NCBI RefSeq assembly: GCF_037042905.1
Contig: NC_087255.1
Coordinates: forward strand, 10,416,001 to 10,480,000
DNA: 64,000 bases
Direction: 5' to 3'
Origin: Lytechinus pictus
Lineage: Eukaryota
In this document: in pieces, positions 1 through 64,000 of the stretch
How the letters are laid out: every line of letters begins with the position of its first letter
How positions within the stretch are numbered: position 1 is the first letter of the stretch
The notes under the pieces: generated by a model
Told to the model about the DNA's origin: nothing
What the model saw: the letters and a program-made list of their open reading frames with translations, nothing else
Databases searched by the model: none
Translations under genes and position numbers: made by a program

Positions 1-753
1 AGTATCAAGTTGTATTTGTGAGAACAGATAAGATTTGATGATATATTGATTGATATCAAATGTATACTCATCAAGAGGCTGTCAACGCAAAATTTTGCGT
101 TTGTTTGATTTTAAGAAATAATCATATTTAGTGAGGTCTTTTTCTTGTGAAAAATATACATGTTTATTGGAGCTAAAGCTGGGTTGATATTAATATGTGT
201 GGGCCCTGGGATAGAGTATTTATAGAATTTTTATGACTGTTACTATTGCTTTTGTATATATATTCATATGATTATAGCATTTAGTGTAATATAAATCTGA
301 GAGGCAGTCCATATCCTGAACTCTGGTTCCATTTAAAGCTACTATGTCACAGTCATTTTAAATAGCACCATCTTGAGTCTTATACTACATAATATGGACC
401 TTACATCCTTATCTAGGAAACTACAGTTTTATATGTAGCAGTAGTCTTATGATATAACCCCTACAATGATTAATGACTTGATTCTAATCTTAATAACAAT
501 CATATTATTGTATTTACCAAGAAATCATTCTTAGCATGCTGCTAGACTTTCCTGTTTTTCAATCCACTGAGATCATTTGATCATCATATTGTTGAAAACC
601 AAAATTCACAATATATTTGTGATTGTTTGATAAAAGGGTCTGTGTATTCAGACTCCTTATATTTCATAGTCCTAAAACAGGAGATTCACAGTTTTTGGTT
701 CAGTTTCTCTTTTAAATGGTGGTCTAAAGTGGTTAGCCTTTTTAGCTGTGCAA

Positions 754-1097
754 GAGCCGTGGTGTAGTGGTTCTGACTCTCGTCTTGAAAACAGAGGGTC
801 GTGTGTTTGAATCCCATCAGTGTCTAGCTTTCTTTGGCTAGGCATCAATCCACACTTTCTCACTCTCAACCCAGGTGCTAAATGGGTATCCGGTAGGATG
901 CGAAAGCCTATGTAGTATGCCTAGCAAATGAGTCTTGGAACTCTTGTTGGAATGCTCCCCCGGGAGTGGAGAAGGTGCATACATTGTATACGGGCGTGCA
1001 AGGATCCGATGACCGGGGTAATAATATGCTGTAAAGCGCTTTGGGCCATTATGGGGAAAAGAGCTATATAAAAAATAGCTATTATTATTATTATTAC
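754..1097 (+). mobile_element. tRNA-derived SINE, near full length
   Basis: tRNA-like head with A box (GTGGTGTAGTGG) and degenerate B box (GTTTGAATCCC), central ctcaacccaggtg..aaatgggta motif, L2/CR1-type tail gtaaagcgctttg...gctatataaa and (ATT)n end. Confidence 0.8.
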
Positions 1098-2668
1098 TAT
1101 CATTAGCCAAATGTAGCATAAATCTAAAACTGCAGATGTTCAATTTATCAGCTAATTTGGCATTAAAATTATTAAGAAAAAAAAAATGTCCAGAAAATTT
1201 AAATGCAGGTATATATTCAATGTTGAGGCACAATTAACTCATCCAGTTTAGTATCAGAACCTAAAAAAAAAAAAAAAAAGTCTTCATAAGTTTGGCTTTC
1301 AACAAATTTAGAAAGCATTCAGATTATGGCTGAGGTTGAACCAGTGTTCAGAATATGTGTTTTAGGGTTTTGGAATGTAGAATTTAAGAATAAATTATTG
1401 CCATTGAATGGATTTTTTTTACTTTTCTACTCTTCTCATGATGATTGATTCTACACGCTTTCCTTTTTCAGGTGTACAATGTTTTAAAGCTCATGAAATC
1501 AGTTTTATAATATTGTAAATCATGATGCCTCTATCTAAATTTCTTCATGATTTACAAAGAAAGTTGAAATTTGCACATTTTAGAGTAAACCAGAGTGGAA
1601 ACTTTTGAATGATTTCTTGCCTCAGACGCTACCAGTACTATAATTTGTCAGAGAAGACATTCATGTAATTATTTTGAGCACTTTGGCCTGCCCCCAAACA
1701 ACATCATTGTGTGTTATTACGAATTCATTCAAGAAATAATATTGTGATATTTCAATTTCAATTTTCAATTTCAATTTCAATTTCAATTCAATTTCAATTT
1801 CATTTATTTCACATCTCTCATAAAAACATTCAAATGACAAATACAATATAAAAACATATTCATACAAATATACACAATAGAAACAAAGAAAAAAAATACA
1901 ATGTAGGATATTTATAACATAACTAATGAAGTAGCTAAGAGCCTTAAAATTGATACAGCAAGTTTGTATGTTTATTTTTAGGGTATTCAATATGAATGAT
2001 GGACAAATAGTGTTTGCCATTTATTTTATTATTACATACGCACTTTTTTGAAAATACTATATATATATATATATATATTTCTCTACATCTGTGTTTAAGG
2101 CAAATTTTTTTTGTCTTCTTTTGTTGTTCGTAATGCGCCTTAACGCCCTCTACCTTCGTCTTTACGTCTAAATGTGTATTATGACGGAATAAACCCATTC
2201 ATAGACTTTGCCCTTTCGTAGGATGTAGGCATATATATATATATGTATATATGTATATATATATATATATATTATATTAGTATATATATATATACTGTAT
2301 AAATAAGAACCTAACCTTCATCAATACTTTTCTCTAATATTCCTACTTTTAAAACTATTTTGACACCAGGCTAGAACTACCTCCTTAAGAGTACTCTACA
2401 CCTCATCTCTTATCGAAATAAATCATTTTGCTAAAATTGCCTGCTATCTTAAAGATTACGAGGGCTGTATCATTTTTATATATATATATAATCTATTTGA
2501 TATTCATTTTAAATTGTTTATTCATGTATCTTAGTATATTCTTTATCAAAGAATCGAAAAATAAATTAACATAACAATCCTAGTTAACATTGTATCTGTG
2601 TGTGTGTGTTCGATTTTGTGAAGAAAAGCATTAAGCCTCTTAAAGGTATTTCTTTCAAGAGCAAAACA

Positions 2669-3205
2669 GGGCCCCGTCTTACATAGAGTTGCGATTGATC
2701 CAATCAACCACAACTATGGAAAGCCAGCAATATCAACACCTAAAATGCATGTTTGTTCAAATTATTTTCTACTGATATGATGTATATTCATACATGCATC
2801 ATTTTCTTGAAAATTCGGTGTGCCTTTCTTTGTTTACAAAGGACAATGTGCAACTTTCCTGTAGAACAAATTATGACATTGATGGATTTCCATATATTTG
2901 AGGTCGATCGGATCAAACGTAACTCTTTCGCAAGACAGGGCCCTGTCTAACAGTTAGGATTGATCCAATCAATTGTAACTCTATGGAAATCCATCAGTGT
3001 CATAATTGTCTATACAGGAAATTCGTAAAATGTCCTTTGTAAACAAAGAGAAGCACAGTGAATTTTCAAGAAAACAATGAATGCATGGATATACATCAAA
3101 GCTAGAAAATATTTTGAACAAACACGCATAATAGAAGTTGATGTTGCTGGCCATCCATAGGTGCGATTGATCGGATCAATCGCAACTCTTTGTAAGACGG
3201 GGCCC
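2669..3205. mobile_element. Two ~270-bp MITE copies in inverted orientation sharing one GGGCCC junction
   Basis: TIR ggccccgtcttac..agagttgcgattgatc at 2670 and its reverse complement ending at 3205; junction gggccc at 2938-2943. Same family at 31352-31632 and 41260-41527. Confidence 0.8.
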
Positions 3206-3379
3206 AGATGTGAGACACAGGCATCGCATTTACAACAGCGGCGGTGGTGGCGTCAGAATCAGAAGTTAAGGATTTTTAAACATAATGACGGAGTTTCAGG
3301 TTAACAACAATTAAAGACAAACTAGTTATTATGTATGTGTGTGCTACAAGTGCAATTCTTTAATAGCAGTATGGGAATA

Positions 3380-3782
3380 CAGACATGCCAAGTTGCCAAC
3401 CATTCCCTTTTTAGAGTATTTGTTCCTCCTTTTTTGCTATGAATACTTTTTTGTATGATTTAGTACTTCTGATCATGGAGTATGTATTATACACAACGCG
3501 TGACACTAGTCCCAGACCGGTAAAAATCACTGTCGGGGCCAGTAACTTGTTGCATGACAAAAACAAGTAAATTCTGGCCTACGAGCACAAGTTTATAAGG
3601 GTGAATTATCAAGTTTTCAAGTAGAGTCATTTCACATATTTTTTTCACCGATCTCACTACAACAGACTGGTGATTATTACGTTGAGCCAAGTTTTTTTTA
3701 ATACTCTTTTTTGTAAAAAAAAAAAAAAAAATTCTCCTTCTAAGAATACTTTTTAAGGGGTTGTAGAAGGTTGGAAGGTCTG
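3380..3782. mobile_element. Non-autonomous hAT-like element with 6-bp TSD
   Basis: Imperfect TIRs cagacatgccaa / ttggaaggtctg; GGAATA duplicated at 3374-3379 and 3783-3788. Confidence 0.65.
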
Positions 3783-4233
3783 GGAATACTGTTTACAGTA
3801 ACGCCGATTTGATGCAGGTTCGGGTTCTAAAATTCATGACTGTTAAAATGTAGTAATTTCACCTTGAATTTATTCATACTTATACTGTTTTTCATAATTA
3901 GTTTCTCTTCCACCACAGTAAAGCCTTTACTTCAGTATGTAGCAGAAAATACAAAATCCCTTAAAAAAAAAAAAAATCAAAGCATGTTTAGACTACTTGT
4001 ATATTACAATTCAAAGGGAATTTGTACATGGCATTGTTGTTATAGAGACTACATCTACATGCAATTTGAATAAGACTGAATATCACAGAAAATGTAATCG
4101 TAATTACTAATATGCAAAGAAATACTTATTCTTTTCTTTCAAAAAGGAATAAAGAATGTTGCAATTTCAACTATTTTAAAGTCATCTTCGTGATCATGTT
4201 ACAGTTATCTGTTTATTTGATTTAATCCCAATG

Positions 4234-4285
4234 ATAATAATAATAGCCAAGTTTTATATAGCGCTTTTCCAAGAACGGCTCAAAG
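4234..4285 (-). mobile_element. 3' tail fragment of SINE/LINE (same tail as the 754-1097 SINE)
   Basis: Reverse complement of taataatatgctgtaaagcgcttt...gcgctatataaaa..tattattatt. Confidence 0.6.
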
Positions 4286-4591
4286 CGCTTTACAGCATAT
4301 TATTAATCCCAAAGAAAATCAAATTTCTGGGGATTATCTTGGATGTCGACTGAAAACAATCTTTAAGATTAAATCAATGATCATGATGCTGTAGGACTGA
4401 CAGAATAACTGAATATGTGACCGGTCGGAAATTAGTCTACCGATAGACTTAAATATAGATGAACATATCGTTTCCTGTAAGCAGACTTTTTCACTTATCA
4501 TTCTTTACAAAATACTTGCATAACAATTTTGGAACATACCGACAATTTGCAATAAGAACCATAAGGATATAAGTCTATTGGGAAGGCAGAT

Positions 4592-4896
4592 TTATGGTTC
4601 TTTTTCTTCGTATGTGTATAAATTCATCGAGTCCTTAGGTCCCTTTTGGGCATATTCTTCCCAGGAGCCGTCATACACTGCTACGTCTTCCTTCCCCACC
4701 AGGAAGGCGCTCATGGCTAGGATGGAGGCTGTGATTCCAATGTAGCATGACGAGGTCAAAGGTCGGGACAGGTCGATGCCGCGTGACTTGAAGAGGTGTC
4801 GGAGGTCGTCGGGTGACCTGAACTTAGTGCCGTCATCGTTGAGAACGTTGTTGAAAGGGATGTTTGTCGCCATCTTCATGATACCAAGGGGGGTAT
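4592..4896 (-). CDS. Sulfurtransferase paralog A (TST/MPST rhodanese family), exon 3 of 3 with catalytic Cys
   Basis: Acceptor tttttctgtgcttag|AT (phase 1). Encodes DLSRPLTSSCYIGITAS and the C-terminal rhodanese signature VAVYDGSWEEY. Gene model join(complement 11551-11676, 7690-8281, 4592-4896) = 340 aa. Confidence 0.93.
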
Positions 4897-5029
4897 CTAA
4901 GCACAGAAAAAGGGAACCCGTTGCATAAATGTTACTGTTTTGGTAACTTCGAGATCAAATGAACATTGTAGGAGGGATGGGGTGACTATCAATATAAAGG
5001 ATAACAATTACGTTGAAGTGTCAAGAAGA

Positions 5030-7110
5030 TATGGTGACTATCAAAGAGGAAAAATGAACAATATAAGATAAAAGGTGGCGACCAGATTGAAAAAAGGCAA
5101 AAAAAAGGGTGACGATCAGAGGAAAAGGGCGACGATCAGAGGAAAAGGGTGACGATCAGAGGAAAAGCGTGACGATCAAAGAGAAAGGTTGATGATCAAA
5201 TAGAAAGGGTGATGATCAAAGATAAAGATTGACAATCAAAGGGAAAAGGTGACGATCAAAGAGAAAGGTTGACGACCAAAGGGAAAGGGGTACGATAAAA
5301 AAAATGGATGACGATCAAACAGAAAGGTGGATGATCAAAGAGAAAGGGTGACGATCAAAGAGATAGGATGACGATCAAAGAGAAAGGGTGGTGATCAAAC
5401 AGAAAGGGTGGCGATCAAAAAGTAAGGGTGATGATCAAATGGAAAGGGTGACGATCAAAGAGAAAAGTTGATGATCAAACAGAAAGGGTGACGATCAAAC
5501 AAAAAGGGTGGCGATCAAAAAGAAAGGGTGATGATCAAAGGGAAAGGGTGACGATTAAACAGAAAGGGTGACGATCAAAGAGAAAGAAAGATGATCAGAG
5601 AGGAAAGGCGACGATCAAAGAAAAAGTTGACGATCAAAGAGGTTGACGATCAAAGAGAATGGGTAACGGTTAAAGAGAAAGAGTGACGTTCAAAGAGAAA
5701 GGGTGACGATCAAAGGGAAATGGTAACGGTTAAAGAAAAAGGGGTGACGTTCAAAGGGAAGGGTGACGATGAAAGAGAAAGGATGACGACCAAAGAGGAT
5801 GACGATCAAAGAAAAGTGTGACGCTCAAAGAGAAAGGGTGACGATCAAAAAGAAAGGTTGACGATCAAAGAGAAAGCTTGATGATCAAAGGGAAAGGGTG
5901 ACGATCACAGAGAAAAGTTGACGATCAATGAGAAAGGGTGACGATCAAAGAAAAGGGTAAAGATAAAAAAGGAGAAAGGGTGACGATCAAAGAGAAAGGT
6001 TGACGATCAAAGAGAAAGTTTTGATGATCAAAGGGAAAGGTGACGATCACAGAGAAAAGTTGACAATCAATGATAAAGGGTGGTGATCAAACAGATAGGG
6101 TGATGCTCAGAGAGAAAAGGTGACGATCAAAGAGAAAGGTTGACGAGCAAAGAGAAAGGTTGACGAGCAAAGAGAATGAAAGACGATCAGAGAGGAAGGT
6201 TGACGATCAAAGGGAAAGGGTGCTGATCAAAGATAAAGGGTGACGATCAAATAAAAGGGTAAAGATAAAAAAGGAGAAAGGGTGACGATCAAAGAGAAAG
6301 GGTGAAGAACAAAGAGAACGGGTGATGATAAAAAAAGAAAGGATGATGATCAAAGAAAGGGTGGTGATCATGAGAAAAGGTGATGATCAAAGATAAAGGT
6401 TGACGATCAAAAAGGGATGACGATCAAAGAAAAAGGGTAACGGTTAAAGGAAATGGGGTGACGTTCAAAGGTAAGGGTGACGATCAAAGGGAAAGGGTGG
6501 TGATCAAAGAGAAAGGGTGACAATCAAAGAGAAAGGGTGACGATCAAAGAGAAAGTGTGATGATCAAAGAGAAAGTGTGGTGATTAAAGGGAAAGGGTGA
6601 TGAACAAAGGGAAAGGGTGATGATCAAAGGGAAAGGGTGACGATCAAAGAGAAAGGATGACGATCAAAGAGAAAGGTTGACGAACAAAGAGAAAGGTTGA
6701 TGATCAAAGAGAATAGTTGACGATCAAAGAGAAAGGGTGATGATCAAATAGAAAGGTTGACGATGAAAAAGGATGATGATCAAAGAGAAAGATTGACGAT
6801 CAAACAGAAATAGTAACGATCATAGAGAAGGGATGACGATCATAGAGAAAGAGTGATGATCAAAGAGAAAGGGTGACGATCAAACAGAAGGGTGACGATA
6901 ACAGAGAACGGGTGACGATCATAGAGAAGGGATGACGATCAAATAGAAAGGGTGACGATTAAAGAGAAAGGGTAATAATCAAAGAGAAAGGTTGGTGATC
7001 AAAGAGGAAGGGTGATGATCAAAGGGAAAGGATGACGATCAAAGAGATTAGGGCTGTAGATCAAAGAGAATGGGGGACGATAAAACAGAAAGGATGATGA
7101 TCATTTAGAA
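5030..7110. repeat. Purine-rich ~20-bp minisatellite (consensus GAGAAAGGGTGACGATCAAA), roughly 100 copies, intronic
   Basis: Directly visible tandem array inside intron 2 (4897-7689) of paralog A. Confidence 0.95.
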
Positions 7111-7689
7111 TGTGTGACCATTATCTTAAAAGGGTGTCAATGAAGAAGAAAAGTCGATGTTTAGAAGGAAATAGTGAAGATCAACGACAAAGGGTAAAAA
7201 TTAAAAAATGCTGTTCATGAAATCATACGGGGAACCACAAACAAAATGCCACTTTGTTTGCACAATATATTTTTGGAACGAATTTTGTCGTTTGTCATAA
7301 ATTACCGAATTGCTGGCGATAAAATGAGAAGCAAAAGAGGGGAGAATATTTAATTCAATGGAAAATTCATCCAGAGGAGGGCTGTCCTGCCGAACCCCCG
7401 GATCTGCCACTGTGTAAATAAAAAAAGATAAGGGCCACTCAGACATAGGATGTTGGTCAAAGCGAAAAGCAAATGATTGATTCAGAAATACTCGCAACGA
7501 TCATAGAAATCATGGAAAAGTAAAAGGGTGATTGGCAATTAAAAATGCACACTGAACGACAGAAAAGCGGTAAAAAATAGTTGTTGTGACATGTGGTCAC
7601 TTTCTTGAGCAGATACGGTAGTCAAAGAGAAGTGGTGACGACTGAAGAGACAGGCTGCTAAAGTAATAACTGAGTAACGAGCATACTAC

Positions 7690-8281
7690 CTTCATAAACA
7701 GAAGGCTTCGATCCATCATACCATTCCTCAAGACGAGCATCCATGATCTGGAATTCTTTATCCTTCACGTTCTGTAATATGTCTTCGAAACCCTTGTAGA
7801 GTTCCTCGCGTCTCTCCGTCACCTTGAACTCGGCAGCTTCTGGCGCAGGCGGTGGTACCTCCGTCACCATTCGGTTCTCCGCCATCCACTGCGGAAGCCC
7901 GCCGTCCAGTACGGAGATGGCATCGTGGTTGAAATACCGGAACATCCACCATATCCTCGGTGCCGTCATGACCTTGACCTGCTCCTCGTAGAGAACGACG
8001 TGCGTGTCGTTGTCGACGCCGAGTGTCTCTCCTACGTACTCGGAAAACTTCTCGGGAGTCGGGACGGTGAAACGATAGGGCGAGTCCTTGTCGCAGAGTT
8101 GGTGTAGGTCAATGTGATGACTTCCGGGAATGCGTGCCTCCATAGTTTCCGCCCCGATCCTAGTAGCGTCAAGAACTCGGAAGGGTCTTCCTTCCGGTGT
8201 CTTCCGTGATGTCATTGCTTCTGCTATCCATTCCGTACTGACTAAAGCTGGGTACTGTGCTTTAGAGATTACAGTCGTATG
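7690..8281 (-). CDS. Sulfurtransferase paralog A, exon 2 (N-terminal rhodanese domain and linker)
   Basis: Acceptor cttcaacag|CAT (phase 0), donor G|gtagta (phase 1). YPALVSTEW, RVLDA, RIPGS, NDTHVVLY, APRIWWMFR, SVLDGG match rhodanese. Length 592 bp, identical to exon 2 of paralog B. Confidence 0.93.
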
Positions 8282-9036
8282 CTGTTGAAGATATTGGGTG
8301 TGGAATGAAAATATACAGATACTGTTATTGCAAGGAGTTTAAAGAGATGGAGAACCATCCAACACATTCCCTATAAAGCCGCTTTGATTCCGCAAGGATA
8401 AAATATGTTAGACATGTTCTTAATTGGATGTGTCTTGCAGATTGTAGACAAAAAATACCTACCTAACTACAGACTTACTGGCCAGATACGATATGATATA
8501 TGCTTTTGTAATTATGATTACTTTTCGCTGCCTCTGGTCGGTTATTAAGAACAGACACATTGCCAGCTTTTACAGGCGGGAGAAAAATAAATGTTGCAAT
8601 ATGTATTGAATTATTATATGAAATTACTCGACTGTCCGCATGTAGCCTCAACTGTGACACATAACATCACAAATAGATATAATCTCTGAAACTAATCTTA
8701 TTTTGGGGTAAAGTGGAAGTGTGTGGTAATTTGTAAAATGTTGATGTAAGGATTGTCAACATTCGAGGGTTTTCACATTTTGAAACTGTTTTCATACAAT
8801 ATTTCGCTCACTTTCAGGACATAATATAAAACTTTAAAATATATTTCGACATGTGTTTAATATCCACGTTTTTTTATCAAGTAAGTTTGGAAATATTCGC
8901 AGTTATATATTTTCAACACAAATCACTTTTCAGTTTCCCATGAAACTGGCGGCATCGCAGGAAGCCACCGAAGTATACAGTGCCCCTGTGTATTCTTTTG
9001 TAGGCCTGCTTCTTTAGAAATCAGAAGCTACATGAA

Positions 9037-10310
9037 CAGTGGCGTAGCTAGGATTTTTTTCCCGAGGGGGCACTGGGAGGGGTCCTTGCTTTTTCAGGGG
9101 GGGCACCGGCCATTTTTCCGGTGTGTGTATGTGTCCACAAGGGCGGATCCGACTTTCGCCAATAGGGGACGGAACCCGAAATTATCTTCACCTATATCAG
9201 TCACTTCTTAGTTTTATTCTTATAAACTAACATAAACATAAAATAATCTCATAAGCCTTATAAAAAGTGCGAGCGCGAAGCGCGAGCGATTTTTTTTTTT
9301 ACTTTAATGTATTTTTTCCTGAAAATTTAATTTTCTGGGCAATGTTATGTGTGATCCTGAACAAGATTCGTATGTAACTAGATGGTTACTGCGAACGCCA
9401 AGCGCGAACAGAAATTTTTTTCAACTGTTCTAGCATTATCGAAAAGGGACCTGTTATAGGACTGCTTACAGCTACCCACGGACACGGTATATATTTCAAT
9501 AATGCGAGCGCGAAGCGCGAGCAAATTTTTTGACATTCCGACCTAAAAATGGTCATTCTAAGCATTTTTTGTATTAATAAATGGGATAGGTATGTAACTA
9601 AACAATTGATGCGAGAGGAAGAAAATTGAGATTTTAGACCTAAAAGCGGGACACTCTATTCATATTTTGTAAGTCATAAACAGGATATAGTCAATCGGGT
9701 ATCATTAATAATAGACAATTATTGATATTCTGATGTGAAACTGGATAATTTAAGTACATTTTAAATAAAGAACATGCAGGCTATCGCGCATGTTTTAGAT
9801 TTAGACCTAGAATCTGGGCATTCTGAATACATTTGTTTAATGGAACATTGTGGAATACACGTAGACAATATGAACTTGGCAAATCAAACAATGTGACCAC
9901 GCAGCGTGAGCTTAAAATGCTGATATGTAGACCATAAAACGGACATTTTACAGAAATGTGTAAATGAAAAAAAAATGAAAGCTCGATGTCCGAGCTAAAA
10001 TACGTTTTGCATATCGACTCCAAAACTTGCTCCATATCAGCCTATCGAGCAAGATATTAATCCCATCGAACAGGCAATTATGGCGCGAAGCGCCAGCAAA
10101 AATTTTATATACTAATATGAAAAGATTTTTTTAAATTGCAAGTCTTCCCCTCACATTATTTCATTCACTCGTCTGCCTCTTATTTTCCTCTTCTTTTTTC
10201 TTCTGTCTTTCTTCTTTTCCTTTTTTCTTTCTTCTCCCTTTTTTGCTCTGCCAATTTTTTCAGGGGGGCACGTGCCCCCCAGGCCCCCCCCCCCCGTAGC
10301 TACGCCACTG
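9037..10310. mobile_element. Non-autonomous hAT-like DNA transposon (intron 1 of paralog A)
   Basis: TIR cagtggcgtagcta / tagctacgccactg; 8-bp TSD tacatgaa / tatatgaa (7/8); internal gcgagcgcgaagcgcgagc motifs. Confidence 0.8.
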
Positions 10311-11274
10311 TATATGAATTAATTTGCATTTCGTTGTCACTCCATCTCTTAAAGCTCTTTGGTTATTGCCTGATTTTATACATTTCTGTCAATTGAAAAT
10401 GCGTACAATTTGATGGCATTCCTTTTGTATCCCACAACTACTCAATGTTGTTAGAATAATGTTGGAACAAATTAATAGTTTAGGTGAAAGAATAAACAAA
10501 ATATTTTCCTAGCATCAAATGGTACGAATCCAAGGTCAGTTATGTTTGGGAAAAGGAATGATATTGCCCGATTATGTGGAATTGACAAAGACATATCTTT
10601 TCAATACTTATCTACCATTCTTCAATAAAGCTTGTCCTTGAAATAAAAACACGAAAATACAACATTTAATTACTTGTTTTATCTTTGCTTACTTAATTAC
10701 GTCATAATTTTCTTTTTTTTAAATATCATTCACGTTGCGGTAAATATAGTTTGTCATAGTGCAATATGTATGTAGAGTGTACATGTATGTAATTTTTGTC
10801 ATTAAGATTGAGTTTGTATGTGAAAACAGGTCAAAGTCGAATCATTTCATGAAATTGAAAAATCTATAGGCCATGAGGTATTATTGTCAATAGGTATGGA
10901 GGGACAAAGTCCTTAAATGTATTTATGGCGCGAACAACACCTCGTCTTCCGACAGGATATATGATAATAAAGACATACATTGCATATTAAAGTTTTGTTT
11001 TAGTAGATAACTTGCGTTCTAGATGCACCACCGGTATTATAAAACTAGAACTCACTCTTTGATTGATTAAGGATGGGTTGGGCTGTGCATGTGCAACAAT
11101 ACAATCTCAGTTCGATTTGTAGGTAAATACACTGCCACATGACAGATTGCCTTTTAACATGTAATTCCATTTTTTAAATGTTTTGTGAACACACTGCAAA
11201 ATAGATTATGCTTATAGAAAGTTGATTATAAAATGTTTCCTGTGGTATAATCCTATAATAATCCTGGTCAACAC

Positions 11275-11440
11275 GGGTCGTGTGGTCCAGTGGTTAGAAC
11301 ATTGGACTCATAATCGCAAGGTCGTGAGTTCGAATCCCCACTCTGCCAGTGTCTCCACTTTGGTAAAAAGGCCCGAGAGTAATATCAGTCGTCCATAAGG
11401 TCAGCCATTATGACTGATTAACCTAGACGTAAAATGTTTC
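11275..11440 (+). mobile_element. tRNA-derived SINE head (tRNA-Met-like, CAT loop)
   Basis: A box tggtccagtgg and B box gagttcgaatcc; acceptor and anticodon stems pair poorly and non-tRNA sequence follows. Confidence 0.6.
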
Positions 11441-11550
11441 CTAAGTAATTATACAAGCTTGGCGTTTACCAGCAAAACGCTGTCATGCTGAGTTCTGCCG
11501 GAGTTACCATAAATAGTAACAGAAACAGAAATATCAAAAGATGTACTTAC

Positions 11551-11676
11551 AATAGGCCTATGTGAAGCTGACGCGTTGCAGGTAATCTTTGTCCAGTAAA
11601 CACAGCTACTTCTGGCTCCATGATGGGATATTGTTCTGAACACTGTCATCGACTGTACAAACAATATATTCCTCAT
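11551..11676 (-). CDS. Sulfurtransferase paralog A, exon 1 (mitochondrial presequence-like)
   Basis: ATG at 11676, MRNILFVQSMTVFRTISHHGARSSCVYWTKITCNASASHRPI, phase-0 donor ATT|gtaagt. The start is homologous to paralog B (MRNVFVIQS), has no acidic residues, and splices to give RPI-HTT. Confidence 0.8.
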
Positions 11677-12249
11677 GACGGATGAGACCTTGACCAATAG
11701 CAAATTCAAGCATATAGGCCTATTAAGTACTATTGAATTTCCTATCCGTATACCCAGCCAAGCCTGCCACACGAGAAGTCGCTGAAAAACTAAGGTTGAA
11801 AGTCCTATTGTTGTATTGACAAGTATGTCAAATGTAAATAGGCACTTAATATCTGGGATTGTAGATCTTAAATGTTTGCTAACGAGGTATACAGAGTTAG
11901 CTTTGGTATACAGAGCTAACTCTATACCGATGTGTCTGATTGTGAATACTTTGAAAAGGGTGAAGATACAGAGTGACGATTTGTTGATGTTCTTCTTCTT
12001 TTGTGCTGGCGATTTCAAAACAACCCCATTGTATGCTGGGCATTATATTACATATGTCCCATCAGGAAAGAAGATCATAATTGCTCCTAGCCGTTGGTAA
12101 ACACTTTTATACTTCTTTGGAGATGCAGTTACCCTGATTCAAATGTACATTTCTTCAAAAGATTCCCTTCGAATATTCAGGCAAATTTACCGTTTTTAAA
12201 AGACACTTAAGAGGGATCAATTACGTAGCAAATGATCATAATCCATCTT

Positions 12250-12281
<32 letters not shown>

Positions 12282-13922
12282 CCACACCCATACCCTCACA
12301 CATCCACACACACATATCTACTTTCTAGAACTTATTAAATCTATAGTGTCTGGAGTTACATGATTTATGCCGGAAATATATAAGTAATATATAATGTTAT
12401 TTTCAAATACATGTATTATGTCAAAATCTATCACAGTGAGCTGAGCCACAAGGCAAAATTTCCCGTCTTTTAATTTCCCAGGCCTTGCGGCATAACCTTC
12501 ATCAATAAAGGATAACAGAACAGAATGCAAATTTATCTTCTAATTCGAGTACATCCAACAAACTACTTCTGATCCTCCAACAAACAAATATTTAATGTGC
12601 GTCGAATTTCACGATTACGGGAGCACAAGTTTTTTTTTTAATGTAAAACCGCACCTTTACCATATTTTGCCTGGTAAGTTTGACCTTATTCAAATGAATT
12701 CCTGATTTTGGAGGGCAATAGCGACTTTTGCCATTGATACCTTTCAGTAAAGGTGATACGAGCACATTGAATTCATAAAGCAAGTGTTCATTTATTTTTT
12801 CGCCAAAAATAAATCATGTTAACCATAAATGTATATGACAAGTGGACATAAAACAATGTAATGTTGACGCTTTAATAAACACAAAGGACAGGTAAATTAA
12901 TTTACACTTCTGGACTAAAATTCAATTACTTGTTTTGTTGTTTTTTGGGGGTAGTTTTGGTTTACTTTTAGTTTATTTAAAATTTCCACACACAAGAGAC
13001 GCATAAGTTCAACAAAATGTAACAATACATTGGCAAAAATATGCAACATGAACATTTTTCAAGACATTCAAATTAATAACAATGTATGCAAATGAAATAA
13101 ACAGGAGAAGTAATGTGGAGGAGTCCTAGAAAAGCAATCTTGTATAAAAAAAAAAAAAAAAAAAAAAAGACCACTAAAGGCACTATCTGTGATTAATTTT
13201 CACACGACTCAAATTCTTGTGGAGTTTGTCAAATTTTAGTTTCATAGGAATCGCATTGTCTTGTTCTTCAGCTGGTGAGAAACCTAAAAATGAGAAATAT
13301 ACACATTTTTTCCATACTTAAATGAGACAATTACACAGTTAAAATGATTGTATTATTTAACAAGTTCATTTCATATCAAAATTTTGATAAAAGCGAAAAA
13401 CGAAACAGCATCAATGAAATAAGTCATATCAGCTTACTTTGTAATGAACAGTCAGAACTCATTTTATCAAACAGGTAAAATTTGCCGATTCTGATTTAAA
13501 AAAATTATCGCTCATTCTACTGTGATTTCTTTGGTAAAAAATTGGGCAAATCTTCATGACCTTCAAGAAGTCATCAAGAGGTTATTAAAACAGTCCAATT
13601 CGCAACTCTTTGGTAAATCGAATCTACAGTCATTGACCCCGTTTATGATAGGAGTTTCATCATAATGGTTTGAGATATGATTACATTTCGACGGGTTTTA
13701 CTTTGCTAGTCGAGAAAAGTACTATTGTCTGCGTAGACTGCATGGCAAATTGAAATAAAATAGAATTGCGATTCCACAATATATAAGTCCCACTCTCTCT
13801 CTCTCTGTCTTCTTTGTGCTTCTGCAAAATGGCATTATTCGTCATAACATCCTGACTAGAATTAATTCAGCTAAATCCCCGTCATCCACCCATCGAAATA
13901 TCAATAGTGCATGTTGTCAATT

Positions 13923-14236
13923 CTATCCATATGGGTTGCTCTTTGGTTTCTCCTCATACAGAGTCATCGATTCTAAAGGCCCTTTCTGGGAGTACTCTTC
14001 GAACGACCCATCGTAGAGGGCCACATCTTCTTTTCCCGCAACGTAAGCGCCGAGGATCAGGGTGCATGCAGTGATCCCAACGGCGCACTGGGAGGTCAAA
14101 GGGCGGGAAAGGTCGACGCCCTTTGACCGGAAGAGCGCCTTGAGGTCGTCGGCTGATTTGAACTTGCTGGTACCGTCGACGTAGAAGTTTGGGTAAGGGA
14201 TGTTGGCGGCCATCTTCATGATGCCCAGTTTCATAC
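13923..14236 (-). CDS. Sulfurtransferase paralog B (TST/MPST family), exon 3 of 3 with catalytic Cys
   Basis: Acceptor attatgcag|GT (phase 1). DLSRPLTSQCAVGITAC and VALYDGSFEEY. Gene model join(complement 16733-16831, 14535-15126, 13923-14236) = 334 aa. Confidence 0.93.
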
Positions 14237-14534
14237 CTGCATAATTGAATGACGAAGAAAATATTAGTGAGGGAATGCCATGAGTCTGGAAGAATATTGG
14301 TAGACTTCTATTTTAGAGAAATGGACAGTCTTAACTAGAGTAAAAGCAAATTAGGGGTTCGTATTAGGATAAGCCACATCAAATATTTAATAAGGATATA
14401 TTTCAAAATAAAAATAGGCCTAATGTTAACAATAGTGGGCGAAAAGAGAGACAGGGTAACTTATGAAACAATCCCAGAGAAAAAATAATCACTACAATGA
14501 AGCTGTAATGGTTACATGATAGAGATCAAAATAC

Positions 14535-15126
14535 CTGGATAAGCAGAAGGTAGTGTTCCGTCATACCAATCAACAGGACGACTATCCATAATCTGAAACT
14601 GTGGTTTTTTCACATTCTGGAGGACTTCTTCGAAAGTCTTTAGGAGATCTTCACGTAGCTTGGGTACCTTGTAAGTCACCGGTGAGGGCGCCGGCGTCGG
14701 ATCTTCTGTGACCTCTCGCTTCTCTTCCATCCACTGCTGAAGACCACCGTCAAGCACCGACACGGCTTCATGGTCAAAGAGGCGGAACATCCACCAAATC
14801 CTAGGTGATGTCATGATCCTGACCCGGCCATCGTAGAGGACGACGTGCGTGTCGTTGTCGACGCCGAGTGTCTTCCCAACGAAATCGGCAAAGTACTCTG
14901 GAGATGGGATGGTGTAATGAAAAGGGGACTCTTTGTCGCAGAGGTGAGCAAGATCAACATGGACACTTCCTGGTATGTGTAACTTGTCTGTTTGCATTGC
15001 TATCCTTGTGGTGTCCAGGACTCGGAGAGGCCTTCCATCTGGTGTCTTCTGTCTTTCAAGTGATTCTGCTAGCCATCCTGTGTTCACCAACCCAGGAATA
15101 CTGCTGTAACTTGGCACCGAGGTGTG
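14535..15126 (-). CDS. Sulfurtransferase paralog B, exon 2
   Basis: Acceptor cctattttcag|CAC, donor G|gtattt. LVNTGWLAE, RVLDT, HIPGS, NDTHVVLYDG, PRIWWMFR, SVLDGG. Confidence 0.93.
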
Positions 15127-15810
15127 CTGAAAATAGGACAAAAGAAGGATATATATCTGAATGAAAAGACCAGTCTATTTGAATTTATATTTGTAAATAA
15201 TTTGTCAGAAGAGAGAGATTCCGTTCTAAAGTTATTGGGCAGAAGACAATTCTGTATCTATTCTGGTGGAGTATAAGGAGGCGAAGTGGAGGATGGGAGA
15301 ACAGGAAAGGACATTAATAAACGCAAGCCATGGTCAAACGAAGCATGGGGCAGACTCTGAGGCAGGAGGCAGCTACCCCCCCCCCCCCCGAAATTTTGAA
15401 ATAGGAAATATAGCATGTACGTTGATATCAACTAGGTTAGTTTTTCTTATCTATTGATATGAAAAAAAATGTTATTATTTGTTTTATATTCCACATCGGA
15501 AACTATCAAATTGTAGATGAAAAGGAGCAAATATGTCTATTTAATTTTCACATAAATTGAAATCATATTCTAAATACAGGCAAAGCAAAGAAGTTTAATA
15601 TCTCTTGAGTGTATGTGGGTCCGGGCGTCAAGTGCAATATAATTTCACATAATTTTGATCAAAGATTTAACAAAGAGATACATGTATAAGCAAAACACCG
15701 ACTCATGAGTTCGTTTGACAAATCTAAAAATTATCACATAATTCACTATTGGATATCAACATTCGAATTGAATATATATGATTATATTTAGATAGAAACT
15801 ATAAAAAAAA

Positions 15811-15990
15811 ATAGATAGATAGATAGATAGATGATAGATAGATAGATAAATAGGTATATAGATAGATAGATAGATGGATAGATAGATATTGACTCTGGAG
15901 AGAGAGATCCAAATTCAAATTCAAATTCGATAGATAGATAGATAGATAGATAGGTAGATAGATAAACAGGTAGATAGATAGATAAACAGG
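15811..15990. repeat. Interrupted (GATA)n microsatellite
   Basis: Directly visible, in intron 1 of paralog B. Confidence 0.9.
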
Positions 15991-16732
15991 TAATTTTAGA
16001 TTGGCATAAAGAATTTAAACACTAGACATGTCAGATAAGATAATATTGTACATTTTGCTATGCATACAATGTATTTGTGGTATTAACATTATTATGAGAT
16101 GTGGCCGATCCCCTGAAACGAGAGGATTGTGTTCCTTTTGGGATCAATATATGCTTTGTATCTTTCATAGCTATGCTTGTTGGATTTTGTTTGGGATATA
16201 AAGCCTATATCGTTTGTTTTTTTTGTTTTGTTTTTTGATCAATTGTGAACCCTGATTTATTGTTCTAATTGTTGACAAAAAAGATCAACTTTCTGCGCCC
16301 CCACTTGAATGAAATTCATGATCCACGTTTACCATACTGATGGACCCATCTAAACACTACGCATAATGATTTCACGTCTGAATTTGCAGACTACGCGTCA
16401 TAGCTCGAACTTTAATAATTTGTTCTACGTGCACAGACAGTACATTATAATTTGGTACAGGTGCATTATGGTAAACGATAAGTGGGCGTGTCGTGGGCTT
16501 GTTCTGGGCATGGCGTACTCGGTCTTGAAGTCTAGCGTGGGTTAAGTCCTTGGTTAAACTAGATCATGAAAGAATCACTCTCCGTAGATTATAAAGGTCT
16601 TCTTATGGGTCCCGGGGATATGAACCACGGCATAGCAAAGCAATTATGTCCCAGGTAATGTGTTTCATGCACAAATGCATATACGACATGCAGACATTGA
16701 AGCAGCGCTGCTAGCGCTTGTAATATACTCAC

Positions 16733-16831
16733 GAACTGCGATCCAGGGACGATGTTGACAACAGTCCTTCCGATGCTTGTTGCATTCCAGAGGCTTCTTC
16801 GTAGAGACTGGATTACAAACACGTTCCTCAT
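16733..16831 (-). CDS. Sulfurtransferase paralog B, exon 1 (mitochondrial presequence-like)
   Basis: MRNVFVIQSLRRSLWNATSIGRTVVNIVPGSQF, phase-0 donor TTC|gtgagt; splices to give SQF-HTS. Arg/Ser-rich with no Asp/Glu. Confidence 0.82.
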
Positions 16832-19800
16832 TATTTCAGAATCACCTCAAGCTCTTAAATACGAATGCAGAGATGGAGATTATTAAAGCTATTTCAGCAA
16901 TATGGTTTTAACACAGAGTTACATCTCCCCGGCCCCGTTATATTATATATACAGCTTGTACGCATGAGAAACATTTTGGCAACATGCCAGCGATTTTAGT
17001 CACTGGGCGTACAGGTGCAGGTAGCTAGTGTAAGAGGGGCAAGGCTATATCGGAGGGTGATGTTATTATTGCCTATTTTGGGTTATGGCTATAAGGTCAG
17101 ACCTCTCTTTTCGAAAGTTGCCCTCCCTTCTTACCTTTTCGTTTGTTTTCCTTATTCTTCTTTCGATCCCCTTATATTCTTGAAAAATCATAGGGACACC
17201 GGGAGGTCGCCCGCCTGCATGACCCCCCCCCCCCCACACACACACACACACACATAGCGCCTCCCCTGAAATAACCAATATTTGATTTAATCGTGATCCT
17301 ATATGGTCCAAGGCGTAGGCTTTCAAAGAGGGGGACATGCACTGAGAAAATTAAGGCACCTAGCTTGAAAAAGATCAAAAAAAGAGACAGATAAACGACC
17401 ACGACGATTCTTAAATCCGAGAATAGATCTAATATATTTTTTTTTTCAAAGTTTTCTCAACATTTAAGTTTTCTGTTAGGAAATGAGAACTGACTCATTT
17501 GAAAGCGTTTAAGTAAGGGAGTCAGAAAAAAAATCATATTGAATTTTTGGGTGCCATATGAAATAAATATGACGTGCCATTGATTAATCCACGTGGTGGA
17601 TTTGGGGTGCTTGTCACATTTGTCTTTTTAGGCGGCAAATATTATTTCCTGCCTATGGCACATACCCTTTGCTTCGGTTGTTGGCAACTTAATTTCAATG
17701 GTACATTACAAGCATATGCACCCCATCAACGTTTCCTTTTGAAAAAAAAAAATCCTTTCACCTATAGTACTCCTTCATTTCTTTTTTTCAAATCCCCCAG
17801 CACACACACACTCACACAATGCCTTTTAACTCCCGGGCGAGTCTTCCCCCTCTAGATAGGCCATGTATGCCTTCATAATGACAACTTCATTACTGATATA
17901 TCCAACATGGAAATGAAATGAAAATCCTGAACAGAAAAAACAATGAGGATTTCCTTCACCGACTATTGATCACAAAAGACCTCTGACAAGTCCGGTCAGA
18001 GATACTTTATATTCAATACCCCCATTTTAAAGAGTCACCAATCAGATCCTACTCATCGTGATTGACAGATTGATTCAATTGGCATAAGATCATTTCGACA
18101 AAGAGGGCATAAGTCCGTACGTCGATATATGCTTTGTGACGTATTTCAACTTGAAAAGAAAATCGATACTGACAACCCCCTCTTAATTTGTGACAAGATG
18201 CCCATGAAGTCACGAGGGATCTTTGCTTCAATTATAGCTTTAAATTTTATGCTTCAAATGAGACATGAAAGTGTGAAAAGTTGTCACCTATTAAAACTGA
18301 AGTACACTTGTATTTTACCAATTTTACCTTTTTAATGGAGAGAATAATATTGCTGATTTTAGCCACTTTTTATCCCATCTTCGGCAATGATTCTAGTAAT
18401 TCATTAGAAATTGAAAAATATGAATTCCTTAAATTACAAAAACCGATTAAAGAATGGTAAAGAGTTAAGTTTAAAATGATTATCGTCAAATTAATGGTTT
18501 TGTACTGTCACTTGACGTACACTCGATCGAAATTTTAATAGTATTGGTTAAACAGTGTTATGAATGAAATAATTTATAATGTATTTAAGCTTGCAGCCCG
18601 TAAGGTTGTAATGAAATGTTATATATATATATATATATTGTTCAGTCGAGTTGACTGAGGATAGGCATTGTTCATAAGCAATGCTGACGGCAATTTATAT
18701 ATTGAAAGTATGATATTGCGTGTTTTGGCAGATTAATGTTAAAAGTTGGACGGCCGTTGAAGAAATATTAATCTAATATCATAACAATCATGATATCATC
18801 AATAAATCACAAAGACCACATTCAATTGAGTAATATAGGAATACTTCATTATCTGCCATGATAAATATCTCTATCAAATGATATAATTATAAATCAAAGT
18901 TTTGTTATTTAATATAAGATCAATATCAACATAAAAACTTGCTTAATACCTTCTCCAATATCTGTTCTATACGAGATTGATGATTTTTTTTTTGTATTAA
19001 ATAGGACAGTTTTTCATAGGCCTAACCCTCACTTTGTGAGCCCTACACAAGATTTCCCATTTTTCATAATAATCGATAGCTATTGATCATACGCTTATTT
19101 ATTGCCACTCGGGATAACAAAGCGCTTTGAGATGCAATATATGCCTCCCAGGAGGCGACCGTCAAGTTTACATTAGCGGCAGAGAATTTAAGTTATCATC
19201 GTCATCATCACATCCCCAAATTCCATTTGAAAAGCTTATTAAAAATGACTATTGCTAAAAATGACGAACTATTTTGTTACTTTTCCCCCTATACTATATG
19301 TTTTTATAAGGAGGCTGCACTCTCCAAGCTCCGCTTTTTAGCAGCCTCCTCCATTTCAGACCTGTTTATATAATAATCTTGATTATAATTTTTGCACATA
19401 GAGATTTGAATTATGTTTTCCGGCTCATATTTGTATATCAAAATGCACGAAACAAATCGTAAATGCTGGAGATGGAAATAATAAACAACATAAAAATGAA
19501 ATGAAATTTAGGCAAACCTTTAAATTCCCCATTTTGCCATTCGACAAAATTTATGATTTCTCACCATTTTACTCATTCGTGTTCGCATGTGTGTCAAATT
19601 ATTTATTCTTATAAAACTTGCAGAACATGTTTTGATTTTTGTATATTGATTTGATTTTGACCTCGCCCCCAGAGAAATACCCGCTTGTGATTCTGCACGT
19701 CTGGGTCTTTAAAAAAATCAATGCAGAAAGAGTTGCGTTTAAACGCAAGCCAAAAAATCAATCGCAAGTCCCAAATGCGCGCTGTTGATTGGTTGAAAAT

Positions 19801-20013
19801 CAAGTTGCGCGTGATTTTTAGAGTTGCGATTGATTGCAACCCTTTCTGCAATGGGCCCCAGCCGTAAAATAATCGTTCTAATTATCACATTCCAGTGTGT
19901 GATAATGAGGGAATGATAGACAATAACTTGTATCGTTTGTCAAGAACAAAGTCCGATATTACTCTTCAGATCAATACTGTATATCAATTATGCGTCTTTT
20001 GATTATTGACACG

Positions 20014-20026
20014 GTTATATATAAAT
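20014..20026 (+). promoter_or_regulatory. Candidate TATA box for the orphan gene
   Basis: ttatatataaata immediately before a shift to CpG-richer sequence, about 1.5 kb upstream of the ATG at 21569. Confidence 0.3.
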
Positions 20027-21568
20027 ACCCATCTTGCTAGCAAGTCAAGCTTCTTCCGACAAATTGATAACAACTCGTCCCTCTTCTCTCCACTCTTATA
20101 GAGGTGTTGTTCCCAGAATGCAGTCATCAGGATTTACAAGGCGATTTCTTTTATGCCACGTCGGCTCTAAAAGAAAGTCCCGTCGAACAAAAGCAGACGA
20201 TCGATCGCAGCGATCGATTTGATAAAGAGGCAGATGGGAAATCGCGTGGAGTTGTCAAAAGGCAAGGGCGGTGTGGGCTCTGTGTGTCCCACTGGATACA
20301 ATTGTTATTTTCAACAGGCTTATATTTTGAAAAGACGAGAAGGGGAGAAGTTGTTTACTCAGACTCAAGACTTAGCAGCCTTAGTATTTACAATTTCTCG
20401 CCTAAACCTCTAGGCTCTTGATATACTCTGAGGACCCTTCGGACGATTTCATGAATTCGGCATTCGACTGATGTTTCTTGGTATCGTACTCGTCCGTGTC
20501 TTTTCCGCCACATTATAAAGTTTTTATCGAACCAATTTATGATCACTCAAGGAGATTCGATTAGATATAAAAAGGATTAACATCGTGGGGTACAATGGAT
20601 GCGGTTATGTGGATCTAATTACAAATCATCACTCGTGTCAATCTACGATGCTATTCATAATGTTCTCATCTGGTCAGTGGAGTGTTTCTTTTCATAATGC
20701 GGAGATAATTCTGGTCGAGTGCGCTTTAATTTGAAGACTGTCATTCTTAACATCATCTTAAGTGTTATCATGGATATTAGATTACCTGAAATTATTAGCG
20801 AAGTCATCGGTAAAAACATCGAGGAATGAAACAAACTGAATAAATCATTGGAAAATTATCAAATCATCATGGTAAAAATCAACATCCATTTGGACTGAAC
20901 GTTAAGAAGTATGAAATGGTTCGACTGTTCGTTCACCTGTATATTTAGTGGCACTCTTTTAAATCTTTGTTTATCATTTGTTGAATCATCGCGTGTTTCA
21001 CTGTTTTGATCAAAGTCTCCTGAAACAATATATTGGGCAAAAAATAAATAAAAACACACGTGATAAATGTGAACGACTTGAACAAGAAATGAAATCGTGT
21101 TTTACCACTTGATCTACATCAGCATTCTTCTTTACTTCACCGTGTGCAATAACGATCTACGATACTTATGTTCTTAATTACTACTAATTGAGGAAAGGTG
21201 TGATATCTAAATTCTTTATTCTGGAGAGGGTCTAAAGTTGACTACTAATGTTTAAACAACCTTAATGACAAACACTTCAAGATCCACCAAGTTCAGAACT
21301 CTTCAATGAATATTATGTCAAGTTAACCAGTGTGCGTGACACCTTGAGACGCCTTGGCTTTATCTCGTGATAATGACTTCAAGTTCTACCATGTGGAATT
21401 GACACATTTTTCTAGAACATTCGATTTTGAAACCATGAAATAAACCGTGAACACGCCATTTTTTTGAGAGTTCAGATATAACTTGTGTTCTGCTCGTGTT
21501 CATTTGTAAAAAAAAATATTTTGCACGTGAAACAACAGCAGTTTCTGCAAAAGCAGGATGACTTAACG

Positions 21569-22832
21569 ATGAGCGGAAATAAAGAAAGTCGGCACCGTGG
21601 CAGTGGTGTTGCCAAGACCCGGGCCGACCGCGCTCCGCGCGAGGGTGACGATCGTACTAGAAATCGGCGACTAGCCGACATACGGAGGGGCAACAAGACC
21701 AGACACCAACTTGAGTTACTAACCAACGCCCATGGAGGGATTAAAAAACAATCATCGACGCCCTCATCATGGCGATCCGAATCAAGAACGTTGGAGACGT
21801 GGTCGGCGAAGGAGAAGAGAGAAAGGACGTTGCCTAAACCTCCAGATTTAGAAACCAGGAATTCTTGCCCGGCGTTGCCCGCAATATCCCCGTCGTTGGG
21901 AATTCATATTGACAGTGAGTCAAGACAACACAGTCCTCAAGCAGGGTTGTACGGTCCTCGAGCTTTCGGCTCAAATGCCAAAACAACTAAACAGGAAAGT
22001 CTTAACTTAAACTTGCCAAGCGATAAACCGAGGGTAATGAGGGACAACTCATTAGATTTGATCGCGAATGTTCGTCACCCGTCATCAAAAGTTGCAGCAA
22101 AACATAAATTTGGAAACCAAAACTCCAAATTGACTTTACCTCCCAAGAACGATTATGTTAAGGCTATTCAATACGAATCAAAACCGAAGAGAACGTTCAG
22201 TGTTCCAGACATTGCCAACTCAACTCAGCCATCAGACCTGTCAGAAGCTCGCCAAATTGCCATCAAAGAAGCAGAAATTTCTAACTCCAATAAAGACAGA
22301 AGGGAATATGATTCAACCAACGGAACGAAACACCGTTATTCTGTACTTCTTAAAGGAGGCACCTCAGCAACGAAAGCACCGTATGTGGCTAGAGTTGGAA
22401 GCGAAACCATCGGTCAGAATACAGTGTCTAAAAGTGATGATGATCGTCACGCTGATGATGCCCACAGTTGTCTCCAAAGAACGTCAACCGATGACGCGGC
22501 AACGAAAGATGGCGAAGATCGTCTGCAAAAACCAACGACCGCTCCTCGTAAACGCGAGGGCGTCTCTTCTCCAAGTCGCCGTCGCGGAAGGCACCTGAGA
22601 AGCCACAAAGAACTCTTTGCTTTCCAACAAGACCTGCTTCTTCCTCGATACAGGAAGTTGGCTGGGATAAGTGGCGGCGATGCAGATGTGCCGCCGAATG
22701 ATCGACGGTCTGCCGACGAAAGCCAAGGAGGAGGCGCGTTTACGCGACGATCGGACGCAAGGGAAGTCTTTGAGAAGGTCCGTCTTATCATCAAGGGCCC
22801 AGAGAAGGTTGAGACTGTCACCAAGCCTACAG
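21569..22832 (+). CDS. Uncharacterised basic, low-complexity protein, coding exon 1
   Basis: 421 open codons, markedly GC-richer than the flanks; ATG at 21569; phase-1 donor ACA G|gtaatt. No recognisable domain. Confidence 0.8.
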
Positions 22833-23043
22833 GTAATTACCTCCATCATTAAGACTATCGTCTAATTAGACAATATACTAATTTTCATAACAATCTTAAA
22901 TTATAACTTTATAGTGATAATGATGAGATTGATTATCCTAAACAAAATGAATCATGATAACGAGAATTATGATGATGATAATAATAATTGTGGTAATGAT
23001 AATAATAGTGATCACAATAAAAATAGTAACAATAACAACATTG

Positions 23044-23214
23044 NNNNNNNNNNNNNNNNNNNNNNNNNNNNNNNNNNNNNNNNNNNNNNNNNNNNNNNNN
23101 NNNNNNNNNNNNNNNNNNNNNNNNNNNNNNNNNNNNNNNNNNNNNNNNNNNNNNNNNNNNNNNNNNNNNNNNNNNNNNNNNNNNNNNNNNNNNNNNNNNN
23201 NNNNNNNNNNNNNN
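23044..23214. other. N run (gap or masked simple repeat)
   Basis: 171 Ns flanked by AAT/GAT and AGA simple repeats. Confidence 0.95.
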
Positions 23215-23669
23215 AGAAGAAGAAGAAATAATCTCTTTCAAATATGAATCGACAGAGGAGATGTGGTACTGCTGTAAACTGTGTCGTTGCAGTGTTGCAT
23301 ATTTTCTGCTTCAAAATTATTATAGTTCTTTGAAGTTGGTTAACAGATTGAACCGATTTCAGAGATGAACATTGATTTATCAAACCCTATAATTGAATTA
23401 AGAGTAACCTATCCATGCCCATGCATGTTCAGAAGTATTTAAAACATGAACATGTTGGTCTCAGTTAACCCCAGAACAATTCGTTCTAACATTAGATGGT
23501 ACTTATTTGACATGAGATCATTGCTTTTTTTGATATCATTTTAATGAACATATGGCTTATTATTTTGCTGGTAATTATGAAAATATAAAAGTGAATTACG
23601 TTTCATAAAGCAAACATTTTTTTTCACTTTCCTTTCTGTTCTTTGTTTCTTTGTTTTATTTTCTTGCAG

Positions 23670-23785
23670 ATCGTAAAGTTCCTCAAATGATGCCCATCTA
23701 TCTAAAGTCAGGCTTGCCCTGTGGGTATGTCGACTCATCAAGTAAATGTGACGCCTGGTTGGACTCCAATGACTTTGATGACTAA
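23670..23785 (+). CDS. Uncharacterised protein, terminal coding exon
   Basis: Long polypyrimidine tract ending ttcttgcag|AT; phase 1 matches the upstream donor. Reads DRKVPQMMPIYLKSGLPCGYVDSSSKCDAWLDSNDFDD*, with AATAAA about 25 nt later. Total about 459 aa. Confidence 0.75.
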
Positions 23786-24745
23786 AGAATTAAAATGTAT
23801 TTATTACAAATAAAGACTGAAGAATTAAAATGTATTTATTACAAATAATATATTCAATTCAATTCAACATTTATTTTTCTTCCAATTGACATTTAATCCG
23901 TTTTCATATAGAATATACAAATCAATAATATCATAAATATATTTTTTTTTTAATGAATATGGATATGAAAGAACCATTCCGATTCGTTCCTGCCCGGTTG
24001 GGCATTGTCAGAGTTAGTCATTGGAATTTACCATTACATATACATGTATGTAAATACGGAGCCATATGTTATTTAAAGTGAAGCAATTGATCTTGGCTCC
24101 GTAACATGGCAGACGTGCAATGCCAATGACCAATCAATATCATCGTTGCATGCACACTTTGTTAAAAAAATACCGACCAGTAACCAATCAGAGGGTTTTT
24201 TTCATACATGTTATTCATCGAAAACCTTCATGTTACGGGGCAGGGCCCTGAATACGCTATGGCTAAAGGCGAGGACCCTCCTCACCCAAACAGTATCGAA
24301 CTATCGCCGATCGATCAAAATTCCGGCCATTGGTCGTCTTCCAAAACACTTTAAAAAATGTCTCTCATGTAAGTACCCTATATAAGGCATCTCGTCTCAT
24401 CTGATTTTGGAATGATGTAAAAGTTATTAATATATGGCCCTTTATACCAAGGGCAGGCAGGTGGGCGGGGGATAATAATACGTTAAATTTGAAGATGTGG
24501 ACGTGAGAGAGAAAAGCGACCGATCGGTCATGAACATGATGAAGGCGTTTTTATGGGGGGGTCAGGGATGTCCTTTCATGTTGTTGGGTAGCCTTTTTTG
24601 TTGGATGATCGAGTTAAGTAACATATCAAATTTTATCATTTGAAAAGTTTTATGAAATATGCCTTCGCAAGCAATTTAAAACGAAAAAAGTATCCATGCA
24701 TTCACGAGCGGCATCATGTTTTTTATTCAGGGGAAATGCCATAAG

Positions 24746-24967
24746 GTGACATATTTGGTTAAACCTCGTAATTCCGAAGGTTCTTTATTCCGAATGTTCG
24801 TAATTCCGAAACACGTAAATTGCCCATACCTCAATGTTCATTAATCCGAAAAAGAAAAGGGGTTCGTTAATCCGAACATTTGTGGCATTATTCTGAAGGT
24901 TCGCTAATCCGAAAACTTTGGAATAACGAACCTTTGGAATGCAAACCTTCGGAATTACGAATGTCAC
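24746..24967. mobile_element. Small palindromic MITE-like repeat
   Basis: cgtaattccgaagg ... ccttcggaattacg inverted arms with reiterated aatccgaa motifs. Confidence 0.55.
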
Positions 24968-25986
24968 CCACATATTGTTTGTTTATCACTGGGTATTACC
25001 ACTAGTCCTATACAACACAGACTTCTCTGATCTATTTTTCTTTATCCCCGACTTTTCTCTTGATTGTATTCATTTTCTGTAATTTGGAAGAGCATGCATA
25101 GGGGCGGTCACCCACCCTCCTTTGGCACTGAGGAACGGGGCGACCCGCCCCATGATTTTTATTATTATTATTTCTTTGGCGGGGTCTAGTAGTGAAAAAA
25201 GAATGAAAAGGCGGAAGAAAATGAAGAAAGAAAATGGTATATTTTATTGAAAGAGAAGGAAATGAAGGCCTATATTGCCTGTGGGGAACCCCCCCCCTCC
25301 CCCTCCTCATCCTGGTACCGTCTCTGTTTTGTCACATTGTTAAGGTGAAAAAGTTTATTGATATATAATCCTGACATTGAATGATCGTCATCAAAACAAA
25401 ACATTTAGTCTGGCTACAACATTTTTTATACATTTCTCTGCTGGTTAAAGCTATCGACAATATACAGAATCATGTTTTATGACAATATTGATTTTTGTAT
25501 AGCTATTATGAATGATTTAGTATGCACAACATGGCGCATATCTCTTTAAGAGTGCAGTCTTTATGAAGACGAGCGGAAGATATATTTAGGTTTGAATTTA
25601 CAAATGTGTCACAATTTATAGTCATATATGTATTTTTGAGTATTTCATATTATTTATGTTACTTCTCCAATTCATGCGTCTCTTTCTGACATTCCTCTTT
25701 ATCCCCTTTCTGACTCTGATACTACTTCTTTTATTAATTTTAGATATCTAGGCACTACCCCCCCCCCCCCTCCCTCTCTCTCTCACCCATTGATCTTTCA
25801 ACCTTCCCTAGTTCAGCCCCAACAATTTTCCTCCCATCTCTCTCCTTTTCCCTCAACCCCTTTGTCTTCCCGGCTCCAATATTGCATCCTCATTTCTCAC
25901 CCCTTCCCTCCACTCCCCCTCTCTCTCCCTTTCTCTTTCTTTCTTTCTCTCTCTCTCTCTCTCTATTTACAGTTGTAAAATGCTCA

Positions 25987-26382
25987 AGGGTCAATTGCAG
26001 AAAGAGTTGAGATCAAATGCAACTCATTTTCAACCATTTAAAAGAATTTAGGACTTGTTTGATTTTTTAGTTGCAATCAAATGCAAATTGATTCCTCTTT
26101 AGTTGCAATCAAACACATCTTGATGTTATTTAGTTGCAATCAAACACAACTTGATGTTTTTGTTTGCGATCAAACGCAAACTTGATTTTTTTTTTAGTTT
26201 CAATCAAACGCAACTTGATTTTTTTTGTTGCAATCAATCAAAACTTTTTTTTTTTTTTTTTTTTTGTTGCAGTCAAATGCAACTTGAGTTTTATTTTTAG
26301 TTGCAATCAAATGGCACTAGATTTTTAACCATGTAATTAGCCATTAAATTTGAATTTTTGAGTTGCGTTTGAGCAACTTTTT
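25987..26382. repeat. MITE-like element with internal ~30-bp tandem units (agttgcaatcaaacgcaacttga)
   Basis: About 9 degenerate units separated by T runs; related short copy near 19710-19858. Confidence 0.6.
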
Positions 26383-26795
26383 TCTACATCTGGCCCTTGT
26401 TCAAATACATAATGCTTAACAGCACAAATACTTTGATAGTTGATGTTAAACACATAATAATACACATAGATAAGGCTTGAGCTTGTTTTATAAATAATTT
26501 ATGCAACTCTGTGATATAAACATACAGTGCATAACAATCAAATAGGAAATAATGCATATCAAATCTCATGAATAAAACTTTAAGAACATTGTTACATTTC
26601 ATTGTAATGTTGTATTGCATATTGACAATCTAAATGGCCAAACTTTTTATAGTTCATTGAAATAGAATGATGGAAAATGTAATAATATATTTTATACATT
26701 GTAGAGTATTTTAATATTTGGTAAATAAATGGTATACTTCATTATCTCTCTGTGTGGTAAATGTATCATTTTTTTATGTGTAACATTAAAATGAA

Positions 26796-28528
26796 CTAGA
26801 ATTTTAATTCGTCATGAGGACGAATTAGGTGATCTGTCTCTTATTTCATGATCAGGAAGACAATCAGCATGTTTATTGAGATCTATATGATCATCATGAT
26901 GAAAACTGAACTTCTCTTACGAAAAGAACGTGTTGAATACTCTTGAAAAAGAGGGAAATGAAAAAGTTGTGTGAAAAAGTGTAGGTCATACACATATTGA
27001 ACAGGAACATTGTACATTAAAAGGGATTTTAATATCTTTTATTGTCCAATGTTTTATTTTATATACATTGTAATGGTCATAAAGGACCATTTGTGATATG
27101 TTAAAAAGAAAAAAAAAAATTCTCATGTTCACCCCTGGGCTCGAACCCTGGACCCTAAGCACGCAAGTCTGATGCCTTATCAACTGAGCTACACTATTTC
27201 CCATAGACTTTACACATAAGCACTATTTCCCATAGACTTTACACATAAGCAAATTAAGAGGATCTCAAATCCAATTTTGCAAGAGAAATACGGGCATGAT
27301 CCCGGCATCTGATCGGAAAATGAAGACCACACTACTGGCGATAGCTTACAATCTCAGCTACAACATACTCCAAGCTCAGAGAAAACCGACAAAAAAAAAA
27401 TGGAGATATGGCTCACGAAATAGAGGAATGTAAAATCCAGTTTTGAGAAAAAGTCATTTCCCATAGAGATTGCACACAAAATGAGCGAAAATGACATGTC
27501 TCTATAACTTGCAATTTTTCAGGATGATTCGTTCCTTTAAATGTAAATATAGCCATCAAATTAGAAAGAGTATGTCCTCAGCTACAACATATTGAAAACT
27601 GAGCAAAAATTGACCAATATTTATGGAGTTAGAGTCAAATATGCATAATTATGATGACGTCATAAGTAGCAAAATGGGAATTTTGTGTTCCGACGCCATT
27701 TTGATGACGTCATGATAAAATTTTGGGTCAAATGTGACATGAAATCATATCTCCCATCCATACTCTATTCGAATATGAAAAAAAAATTGGGGGTCAACGG
27801 ACTTCCTGAAGAGCTATAATGAATTTTGTATAGGCATGTTTTTGCACATATATTGTCTATGGTTAGTGCGCGCGCGCGCACGTGCTGTAAACTTTGATGG
27901 AGGCTAATTCCGTTATTACTTGTCGTAGAAGGTTGATCAAGGCATCAAATTGTTCAGAATTATATTGTCGGTGCATTGATATGAAAAAAAATAGCGATCC
28001 TATGTTGCATAGTGCCGTTACGCGCGAGAACGCGCGCGTAACCGTGCGCGCGCGCAGATTTTTGAAATGCTTAAAATGACCTGATTCATACTCTACTTTG
28101 GTCAAAAAGTGATTTTGAACATTTTAAAATTTTGACGCGCGCGTACGCGCACGTCGTGACCTTTACATGACCTTTGATGACATGGACAGTTGACCCTTGA
28201 CTTGAAGTTAATGTGATGTATATATGGTTAATTTTTGATAATTGATAATGAAGATATGATTGATTATGTGATTTTACAAAATGGCGTCTAGATGACGTCA
28301 CGATGACCTTTTGACCTTGAACTTGTTTCATACAGATGACAGGATAGGTCCCCATATCTGATGATATTTTGAAGATAATTGATAATGTAGGTTTGGAGAT
28401 TTTATGGTAACAAGAAAAGGGTGGAAAAATAAAAATGAAGAAATAAATAAATAAATAAATAATAAATAAAAAAGAAAATTCTTACGAAATTAATAGTTGA
28501 TCTGTCCATTGACAGATCACCTAATAAT
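26796..28528 (-). mobile_element. Non-autonomous Helentron/HINE (DINE-1-like) element
   Basis: On the minus strand: subTIR attaggtgatctgtc followed by a short inverted copy and an (ATTT)n tract. The matching subTIR is at 26824-26838, then a hairpin aattcgtc-ctcat-gacgaatt and a CTAG end. Confidence 0.7.
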
Positions 28529-28793
28529 ACTTAAATATCTGCAATTAACTTTCGAGGTGTATGTAAAAAGGTACAAGTATTGGGGCTTTCTGTACCATAA
28601 TTTTTTTAATGTGAGCCAGGATTCAATATTTTCAGATCATGGGACTTTTCATAAAAGAGAATTGAATATCAACCAGTAGCACATACATTTATCATATTCA
28701 ATCAAATAATTCTGCACTCCATTAATACAGAAATACAAGGCATCAGGGGAAGTCATATGTTGATATGCCCTTAAAATCACACACAAGTTTTAA

Positions 28794-29261
28794 AGGGGAA
28801 GTTCACCCTGACAAGTAAAAAGCAGAAAAAATAATAAAACATATTGCCGAAGGTTTGAGAAAATCCATCAAAGAATAAAAAGTTATGAGAATTTTAATTA
28901 CTTATTTTGTGACGTCATATGCAAGCAGCTTTCCTACATATCATATGGTAAAAATCAATTAAATTTAATTTTCTCAGAAAATTTATAAAGGTTTTTGCTG
29001 TACCTTCACTATATCAAGAGAAAAATCATTTCACATCCACACCTAAAAAGAAAACAAAGAGAAGTCATCAGGAACCATCCAAAAATTGAAATTCATGCAT
29101 TCTATATTACATAACATATGGGGCAGCTGCTTGTTTATGCCGTCACAACTCCAAAACTTAAAATTCTAATAACTTTCTTAACCTTTAATGGATTTTGCTC
29201 AAACCTTCACCTATATTTTTTCTGCTATTTTTACAAACTTTTTTCAGAATGAACTTCCCCG
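28794..29261. mobile_element. TTAA-flanked non-autonomous DNA transposon (Kolobok/piggyBac-like)
   Basis: TTAA|aggggaagttca ... tgaacttccccg|TTAA with long imperfect inverted arms. Confidence 0.75.
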
Positions 29262-29683
29262 TTAAGCAGTATAATGATGTCAAAATTGACCCAATATCAC
29301 TCCCTCCCCCCCCCCCCCCGTGTCATCTAAGTTGGGATTTAACTAGACATACTTTTAAAAAATTAGGACTTTTAGACCTATATACCCCACCCACCCCCAA
29401 AGGAACACTCTAAATCAATGAAATGAAATTGATCTTAATTAAACTCTGACAGTATATCTTACAATATCTATGAGGAAAAATATTTTTTTAAAGAAGATAC
29501 ATTCATCTGACAAACTATTGACATATCCAAACAGTATAAACATGAAAAATTGAAAGACTGAACATAAATTTTTCACTTGGTAATACTGGAAAAAATTAGA
29601 GAGGAGGTCATAAAGAATTTTTACAAATGGGCTACCAAATTTTGATATGTAAAGTGATTGCTAAGCTAAAAGCTTAGATTTAT

Positions 29684-29982
29684 GGGCCCGTATTCTGAAG
29701 CCAGGTTTAACTTAGATCACGGTCTAACTCTGTGCTAAAATTAGAAAGCCAAAAATTATGTTTATATTGCATATTTTGTATGTTTACTATTCTGTTTCCT
29801 TTCGCTTTCATAATGAAGAAAAATACTTCAGTTACCATTCACAGACAATTTGGGTGTCATATGAGTTAATAAATTGGATGTGTTCTCTTAGGGATTTGTA
29901 CCCCTATTGGCTCTCCATAGTTAAACCACAACTTTAAACCAGGGTTTAATTAATTAATTTAAACCCAGCTCAGAATACGGGC
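29684..29982. mobile_element. MITE (TIR ggcccgtattctg)
   Basis: ggcccgtattctgaag ... cagaatacgggcc; second copy at 38015-38317. Confidence 0.75.
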
Positions 29983-31351
29983 CTTAGTGTAGAAATATTT
30001 CAGCAATATCAATTTCAAGAACATCTAATGTAAACTAAGATCAACTTTGGAAAGCCACAACTGTCACAACTCTTTGAATAGAAGGTGGGCACACTCACCC
30101 TCAACATAAATAATGCCGATTTTTAAATCATATAACATAGAACATTTATGAATGAGTTTTTTCATGCATACTAGATGATTAAGAATGTGAGCAACCACAG
30201 TATTTGTGACACAAGGCCCTCACACCCAATTAGCTGGCTTGTGGCTGCATTTAAGTCAGGTTTTATAATCCTTCGTGTAGGTCATCCCATAGTGATCATG
30301 ACCAAGTAATCACATTACAGCATCTATTAAAATACAAACACAATTGCATTCCATGAATTGCTCGATGTGAGGTTATCTATATTGATCTATAGATGAATTG
30401 ATTGAAGTTGACTGGTTTGAGGGCTTACAGAAAGTCAACAAAGGTCAAATTAACTGCATGTAACCCCTTTCCCCAACACATACATACCAAAGTTTTCTCC
30501 TAAAAATATTTTATATTGCTGAAAAGCAGCCCTAGGGACGGTGATTTTCTGTTTTACCGGTAAATAAAACCGAAAATTCTGTTTGGTTCTTATACTTTTC
30601 ATGTAAAAATTCATGGAATTCACCTTTGCAAAACAAATTAAGGTTTTTGCTGTTTACATTTTCAGTGATAAAACAGAATTTCAATTTTTAGATCAAGTTG
30701 AAACGGAATTACAGATTTTCAGAAACAGGAAAGACAATTTTTTGAAAAGGAAAATCACTGTCTCTATAGCCCCCACCCTATCTCTCACCTTTAGGCAAAA
30801 ATACCTTTTTTTCATTAACTATTATTATATAATCTCCCTCTACACTATATATTGGACACCACAAGGTCGTATGATATTGATTTCCCCCCCCCCCCCCCCC
30901 AATAATAAACACATGGGGGTAATGCTTAATTTTATGGAAAATCTATAATGAAGTGGTTGGACAACATTTCATGTAATAAAAAAAATGTCTCTTGTATCAG
31001 AAATCCAATTAAGGATTTGCATAGATATTGGACGGATAGAAATTCAGATCATCAGCTAATGGCGGGTAGTCTCTTCATATAAACTCTTTATACATTTCTC
31101 TTTTTTTCTCTCTCTCTTTCTCACCCACACATACACACACCATCACAAACACACCCTACATAATGTACAGACACACACTGAGTTTAATGGAAAACATGAT
31201 CCCTCAATTTTAAAACACTTCATTCAAAGACAAGATGAATTGGATATATACATCAATAAAGTTCATGGAACGTACAATAACCATTTGCACTTTGTCAACT
31301 TGTTAGATCTTTGTGGGTCATTCTATTTTCATTTGCATCTGGAACATTCCT

Positions 31352-31632
31352 GGGCCCCGTCTTACAAAGAGTTGCGATTGATCTGATCAATTGCAACTAT
31401 GGATGGCCAGCAACATCAACATCTAATGCATGTTTGTTCAAAATATTTCCTAACTACGATCATGTATATTCATGCATTCATTGTTTTCTTGAAAATTCAC
31501 TGCGCTTCTCTTTGCATAGTATGCATACAAAGGACATTGTGCAAATTTTTCGTCCAAAAATTGAGGTATGGATGGATTTCCATAGAGTTACAATTGATCG
31601 GATCAATCGTAACTCTTTGTAAGACTGGGCCC
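31352..31632. mobile_element. MITE (TIR gggccccgtcttacaaagagtt)
   Basis: Clear TIRs flanked by ctg on both sides; same family as 2669-3205. Confidence 0.8.
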
Positions 31633-32977
31633 TGAACTAGACCAATACCTTACAGGTACTGGGCCATCTCGATACTTATCCACATTCACTTGATACGCTT
31701 CTATTCCAAAGGAGTATTCCAGAGGGAATTGTTTAAACTCCAAGTGGCTCTATCATAACACACACTGAATTTCCTGCCACAGACCCATGACTATTAGAAT
31801 AGTCTTGACAATATACCTTTTTTTTTTTAAAACCATCAGAAATCATCCTGGCATTTGATCTTTACTATGATAGGGACCATACTGTAAATATATTCTAATC
31901 TCTTTTTGGTGCAAGTGAGAAACAGAATGAGAAACAGATTATCCTCAATGTAGTCGGCATACATCATAAGACTAATTAATCAAAAGTTTATCTTTTATGA
32001 ACATTCATTTGATATGTTGTTGTGGGGATAGGTGCCTTCCTCCTCCTACTTCAACCTTTATACACATGTTATTGCTTGACTCGATCCAAAATGGTCCTAC
32101 GATTACACGGTATGGACTTTCATGTATGCTGGCTTTTTTTTCCGCATACAAAGAAAATTTTATCCATTTAAGATGGCTCATCATCCCCAGCTCTTAACTT
32201 CTAGGGGGCATTTCATGAAAAGTTTTGTCAGTGATTTTCACCGACTTCTTTGCTCTCAGCCAATCAGATGCATTGGTTTGCAGTAGCTTATAACAATGAG
32301 ATAGTGAAAATTATTGACTCTAAGTTTTGTGAAATGGTCACTTGGTACCCTGTGCATCCCTAACCTACATAAAAAGTAGTAATGACTAGGCTCCGTTAGA
32401 CAAAGAAACTGCAATGGACTTTTACACTTTAAAGCCACTTGACCAATGTGTGGCAATCAATCTGGCATTACATAAGCTGGCAGAGAGTGAGTTTGTCTAT
32501 TGGACGTGCTCGTGACCAGTAGGGTCAACTGTCTGTCTTTATTTCCAAAAGCAAACAGTTCAAGTAAGAATACCTTCTTTGGGGAAGTGACAGTCCCCTC
32601 TTGTAAATATCTGCATCTGAACACACACACATTCAAGAACCCTTGAGTTTGATGTTACCAGATGATATTGATTCAGACCTCATCAGTAGCTAAGAGTGGC
32701 ATCACACACATCCTGAACATGTCCTTGAAGCATCATATTCTGACTTTTCCAAAGACTCGAGCAGGATCACACATCTTGAGGACATCTTTGAATCATCAAG
32801 TTTGACTTCTCTCGAGACTTGAACATGGTCAAGCATCCTGTACATGTCTTTGAATCAGCAAATTCCAACTTCTTCTGACATCCGAGCGAGATAAAACGCA
32901 TTTGTAGCATCTAATTCCGACTTCGCATGAGACTTGAGCAAGCACACTCATCCTGCGCATGTCTTTAAAGCGTGACA

Positions 32978-33374
32978 TCACCTACTCTGCTTTGCTTCAA
33001 GTACCCTGTGCCTGAACCTCCCTGATCCCCCGCTGCCGGACCTTCCCGCAGGAGGCCTTGCCGAAGACGGTGGCGACGGTTGCATCCTCGTCGGCGAGTC
33101 CGGCCCGCCACCGCGCAAGCTCGAGATCGGGGACCTCGGTTTGTTTGACAGTTCGCTCCTGGACGATATTGACGGCTTAGTGCCAGCACTGCTAGTTCTA
33201 TTTGAGTTTGTCTCTTGGGAGAGGTCCGGGTCGGTGGCACGACGGGACGGTGGCATCTTGTGGATTGCTTTGACAGGCGCAACTCTCCCAGCGCTACCGG
33301 CCGATGGAGGAGGTGATGGACGGAGCTTGGCACTTCCAGAAGATGTCGGACTAAGAGGACTTGGAAGTCTCCGA
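32978..33374 (-). CDS. CCDC24: CCDC24-like, coding exon 8 (last; Ser/Pro-rich tail)
   Basis: Acceptor ttcattacag|T (phase 2); reads NRRLPSPLSP...RFRHRVLEAKQSR*. Confidence 0.82.
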
Positions 33375-33869
33375 CTGTAATGAAAGATAAATAGAACACC
33401 AGTTGAGAGTTTTAAGACATTTTTAGTGAGAAAATGTACAAAAACAATTATTCTCCCCTTATAGGAAAACTGAATTCTGAGTGAATATCCAGCCATAGTC
33501 CTCTGTATGTTAGGGTAGTCTTCATATATAAACCCTTCCATCAAACAATTTGGAATATCTTTAGAATTTTGGTTTTTAAAAAATGATAAAGTCAATCCTT
33601 ACTGTAAGAACAAGAATGTTTGGAAGCATACTTTAAACATTTAATTCTTGGTCCATTTTTGTGGTGTAAATATTTACAAGATTAAAAGAAAAATATTAAT
33701 CATAGTATTGGGTTGATATCTTCAGACTACAAGATCGAAATGTTGCACCAATGGTGAGGATCCGGGTCTTTATGTGAAGTTTAGATCTTAAGCTGGCATT
33801 GATCAAAATGCCTGTGGCATACTGCCTTTAAATGTGCTGCAAAGGGTTTAATAACTTTGTAAGACTTAC

Positions 33870-33987
33870 TTAGGCGAGTTTGGCAAGCTTCTGTTCCGTG
33901 TCCTTACGGAATTCATGACACCAACAGAGGTTGGGGGCGGAGCACTTTGAACCTCTTTCTCCAATTTCTTTCTCTCCTCTTTCAATT
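33870..33987 (-). CDS. CCDC24: CCDC24-like, coding exon 7
   Basis: cttgtag|AA ... AA|gtaagt; ELKEERKKLEKEV coiled coil. Confidence 0.88.
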
Positions 33988-34160
33988 CTACAAGATAGAT
34001 GAAACAAATAATAAAGTTTACAAATGTATTCATTAAACAATGTACCATCACATTTTGTGTGATAGTTTCTGAAGTTTCAAATATTTTTAACAATTAAGGT
34101 ATATCACTCCACTTTTTATGGTGCTTAATACGTAGGGTCAACATTTCAACATCCAACACA

Positions 34161-34350
34161 CAGAGATGCCAACCTAAATAAGAACATTTCAGTATTTTGG
34201 TGAAGAAATAAGTATTTTCAGAGAAAGACCATAGGACAACACATAAAACTGAAACTTTAGAAATCAGTATTTTGCATGAAACCACTGGTCAGTATTCTTT
34301 TCCATTTTTCAGTAATAATTACTGAAAACCAGTACGACTTGGCAGCTCTG
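34161..34350. mobile_element. 190-bp hAT-like MITE with 6-bp TSD
   Basis: TIR cagagatgccaa / ttggcagctctg; AACACA duplicated at 34155-34160 and 34351-34356. Confidence 0.7.
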
Positions 34351-34747
34351 AACACACCAATGAAAGATGAATGTGTTTAGCTAATGTGCATGATCATTAG
34401 AGAAACTAGAGAGGTAATCGCTCCGCAATACTTTTCTGGATTATTGCAATATGCACTTGCCATGTCCACACAGTACTCAACACACTTGAAAATGTGTCTT
34501 GCACATCTTCACTCTAAGACATATGTACAGTATGTGTCAAATCCAATGAGCAAAAACTGATGAAGAACTTGGTCGCACAAGATTTTTTTTCTGATTCACT
34601 ACCATAAATTGCTGTTACAATATAAATACGCTACCCTACACATAGGTAAAACAAGTCTCGCACGTCTTCACTCCAAGACGGATATGTGTGCCTAGATTCT
34701 TGAGCACTGGTCAAAAACTGAGGAAGTAGCTCGCTCTGCAAGATTAC

Positions 34748-34878
34748 CTTGTATTGAAGGCTCTCTGCTGACTATGGACATCCTGGACTGACTCCTGTAA
34801 TCACTCTCATCTTCCAGACATCCCTGGAGGAATACTGAATCCTTGAGAAGCTGGGAGATCTCATCCTCTAACATGGAT
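34748..34878 (-). CDS. CCDC24: CCDC24-like, coding exon 6
   Basis: tttgatag|A ... G|gtaatc; RSMLEDEISQLLKDSVFLQGCLEDE resembles the CCDC24 'LQ.CLE.E' segment. Confidence 0.9.
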
Positions 34879-34897
34879 CTATCAAAGAAGGAAAGAG

Positions 34898-35196
34898 TAA
34901 TAATAATAATAATAATAATATGTCCATTTATATAGCGCAGTTACTATGTGCATATACTCAACTGCGCTTTGATACTTGGTATATTGTTACCCCGGCTGTA
35001 GCTAAGCCGCCATATTAATAGGCGCTAAAGCGTTCAAGGAATAAATCCTACCAGGTACCCATTCACCTTACCTGGGTCGAGTGCAGCACAATGTGGATAA
35101 ATTTCTTGCCGAAGGAAATTACGCCATGGCTGGGATTTGAACCCACGACCCTCTGTTTCAAAGTCCGGAGACTAATTCACTGGGCCACAACGCTCC
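34898..35196 (-). mobile_element. tRNA-derived SINE, full length
   Basis: Minus strand: ggagcgttgtggcccagtg (A box), gggttcaaatccc (B box), ctcgacccagg..gaatgggtacc core, gcgctatataaat tail and (TTA)n. Confidence 0.85.
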
Positions 35197-35649
35197 ACGT
35201 TGCAAGGTTGCAAGGTTAATGCAATGAAACAAATTGCCACTTTGCTGTTAAAACCTTCTCTCTCAATATCTAAAAAATTAGAAGACAGCTCAGAAAAAGC
35301 CATAGTTTAGAAATGTGACATAAGGAACAACCTTACTTTGCCTAGGAAGAGTTCTATTCAGGAATTAGACTGTTTTCAGATGGTATAAGGTTGCTACCAT
35401 AACCATATTTCTGAAATACATTTCTTTCTGAGCTGTAAGTAGGTCTACTTTTTAGTGATTTCTGAATCTTGATGGTTCGAACCATTTGATTGTTTACCCT
35501 GGTGAACATTCAAATGACAAAAAGGGTACTCGTCTCAGGCCTAATGTATTTCTGTAAAGAGCTTAATTAGATACGTCATTCCGATGTGGTAAGCACAACA
35601 GAAAAGTAGAATACTATTGTAACTGCCTTTAAAAGAAAGATGATCCTAC

Positions 35650-35742
35650 CTGAGTTGGTTTGTCACCTCATCTATCCGTAGTATGTTGAGTTGGTCCTTT
35701 ACAGCATCTACCTGGTCACTGACTGTTGATGTGGCTGACATT
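35650..35742 (-). CDS. CCDC24: CCDC24-like, coding exon 5
   Basis: attttcag|A ... AG|gtagga; VDAVKDQLNILRIDEVTNQLR resembles the CCDC24 'KLN...ID.V...LR' segment. Confidence 0.9.
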
Positions 35743-36088
35743 CTGAAAATAATCGTAAAAGGAAGAAAGATGTTGAAGATCAGAAATCTCTTTAATTTAC
35801 ATTTAAATGTCTGCATTGTATAAGCATGCATGCTTTCAGTGAATGCAATAAGGTGTAAAGATGGAGACCCGGGCAATTTACAAAGAGTTGCAATCAACCA
35901 AACCTTGCTGTAAATTGTCATCATTGCGGTATTATTACCATCAACAAACATAAAAGCTCAACTCTTCTTTTAAATTCATATTTGAATCCACATATGAACA
36001 TGGACATGGAGAGTGTGCTAATATAGATATACAATGTATATTGTTATCAATTATCATCATCGCCATCAACATTCTCAACATCATAATC

Positions 36089-36297
36089 NNNNNNNNNNNN
36101 NNNNNNNNNNNNNNNNNNNNNNNNNNNNNNNNNNNNNNNNNNNNNNNNNNNNNNNNNNNNNNNNNNNNNNNNNNNNNNNNNNNNNNNNNNNNNNNNNNNN
36201 NNNNNNNNNNNNNNNNNNNNNNNNNNNNNNNNNNNNNNNNNNNNNNNNNNNNNNNNNNNNNNNNNNNNNNNNNNNNNNNNNNNNNNNNNNNNNNNNN
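36089..36297. other. N run (gap or masked simple repeat)
   Basis: 209 Ns following a (CAT)-like repeat. Confidence 0.95.
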
Positions 36298-36491
36298 ATG
36301 ACAACTCTCAACTTTAAAGGGATACTATCGTGTATTTTCATGGGGAACTGACACCATTCGGATATAAATCACCAAGAGTAGAATGAGATTTATGTCCACA
36401 TTATAACGACATTAACGACATTATAATGGCACAGGATATTGCCTAATGGTAAAGTGATTATTTCAAGCTCAAGTAGCCTAAGAGTTTCTCT

Positions 36492-36888
36492 AGGGCCGTC
36501 TGCACCAGCCCGAGTTTTCAAATTAGCGCGCTATTTCTGATCCGGCAAATTATCCCGATCTGATCTCGAGATTATTTGTAATGGAGACGTAATTATCGCG
36601 CTAGTTCGTAGGATTAATCTCGAGATTGCAATCCCAGGTCAACTTGGGATTATGTGCAAAATAGCGCGCTATTTTACGAATTATCCTGCTAATTCGCAGG
36701 TGCAGACGCACTCGGGATTATTTATTCACGGCGCCAGACCATAATGCATTGATGCCTCGCTCGAGCAGGAATTCCACTTCTTGCGATGGTGGAGACGGGG
36801 TTTCTTGAATCTCGAGATTAATTGCAAAGAGGGCCGATTGGGCTAAAATCTCGAGAATGAGCAAACTTGGGCTGGTGCAGCACCGCCT
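36492..36888. mobile_element. Harbinger-like MITE
   Basis: Inverted ends gggccgtctgcaccagcccgagttt / aaacttgggctggtgcagcaccgcc, flanked by tag. Confidence 0.65.
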
Positions 36889-37406
36889 AGTGGGACATCA
36901 GGCTTTTTCCCTCCAAAAGACGTCTCAGCGACAGGCTATTTCCAATGCTTTTCACAAAGTCTAGGGTCAGCAAATAATTATCAACTCCATAAATACCAGT
37001 TGTGGTAACGATCTCAAAATAAGTTCCAACAGAATCCATTGAAATTACCACCAAAGTGTTTGTGTGTATAAATTTTTTTAAATGTGCCAAATAGCTCTGG
37101 AAGAAAATGCGTAATTGCTGAGAAATGAGCAAAATAAGCACAGAATTCCATCAAATATCAGGTTTTTTTGAAGCAATATTAATACTGTCCCACACATGCC
37201 TTTTTGTATTAGTGATCATTAGAATTATCTGTTTTCAGCTACGATCACATGATTTCACAAAGGTAAGTTTATTTCAATGTACCGGATCTAGATCTATCAT
37301 TTATATGGTGGCATTTAACCTTGATTTTATAGACTTTCTCATGAAATTATTGTTTGCTGTAGCTACTTTCCTTTCCCTTTAAATAAATGTTATAAAGCAG
37401 ACTTAC

Positions 37407-37509
37407 CCATCACTGTCACTGCTTGGTGTCATCCTCATGGGGGTCTCTCTTCCATCTCTACTGCTCCTAGAACTACCAGGTCTCTGGAAGCCTAGTCCTG
37501 GACTAGTAC
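37407..37509 (-). CDS. CCDC24: CCDC24-like, coding exon 4
   Basis: ttcctcgtag|GT ... GG|gtaagt; STSPGLGFQRPGSSRSSRDGRETPMRMTPSSDSDG; phases 1/2 fit the neighbouring exons. Confidence 0.85.
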
Positions 37510-37621
37510 CTACGAGGAACAAAATCATAAAGCACTTTAAAACCTCTCTGAAGCTTTAGCAAAGGTTCAATTATTATAATATTTTGGGCGGCTCAGAATG
37601 GGATACAAGGAATATTCCACA

Positions 37622-37923
37622 AGTTAGAGAATATTGCAGGAATGGAGAAGAGCGCAATATAGGCCCTAACAATAAAATAAATTTTTGGTAACCTACGAAG
37701 AGAGGCCATCAAAACCTCAATCATTATCCATTAGCCCACGCAATATGGCATGACACTGAACAATAATGATAATGCCAATGGGAAATTTTGCAGTTAGAGA
37801 ATATTGCAGGAATGGAGAAGAGCGCAATATTGGCCCTAACAAATAAAGTAAATTTTTGGTAACCTACGAAGAGAGGCCATCAAAACTTCAATCATTATCC
37901 ATTAGCCCATGCAATATGGCATG
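37622..37923. repeat. Tandem duplication, ~171-bp period, 2 copies
   Basis: agttagagaatattgcaggaatggagaagagcgcaatat...gcaatatggcatg at about 37622 and 37793. Confidence 0.85.
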
Positions 37924-38014
37924 CAAATGAACTGTAATGCCTATGGGAAATTTGGGAGATTTTGGTGCATCATTCATTACATGGCTCTGATATTTGACAC
38001 ACAAGTCATACAAT

Positions 38015-38317
38015 GGCCGGTATTCTGAAGTCGGGTTTAACTTTAAACTCAGGTTTGAAGTTGTGGTTTAAGTATGGGAAGCCAAAAGTATCAAAATTTT
38101 TATTAAATTGTATGTTTCCTGTGCTCTTTCCTGATTTATCGATGGTGAAGGCAATAATATATTTATACTTCCTAGACAATTATGAATGATTTGAGAGCCA
38201 AATGAGCTGAAGTATGATATCTCTACTGTTAGTGATTTATGTAACAATTGGCTATCCATGCTAAAACCACAACTTTAAACCTGAGTTTAAGTTAAACCTG
38301 CTATCAGAATACGGGCC
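38015..38317. mobile_element. MITE (same family as 29684-29982)
   Basis: ggccggtattctgaag ... cagaatacgggcc with ~50-bp inverted arms. Confidence 0.75.
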
Positions 38318-38452
38318 AGGGGGTCACTGCCATTGGACATTGTCCTGATAAAAAGGCAGTCTGATCAAGGATTCAAGGGCAGGCCACTACGACACTCTAA
38401 AGAAAGATTTTATGCAGGTGTCCGAGATTTGCACACTCTACAAAGGGATGGA

Positions 38453-38645
38453 GGCGCGATAGCTCAGTCGGTAGAGCGGGGGATTCGTATTCCGGTGACC
38501 CGGGTTCGATTCCCACTTGGTGCACTAGTGCCCTTTGGTAAGGCATTAATCCTCAGTACCAGGTCCTTCGGAGAGGACCTTAAGCCATCGGTCCTCTGGT
38601 TGCTTGCTTACAAACATTCATGCTTTCTTAGCAATCAGTTAAAAA
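38453..38645 (+). mobile_element. tRNA-derived SINE
   Basis: ggcgcgatagctcagtcggtagagc ... gggttcgattccc followed by SINE body gtgccctttggtaaggcattaatcc; anticodon stem unpaired. Confidence 0.75.
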
Positions 38646-39593
38646 AATCACCACCAATACCAATTTCATTACACCCCTTTTCCATGTTTTTTTTTAATTC
38701 TCACAAATGCTTTCAATTGTCCAATGGCAGTGATTCCCCCCCCCCCCCCCCATCATGCAGACCAAAGACCAAAATATAGACTTTTAATACACTGCTGAAA
38801 GGCCTTGTATTTAGATAATCATGCAAATGACATTAGAGTACCATCAAATATTCAAATTTTACAGAAGTGTAGAGACACTGAACTAATTTTACATCCACTG
38901 ATTCTTTGTGAAAGTTACATTTTACCTTTGAAGACAAAAAAAAAAACACCCTCTCTTAACCTAGTGTCTCAATTACTGAACTAATACCATTATATTATAA
39001 TAACACTAATCAAACTAAATACGGTCATTAGAAAATAATAAATTCTTCACTTATATCTATACATAAATGTATCTACTGGCACCACATCAACAATATATTT
39101 TCAGTTTTATGCTCAGGTATAAAGAACAGGCATAATATTCCCCTCCGAAAAGAAAATCTGAAAAGTAGCCAAGGGTGGCTAAGTCTTCGCCAAAGTCCAA
39201 GACACCCCGGTCGGGTTACAAGCTCTTGTATAGCAGTGAAATCGAAAGTGACTTTTCAAGGTGAGTCTGCATGATAGCTTTATCATTTGACTTTTAAAAA
39301 AAAACAGTAAAAAACAGCATGAGAATATTCTTGGGCAAAGGATTTCACGTAAAAAAATAATAACAATAAAAACTGAAAAAACAATTGAAACAAAAAAAAT
39401 TTAATTCGGAATTCCGATTTTAGTCGGGAGAATATCATGCCTGAAAGATATAAACCTCACATTGAATTAAAACATACATATACAATGAACTAAAGAGAGA
39501 AAAAAAAAAAAAAAAAAGGGAAATATTGAAAAGGTACATGCAAAGTGATTTGTACACAGGCATGTAATAATAGAAAGTGTTGATGTTTCTTAC

Positions 39594-39664
39594 TTCTTGG
39601 CAGTTCGTCATTGACATAGTCCAAGATATCACTGTTGTGTCTTGAAAGAAGGCCATCCACGTCT
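39594..39664 (-). CDS. CCDC24: CCDC24-like, coding exon 3
   Basis: tttattacag|A ... A|gtaaga; RDVDGLLSRHNSDILDYVNDELPR. Confidence 0.85.
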
Positions 39665-40215
39665 CTGTAATAAATGAAAGAGTCTATTTAGAAATTGCAT
39701 GCTTATAAAAAATCACCTTGATGAAGTTTGTTTTAACAAGAAAACAAGAGGAAAATATTTAGGAAAGTTTGATGAAAATCCAACAAAGAATATATTTTCA
39801 CATTCTGATCTTATGACAAATATCACAAGCAAATAACATGGGGGCTCAGGTGATTTCATCCCCCCTCCAAAAAAAAATTGGTCAAAAGAACCCTAAAAAA
39901 TTCCCATTCCCTGCAATATCAAAGTTTATCCAATGTTGCAGATCTCAGCCAGTAGGTTGGGAAAAGTAGCCCAAGAAAATAACAATAACATTTTTTTTAA
40001 ATGCTACAACGCATGCAATAAGCTACCCCACACATCTATGTCATGTATTTTTAAATAAGTTCCATTATTTTTTTCTTTTAATGGCTGCAATAGATTTCAC
40101 ATTGAAGCATGTATGAAATCAGATTAACATTAGTTTGAGTTCAACTGCATTATATTGCAATATTTTTTTAGGTTAAGCCCTTACTCATCTTCAATAGATA
40201 AGAAAGAAACACTTA

Positions 40216-40615
40216 GGCCCGAATTCACAAACATGGTTTTGAAAACCCATGGTTGAGTCCATGGTTTATGCAGATTTCCTGTATAAATTGTGCTTATTTT
40301 ACCGCATATTGGGCACGTGTATAAAAAATGTATAATGCTGATGCACGCTTTTGTCACAGTGCGCCAAATTGACGCCTGTTACCATGGTTAGATACGCTAT
40401 TTTATTCATGGGTCCACTGTTTGAAGAGTGGACTCATGAATAAAATAGCGTGGGTAACCACGGCAACAGGCGGCAATTTGGCGCACTGGGACAAAAGCAC
40501 GCATCAGCATTGGACATTTTTTAATATACGCGGTAAAATATTATTTATACATGAAATATGCATAAACCATGGACTCAACCGTGGGTTTTCAAAACCACCT
40601 TTGTGAATTCCGGCC
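40216..40615. mobile_element. Near-fully palindromic ~400-bp MITE
   Basis: ggcccgaattcacaa ... ttgtgaattccggcc, arms pairing to the centre near 40420; tta on both flanks. Confidence 0.8.
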
Positions 40616-41259
40616 TTAGTATCCATGCAATCAGTCCATCATTTCGCTCCCCCCCCCCTCCCCCCATGGTACACTGTACATAGCCTGTGATATTACAGAG
40701 GGATGGTACAATATTCAGGGGGTAAAGTAATTATCCTAAAATCCCTGGTGCAGAATGAACTGAACTTTGCACCATACTGAGAGATTAGATCTTAAATTCA
40801 CAACTATCTTATGTAATGCCAATATGATCCAGTTATCCTTTGACCTGCCAGTGTTCTTTCTGTCTAGTTTTATCAATAATACTGATAATATGCAACATAT
40901 AGCACTTAATACAATGTTTCTAAGCACTGCATACACTGAATAGTCTTTTAATAGTTGTGTTCTATCAACAATTCCTTTCTATTTTTTCAATAAATGATTT
41001 TTCCTCAGTAAAAAAAAAAATTATTTCAAAATGTAAATACAAGTTCCTGTGCATCTTCACATTTTCTCTCTCATCCTGGGAGGCTCAGTCAGGGAGAACA
41101 CTGACATTTTTCTGGATTTTTCCTAGATTTTTCCTAGAAAGTTTTGAAACAAACTTTCTGTGACCTATCTGGGAGGAAAGAACGCTTTGATGTAAACAGA
41201 TTCTTCCAAACCAGGTCTGATCGTGAGACTAATCCACAAATGTCTACAAGATTGAAACT

Positions 41260-41527
41260 GGGTCCCATCTGACAAATATTGCGATTGATCTGATCAACCA
41301 CAACTATTGAAAGCCAGAAACATCAAGACCTAAAAGGCATATTTGTTCAAAATATTTTTTTATCATAATGGATATTAATAAATTTTTAATTTTCTTGAAA
41401 ATTGGGTGTTTCTCTTTGTTCACTATGTGCAAATATCCTGTAGAAGAAAATTATGACATTGATGGATTTCCTTATAGTTGAGGTTGATTGGATCAATCGT
41501 ATTCCTAACTCTTTGTAAGATGGGGTT
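41260..41527. mobile_element. Degenerate MITE (family of 31352-31632)
   Basis: Shared body gcgattgatctgatcaaccacaactat...aactctttgtaaga. Confidence 0.7.
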
Positions 41528-41610
41528 CTGGTCTCGGGCCAGCCCAAAACCAGCAATTTTCCAGAAATGGGTCTTGGTGAATACAAAATGGAAATAAACC
41601 ATTCATTTAC

Positions 41611-41780
41611 CTTCCTTCCTCCTTCGCCTTCTCCCGCACACACTCAAGCAGCATCCTGATGTGGGTCTTCAGATTCTCCCTCATCCCGGGAGGTTCCGGG
41701 AGAAGATTGACAGGAGACGCAGGGATGTCGTCGTCCGTTTCCGCCCGATAGTCCTGCCATATGCTTAGAAGGTTATCCAC
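41611..41780 (-). CDS. CCDC24: CCDC24-like, coding exon 2
   Basis: cttcacaag|GTG ... AG|gtaaat; VDNLLSIWQDYR...LLPEPPGMRENLKTHIRMLLECVREKAKEEGR resembles human '[29 protein letters not shown]'. Confidence 0.9.
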
Positions 41781-41966
41781 CTTGTGAAGTCAAGTAAATA
41801 AAACCATTCAAAAATGTTTGAGTTCAGCTTCGCTTTTTGCGGCCCCAATGTGTAGTTTGCCAGCACATCTACATGTATATCAGGCAGTTTCTTTTTTTTT
41901 GGGGGGGGGAGGCTACTTTTCACAAACTACTGGTATTGCATAATCTGCAAGATTGGATAACTTTAA

Positions 41967-42746
41967 AGGGGGAGTTCACCCTGACGAAAATTTGTTGCAA
42001 AAATAGCAGAAAAAAATAATGTAAAAATATTGGCGAAGGTTTGAAGAAAATCCATTAAATATTAAGAAAGTAATTAAAATTTGAAATTTTTTATTTGTGA
42101 CGTCATGAACGAGCAGCTGCCCCATATGTTATGTAATATAAAATGCATTAATTTCATTTTTTAATGGTTCGCGATGACTTATTTCTGTTTTCTTTTCAGG
42201 AATGGGTGTGAATTGATTTGTCTATTAATGAACTAAATGTCACAGTAAAAACTATTTTCAATTTTCTGAGATAATGACATTTCATTGATTTTTTACCAAT
42301 TGATATGTAGGAAAGCTGCTTACGAAAGTTATTAGATTTTGAAGTTTTTTATTTGTAACATCATAAATTAGCAGCTGCCCCATATATGTTATGAATATGA
42401 AATGCACAAATTTCAATTATTTAATGGTTTGTGATGACTTATTTTTGTTTTCTTTTCAATAGCGGTTGTGAAATTATTTGTCTATTGATGAACTAAACTA
42501 AACGATATACTGAAGGTAGGCCTACAGTAAAAACCATTTTCAATTTTCTGAGAAAACGACATTTCATTGATTTTTTACAATATGATATGTAGAAAAGCTA
42601 CTCGTATATGACATCACAAATCAAATACTTAAAATTCTAATAACTTTTTTATTCTTTGATGGATTTTCCTCAAACCTTCCCAAAAATTTTTCATGATATT
42701 TTCTGCAATTTTTACAATAAAATTTTTGTCAGGTTGAACTTCCCCT
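41967..42746. mobile_element. TTAA-flanked element (family of 28794-29261, opposite orientation, internal duplication)
   Basis: TTAA|agggggagttca ... tgaacttcccct|TTAA; an internal block of about 270 bp occurs twice. Confidence 0.75.
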
Positions 42747-43309
42747 TTAAAGTAGATTGAAGTGAATGGGGAATGTGTGATTTTTTACCCTGGTGTTCAT
42801 GTATGTTTATGTTCATTTATATCATCCTTCAAGCAAAATTAAAAGAATGACTTATTTTCATATGTAATAGTCTCGGAGACCTGTATCTAAAGTGCAGAGG
42901 GCAAGTTTTAGTCAATTGTCTACTGGAACCGGGTTGTCCCTGTATCAAAGCCTACATGAGGATTACAGAATTCAGGAGGCTAAGGGTTAATTATTTTTTA
43001 TGCAATATCAATATCACTATCATCATTACATGTTCATATATCACAGTCTGCCTAAAATCAAATATTACACTAACCTAAATAGCTTCAAACTTATTCAGGT
43101 GTGGAATGAGTGTTACATTTCACTTTTGCATCTGTGAGATTGATAAAGTAATCTTTATCAGATATACATGTAGCTTGATGTCAAAAGGTAACAGCCACAA
43201 CTAGTCCATTTATGCAGCATTTGTACACAGATTTTATTATCAAGCTTCAAACTTATTCAGGTGTGGAATGAGAGGTACATTTCATTTTTGCATCTGTGAG
43301 ATTGATAAA

Positions 43310-46300
43310 GGGCATTTTCACCACAGATGGACACAGAGGCAAAAAAATCAAGTTTATATTCATGTCAAATGCTTTATGGTTTTTAATAAAACAAGACCTG
43401 AAGTTTCTGAGACAAACATTTTTCTGACTCTGGCAGCCATTTTTTATTTCAAAATGGCTGCCAAAGTATGGATACAAATTAGTGTTGAAAATAGTATATT
43501 GATACATATTTTGTTTTGACAGATTTTTAAAGAACAGGTTTGATCATGATGTTTTCGCCTGAGATTTAGCTTGCTATTATAACACTTTTTAAAATCCCAC
43601 AGAAAGAAACACCAGTAATTCATTTATCTGATAAAAAAACATTGATGAAGTATGTGATATGGTATGTAATGTCAGTTACCGAAAACATGAACTTTTTTTC
43701 TCATTTCCTGGAAAAGAGGATATATTATATGAAACTTGGTAGATTTCCTCTCTAGGTAACACCCCTCCCTTCTGCACCAAAATTAAAGATTAACAATTAA
43801 CAATGAAGCCATAGGGTACCATTAAATATATGTGATGTCAGTTACCAAGTGGAAAATGTAATGTCAGTTACCGAGATGTAATGTCAGTTACCATGATAAA
43901 ACGTTGGTTACCAAATGCAAATATGTGGTCAATTTTAGGGTGAAGAAATATTGTATACTTGTTATTAAGTCTTTCACTTTAAAAGTCTCACCAGAAGGAG
44001 CTTGCTATTGACTTTTAAAAGGTATATTTCACAAGGAATACTATATGAAATTATGAAGGAAGTTGCATTCCCATCGTGCAAAAAAAAAAATTACTATGAA
44101 ATTGTTTTGTACATGCACTTACCAAGTACCTAATTGTTTGTATCAGACAATTTTTTGTTTGGTTTTTTTTTTGGGGGGGTAGGGGGTACTATTCCCAACC
44201 TATTGCCTAAATATGCAAAAAAAATTAAGCTTAACATTGTGATGAAGGGGATTTCCAGGGTCCCTTTTTTAGTTTCCAGGATTCTTTTGAGCATTGCCTC
44301 GCTAAAAGTAAATTCCTGGTTTTTATACAGGTGTGGATGTGTGATACAATTTTGTTTTTGGTTTACAAGTATAGATGAAAAGTGAAATTTGACAGTTCAG
44401 ATCAATGTTGCATGGATCTACTAAAACTTTTTTTTTTTTAATTTACAAATAGTTCAGTATCAGCTTAGAAGCTGGAGTTTATTTTTTGTTGACAGGTTAA
44501 AAAAGAAATTAGCAAAGAAAATGATTAAACAAATTATGAAGAGAATTGAAAACCGACAGATATGAACAAGCATTGCTTGCACTGACCAGAATAGAAATCA
44601 ATAAAACTACATGGCTGCATGAGATTCGGGGAGGGGTACGTGTAGCCTAGGGGAGGAGACCCTTATTCATTTTGCCTTTTTTGAGGGGAGGGGAAGGTTG
44701 GAGAAGGAAAAGGTTTAAAAAGTCAATATAAACTGATGAATATATATTATGGGTGTATAGTCAGAAAAATCCATGTGTACAGTCAATGCAATATTAAATT
44801 ACTATAGGAAAACATGTAGCTGCTATGACCCCCCCCCCCCCCCGAGTAAGTAAAACATACATTTCTTATCTTTTGATAATTAAAAATGTGAAATATTATG
44901 AAACTTTTATTATTTTAAAAAGCCTTACATATATTAAGTACCAAGAAAATTATGCCCCTGAAAATCATATAGCACTGGTAAATGTTAATATGTATTGTCA
45001 GTTACCGACAAGTAATGATAAAAATGTTCAAGAAAGGAATTAAGAAAAATAATTTTTTTTTTCATTGAAATGTTCCTAGAAACTCGGGTATACTTCCGCA
45101 TCAAGCTCACTTTCATGTGAAGCCCTGCACAGAAGATACAATGCAATGATTCCACACATTTGACTTCCATGTGTTATCTCTATGGCAAATTAAGTGTTAT
45201 GTCAGTTACCGTAATGTCAGTTACCAGCATGGTTGTGGAAAAATTATCATAGCCCCCAAAAGACAAAAACGAATTGTTTAATATTTTGACACATCTTAAC
45301 CTAGTAACGGAGGTATATTTACATATTCAAATTATTACTCTATCTACTTCGGGACATGAGATATTTCAATTTTAATGAACACCCTGAAATTGCATGTCTT
45401 TTTGCGTAATGTCAGTTACAGAGCTGCCAACCTTGTGCAAGCAAAAAAAGGAATCAATCTGGCCAAAAAAAGGAATTTCCAACAAAAAAAAGGAATGTGT
45501 TAAAACGAACCTTAAAACCACACGCGACAAATATCCAATGCAAAAAGTATGTATGCAGTGAACAATAAAAAAAAATTAATCTCTAGGCCTAGTCTGGGCT
45601 AAGTAACCTAGTGTTACAAATTGGACCCTTAGTCTTGGGCCTGTTTTGACAAAATCTACCAACTTAAATTAAGTCAGTAGCAGGGCTCGAATTAAGAATT
45701 GAGAGGGGAAAGGCCATTTTTAAAAGGGCACTTTCAGCTTGGGGCAACCGGCAAAGTGGACTTGGATGCCCCAAAATTTCAAGGGGCATCAACGCCATGC
45801 TTAAGGGCATGAAGGCCACTTTTATTCTAGTCAAAAGGGCACCAAGGCAAATTTTTCAAAAAGACAAGTAGGACTTTAATTTTGTAGTGCAACCTACTCC
45901 GGCACTTCCTTACATGCCTTATGATGCTTATCAGAGTAAAGATCTGTCGAGAAAAAATTCTTTCAGGGGCACCAAAATCAGTTCTGGTGAACATTTTTAG
46001 GGCTCCGTTTTTCTGGGGCTACCTTTCCACTTTTAAAATAATACATTGTTTTGTGTTGAGTTTCCTGACAAACTACCAAATTGTAGACTAAGAGAAATAA
46101 AAAAAAAGTTCACATCAATTCAGACTTCTCTTCCCAAGTAACATTGTTTTTGCCAAACAGTACCCTTTAAAATTAAAGTGTCATAAAATGGATGTACATA
46201 TGTAACATTCCACAAATATAAAAAAATTATTCATAAATCAATCTAATCTAAAATTCAAATAGATCTAGAAGTTGAAATCATTCCACAAAAGTCCCATCGT

Positions 46301-47426
46301 AGATCACTTCACGATGTACACAGCTCAGCCTCAATCACACTGCACGCACACTCAATCATCCCCAGCAGTGACAGCACTATAGAGCAGACATCTAGGCCGC
46401 CAGAACCGGGGAAGAAATCTTCCCATTCCTGCTAAACTGAATGCTACAGTGCCGACTTTTTTAAAGAATTCCAAAAGCAGTAGGACATCTCTCTAGTATA
46501 AATCATATGAAACTATCAATAAATGTTGAATATCACCAAGAATTAGTACTTCAGGGGACAATGAAGAGCTTTCCAGGTCTTTTCAAAGCCGAATTTATCG
46601 TATTTGTTTGATACGAGTTGATGAAAATTAACCAGACAGAGTGTTGGCCCGTGCGTAAAGACAACGTATTAGCAGTTGCGTTAGATCTATCATTCGGCGG
46701 AAATCCGATTTTCGGATCGTTTTTTTTAAATAAAACATCACTTTATAGGAAAGAAATTACATGCAAATTTAAGATAAGATATATAAAATTCAGAAATATC
46801 GTACCTAAGACCGCAGTTACTGCTATTTCCTTTCAAATGATGATCAAAACATAATCATCTTCGATCCTTTCGTTGGTCATCGTAAGTTGCCATCTTGGAT
46901 GACGTCATCATCCTTACAGACGTATTTACCAGTCGCTATACATCGCGATTCGTGCCATGCATGCCGCTCGCATGTTCAACTATAAACGTATGTACGCGCG
47001 CGCCATCAAATTATTAAAGTGCGTTGGAAAACCGGCCGGCGGGCGACTACGCACGCGCAAGTACCAGGCTCATCTCGGGCTCAACACGCACTACACATAC
47101 ATACAATTATGTACACACATTATCAAAATTGTCAAAAAAACGTAATTTGAAAAGAAAAACCATAATGCCGTAATTTTAATGAAAAAACGTAATGATTACG
47201 GCAAAAATGTAATGGTTGGCAGCTCTGCAGTTACCGACACATTTTTGCTTGCTGATGCGTAAAAAAATGTGGTTACTTAGGAAAACTTAGTATCAGAGTA
47301 TACAGCAAAGTTCCCTTTATTAACTCTATCAAAAGCAAACTCCCATCATTTGTTGTTTTAGAGGTACACACAATGAAAGGTGTGAAAACATTGTGCCGTG
47401 TAATGTCAGTTACCGTGAAAATGCCC
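43310..47426. mobile_element. 4.1-kb non-autonomous DNA transposon with nested insertions
   Basis: TIR gggcattttcac / gtgaaaatgccc, TAAA on both sides, many aatgtcagttacc motifs; the empty site is visible in the adjacent duplicate at about 43137-43155. Confidence 0.85.
45419..47227. mobile_element. Nested 1.8-kb hAT-like element with 6-bp TSD
   Basis: Perfect 14-bp TIR cagagctgccaacc / ggttggcagctctg; CAGTTA duplicated at 45413-45418 and 47228-47233. Confidence 0.85.
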
Positions 47427-47622
47427 TAAAGTAATCTTTATCCAGATATAGCTTGATTTCAAAAGGTACATGTAACAGCCACAACTAGTCCATTTCTGCA
47501 GCAATTTGTACACAAATTTTATTCAACACAATTCTATGAAAGAACCGGCAGCATCTGTCGGTCACAGGTAGACTGGTTGGTTTGACTCGGCCCTACATGT
47601 ACATCTATATCAAATACCATAC

Positions 47623-47778
47623 CTCTTCGTGCAATTCCAGACTCTGCTCAATCAGGGAGGAACCGAGGATATCTCGAATGTCCGGTCTTTCTCCGGGAGA
47701 CACCAACTCCTCCACCAAACGCCAGAGGGAGAGGGGCTTCTCGTACGCCTCCATCATATTAGCGTTCACATCTTCCAT
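47623..47778 (-). CDS. CCDC24: Coiled-coil domain-containing protein 24-like, coding exon 1
   Basis: SLWRLVEELVSPGERPDIRDILGSSLIEQSLELHEE resembles the human CCDC24 N-terminus (SLWELVEEHV...ERREVKRILG...DLSLELRAE); donor GAG|gtatgg. The eight exons total 1239 nt = 412 aa with all phases consistent. The start ATG could instead be the downstream MM. Confidence 0.9.
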
Positions 47779-48862
47779 GTCTGAACATCTCTGATTCACG
47801 CATGAAGAAATCACTGTGTCCTTGGTGTGTAGACAGAGGGCATGTTCATGATATTGCTATCTTCATACAGAATAAGCAAGAATGGCGATTTGAGCGTGAC
47901 GGCTTAGTTGATTATACCCTTTGTGGTGTTACTGCGAGAATGGCCACTTGGTTGCTGGAGATTTCAATAGACTGAGCTGTAATATCAAACAATAAAGCAA
48001 CAATAATGGTAACATGAGCAGTGGCAGACGGTCCCATGGGGGAGAGGGGCGAGGACTTGACCCTAGGAGGCACTGATGCCTATGGACCCAGTGAACGTGT
48101 TGAAGACTAATGGGGTTAACAGTTCCTAATTTTTCACTTAATAATTTGAAATAAAACAAAACATTGCATAAATTAGAAGATCTACATCAATTCTTTACTC
48201 CATCATCTTGACAACTAGACAGCTAGAAATTCTCTCTGTTTAAAGGAGTTTTTTTTGGGGGGGGGTTTTCTCCTACACGTGGAGGTGTAGCGAAACAAGA
48301 TATACAGTGTACATGTAGTTCAGCAGAACAACTACTGTATAACAATCCACACTGAAGCTTTCGGTCAATGACCCATCAATTTGTGATTCAAAGTTTTTTC
48401 TTAAATCATACTAAAACTTTAAGGAATGCATCGACAACCAACTTGTCATTGTTACTGTAAATTACATTTCACAGGAAGAATGCCTTTTTTTATAATTCAA
48501 AATAACTTTGAATCGCACTGGGTGGATCTCCGATAATCAAGAATAAAAACAATTAGATATAGTCTTGTCTTGGGTTGAGTCAGCATATATGCAGACTTGC
48601 TGTACTCCGCCAACTAAACACAAGTTAGATTCTTTGGTCAAAAAAAGCATTTTGAAATAGTCTGATATCCACACCCGTACTTTTATGGATCTAGACCTTC
48701 TAGACTCTTAATTATGCATCATGATCTCTCTCTCTCTCCTGTGCTCTTCCTCCACTAAGGTCAAATGTTTACTAGTTACTACCAAGAAACTTATAGGACT
48801 ACAGCTTGTACCTACACTCCCGTACAGATGATGAATAAGAATTCCCTTAGCTGAGGAAGGAT

Positions 48863-50299
48863 ATGGTAAGGTCCCCCAAAGGGCCCAAGTCTGCGCAGAC
48901 ACAAATTTGCGCGAAGATATGCAACGACCATAAACTTTACAGGAGCAATACATAGAAAAAGTATTCATAAAAAAATCCAACTCAAAATGGTGGAAAAATA
49001 ACTAATTTTAGGCATTTCATGTGACGGTCTCAAAATGCGGCCTTTCTCATCAAAATCCCTGAATCATGTGTAAATGGGTGCGCAGACATGGGGCACCATT
49101 TTTTTCTTCAATCAGAAAATAACTGGCCGGGGTTCTTTTCCAAGAAAATCACATATTTCTTTCAATTTTTTAGATTTTACGGTACTCATAATTTTTAAGA
49201 ATATAAGGAACTTTATCAACTAAAAAATTTTGTGAAATAAAAAGAAATTTATGTTCAATCTTAGATAGATATAGGTCTAGTTAGGTGCGCAGACATGGGG
49301 CCCACCTTCTTCATACTATAGTTTTACACACAAAAAAAGACTGAGCGCGCCCTGAGTGTGGAAGATCATGAACTGAAGTCGAAATTTGAAGAAGTCTTGA
49401 ACTTAGAATTTTGCATTGAACCTGTCCCGGGGCCCGTATTAAACTTAGCAATGATCGTAGAACATTTTTCTACAATGTTACGGAACCCTGGGCCCGAGTC
49501 CCCGGTGAATACTAGAAGTCATACGCATAAAACTTTCATCTGACAAGTGATGACTCTGACTCGGAGTATAATGGTGGGCCCCAAGTCTGCGCACCTAACA
49601 ATTTGAGTTAAGATTTAACATGAATTTCTTCTTATTTCACAAAATCTTTCAGTTAATAATGTTCCTTATATATTTTTATGAGTAAGTGTACCAAATTTTT
49701 CATTGAAAAATGAAAGAAAATATAGGATTTTCTTGAAAACACCTCGGGCAGTCATTTTCAGATTGAAAAAAAAAATGGTAGGATGGGGGGTCGGGTGTCC
49801 GGACACTTGATCTTTTTGAAGCCTTCTTTTTTGTCTTTGGATTACACTAAAAATATGAATTCAATGCTAGTAATCATCTTCTGTTTTGTTCTTTATAATA
49901 TTTCCTAACGTTTTGTACTAAAAATTGATGAAACTTCGCTTGTAATTTTTTCAAAATGACTTTCTAAAATTGATCGTCCGGACACACAACCTGTCCGGAC
50001 ACACAACAACTGGGTATACCCCATGTCTGCGCACTCATTCACTTTGCACACGATTCAGGGATTTTGATGAGAAAGGCTGCATTTTGAAATTTGAGGCCGT
50101 CACATGAAATGCCCTAAATTCATTATTTTTCCACTATTTTGAGTCAAAAATTGTTATGAATACCTGTAGGCTATATCAGTATATGTATTGCATGTGTAAA
50201 GTCTGTGTTCGTTGCGTATCTTCTTTTAATAGAATCGCGCAGATATGCGACTCTTGCGAGTGCGCAGACAAGGGGGACTGCGCAGACTTGCCATACCAT
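48863..50299. mobile_element. Foldback-type non-autonomous element with ~450-bp inverted arms
   Basis: The arm at about 48863-49310 is the degenerate reverse complement of about 49570-50299; reiterated gtctgcgca / tgcgcagac motifs. Confidence 0.65.
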
Positions 50300-50662
50300 T
50301 CAACACTCAATTTTTTATTTTTATTTCCAATTCCATGTCTGATGAGGTACTTTTGCCCCACTGGTTTTTCTTGTGAGAGCCCCAAAACGGCGGGCGTCAC
50401 TGTCTGGAACGTCAGGTTAGTGCAATGTCAAGAGAGATGGTCTGAAGCAGAGCCAGAGCTGCGGCGGCATCTCTCTCCGAGCTCCGCTCTCCATCCCGAT
50501 CCCGCACCCTGCTGCAGTCTCATTCATTGTGAATTATTGTCGAAGTAAAATGAGATACGATTACGAGTGCGAGTGCGAATGAATTGAAATTTTGAATGAT
50601 TGATATTTTGTTAAAACTTAAAAACGTATATTAATTCAAAATATTATAACTTCCATACTTAC

Positions 50663-50830
50663 TGACTTGCTCCGGAAATTATATTGGTTCTTCTTTTAGC
50701 AAAAGTGGAAGTTGTCACAACGGGTTTTCCGGTTAAAAACGTAATTTTTTATTCACCTTTCAGTGAAAAATCAGAAAGTAGTTTACATTGACAACGCAAA
50801 ATGGCCACAGTTGTAGCGTCCTCTGCGTTG
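50663..50830 (-). promoter_or_regulatory. Candidate non-coding exon 1 and promoter of CCDC24-like
   Basis: Minus-strand donor CA|gtaagtat at 50662, CpG-richer region, X-box-like gtttacattgacaac (50781-50795) and YY1-like caaaatggc. Confidence 0.4.
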
Positions 50831-53800
50831 AAATAGAGGAAGTGTCCCTATTGTTGTTGTCATATATCTCTTTTTTTCTTCAATCTTTATTGACCAATAT
50901 AAATCACAATACTGGTATAGGAATCAAACAAATCAGCAAGTCATTTACATCATTAAATAGAGCAGCACTTAAGTACGTATTCAAGTTTATGGAGACAGAA
51001 ACGAAACACACCAAAAAGTATTCAATGTCCCCAAGGTCCCTATAGCTTTGAATTCCACAATATTAGTTAATTGTTACTGAATTTACAAAAGTGAACATAG
51101 TATTTGAAAGCAAGGAAATAAAGTCTAAAAATTGTTATCTTGAATGCCAAATATTTTTTGACAAAACGGGGTAATAGTGATATTCGAAATGTGTTTTTTT
51201 TTATGATAAAAGCTCAGTCACAAATAGGCCTATTATGTAAATTATTGTTTCGTTGTTCCTTTCACAGCCTGTTTGGTTAATCTTTCCTCTTAAAAAAAAC
51301 GATTTTCTTATGAAAGACCCTGAAATAGTTCTGAGGCAGCTATCAATAGCAGGTCCTAGTCATAAAGATATATACTAATAGCGTAATTAGTATACATCTC
51401 TATGGTCCTAGTACGCCTAAATATTCAACAAATTTATGTATTTTTTCCCCTGTCTATTTTTTTCAGGAGAAGGGCAATACAATAATTATCCCCAACTTAA
51501 TTCTCAGGTTGACGTTGATCAAAGGATATCGAGCATGCATAACTCTCCTATTTATAAGTTAAATTTTCTTTTTCTCAATATGTATTTTATCCACCTCTAT
51601 GGCCAAATAGCCCCTATTTTCTAAACAATAGTTAGCCTATTCTGCAAGAGAGAAATAATTTTAAATTGTCAACATGAGATAATAGGCCTATTAGTAAAGA
51701 TAAAACTAGTGAAACAATATTCGAGAAATTATATAAATGTACGTACATGCCACATTATTCGAGAGAAGTAAATGGTTAAAGGTTTGGGTTAAAGGTTAAA
51801 AGACGTTAAAAGTGAAAGTCTTCCTTTTCCAGGGGCGGATCAAGCTTTCGCCAATAGTGGGCCCGAAACGTTTATTTTGATTTGTTTCTTTAAAAGGTTA
51901 GTCCTAACAGTCACTATAGCTTTATTAAATAGGCGAAGCGCAAGCTTAAATTATTGGAAATTTCATGGATTTATTCTGTCCTGAAAATTGAACATTCAGG
52001 GCAATGTTTGAGCTCCTGAAAAAGATTGATGCGTAAATGATTACTGCATGCGAGCGCAAGCTCGAGAAGAAAATATTTATATACGTTCTAGCCTGATGGA
52101 AAAGGGACCTGTTCGAGGACTATTTGCAGTTATGACGATATACATTTCAACATTGAAATAATGCGAGCGGGGAAAATGAGATTTAGACCTAAAATGGATG
52201 CCATGTAAATCATGAAAAGGATGGGCAATTGGGTATCTTCCTATACATACATAATACGAACGCGAAGCGCGTGCAGAAAATATTGGATATTCTGATATGA
52301 AACTAGATAATTTAAGCATGTTGTAAATAAAGAATAAGCTGCATATATCTCAATAAACATGCGTGTGCGTATATGAGGCCTATCTGGGCATTCTAAATAC
52401 ATTTGTTATCATGAAAATGAATAATGCGAGCGTGAAGCTCGAACTGAAAATAATTGAAAACTATATAACTGAAAATTTTATTAGTGACATGATTTTTTTT
52501 GTATTTCTTCAAATCTTCCCCTCATCTTATTTTATTCACTCGTCTTCCTCCTCTTTCCCACTTTTAGTTGGCATGGCCTTGGGAACTGAGCGGGCAAGTA
52601 GGAGTGCTTCTGGTATGGGGTGGAAAAATTGAAAAATGTAGGCAAAATGAGGTACTTTTTTAGGTAAAACCTTTTTTTTTGTCAAATTTCTCTGGATCAA
52701 AATGACCTCCGTTTTGTAGTGAAAACATTTTTTTTTTTTTTTTTTTTTTGCTTTTCAAATTTACATCAGCACCCCCATCGTTCACAGGGCCTTGGTAGTT
52801 GGAATGTTTAGATGAGTGTGGACTTGGTTAAAATAATAATCACTCGGCCCATATTATTGATATAATTGTAATTTTGTTGAAAATTTTGGAATGAAATAGT
52901 TTAGAATCAATTCCAACTTGTTATAAATTCAGGTTTTGTTTTATACTGTTTCTTCGTTTCTCAAAATGCGCTTTGTATTTTATTATTATAAGTAGATAAT
53001 TATTTACTTTATTTCTATTCAATATACAAATTTGATAAAAATATATATATGATACCCATTGTGTATTATAACAAAGTGATGAAGATATAAGTCGTCCATA
53101 GGAAGGACAGATATAGGAAGCTTGATCCCCAGCCCTCCGAATGCATGATTTACTTTTCTTACTTTCACATAAAACCATCCAAAATTGTTAATATTCATTT
53201 AAAAAGATATATATTTCATTTAAAACGCATAGGGTGCTGAAGCACCCAAAGTTTTGTCGGGGGGGGGGGGTGCTGCATACATCATGGCATAGGCAGCACC
53301 CCCTGGAAATCAGATTGGGTATGCCTAAGAGGAGAAATTTAACCAAAATCCCCTTCATTTTTAGGCGAAACCCTTTTTTACGGGGGGGGGGGCGCTTGTG
53401 GATTTTTTATGTATTTAGTTTTTTGCTTCCGGCCACATTCACCTTCATTTGTGAGCGAGTCCCCTTTTTTCTTGTCTTTTTTTTTTCAAACTAGCATCCC
53501 CTCTCAAAAATCATCGCCTGGTCCTTAACTTTGTTTCCTCCTCGTCCCCAAATTTTGAAAACTGAAGAATTTATGTAGAATAATATCAGGTAGTGCGTTT
53601 GTGCTTTCAATAATCATTCAATCTGTAATGTGCTCTATACATGTATATTTCACTCTTCAAAACTTGAACACTGTCTCACTCGGTCGCTGTTCGCTTGGTT
53701 TATTTTCAATTGGTCTATAAGTATAATACCAAGTCGTCTTCTATCATTTGGTCTACCATCAGTTCGTCCACGATCCACATGGTCTGTGGTAGTTGGGAGA

Positions 53801-54701
53801 AATGAATGAAAATAAATTGGATATTAGACCAACTATGAGACGAAACTGTCATATAGACGAACGGGTGATTATTAGACAAAGTGATGATTGGACCAAATAG
53901 TTGTTAGACAAAATGTTGATGGACGAATGGCATTAGACTAAATGAAGTTAGACCATGTGATGAGTGGACGAGTTGGCAATAGACGAATTGGGACCTTCGC
54001 GTACTTTTGTAATAATTCAAATTTACTTTTTTTTATCCGACACCCCCCTCCACAAACACTTTTATTGCCCTCCACACTTGCCCCCCCCCCCCCCTCTTAC
54101 AGGGGCCGCGGAACCGGGGGGCTGGGGGGGCTTCAGCCCCCCCACTTTTTTCCAAAACCGTGTACAAAAACGTAAAAATGACCATATGATTGTGATTTTT
54201 AGCATGGTCACCCCCCCCCACCCCTTTTGGCTCAGCCTCCCCCACTTTGAAAACCATTCCGCGGCCCCTGTCTTACTGGCGCTACTACCGGTGCCGCCAA
54301 TCAAGCATTTTATACAATTTAGCATTAAGCCAACATCCGATGAGGTTTTTTAAATCCCGGGTTAATATTTTTTTCAAAAATTTGGTTCTCGACGAAAATT
54401 TCCTCCAAGAAAATCAGACAATTATATTTTTAAAAAAGGCAATCGCTTCCAACTTTCCATGGCGCTGGGAAGCGGGACGCAAGATTTTTCAGGGAGTGCT
54501 GCGTTGTGCAAAGAATAGGCAGCACTCCCTGCATGGAAATAAGGTTGAGAAGCAAAAAAGAGGGGGTATTGTGCTCCCAAAAACAAAATGACGGAGCACA
54601 ATTTTTCTGACGACCAAACCCCAAGCACCGCCTATCTAAAAATCGTTTCCGGGCCCTGATCGCTCTCAAGGGATGAATATGACCATTATAGGCCCTACAG
54701 T

Positions 54702-55845
54702 CAGTGGCGTATCTACGGGGGGCATGGGGGGCACGTGCCCCCCCCCCCCCCCAATCGGCTGGCCAAAAAAGGGGGGGAGGAGAAAAAAAAGAGAAAGAAA
54801 GAAAGAGAAACGTAGTGGGAAATAAGAAATTATTGTTCATTATAATGTTATATTATATTATGATTATGTTATGTTATATTACATAGAAAAAACTTTTTTT
54901 TCATAACTTTATGAAACATAATTTTCTCAGGCCTATGTCTTCATAGTTCCTGTTGCTCGCATTGTCTGTTTAACGAGATATGTAATCCTGTTTTACTAAA
55001 ACCTCCCGTTTTCAAGTCAATACACCAAATATACTTCCTCGCTTTTCGAGTTATTATTGTTTTATGTTGTGACATATGCTTCTTTTTCATGACTACATAA
55101 AGTGATTGCCCCATTTTAAGGTATTAATATAAAACATTTCCTGTCCGTGCTTACATTTGCATTAGTGGATTGGTGAGATGTCTGCTCTTCATTAAATCCT
55201 AAAATCAGTCCTTAAAATGTCCCTTTTTCTGATCTGAATATCAAAAAATTTCAGCTCGCGCTTCGATCGAGCTCGCACATTTGGATAGTGAAATACGTAT
55301 GGTCTTAGTGAATTCCTACAAACAAGTCTTAGAATGCCCCTCTTCAGGTCTGAATTCCCTAAATTTTCAGCTCGCGCTTCGCGCTCGCAATATTTGATTA
55401 GTGAGATGCGTATGTTGATCATGATTACAATGACTACAAGTGATTCATTTGTTAAGATGTAATTCTAACAAAATCAGCAAGCGCTTGGCACTCGCATTAG
55501 ATGATTTTGGTGAGATATGTATACTCTTAATGGATTAATGGGATCAATTATTACACAAAATTCAGCTCGTGCTTCGCGCTCGCATTGTTTGTTTAGCGGA
55601 ACAGGTACGTATCATGATTACAAAAAATTGTTTATAATGTCCCTTTTCAGGTCTAAATATTTAAAAAAAATCTGCTCGCGCTTCGCGCTCGCATTATTTG
55701 ATCAGTGAGATACATGTCCGTTTAATGGTACTGCCATTAAAATGTCTCTATTAGGTCAGTATACCTGGCACTAAGTGACTCAATTCTTGTTGCTGGTGCC
55801 TCCCCCCCCCCCCCCCCCAATGCCGTGACCCACGGTACGCCACTG
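54702..55845. mobile_element. Non-autonomous hAT-like transposon
   Basis: TIR cagtggcgta / tacgccactg; perfect 8-bp TSD CCTACAGT (54694-54701 and 55846-55853). Confidence 0.88.
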
Positions 55846-57109
55846 CCTACAGTATTACACTTTGGAAATAAACTGTTAAAAAAAATATTTGAAATTACTC
55901 AATAAAATTGAGACAAAAAAATATGCCTTAATTTTTTCAAGTATTTATAAGTTTAGCAGTTTTTAGTTAAATTTATTTATTTTTTGGAATACATTTTATT
56001 CAGGTAAATCAAGTTACAACAACTTAATTCAATTAAGTAAAACAATCACTGAAATATTTTTTTTTAATGGCGGAGTGGACTTTCGTGATTCGAAAATCCG
56101 CTCCCCCATCATCCCACTTTCAGTGACATCATTTTCATCTTATTATATAGACATCTTTTATCCAAATATTAGACTCTATATGCATTGTCACTTACCTGTA
56201 CATGATAGGTCCTGAGAACTACTGACAGTTATATTTATAGGCGACCGGTTCATTCTAACAATAATATTTACATTTTCCGCAAACCTAAAAAGAAATCTGA
56301 AATTTTCAGATGAGTGACTATTTAATGTTGTTCTTTCTTTGATTCTGCTGCATGAGAATAAAATATTTTGCGCATTCTAATCCAAAACAATTTCACACCA
56401 TAGATATGACAGTTATTTAAAAATTTTAACATTTACTTGATAATGAATTATTGAATAAGGCGGCGGCGTTACTGATTGAAAAATATAAGTACATTCAACA
56501 TGACTTTATAAGTAATAATTATCTTTGCCTAATTGGAGTTAGATTTACTTAATCGAAGCAAGCTATATATTTTGAACCCAAATAAACCAAGTAAATTGAA
56601 AGACAAGTTAAACCTACTGAAAAAATCGAGAAATAATTACAATCATTCTACTTATATACCGTAATTCAAAGATATTTTTTACAGTCGTACATTGTAATTT
56701 GCTGAATATTTTAAAAGCCTGAATTGTCACACATATGATGCAGTAAATATTCCATTTCTTTAGGATCAAGTATTAGGGGAGCGGAGGGTGATTAATCTAA
56801 ACTAAAAACTGAGTGCCGTTTTAAAATCATTTCCTTTTGTTTCATATCACGACCTGATTGTGAAAGTTCTTCTTCTTCTGTACACGGCAAGCCATCGGTG
56901 GATTGTCCTACTGGTGAAGTGCAATTTTCAAGTGTATGTACATCATCAGATAAAATTTGCTTACAGCGTACAAGTAAAAAAAGGTTTATCTTAAAAACAA
57001 GAAGTTGTAACAAGCCTGTGAACTATAGCCTAGGATAGGACTTGAAATTATGAAATGTAAATTGTCTTTTTTATTTTTACAGAAGCGATACCATACCGGC
57101 GCACACACA

Positions 57110-57162
57110 CTTTTCTCCTTTTTCAGCCTTTTTATTCACGTGTACACAGACGGGAAACGCCG
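57110..57162 (+). promoter_or_regulatory. EEF1D: Candidate non-coding leader exon of EEF1D with 5'TOP-like pyrimidine tract
   Basis: cttttctcctttttc followed by donor CCG|gtaaat, with CpG-rich sequence downstream. EF1 subunit mRNAs are classical TOP mRNAs. Confidence 0.5.
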
Positions 57163-57642
57163 GTAAATTTTACAAAACATAATTTGAGGATAATAAGTTG
57201 TTTCTACTTTATGTATGTAAATATTTTTTTTTGAAAATGAAATGAAATTTGATATTTCATTAATGGGAACTCTTCTCTGGTAATTATATTATCGTTCTCG
57301 CCAGGAAATTTGCCTTTCTTTCGTCAGTCGCTCCCACGACTGCACGAGTCGAGTCACTGCAGTCTGCACTGCCATGACTGCGAGTGTGTGTCGGGCCGGG
57401 GGTGTGTATGTTGGGAATTGGGCAGTTGGGACGCCTCCCGTCGGGATCGCGCTTTGTACCGGAAGCGTCGCGTACCGGAACGGCACCGTCATGACAGTCG
57501 GTGACGGTGTAACTGCGAATCTGGTGACTGGCTTCTACAAGTTCTAGGCACACATGATCCGCCGGCGGATTCAGTGCCAATTTCTCCCACAATTTCCCTT
57601 CAGCAGATGCATCATTCATGCACGTAGGCAGCGTATTAGTAT

Positions 57643-58086
57643 TAGACAGCTGGCAGCCGTCTGTTTCGAGGAGTTTTTTTTTTTCCTCGTACACAGACGG
57701 CTCGCTTTCATGCAGCCACCATTGGCATTAGGCTAATTTAGGGTACTTACAATGCAAAATCCTTTGTCGGGGCTCTTCAATTTTTGTCTTTAATGAATAA
57801 AACTTTTGAAAATTAACGCGACAGAAATGCAAATTAATATTCCCTCTTGCCGGGCATTAATTGCCAAAAACAGGGGAAAAATCAAGTTAAAAGTAACAAA
57901 AACAGCGACTTACCTCGACTGTCGCGCAACTTCACTTCCCTGTTTTATCTGAACTTAATAATAAACATATGGCCATTGAGTCCCCTGTACAGATCGCGCT
58001 AAAACTTCGGTCTCTGTATTTGGTGAGTGAAGCCCACGGAGTTCAGCTGAACATCCAACATAACAGAGACCGAAGCTTTTGGTCTA
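57643..58086 (+). mobile_element. ~445-bp TAGAC..GTCTA element with 9-bp TSD (AcademH-like, non-autonomous), copy 1
   Basis: Flanks gcagcgtat (57628-57636, then a 6-nt tagtat stutter) and gtagcgtat (58087-58095); homologous to the reverse complement of copy 2. Confidence 0.65.
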
Positions 58087-58481
58087 GTAGCGTATCATCA
58101 GGTATGTGGTCGTGGCCGCGGCGCGCAAACTCACTAGCCCCCCCCCCCCCCCCCCCCCCCCCCGATATTGCCGGCCAGAGCCGCGCATGCGCTGCCGGAG
58201 GGTGATCTCAATATGATTCACGTAGACGTCACGTAGCTTAGTCAATCTGAATTGAACCAAATTCGCCGAGGAACCAAATGTGCAAACATCAAATCTGCGG
58301 ATATGGTTCCAACAAGAATCCGAGTATGAGCAATATCTGCTGGCGGAATTGGTATCCACCGGTGGAACTAAATCTGCCGCTAACCAGCCCATCGCACTCC
58401 GCAGTGGGGCACGCACGAGCTCCGCCCTGGCCCAGTCGATCGGGCTGGGGCGGGGCTCCCTTCTTCTTTTTTGGTCCTTGG

Positions 58482-59670
58482 GTATAGGGAGTGATTGTAT
58501 TACCGACCGGCCTTGTATTACCGAACACGCGCATCGTATGTGTCAGAAAATAATTTCATATGCTCAAAACTTTGCAACATCCTTCCAAAGCACAGCGACA
58601 AATCGTCCATAGACTGTGTACAACGGATAGATCATCTCCGCACAGCGATTCGGATACCGCTGATTGGTCAATCGCGCAGATCACGTCATGACTACGTGGT
58701 CGCCAAAATAATTCCTTCGGACTGCGTGCGGAAGTATCGATAGCGATAACGATATCCGGTGACGTTGAGTACGCGGGAAATGGTCTTGGTTCGTGATCGG
58801 ATCGCTCCGGTATCGATCGAAAATTATCGAAACTCTGCAATTTCATGCATATTCACGCGACGCTCCGAAACCCGGAAGCCAATTGACTTTGTGCACGTTG
58901 CGATAGACTACAAATTCCAACAAATACGATGCCATATCGATGCTAATTCGTAAGAATTTGACTGAAAAGCAAGAAGTAATCGAAATTCACTTACCTGTGT
59001 GGTATCGGTGAGAAAATAGATCCTCCGAGAAAACCTTTCATAATTCATGTAAAATATAGGAAAGTGAAATTCTAGGTCGATTTTGGTACGAGGTGATAGA
59101 GAATTGCACACTTGTTGTTTTGGTGGAATACTGTGTGGGGAAGTGGAAGGCTTGCACTGCGCATGCTTACTGTATTTTCATTCATAAATTGGCTCTCGGC
59201 AGTGGCTGGATGACGTCATGTAATAAGCAAAATGTACACGCCCACTAGCATTGAACGCTCAGCTATCCGTTGTACACAATTTGTCGCTGTGCAAAGGGAA
59301 CTTGAATAGAAAGATGATGAAAAAATTGTCAAAAACACATTTTCAAAGTCTTGATATTCTAAAAATAATAAAATATGGTCAAAATAGCTCATCGGTGATT
59401 TAGTTGTTTTCTCAATTTTTCCTATAGAAAACACACGTTCGGTAATACGATACCTTTTTCAAGTGGTAAAAAATTTCACATGCGAAGAAGGGTCCGATAG
59501 GAAGCTAATATCGTAAAAAGGAAAAACTATTTCGGCAAAATTTTTACATATCTTTATTTTGTAAGTAATAGTGTATTTTTGGTGAAAGTTTGATGAATTT
59601 TAAGAGAATAATGTGTTTGATATGATTGAATTCATGGAAAGTGTTCGGAAATATGATCCACTACCATACC
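58482..59670. mobile_element. Probable non-autonomous TIR element
   Basis: Degenerate ~30-bp inverted ends (ggtatagggagtgattgtattaccga / tcggaaatatgatccactaccatacc) and repeated gtattaccgaac motifs. Confidence 0.45.
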
Positions 59671-59692
59671 GTACACTACCCAATGCCCCACC

Positions 59693-60146
59693 TAGACCAA
59701 AAGCTTCGGTCTCTGGAATATGTTGGTTCCGCTGAACTCCGTTGGCTTCACTCACCAAATACAGAGACCGAAGTTCTAGCTCGATATGTACAGGGACTTA
59801 ATGGCTATATGTTTATGTATTAAGTTTGGATAAAACAGGGAAGTGAAGTGGCGCAACAGCCGAATTAATAAGTCACTGTTTTTCCCCCTTTTAAGATTAT
59901 TTTTCCCTGTTTTGGTGCATTTCAGGCCAAAACAGAATAATATTAACAATCTTTATTTTGGTACAGTTCTTTTTATATATTTTTATGAAATAAAGACAAA
60001 AATCGATGAGCCCCGTCGGGGGGATTTTGCATTTTTAACCCCCTAATGGTGGCTGCATGATAGCGAGCTGTCTGTGTACAAGGAGAAGTTTTAAAAAAAT
60101 AAAAATGTTAAGAAACTCCTCGAAACAGACGCCTGCCAGCTGTCTA
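59693..60146 (-). mobile_element. TAGAC..GTCTA element with 9-bp TSD (AcademH-like), copy 2
   Basis: Perfect TSD TGCCCCACC at 59684-59692 and 60147-60155. Confidence 0.75.
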
Positions 60147-61350
60147 TGCCCCACCCTACTTTGCGGCGCATGGTACAATGTAGCTCGAGATCTTGAATTT
60201 TTTCTGAACCTGACTTGCACAGTTGCAGGGGATCTAGAAAAAACAGATTCAAATTTGAGAATGAGATAGGATACAAAAAGTTTTCACTTTTCTTAATTTT
60301 TATTAATCTTGCTTATCCTAATTATTAAAATCTTTGAAATGACACCATCGTCATGATCATTCTTTTCCATGAAATGCTTCTATTTAGACTAGAGTAACTG
60401 CTCCGATGTGCGCCTGGGCGGCAGTGGCCAGTGTGCGGCGCGTTCAGTTCAGCAGACTCAAATATACCACTGAACTCCCCATTACCCCTAAAACACTATG
60501 TAGTCTACACCACACATTCACTAGCTCACTACAAAATCATCTGATGACATGGACAAAATCTCGAACAAAAGTGAAATTTTCTTATCTAAAATGACCACAT
60601 CTTGCGTTAAAAATATGACTCGCTATTTCTTCACATCGCAGTTGAGAAATAAAGGGTTAAAAAAGTGGAATTTTCATGGTTTTTCCGATGTTCATGAATT
60701 TCGGAAACGTCCTCATGTACAAATGGCACTTTCGCAAGCAGACGTCAGCCACCATTTTTTCTCGGAAGTCAATGTTACGATAAAAAAATAACAAAAGGGA
60801 AAATTACGACAACAACACCGCAAACTGTCCCCTAAATGCGTCCATTGTGTGTACGCTTGCTATTTTCACATGCATTTGCAATGGAACTGTGCACTTAGCA
60901 GTGTTCGTGTGCCGTTTTGAAGCGAATTGCAGCTGCCTCACAGAGCTCGCGGGAGCGCCATTGGAATTGTACATCATGCCACACACTGGAAGCAGGGCTG
61001 CCGCACACTGAGAATGCTATCCCGGTCCAAAGTCGTGGTCAATATTGACCATCGCAATTGCCATTGGCCAATTTTTGAGATAACAAAGGAAAGTACCATC
61101 AGTCCTTTTTATATGATGTGTATGGATTAAAATAGTTACAGGATGGGAAAAAACCCTTAAGCGGCCACACACTGGTCAACGCAGATACTCTAGTTAAGAT
61201 ATTTTAAAACCAGGAGAAGTCTTTTTATACACCGTGTAGATCAGGCACAAATTAAATAACATGAATGGTTTTCAATTTGACTTTTGTTCAACAGGTCAGT
61301 CGCTTTCCAAGCCAATCCTGCCTCCAGACTCTGAACACCAACCCGAAACC

Positions 61351-61464
61351 ATGGCCCACCCACTGATGCATGAAAACATTTGGTTCGACAGGAACAGGTT
61401 CCAGGAGGCCGAGGCGAAGTACCAGGAGCGCATTGCCTCCCAGCATAGCGGACTCGTAGTACAG
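61351..61464 (+). CDS. EEF1D: Elongation factor 1-delta, first coding exon (gene continues beyond the window)
   Basis: Kozak accATGg; MAHPLMHENIWFDRNRFQEAEAKYQE resembles the EF1-delta N-terminus (HEKIWFDKFKYDDAE). Acceptor ttgttcaacag| ends at 61294; donor CAG|gtaaca. Confidence 0.88.
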
Positions 61465-61596
61465 GTAACATGCCCAATGTAGTTGTGGGTTAGATAGATG
61501 ATCATCTGGGTTTTTTAGACTCTGACATGGACTGATTTAAGAATTGTGTTAACTCATGTTTGATTAGTTTGTTGTACGAAAATTCTTCTGGTTTTT

Positions 61597-61648
61597 TGTC
61601 TCACCTGCATAGCAGAGTGAGACTATAGGCGCCGCTTTTCCGACGGCG

Positions 61649-61691
<43 letters not shown>

Positions 61692-62585
61692 CGGCGGCGT
61701 CAACACCAAATCTTAACCTGAGGTTAAGTTTTTGAAATGACAGCATAACTTAGAAAGTATATGGACCTAGTTCATGAAACTTGGCCATAAGGTTAATCAA
61801 GTATTACTGAACATCCTGCCTAAGTTTCATGTCACATGACCAAGGTCAAAGGTCATTTAGGGTCAATGAACTTAGACCATGTTGGGGGAATCAACATCAA
61901 AATCTTAACCTAAGGTTAAGTTTTTGAAATGTCATCATAACTTAGAAAATATATGGACCTAGTTCATGAAACTTATACATAAGGTTAATCAAGTATCACT
62001 GAACATCTTGCATGAGTTTCACATCACATGACCAAGGTCAAAGGTCATTTAGGGTCAATGAACTTTGGCCGAATTGGGGGTATCTGTTGAATTACCATCA
62101 TAACTTTGAAAGTTTATGGATCTGATTCATGAAACTTGGACATAATAGTAATCAAGTATTACTGAACATCCTGTGCAAGTTTCAGGTCACATGATCAAGG
62201 TCAAAGGTCATTTAGGGTCAATGAACTTTGGCCAAATTGGGGTATTTGTTGAATTACAGCCATAAATTTGAAAGTGTGTTGGTCTAGTTCATAAAACTTG
62301 GACATAATAGTAATCAAGTATCACTGAACATCCTGTGCGAGTTTCAGGTAACATGATCAAGGTCAAAGGTCATGTAAGGTCAAAGAACTTTGGCCACGTT
62401 GGGGGTATTTGTTGAATTGCCATCATATCTCTATAAGTGTATTGGTCTAGTTCATAAAACGTGGAAATAAGAGTAACCAAGTATCACTGAACATCTTGTG
62501 CGAGTTATAGTAGTTTTCAAAATCAGCACTGCTGCTATATTGAATCGCGTGATGCAGGTGAGACGGCCAGAGGCATTCCACTTGT
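61597..62585 (+). mobile_element. Non-autonomous Helentron/HINE-like element with internal tandem repeats
   Basis: subTIR tgtctcacctgcat, nearby inverted gtgagac, (GGC)n, 160-190-bp tandem units, 3' atgcaggtgagac; inserted in a T run. Confidence 0.75.
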
Positions 62586-64000
62586 TTTTTTTTATAATCT
62601 TTATCATTTTGGCAGATATGGGCCACTTTTCATCTTTTTATGATAGTAGCAACAGGCCCTAAAGATCAGACAAAAAAGAGGAAATTAACAACCTAAATGG
62701 CAGCTATAAGTACACCCATGGAAGGCACAAGCTAGGTACTGTAAGCCCCAAAGCAGCTTGATCTGAAAGAAGCAAGATAAGAACCGTATGAATCAGATGA
62801 TTTTTTTTTTTAATTCAAGCAGACTTAGATGTATATTTTAAGAGGTCACCTAGCATATGAAAATTTACCCAAATAATCATATCGTATTGTGGACTAGTCT
62901 TGTGTAACATGTAATGGCCCCAGAATGTTCTGATCAGACAGTTTTCTGGAGCTTCTTTTATAGCCCACCAGCTCAATTATACTACATTGCACTCAGTTTA
63001 AATTAGACCTGGTGGGTGTTTCATAAAGCTGCTCGTAAATTAAGAGTGACTTTTAGAACGACCGGTAATCCTCGTGGTAAACAATATTCACCATTAAATG
63101 TTCATTGGTCATTATTTAGCGCATAAGAAAGGTTCACCAGTCGTTCTTAAAGTCGCTCTTAACTTACGAACAGCTTTATGAAACAGCCCCCTGATGGAAA
63201 TTTCAGGGGCTGTATATTAGATTTCTAGGGCTCTGTAGGGCATATCGGGGGCAAAGATTCCCCAAGCCTCCATGAAATTTTTCCCTGTTTGGAACACAAA
63301 AACTTGCCTGGTCAGAATGTTCGGGCACTACTGATGACATGACCACTAAATTACTCAATCTATTGCCTGCTCAGAGCTGGACCCAGGTTGTCGCTGATCC
63401 AAATTACAAAATTCATTATTGACTTGGTTAAAAATAATTCATAGTATTGGAATTGCCCCCCCCCCCCCTCCGTATTCGGTCCATAATGCTCATCTGACAT
63501 AGGCTTTAACTTATTTTTATATTCATTGCACACAGGAGTAGAACAACAAATTTTTGTAAAACATCATTTTAGTTTAATCACTTAATTTTTTTTGTACATT
63601 CTTCAAATTTATAACAAATCTTGAAATAGTATCAATGATCATGAAGAATGTGCTTGTTAAGGTTTTCTGTGAAAAAGAGAAATTATATATTGAGAATAAA
63701 ATCTCATAGCCTCTGTCTGTCCCATGTGTGACCTGGGTGATGTTTCACAAAACTTCAAGTTTGACAGAGGATGCACACTGCTGCATAGTAATCAATAGTG
63801 TTGTGTTCACATTAGTGTTTAAGCATGACACAAAGTCAAACTTGACTCTGTAAAATACCCCTGTTCATAATAACGTTTCTGGTCGAGCTTAATGATATGT
63901 TCTCCAATTTGAATGCAATATGAAGGTTTGGTCAGGTTTAAACTTAATCCAATCTAACCGGTCTGTGTGCTAGCTTGTGTGAATGCTTCTATAGCAACTA

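What the first reader, a model, noticed from the sequence alone, without database searches (positions are those of the whole stretch)
4592..16831. Tandem rhodanese-family pair with a rebuilt active site: candidate sulfurtransferases of new specificity
Seen: both paralogs keep the fold motifs and the catalytic Cys but share the same unusual substitutions. The active-site loops are CYIGIT and CAVGIT, DSRAQGR becomes DARLEEW/DSRPVDW, DASWY becomes DATRI/DTTRI with a shortened following loop, GHI(P/R)G becomes GIMKM, and the final EW becomes EY. Known: TST uses CRKGVT with Arg186/Lys249 to bind thiosulfate, MPST uses CGSGVT with Arg187/Arg196, and loop sequence determines donor specificity. Inference: loss of the cationic residues and gain of hydrophobic ones in two intact, diverged genes suggests a third class acting on a different, perhaps uncharged or bulky, organosulfur or selenium substrate. 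Echinoderm sulfur metabolites such as ovothiol or pulcherrimine, or dietary/sediment sulfur compounds, are speculative candidates.
Basis: partly seen in the sequence, partly recalled or inferred. Interest (0 to 1): 0.75.

Follow-up and report, generated by a model that had tools for sequence, protein, structure and literature searches.

The report
Sea urchin rhodaneses with rebuilt pocket
Two neighbouring, expressed sea urchin genes encode sulfur-transfer enzymes of the rhodanese/MPST fold that keep the catalytic cysteine but have lost every residue known to bind the usual substrates. They belong to an uncharacterised, sea-urchin-only gene family whose substrate is unknown.

Summary
Two intact three-exon genes lie head to tail on the minus strand: A at 11676-4592 and B at 16831-13923. 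Both encode two-domain TST/MPST-type rhodaneses with loops CYIGIT and CAVGIT, Arg186->Trp, GH(I)(P/R)G->GIMKM and DASWY->DATRI/DTTRI with a 6-residue deletion.

Both genes are spliced and transcribed. Pairwise dN/dS is 0.16-0.24. A model of the L. pictus ortholog superposes on bovine TST and human MPST (TM 0.89-0.91).

They are not an isolated pair. The genome has six such genes: one canonical MPST (CGSGVT, both Arg, His74) and five non-canonical ones. All named non-canonical members (16 sequences from Lytechinus, Strongylocentrotus and Diadema) form one clade (100/99). Its nearest relatives are echinoderm MPSTs, not vertebrate TST. The window pair is the youngest branch; it alone carries a presequence-like first exon and Trp35->Arg.

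The shared substitutions are inherited, not convergent. EW->EY is not special. New basic residues at positions 104, 205 and 35 mean the pocket is not simply uncharged.

Most likely these are mitochondrial persulfide carriers with a changed donor or acceptor. The substrate, including ovothiol, is untested.

The scan already reported the sister cluster of this family elsewhere in this genome (s1-324900).

Verdict: a new variant of a known kind, of moderate interest.

The parts
16733..16831 (-). Gene B exon 1: ATG plus 33 codons, presequence-like (4 Lys/Arg, no Asp/Glu)
   Evidence: tblastn of the L. pictus ortholog P0001 residues 1-33. The junction 16733|15126 is seen in two transcript contigs and one raw RNA read. 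Residues 1-38 of the model have pLDDT below 50.
14535..15126 (-). Gene B exon 2: N-terminal rhodanese domain, linker and start of the catalytic domain (DTTRI, DSRPVDW)
   Evidence: Pfam PF00581, E 1.1e-13. phmmer to bovine rhodanese, E 6e-42. Splice sites were read. The junction is confirmed.
13923..14236 (-). Gene B exon 3: rest of the catalytic domain (GIMKM, CAVGITA, EEY) and the stop codon
Evidence: phmmer to human and bovine TST, E about 1e-18.
12808..13922 (-). Gene B 3' UTR (about 1.1 kb)
   Evidence: Transcript contig X1 record 6 runs continuously from 12808 to 14232.
11551..11676 (-). Gene A exon 1: ATG plus 42 codons, presequence-like (5 Lys/Arg, no Asp/Glu)
   Evidence: tblastn of P0005 residues 1-45. 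Contig X15 record 7 joins 11551-11772 to a paralog-like exon-2 piece.
7690..8281 (-). Gene A exon 2: N-terminal rhodanese domain, linker and start of the catalytic domain (DATRI, DARLEEW)
   Evidence: Pfam PF00581, E 2.7e-11. The acceptor and donor were read. It is 98.5% identical to L. pictus P0005.
4592..4896 (-). Gene A exon 3: rest of the catalytic domain (GIMKM, CYIGITA, EEY) and the stop codon
   Evidence: The sequence was read. It is 98% identical to P0005 residues 240-340. This junction was not covered by the reads laid.

Best explanation
The two genes encode two-domain sulfurtransferases of 334-340 residues. They belong to a sea-urchin-specific family that arose by duplication of the echinoderm 3-mercaptopyruvate sulfurtransferase gene.

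The family keeps the fold, the catalytic cysteine and the six-residue cradle loop (C-x-x-G-x-T). It most likely still forms a cysteine persulfide and passes on sulfane sulfur.

The residues that bind 3-mercaptopyruvate or thiosulfate are replaced by aromatic or aliphatic residues. These are both arginines, the Ser-His-Asp triad of MPST and the Arg-Lys of the TST loop. The donor or acceptor is therefore probably not one of these small oxyanions. It is more likely a thiol or persulfide-type partner (a low-molecular-weight persulfide, polysulfide or a protein persulfide) held by hydrophobic or aromatic contacts.

The window pair is the youngest subclade. It gained an N-terminal exon with the composition of a mitochondrial presequence, and an Arg at position 35. 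I read it as the mitochondrial branch of the family.

Shown here: gene structure, expression, selection, phylogeny, residue replacements and fold. Inferred: persulfide chemistry, changed substrate and mitochondrial location.
For: - Both genes are intact and spliced.
- Pairwise dN/dS is 0.16-0.24 in all comparisons among the Lytechinus and S. purpuratus copies.
- In all 16 clade members Cys247, Gly250 and Arg182 are invariant. Arg186 is Trp in 16/16, the MPST Arg (position 195) is Tyr/Trp/Leu, position 248 is Phe/Asn/Tyr/Ala, position 249 is Val/Ile, and His72 is Phe/Tyr/Val.
- The clade has 100/99 support and a long stem. It sits with echinoderm MPSTs at 90/96, while vertebrate TST is nested inside vertebrate MPST.
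- The canonical MPST of the same genome keeps all these residues and shares the intron position and phase.
- An exhaustive profile search found only two cluster representatives above 500 bits; the next scored 285. A sea cucumber is represented only by a canonical MPST among the clusters looked up.
- The model has pLDDT 87.7, with TM 0.89-0.91 to bovine TST and human MPST.
- Exon 1 has 3-5 basic and no acidic residues, and is disordered in the model.
- A review states that the loop charges confer thiosulfate binding and that R248G/K249S raises Km 17-fold (PMC9369223).
Against: - No enzymatic or localisation data exist, and nothing was found in the literature searches.
- New basic residues could rebuild an anion site, so thiosulfate- or sulfite-linked activity is not excluded. 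These are Lys/Arg104 in 13/16, Lys205 in 11/16 and Arg35 in the window subclade.
- I could not measure distances in the model, because no coordinates are returned.
- Non-canonical loops also occur in annelid, brachiopod and mollusc paralogs, one of which is deposited under the name TST (Urechis). An odd loop alone therefore does not prove a new specificity.
- The presequence reading rests on composition only.
Confidence: 0.6

Rival explanations
1. They are ordinary sulfide-detoxifying sulfurtransferases. On this reading the window subclade is the sea urchin's functional equivalent of vertebrate mitochondrial TST (persulfide + sulfite -> thiosulfate, or thiosulfate:cyanide). An anion site would be rebuilt from relocated basic residues (Arg35, Lys/Arg104, Lys205) in place of Arg186 and Lys249.
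For: The genome search found no vertebrate-type TST, only one MPST plus the non-canonical genes. Vertebrate TST is a vertebrate-only offshoot of MPST. The window subclade alone gained both a presequence-like exon and Arg35. Lys/Arg104 is conserved clade-wide.
Against: The loop has no charge at all. Both classical arginines are aromatic in 16/16 sequences. Removing the loop charges from TST strongly weakens thiosulfate use (PMC9369223). Whether residues 35, 104 and 205 reach the cysteine was not measurable here.
Confidence: 0.2
2. They handle a specific non-anionic organosulfur or selenium metabolite of echinoderms, such as ovothiol or another thiohistidine, as acceptor or donor. It would include an EanB-like direct sulfur transfer to an imidazole.
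For: The pocket is aromatic and aliphatic. The tandem-rhodanese EanB, which sulfurates a histidine betaine from a Cys persulfide, is among the structural matches, though at only 18-19% identity. No OvoB-like lyase is known in most metazoans (PMC8433421).
Against: There is no direct evidence of any kind. Ovothiol synthesis genes are widespread in marine invertebrates (PMC8433421), whereas this family was found only in echinoids. EanB matches any tandem rhodanese equally. The known pathway needs a PLP lyase, not a rhodanese.
Confidence: 0.1
3. They are non-catalytic: structural or regulatory rhodanese-fold proteins, for example an accessory subunit like the sulfurtransferase subunit of Yarrowia complex I. 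The cysteine would be kept for redox sensing or by chance.
For: All canonical substrate-binding residues are lost. The complex I sulfurtransferase subunit is a detectable relative (6yj5).
Against: Cys247, Gly250 and the loop length are invariant across 16 sequences from Lytechinus, Strongylocentrotus and Diadema. dN/dS is typical of enzymes. The family has repeatedly duplicated and kept all copies intact.
Confidence: 0.1

Closest known systems
3-mercaptopyruvate sulfurtransferase (MPST/TUM1, EC 2.8.1.2), e.g. human 4JGT and this genome's own copy at G000:C10:25188-25189.5 kb
   Same: It shares the two-domain rhodanese fold (TM 0.91, rmsd 1.7 A) and the same intron position and phase. It has a catalytic Cys in a six-residue loop. 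It is the phylogenetic source of the clade. Three family members lie next to the canonical gene.
   Different: The loop is C-[YFAN]-[VI]-G instead of C-G-[ST]-G. Both pyruvate-binding arginines are aromatic. The Ser-His-Asp triad residues are replaced. The GH(I)PG motif is replaced. The window pair has an added presequence-like exon.
Vertebrate thiosulfate sulfurtransferase (rhodanese, TST, EC 2.8.1.1), e.g. bovine 1RHD/8Q5Z
   Same: It is the best sequence and structure match (E 6e-42, 40% identity, TM 0.89). It is the name NCBI gives these genes. It is located in mitochondria.
   Different: The urchin genes are not orthologs, because TST arose inside vertebrate MPST. CRKGVT, Arg186, Phe106/Tyr107 and (in the window pair) Trp35 are all replaced.
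Non-canonical TST/MPST paralogs of other marine invertebrates (Urechis unicinctus 'TST' CEVGVT, Capitella CNSGVT, Lingula CNTGMT, Argonauta CQLGVT)
   Same: They are two-domain proteins with an uncharged loop that is neither GS nor RK, and they lack Arg186. They occur beside a canonical MPST in the same animals.
   Different: They form separate clades. None has Trp186 or GIMKM. They show that loop diversification in this family is recurrent, which lowers the surprise.
Sister cluster of the same family in this genome (earlier scan finding s1-324900)
   Same: It is the same family with the same Trp186 and hydrophobic loop. I checked it here as loci L002, L004 and L005.
   Different: Those copies lack the presequence exon. 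They keep Trp35 and the longer 36-46 loop.

Membership tests
Two-domain TST/MPST rhodanese family (Pfam PF00581 x2) | N-terminal inactive plus C-terminal catalytic rhodanese domain joined by a linker | tested here: met
   Pfam hit on exon 2. Full-length phmmer matches to bovine TST over both exons. Model TM 0.89-0.91 to TST and MPST. Exon 3 alone gives no Pfam hit because the intron splits the domain.
Two-domain TST/MPST rhodanese family (Pfam PF00581 x2) | Catalytic cysteine at the start of a six-residue loop C-x-x-G-x-[TS] | tested here: met
   CYIGIT and CAVGIT. Cys and Gly are invariant in 16/16 clade members and in a 40-sequence alignment.
Thiosulfate sulfurtransferase (vertebrate TST) | Cationic loop CRKGVT (Arg248, Lys249) | tested here: not met
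   Position 248 is Tyr or Ala and position 249 is Ile or Val.
Thiosulfate sulfurtransferase (vertebrate TST) | Arg186 at the anion site | tested here: not met
   Trp in both genes and in 16/16 clade members.
Thiosulfate sulfurtransferase (vertebrate TST) | Orthology to vertebrate TST | tested here: not met
   TST is nested within vertebrate MPST. The urchin clade groups with echinoderm MPST.
Thiosulfate sulfurtransferase (vertebrate TST) | Thiosulfate:cyanide activity | not testable with these tools
   This needs an enzyme assay.
3-mercaptopyruvate sulfurtransferase | Loop CG[ST]GVT | tested here: not met
3-mercaptopyruvate sulfurtransferase | Two arginines binding the substrate carboxylate (human Arg188 and Arg197; bovine positions 186 and 195) | tested here: not met
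   Trp and Tyr in both window genes. Across the clade, W 16/16 at 186 and Y9/W5/L2 at 195. That these residues bind substrate is from my own knowledge of the rat and human MPST literature, not from a paper read here.
3-mercaptopyruvate sulfurtransferase | Ser250-His74-Asp63 triad (human numbering) | tested here: not met
   The aligned residues are Ile/Val, Phe/Tyr and His/Ala in the window genes. The genome's canonical MPST keeps Ser, His and Asp. The role of the triad is from my own knowledge.
3-mercaptopyruvate sulfurtransferase | Descent from the MPST lineage | tested here: met
   The echinoderm group has 90/96 support. The intron position and phase are shared. Paralogs are adjacent to the canonical MPST on C10.
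Mitochondrial matrix protein with cleavable presequence | N-terminal basic, acid-free, amphipathic extension | tested here: inconclusive
   The extension is 33-42 residues with 3-5 Lys/Arg and no Asp/Glu, is Ser/Thr-rich, and is disordered in the model. No dedicated predictor or localisation data were available.

The most novel reading that the evidence does not exclude
The echinoid clade is a third catalytic class of two-domain rhodanese. Its aromatic pocket (Trp186, Tyr/Trp195, Phe/Tyr248) would bind a neutral or aromatic thiol, such as ovothiol or another thiohistidine, or a lipophilic persulfide. The window pair would be its mitochondrial form. This would link sea urchin thiohistidine chemistry to sulfane-sulfur handling.
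Probability: 0.12. Interest if true: 0.7.

Novelty: new variant of a known kind. Interest (0 to 1): 0.45.

Why it matters
In the TST/MPST family, specificity is usually explained by the loop sequence and two arginines. Here a whole animal lineage has kept the cysteine and fold under purifying selection across Lytechinus, Strongylocentrotus and Diadema while replacing all of those residues, and it has expanded the result to five genes per genome.

Working out the substrate would broaden the known chemistry of animal sulfurtransferases. It would also clarify how sea urchins, which show no vertebrate-type TST in this genome search, handle sulfide and persulfides in mitochondria.

Lytechinus pictus is, to my knowledge, tractable for laboratory genetics, so knockouts are feasible.

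The surprise is limited, because loop diversification in rhodaneses is common and also occurs in other marine invertebrates.

Tried and rejected
- Literature: five full-text searches found no study of these proteins. The searches were sea urchin or Strongylocentrotus with sulfurtransferase or rhodanese, Urechis TST, and Arg187/Arg196.
- ENA fragments P0133 and P0160 carry the Trp motif. I tried to fetch their contigs to read the loop exon, but no DNA was served. By similarity they are echinoid c1-type exon-2 fragments.
- P0074 has Trp186 with a CRRG loop. Its only close relatives are unnamed transcript contigs, so its taxon and meaning stay open.
- Neighbouring open frames in the window gave no Pfam hits. 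There is therefore no contextual clue such as a sulfide-oxidation gene cluster.
- No tRNA or Rfam family lies in 4-17.5 kb.
- Rejected: pseudogene or artefact. Both frames are intact, the genes are spliced, and dN/dS is about 0.2.
- Rejected: 'EW->EY' as a diagnostic change. The canonical MPST has it too.
- Rejected: a clade-wide 'reciprocal Trp35/Arg186 swap'. Only the window subclade has Arg35; the other ten members keep Trp or Tyr at position 35.
- Not attempted: distances in the predicted model (no coordinates are returned), branch-site codon models (DNA for most members was not available), and complex prediction (no binding claim is made).


Full report
**1. What is in the sequence**

The window is AT-rich animal DNA. 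The minus strand between 4592 and 16831 carries two genes with the same three-exon structure.

| Gene | Exon 1 | Exon 2 | Exon 3 | Protein |
|---|---|---|---|---|
| A | 11676-11551 | 8281-7690 | 4896-4592 | 340 aa |
| B | 16831-16733 | 15126-14535 | 14236-13923 | 334 aa |

- All introns are GT..AG, and intron 2 is in phase 1 at the same codon in both genes.
- Each CDS has only its terminal stop.
- The genes are head to tail. About 1.1 kb separates the end of B's 3' UTR (12808) from A's start codon.

The proteins are 95-99% identical to Lytechinus pictus 'thiosulfate sulfurtransferase-like' proteins: P0005 for A and P0001 for B. The genome is therefore L. pictus or something very close to it. 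An earlier follow-up in this scan named it L. pictus.

**2. Check of the observation**

Exon 2 hits Pfam Rhodanese. Both exons align end to end with bovine and human TST, then MPST, with E 6e-42 and 1e-18.

- Loops CYIGIT (A) and CAVGIT (B) replace CRKGVT or CGSGVT.
- Arg186 is Trp (DARLEEW, DSRPVDW).
- Trp35 is Arg (DATRI, DTTRI), followed by a 6-residue deletion.
- GH(I)(R/P)G is GIMKM.
- The C-terminal motif is EEY.

The splice junction that creates 'G-M-K-L-G-I-M-K-M' is confirmed by transcript contigs, so GIMKM is not an intron artefact.

Two corrections are needed. First, EEY also ends the canonical MPST of this genome, and a hemichordate MPST has EY. Second, the two genes share the changes by descent, so they do not count twice.

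**3. Expression and selection**

I laid two RNA-seq runs and two contig sets on 11400-17000.
- A 2290-nt contig reads 12808-14232 | 14531-15126 | 16733-16997, with CT..AC ends. That is GT..AG on the minus strand, and the first joint can equally be placed at 14236|14535. This is a fully spliced gene B mRNA.
- A second contig, and one raw read, confirm the 15126|16733 joint.
- A 505-nt contig joins 11551-11772 to a diverged exon-2-like piece. This is gene A's exon 1 spliced to its own exon 2.
- Raw-read depth over B's exons is low (about 1-5).

dN/dS (NG86/YN00) was computed with the two S. purpuratus orthologs taken from locus L015:

| Pair | dN/dS |
|---|---|
| A-B | 0.24 / 0.16 |
| A-Sp1 | 0.17 / 0.18 |
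| B-Sp1 | 0.23 / 0.19 |
| Sp1-Sp2 | 0.20 / 0.24 |

This is purifying selection on every copy.

**4. The family in this genome and beyond**

Searching the whole assembly with each exon finds six genes:
- The two genes in the window, on C11.
- A cluster on C10 at 25.19-25.21 Mb, with a canonical MPST and two non-canonical genes.
  - The canonical MPST has GHMPG, CGSGVTA, DARSPARF...EPR and His at the triad position. I rebuilt it, and it has the same intron position and phase.
  - The non-canonical genes have GIMKM/CFVGVTA and GYILK/CFVGISA.
- One more gene at C10:5.05 Mb, with GTIHR/CNVGVTA.

No CRKGVT-type gene was found.

Database searches add members from S. purpuratus, L. pictus, L. variegatus, Diadema setosum and D. 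antillarum.

An exhaustive profile search of 1.84 billion cluster representatives gave two representatives above 500 bits, and the next scored 285. The sea cucumber Apostichopus appears only with a canonical MPST among the clusters I looked up.

**5. Phylogeny**

In maximum-likelihood trees:
- The 16 non-canonical echinoid sequences form one clade (100/99) on a long stem.
- That clade groups with echinoderm canonical MPSTs (90/96).
- Vertebrate TST is nested within vertebrate MPST.
- The urchin genes are therefore MPST-derived and are not TST orthologs, despite their database name.

There are four subclades:

| Subclade | Loop | Other features |
|---|---|---|
| c1 | CNVGVT | – |
| c2 | CFVGI[SA] | – |
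| c3 | CFVG[VI]T | – |
| c4 (window type) | C[YFA][IV]GIT | Presequence-like exon, Arg35, 6-residue deletion |

- c4 is nested in c3 above the Diadema branch. It therefore arose after the Diadema/camarodont split and before the Lytechinus/Strongylocentrotus split.
- Gene B branches off before A and the two S. purpuratus copies separate (100/99). The A/B duplication is therefore older than that split.
- S. purpuratus shows two recent head-to-head copies of A (dS about 0.18). No B ortholog appeared in what I retrieved.

**6. What changed and what did not (bovine numbering)**

Kept in 16/16 sequences: Cys247, Gly250 and Arg182. Phe/Tyr212 is also kept, and the loop length is unchanged.

| Position | Canonical residue | Non-canonical clade (16 sequences) |
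|---|---|---|
| 186 | Arg | Trp 16/16 |
| 195 | MPST's second Arg | Tyr 9, Trp 5, Leu 2 |
| 248 | Arg (TST) / Gly (MPST) | Phe 7, Asn 4, Tyr 3, Ala 2 |
| 249 | Lys (TST) / Ser (MPST) | Val 14, Ile 2 |
| 72 | His (MPST triad) | Phe / Tyr / Val |
| 61 | Asp (MPST triad) | Mostly Asn / His / Glu / Ala |
| 106 | Phe | Met 11, Lys 4, Leu 1 |
| 203 | His | Ile 9, Thr 4, Tyr 2, His 1 |
| 206 | Gly | Met and others |

The clade also gained basic residues: Lys/Arg at 104 (13/16, Gly in canonical proteins), Lys at 205 (11/16) and Arg at 35 (c4 only, 6/6).

The pocket is therefore rebuilt rather than merely stripped of charge.

At the sequence level this is real only in c4.

From my own knowledge of the bovine rhodanese and human MPST structures, positions 35, 106/107, 186, 195, 248 and 249 line the active-site cleft. 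I could not measure this, because the structure tool returns no coordinates.

**7. Fold**

An AlphaFold2 model of P0001 with a 40-sequence alignment has mean pLDDT 87.7 and pTM 0.85. Residues 1-38 are disordered, and confidence is somewhat lower around the shortened loop.

The model superposes on bovine TST (TM 0.89, 2.1 A) and human MPST (TM 0.91, 1.7 A).

Exon 1 has 3-5 Lys/Arg, no Asp/Glu and many Ser/Thr. That is the composition of a mitochondrial presequence. The three other subclades start directly at the conserved 'P-x-L-V-S-T-x-W-L'.

**8. Interpretation**

The most economical reading has three parts.
- The clade still does persulfide chemistry on Cys247. The cradle loop, the cysteine and selective constraint are all kept.
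- It no longer uses 3-mercaptopyruvate or thiosulfate in the classical way, because every residue that defines those specificities is gone. A review records that neutralising the TST loop raises the Km for thiosulfate 17-fold (PMC9369223).
- The window pair works in mitochondria.

The main rival is that relocated basic residues rebuild an anion site. The window pair would then be the urchin's analogue of mitochondrial TST.

Ovothiol synthesis is far more widespread than this family (PMC8433421).

A pseudoenzyme is unlikely, given the invariant Cys-x-x-Gly.

**9. Comparison and novelty**

Non-canonical loops without Arg186 also exist in separate clades from Urechis, Capitella, Lingula, Argonauta and Solemya. 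Diversification of this family in marine invertebrates is therefore recurrent, which tempers the surprise.

None of those other clades has Trp186 or GIMKM. I found no paper that characterises any echinoid member.

An unnamed transcript family (P0074, P0390) combines Trp186 with a cationic CRRG loop. It is an open lead on how the pocket evolved.

The same scan has already reported the C10 sister cluster of this family (s1-324900). This finding adds the presequence-bearing subclade, the phylogeny, the expression evidence and the selection evidence.

Verdict: a real, conserved, uncharacterised variant of a known enzyme family, of moderate interest.

Noticed in passing
window 5104-7103: A 2-kb minisatellite, with a 20-bp unit (AAAGGGTGACGATCAAAGAG) repeated about 100 times at 77% matches. 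It fills much of intron 2 of gene A and accounts for the strong GC/AT skew of 4-8 kb.
   Followed up: partly
window 11400-11586: This stretch is covered extremely deeply in RNA runs and contig sets of two organisms, with many loose ends at 11443, 11450 and 11495. It looks like a dispersed, highly transcribed repeat just downstream of gene A's exon 1. There is no tRNA or Rfam match.
   Followed up: partly
window 21485-22852 (+): A 455-codon open frame that is unusually long for this AT-rich DNA. It encodes a Ser/Arg/Lys/Asp-rich, probably disordered protein with no Pfam match.
   Followed up: partly
L015:156-15193 (S. purpuratus): S. purpuratus carries two head-to-head copies of the gene A ortholog, with dS about 0.18, loops CYVGIT and CFVGIT, and both intact. 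No gene B ortholog appeared in the data retrieved.
   Followed up: partly
P0074, P0390, P0395 (unnamed transcript contigs): These two-domain rhodaneses have Trp at the Arg186 position but a cationic CRRGIYA loop and an intact WHIPGS motif. They group loosely with echinoderm sequences. They could be an intermediate state or a case of convergence.
   Followed up: partly
G000:C10:25186691-25208206 (L002, L004, L005, L009, L011-L014): The canonical MPST and two non-canonical paralogs lie in tandem. The CFVGISA gene has more introns than the others: its N-terminal part matches as three separate pieces.
   Followed up: partly
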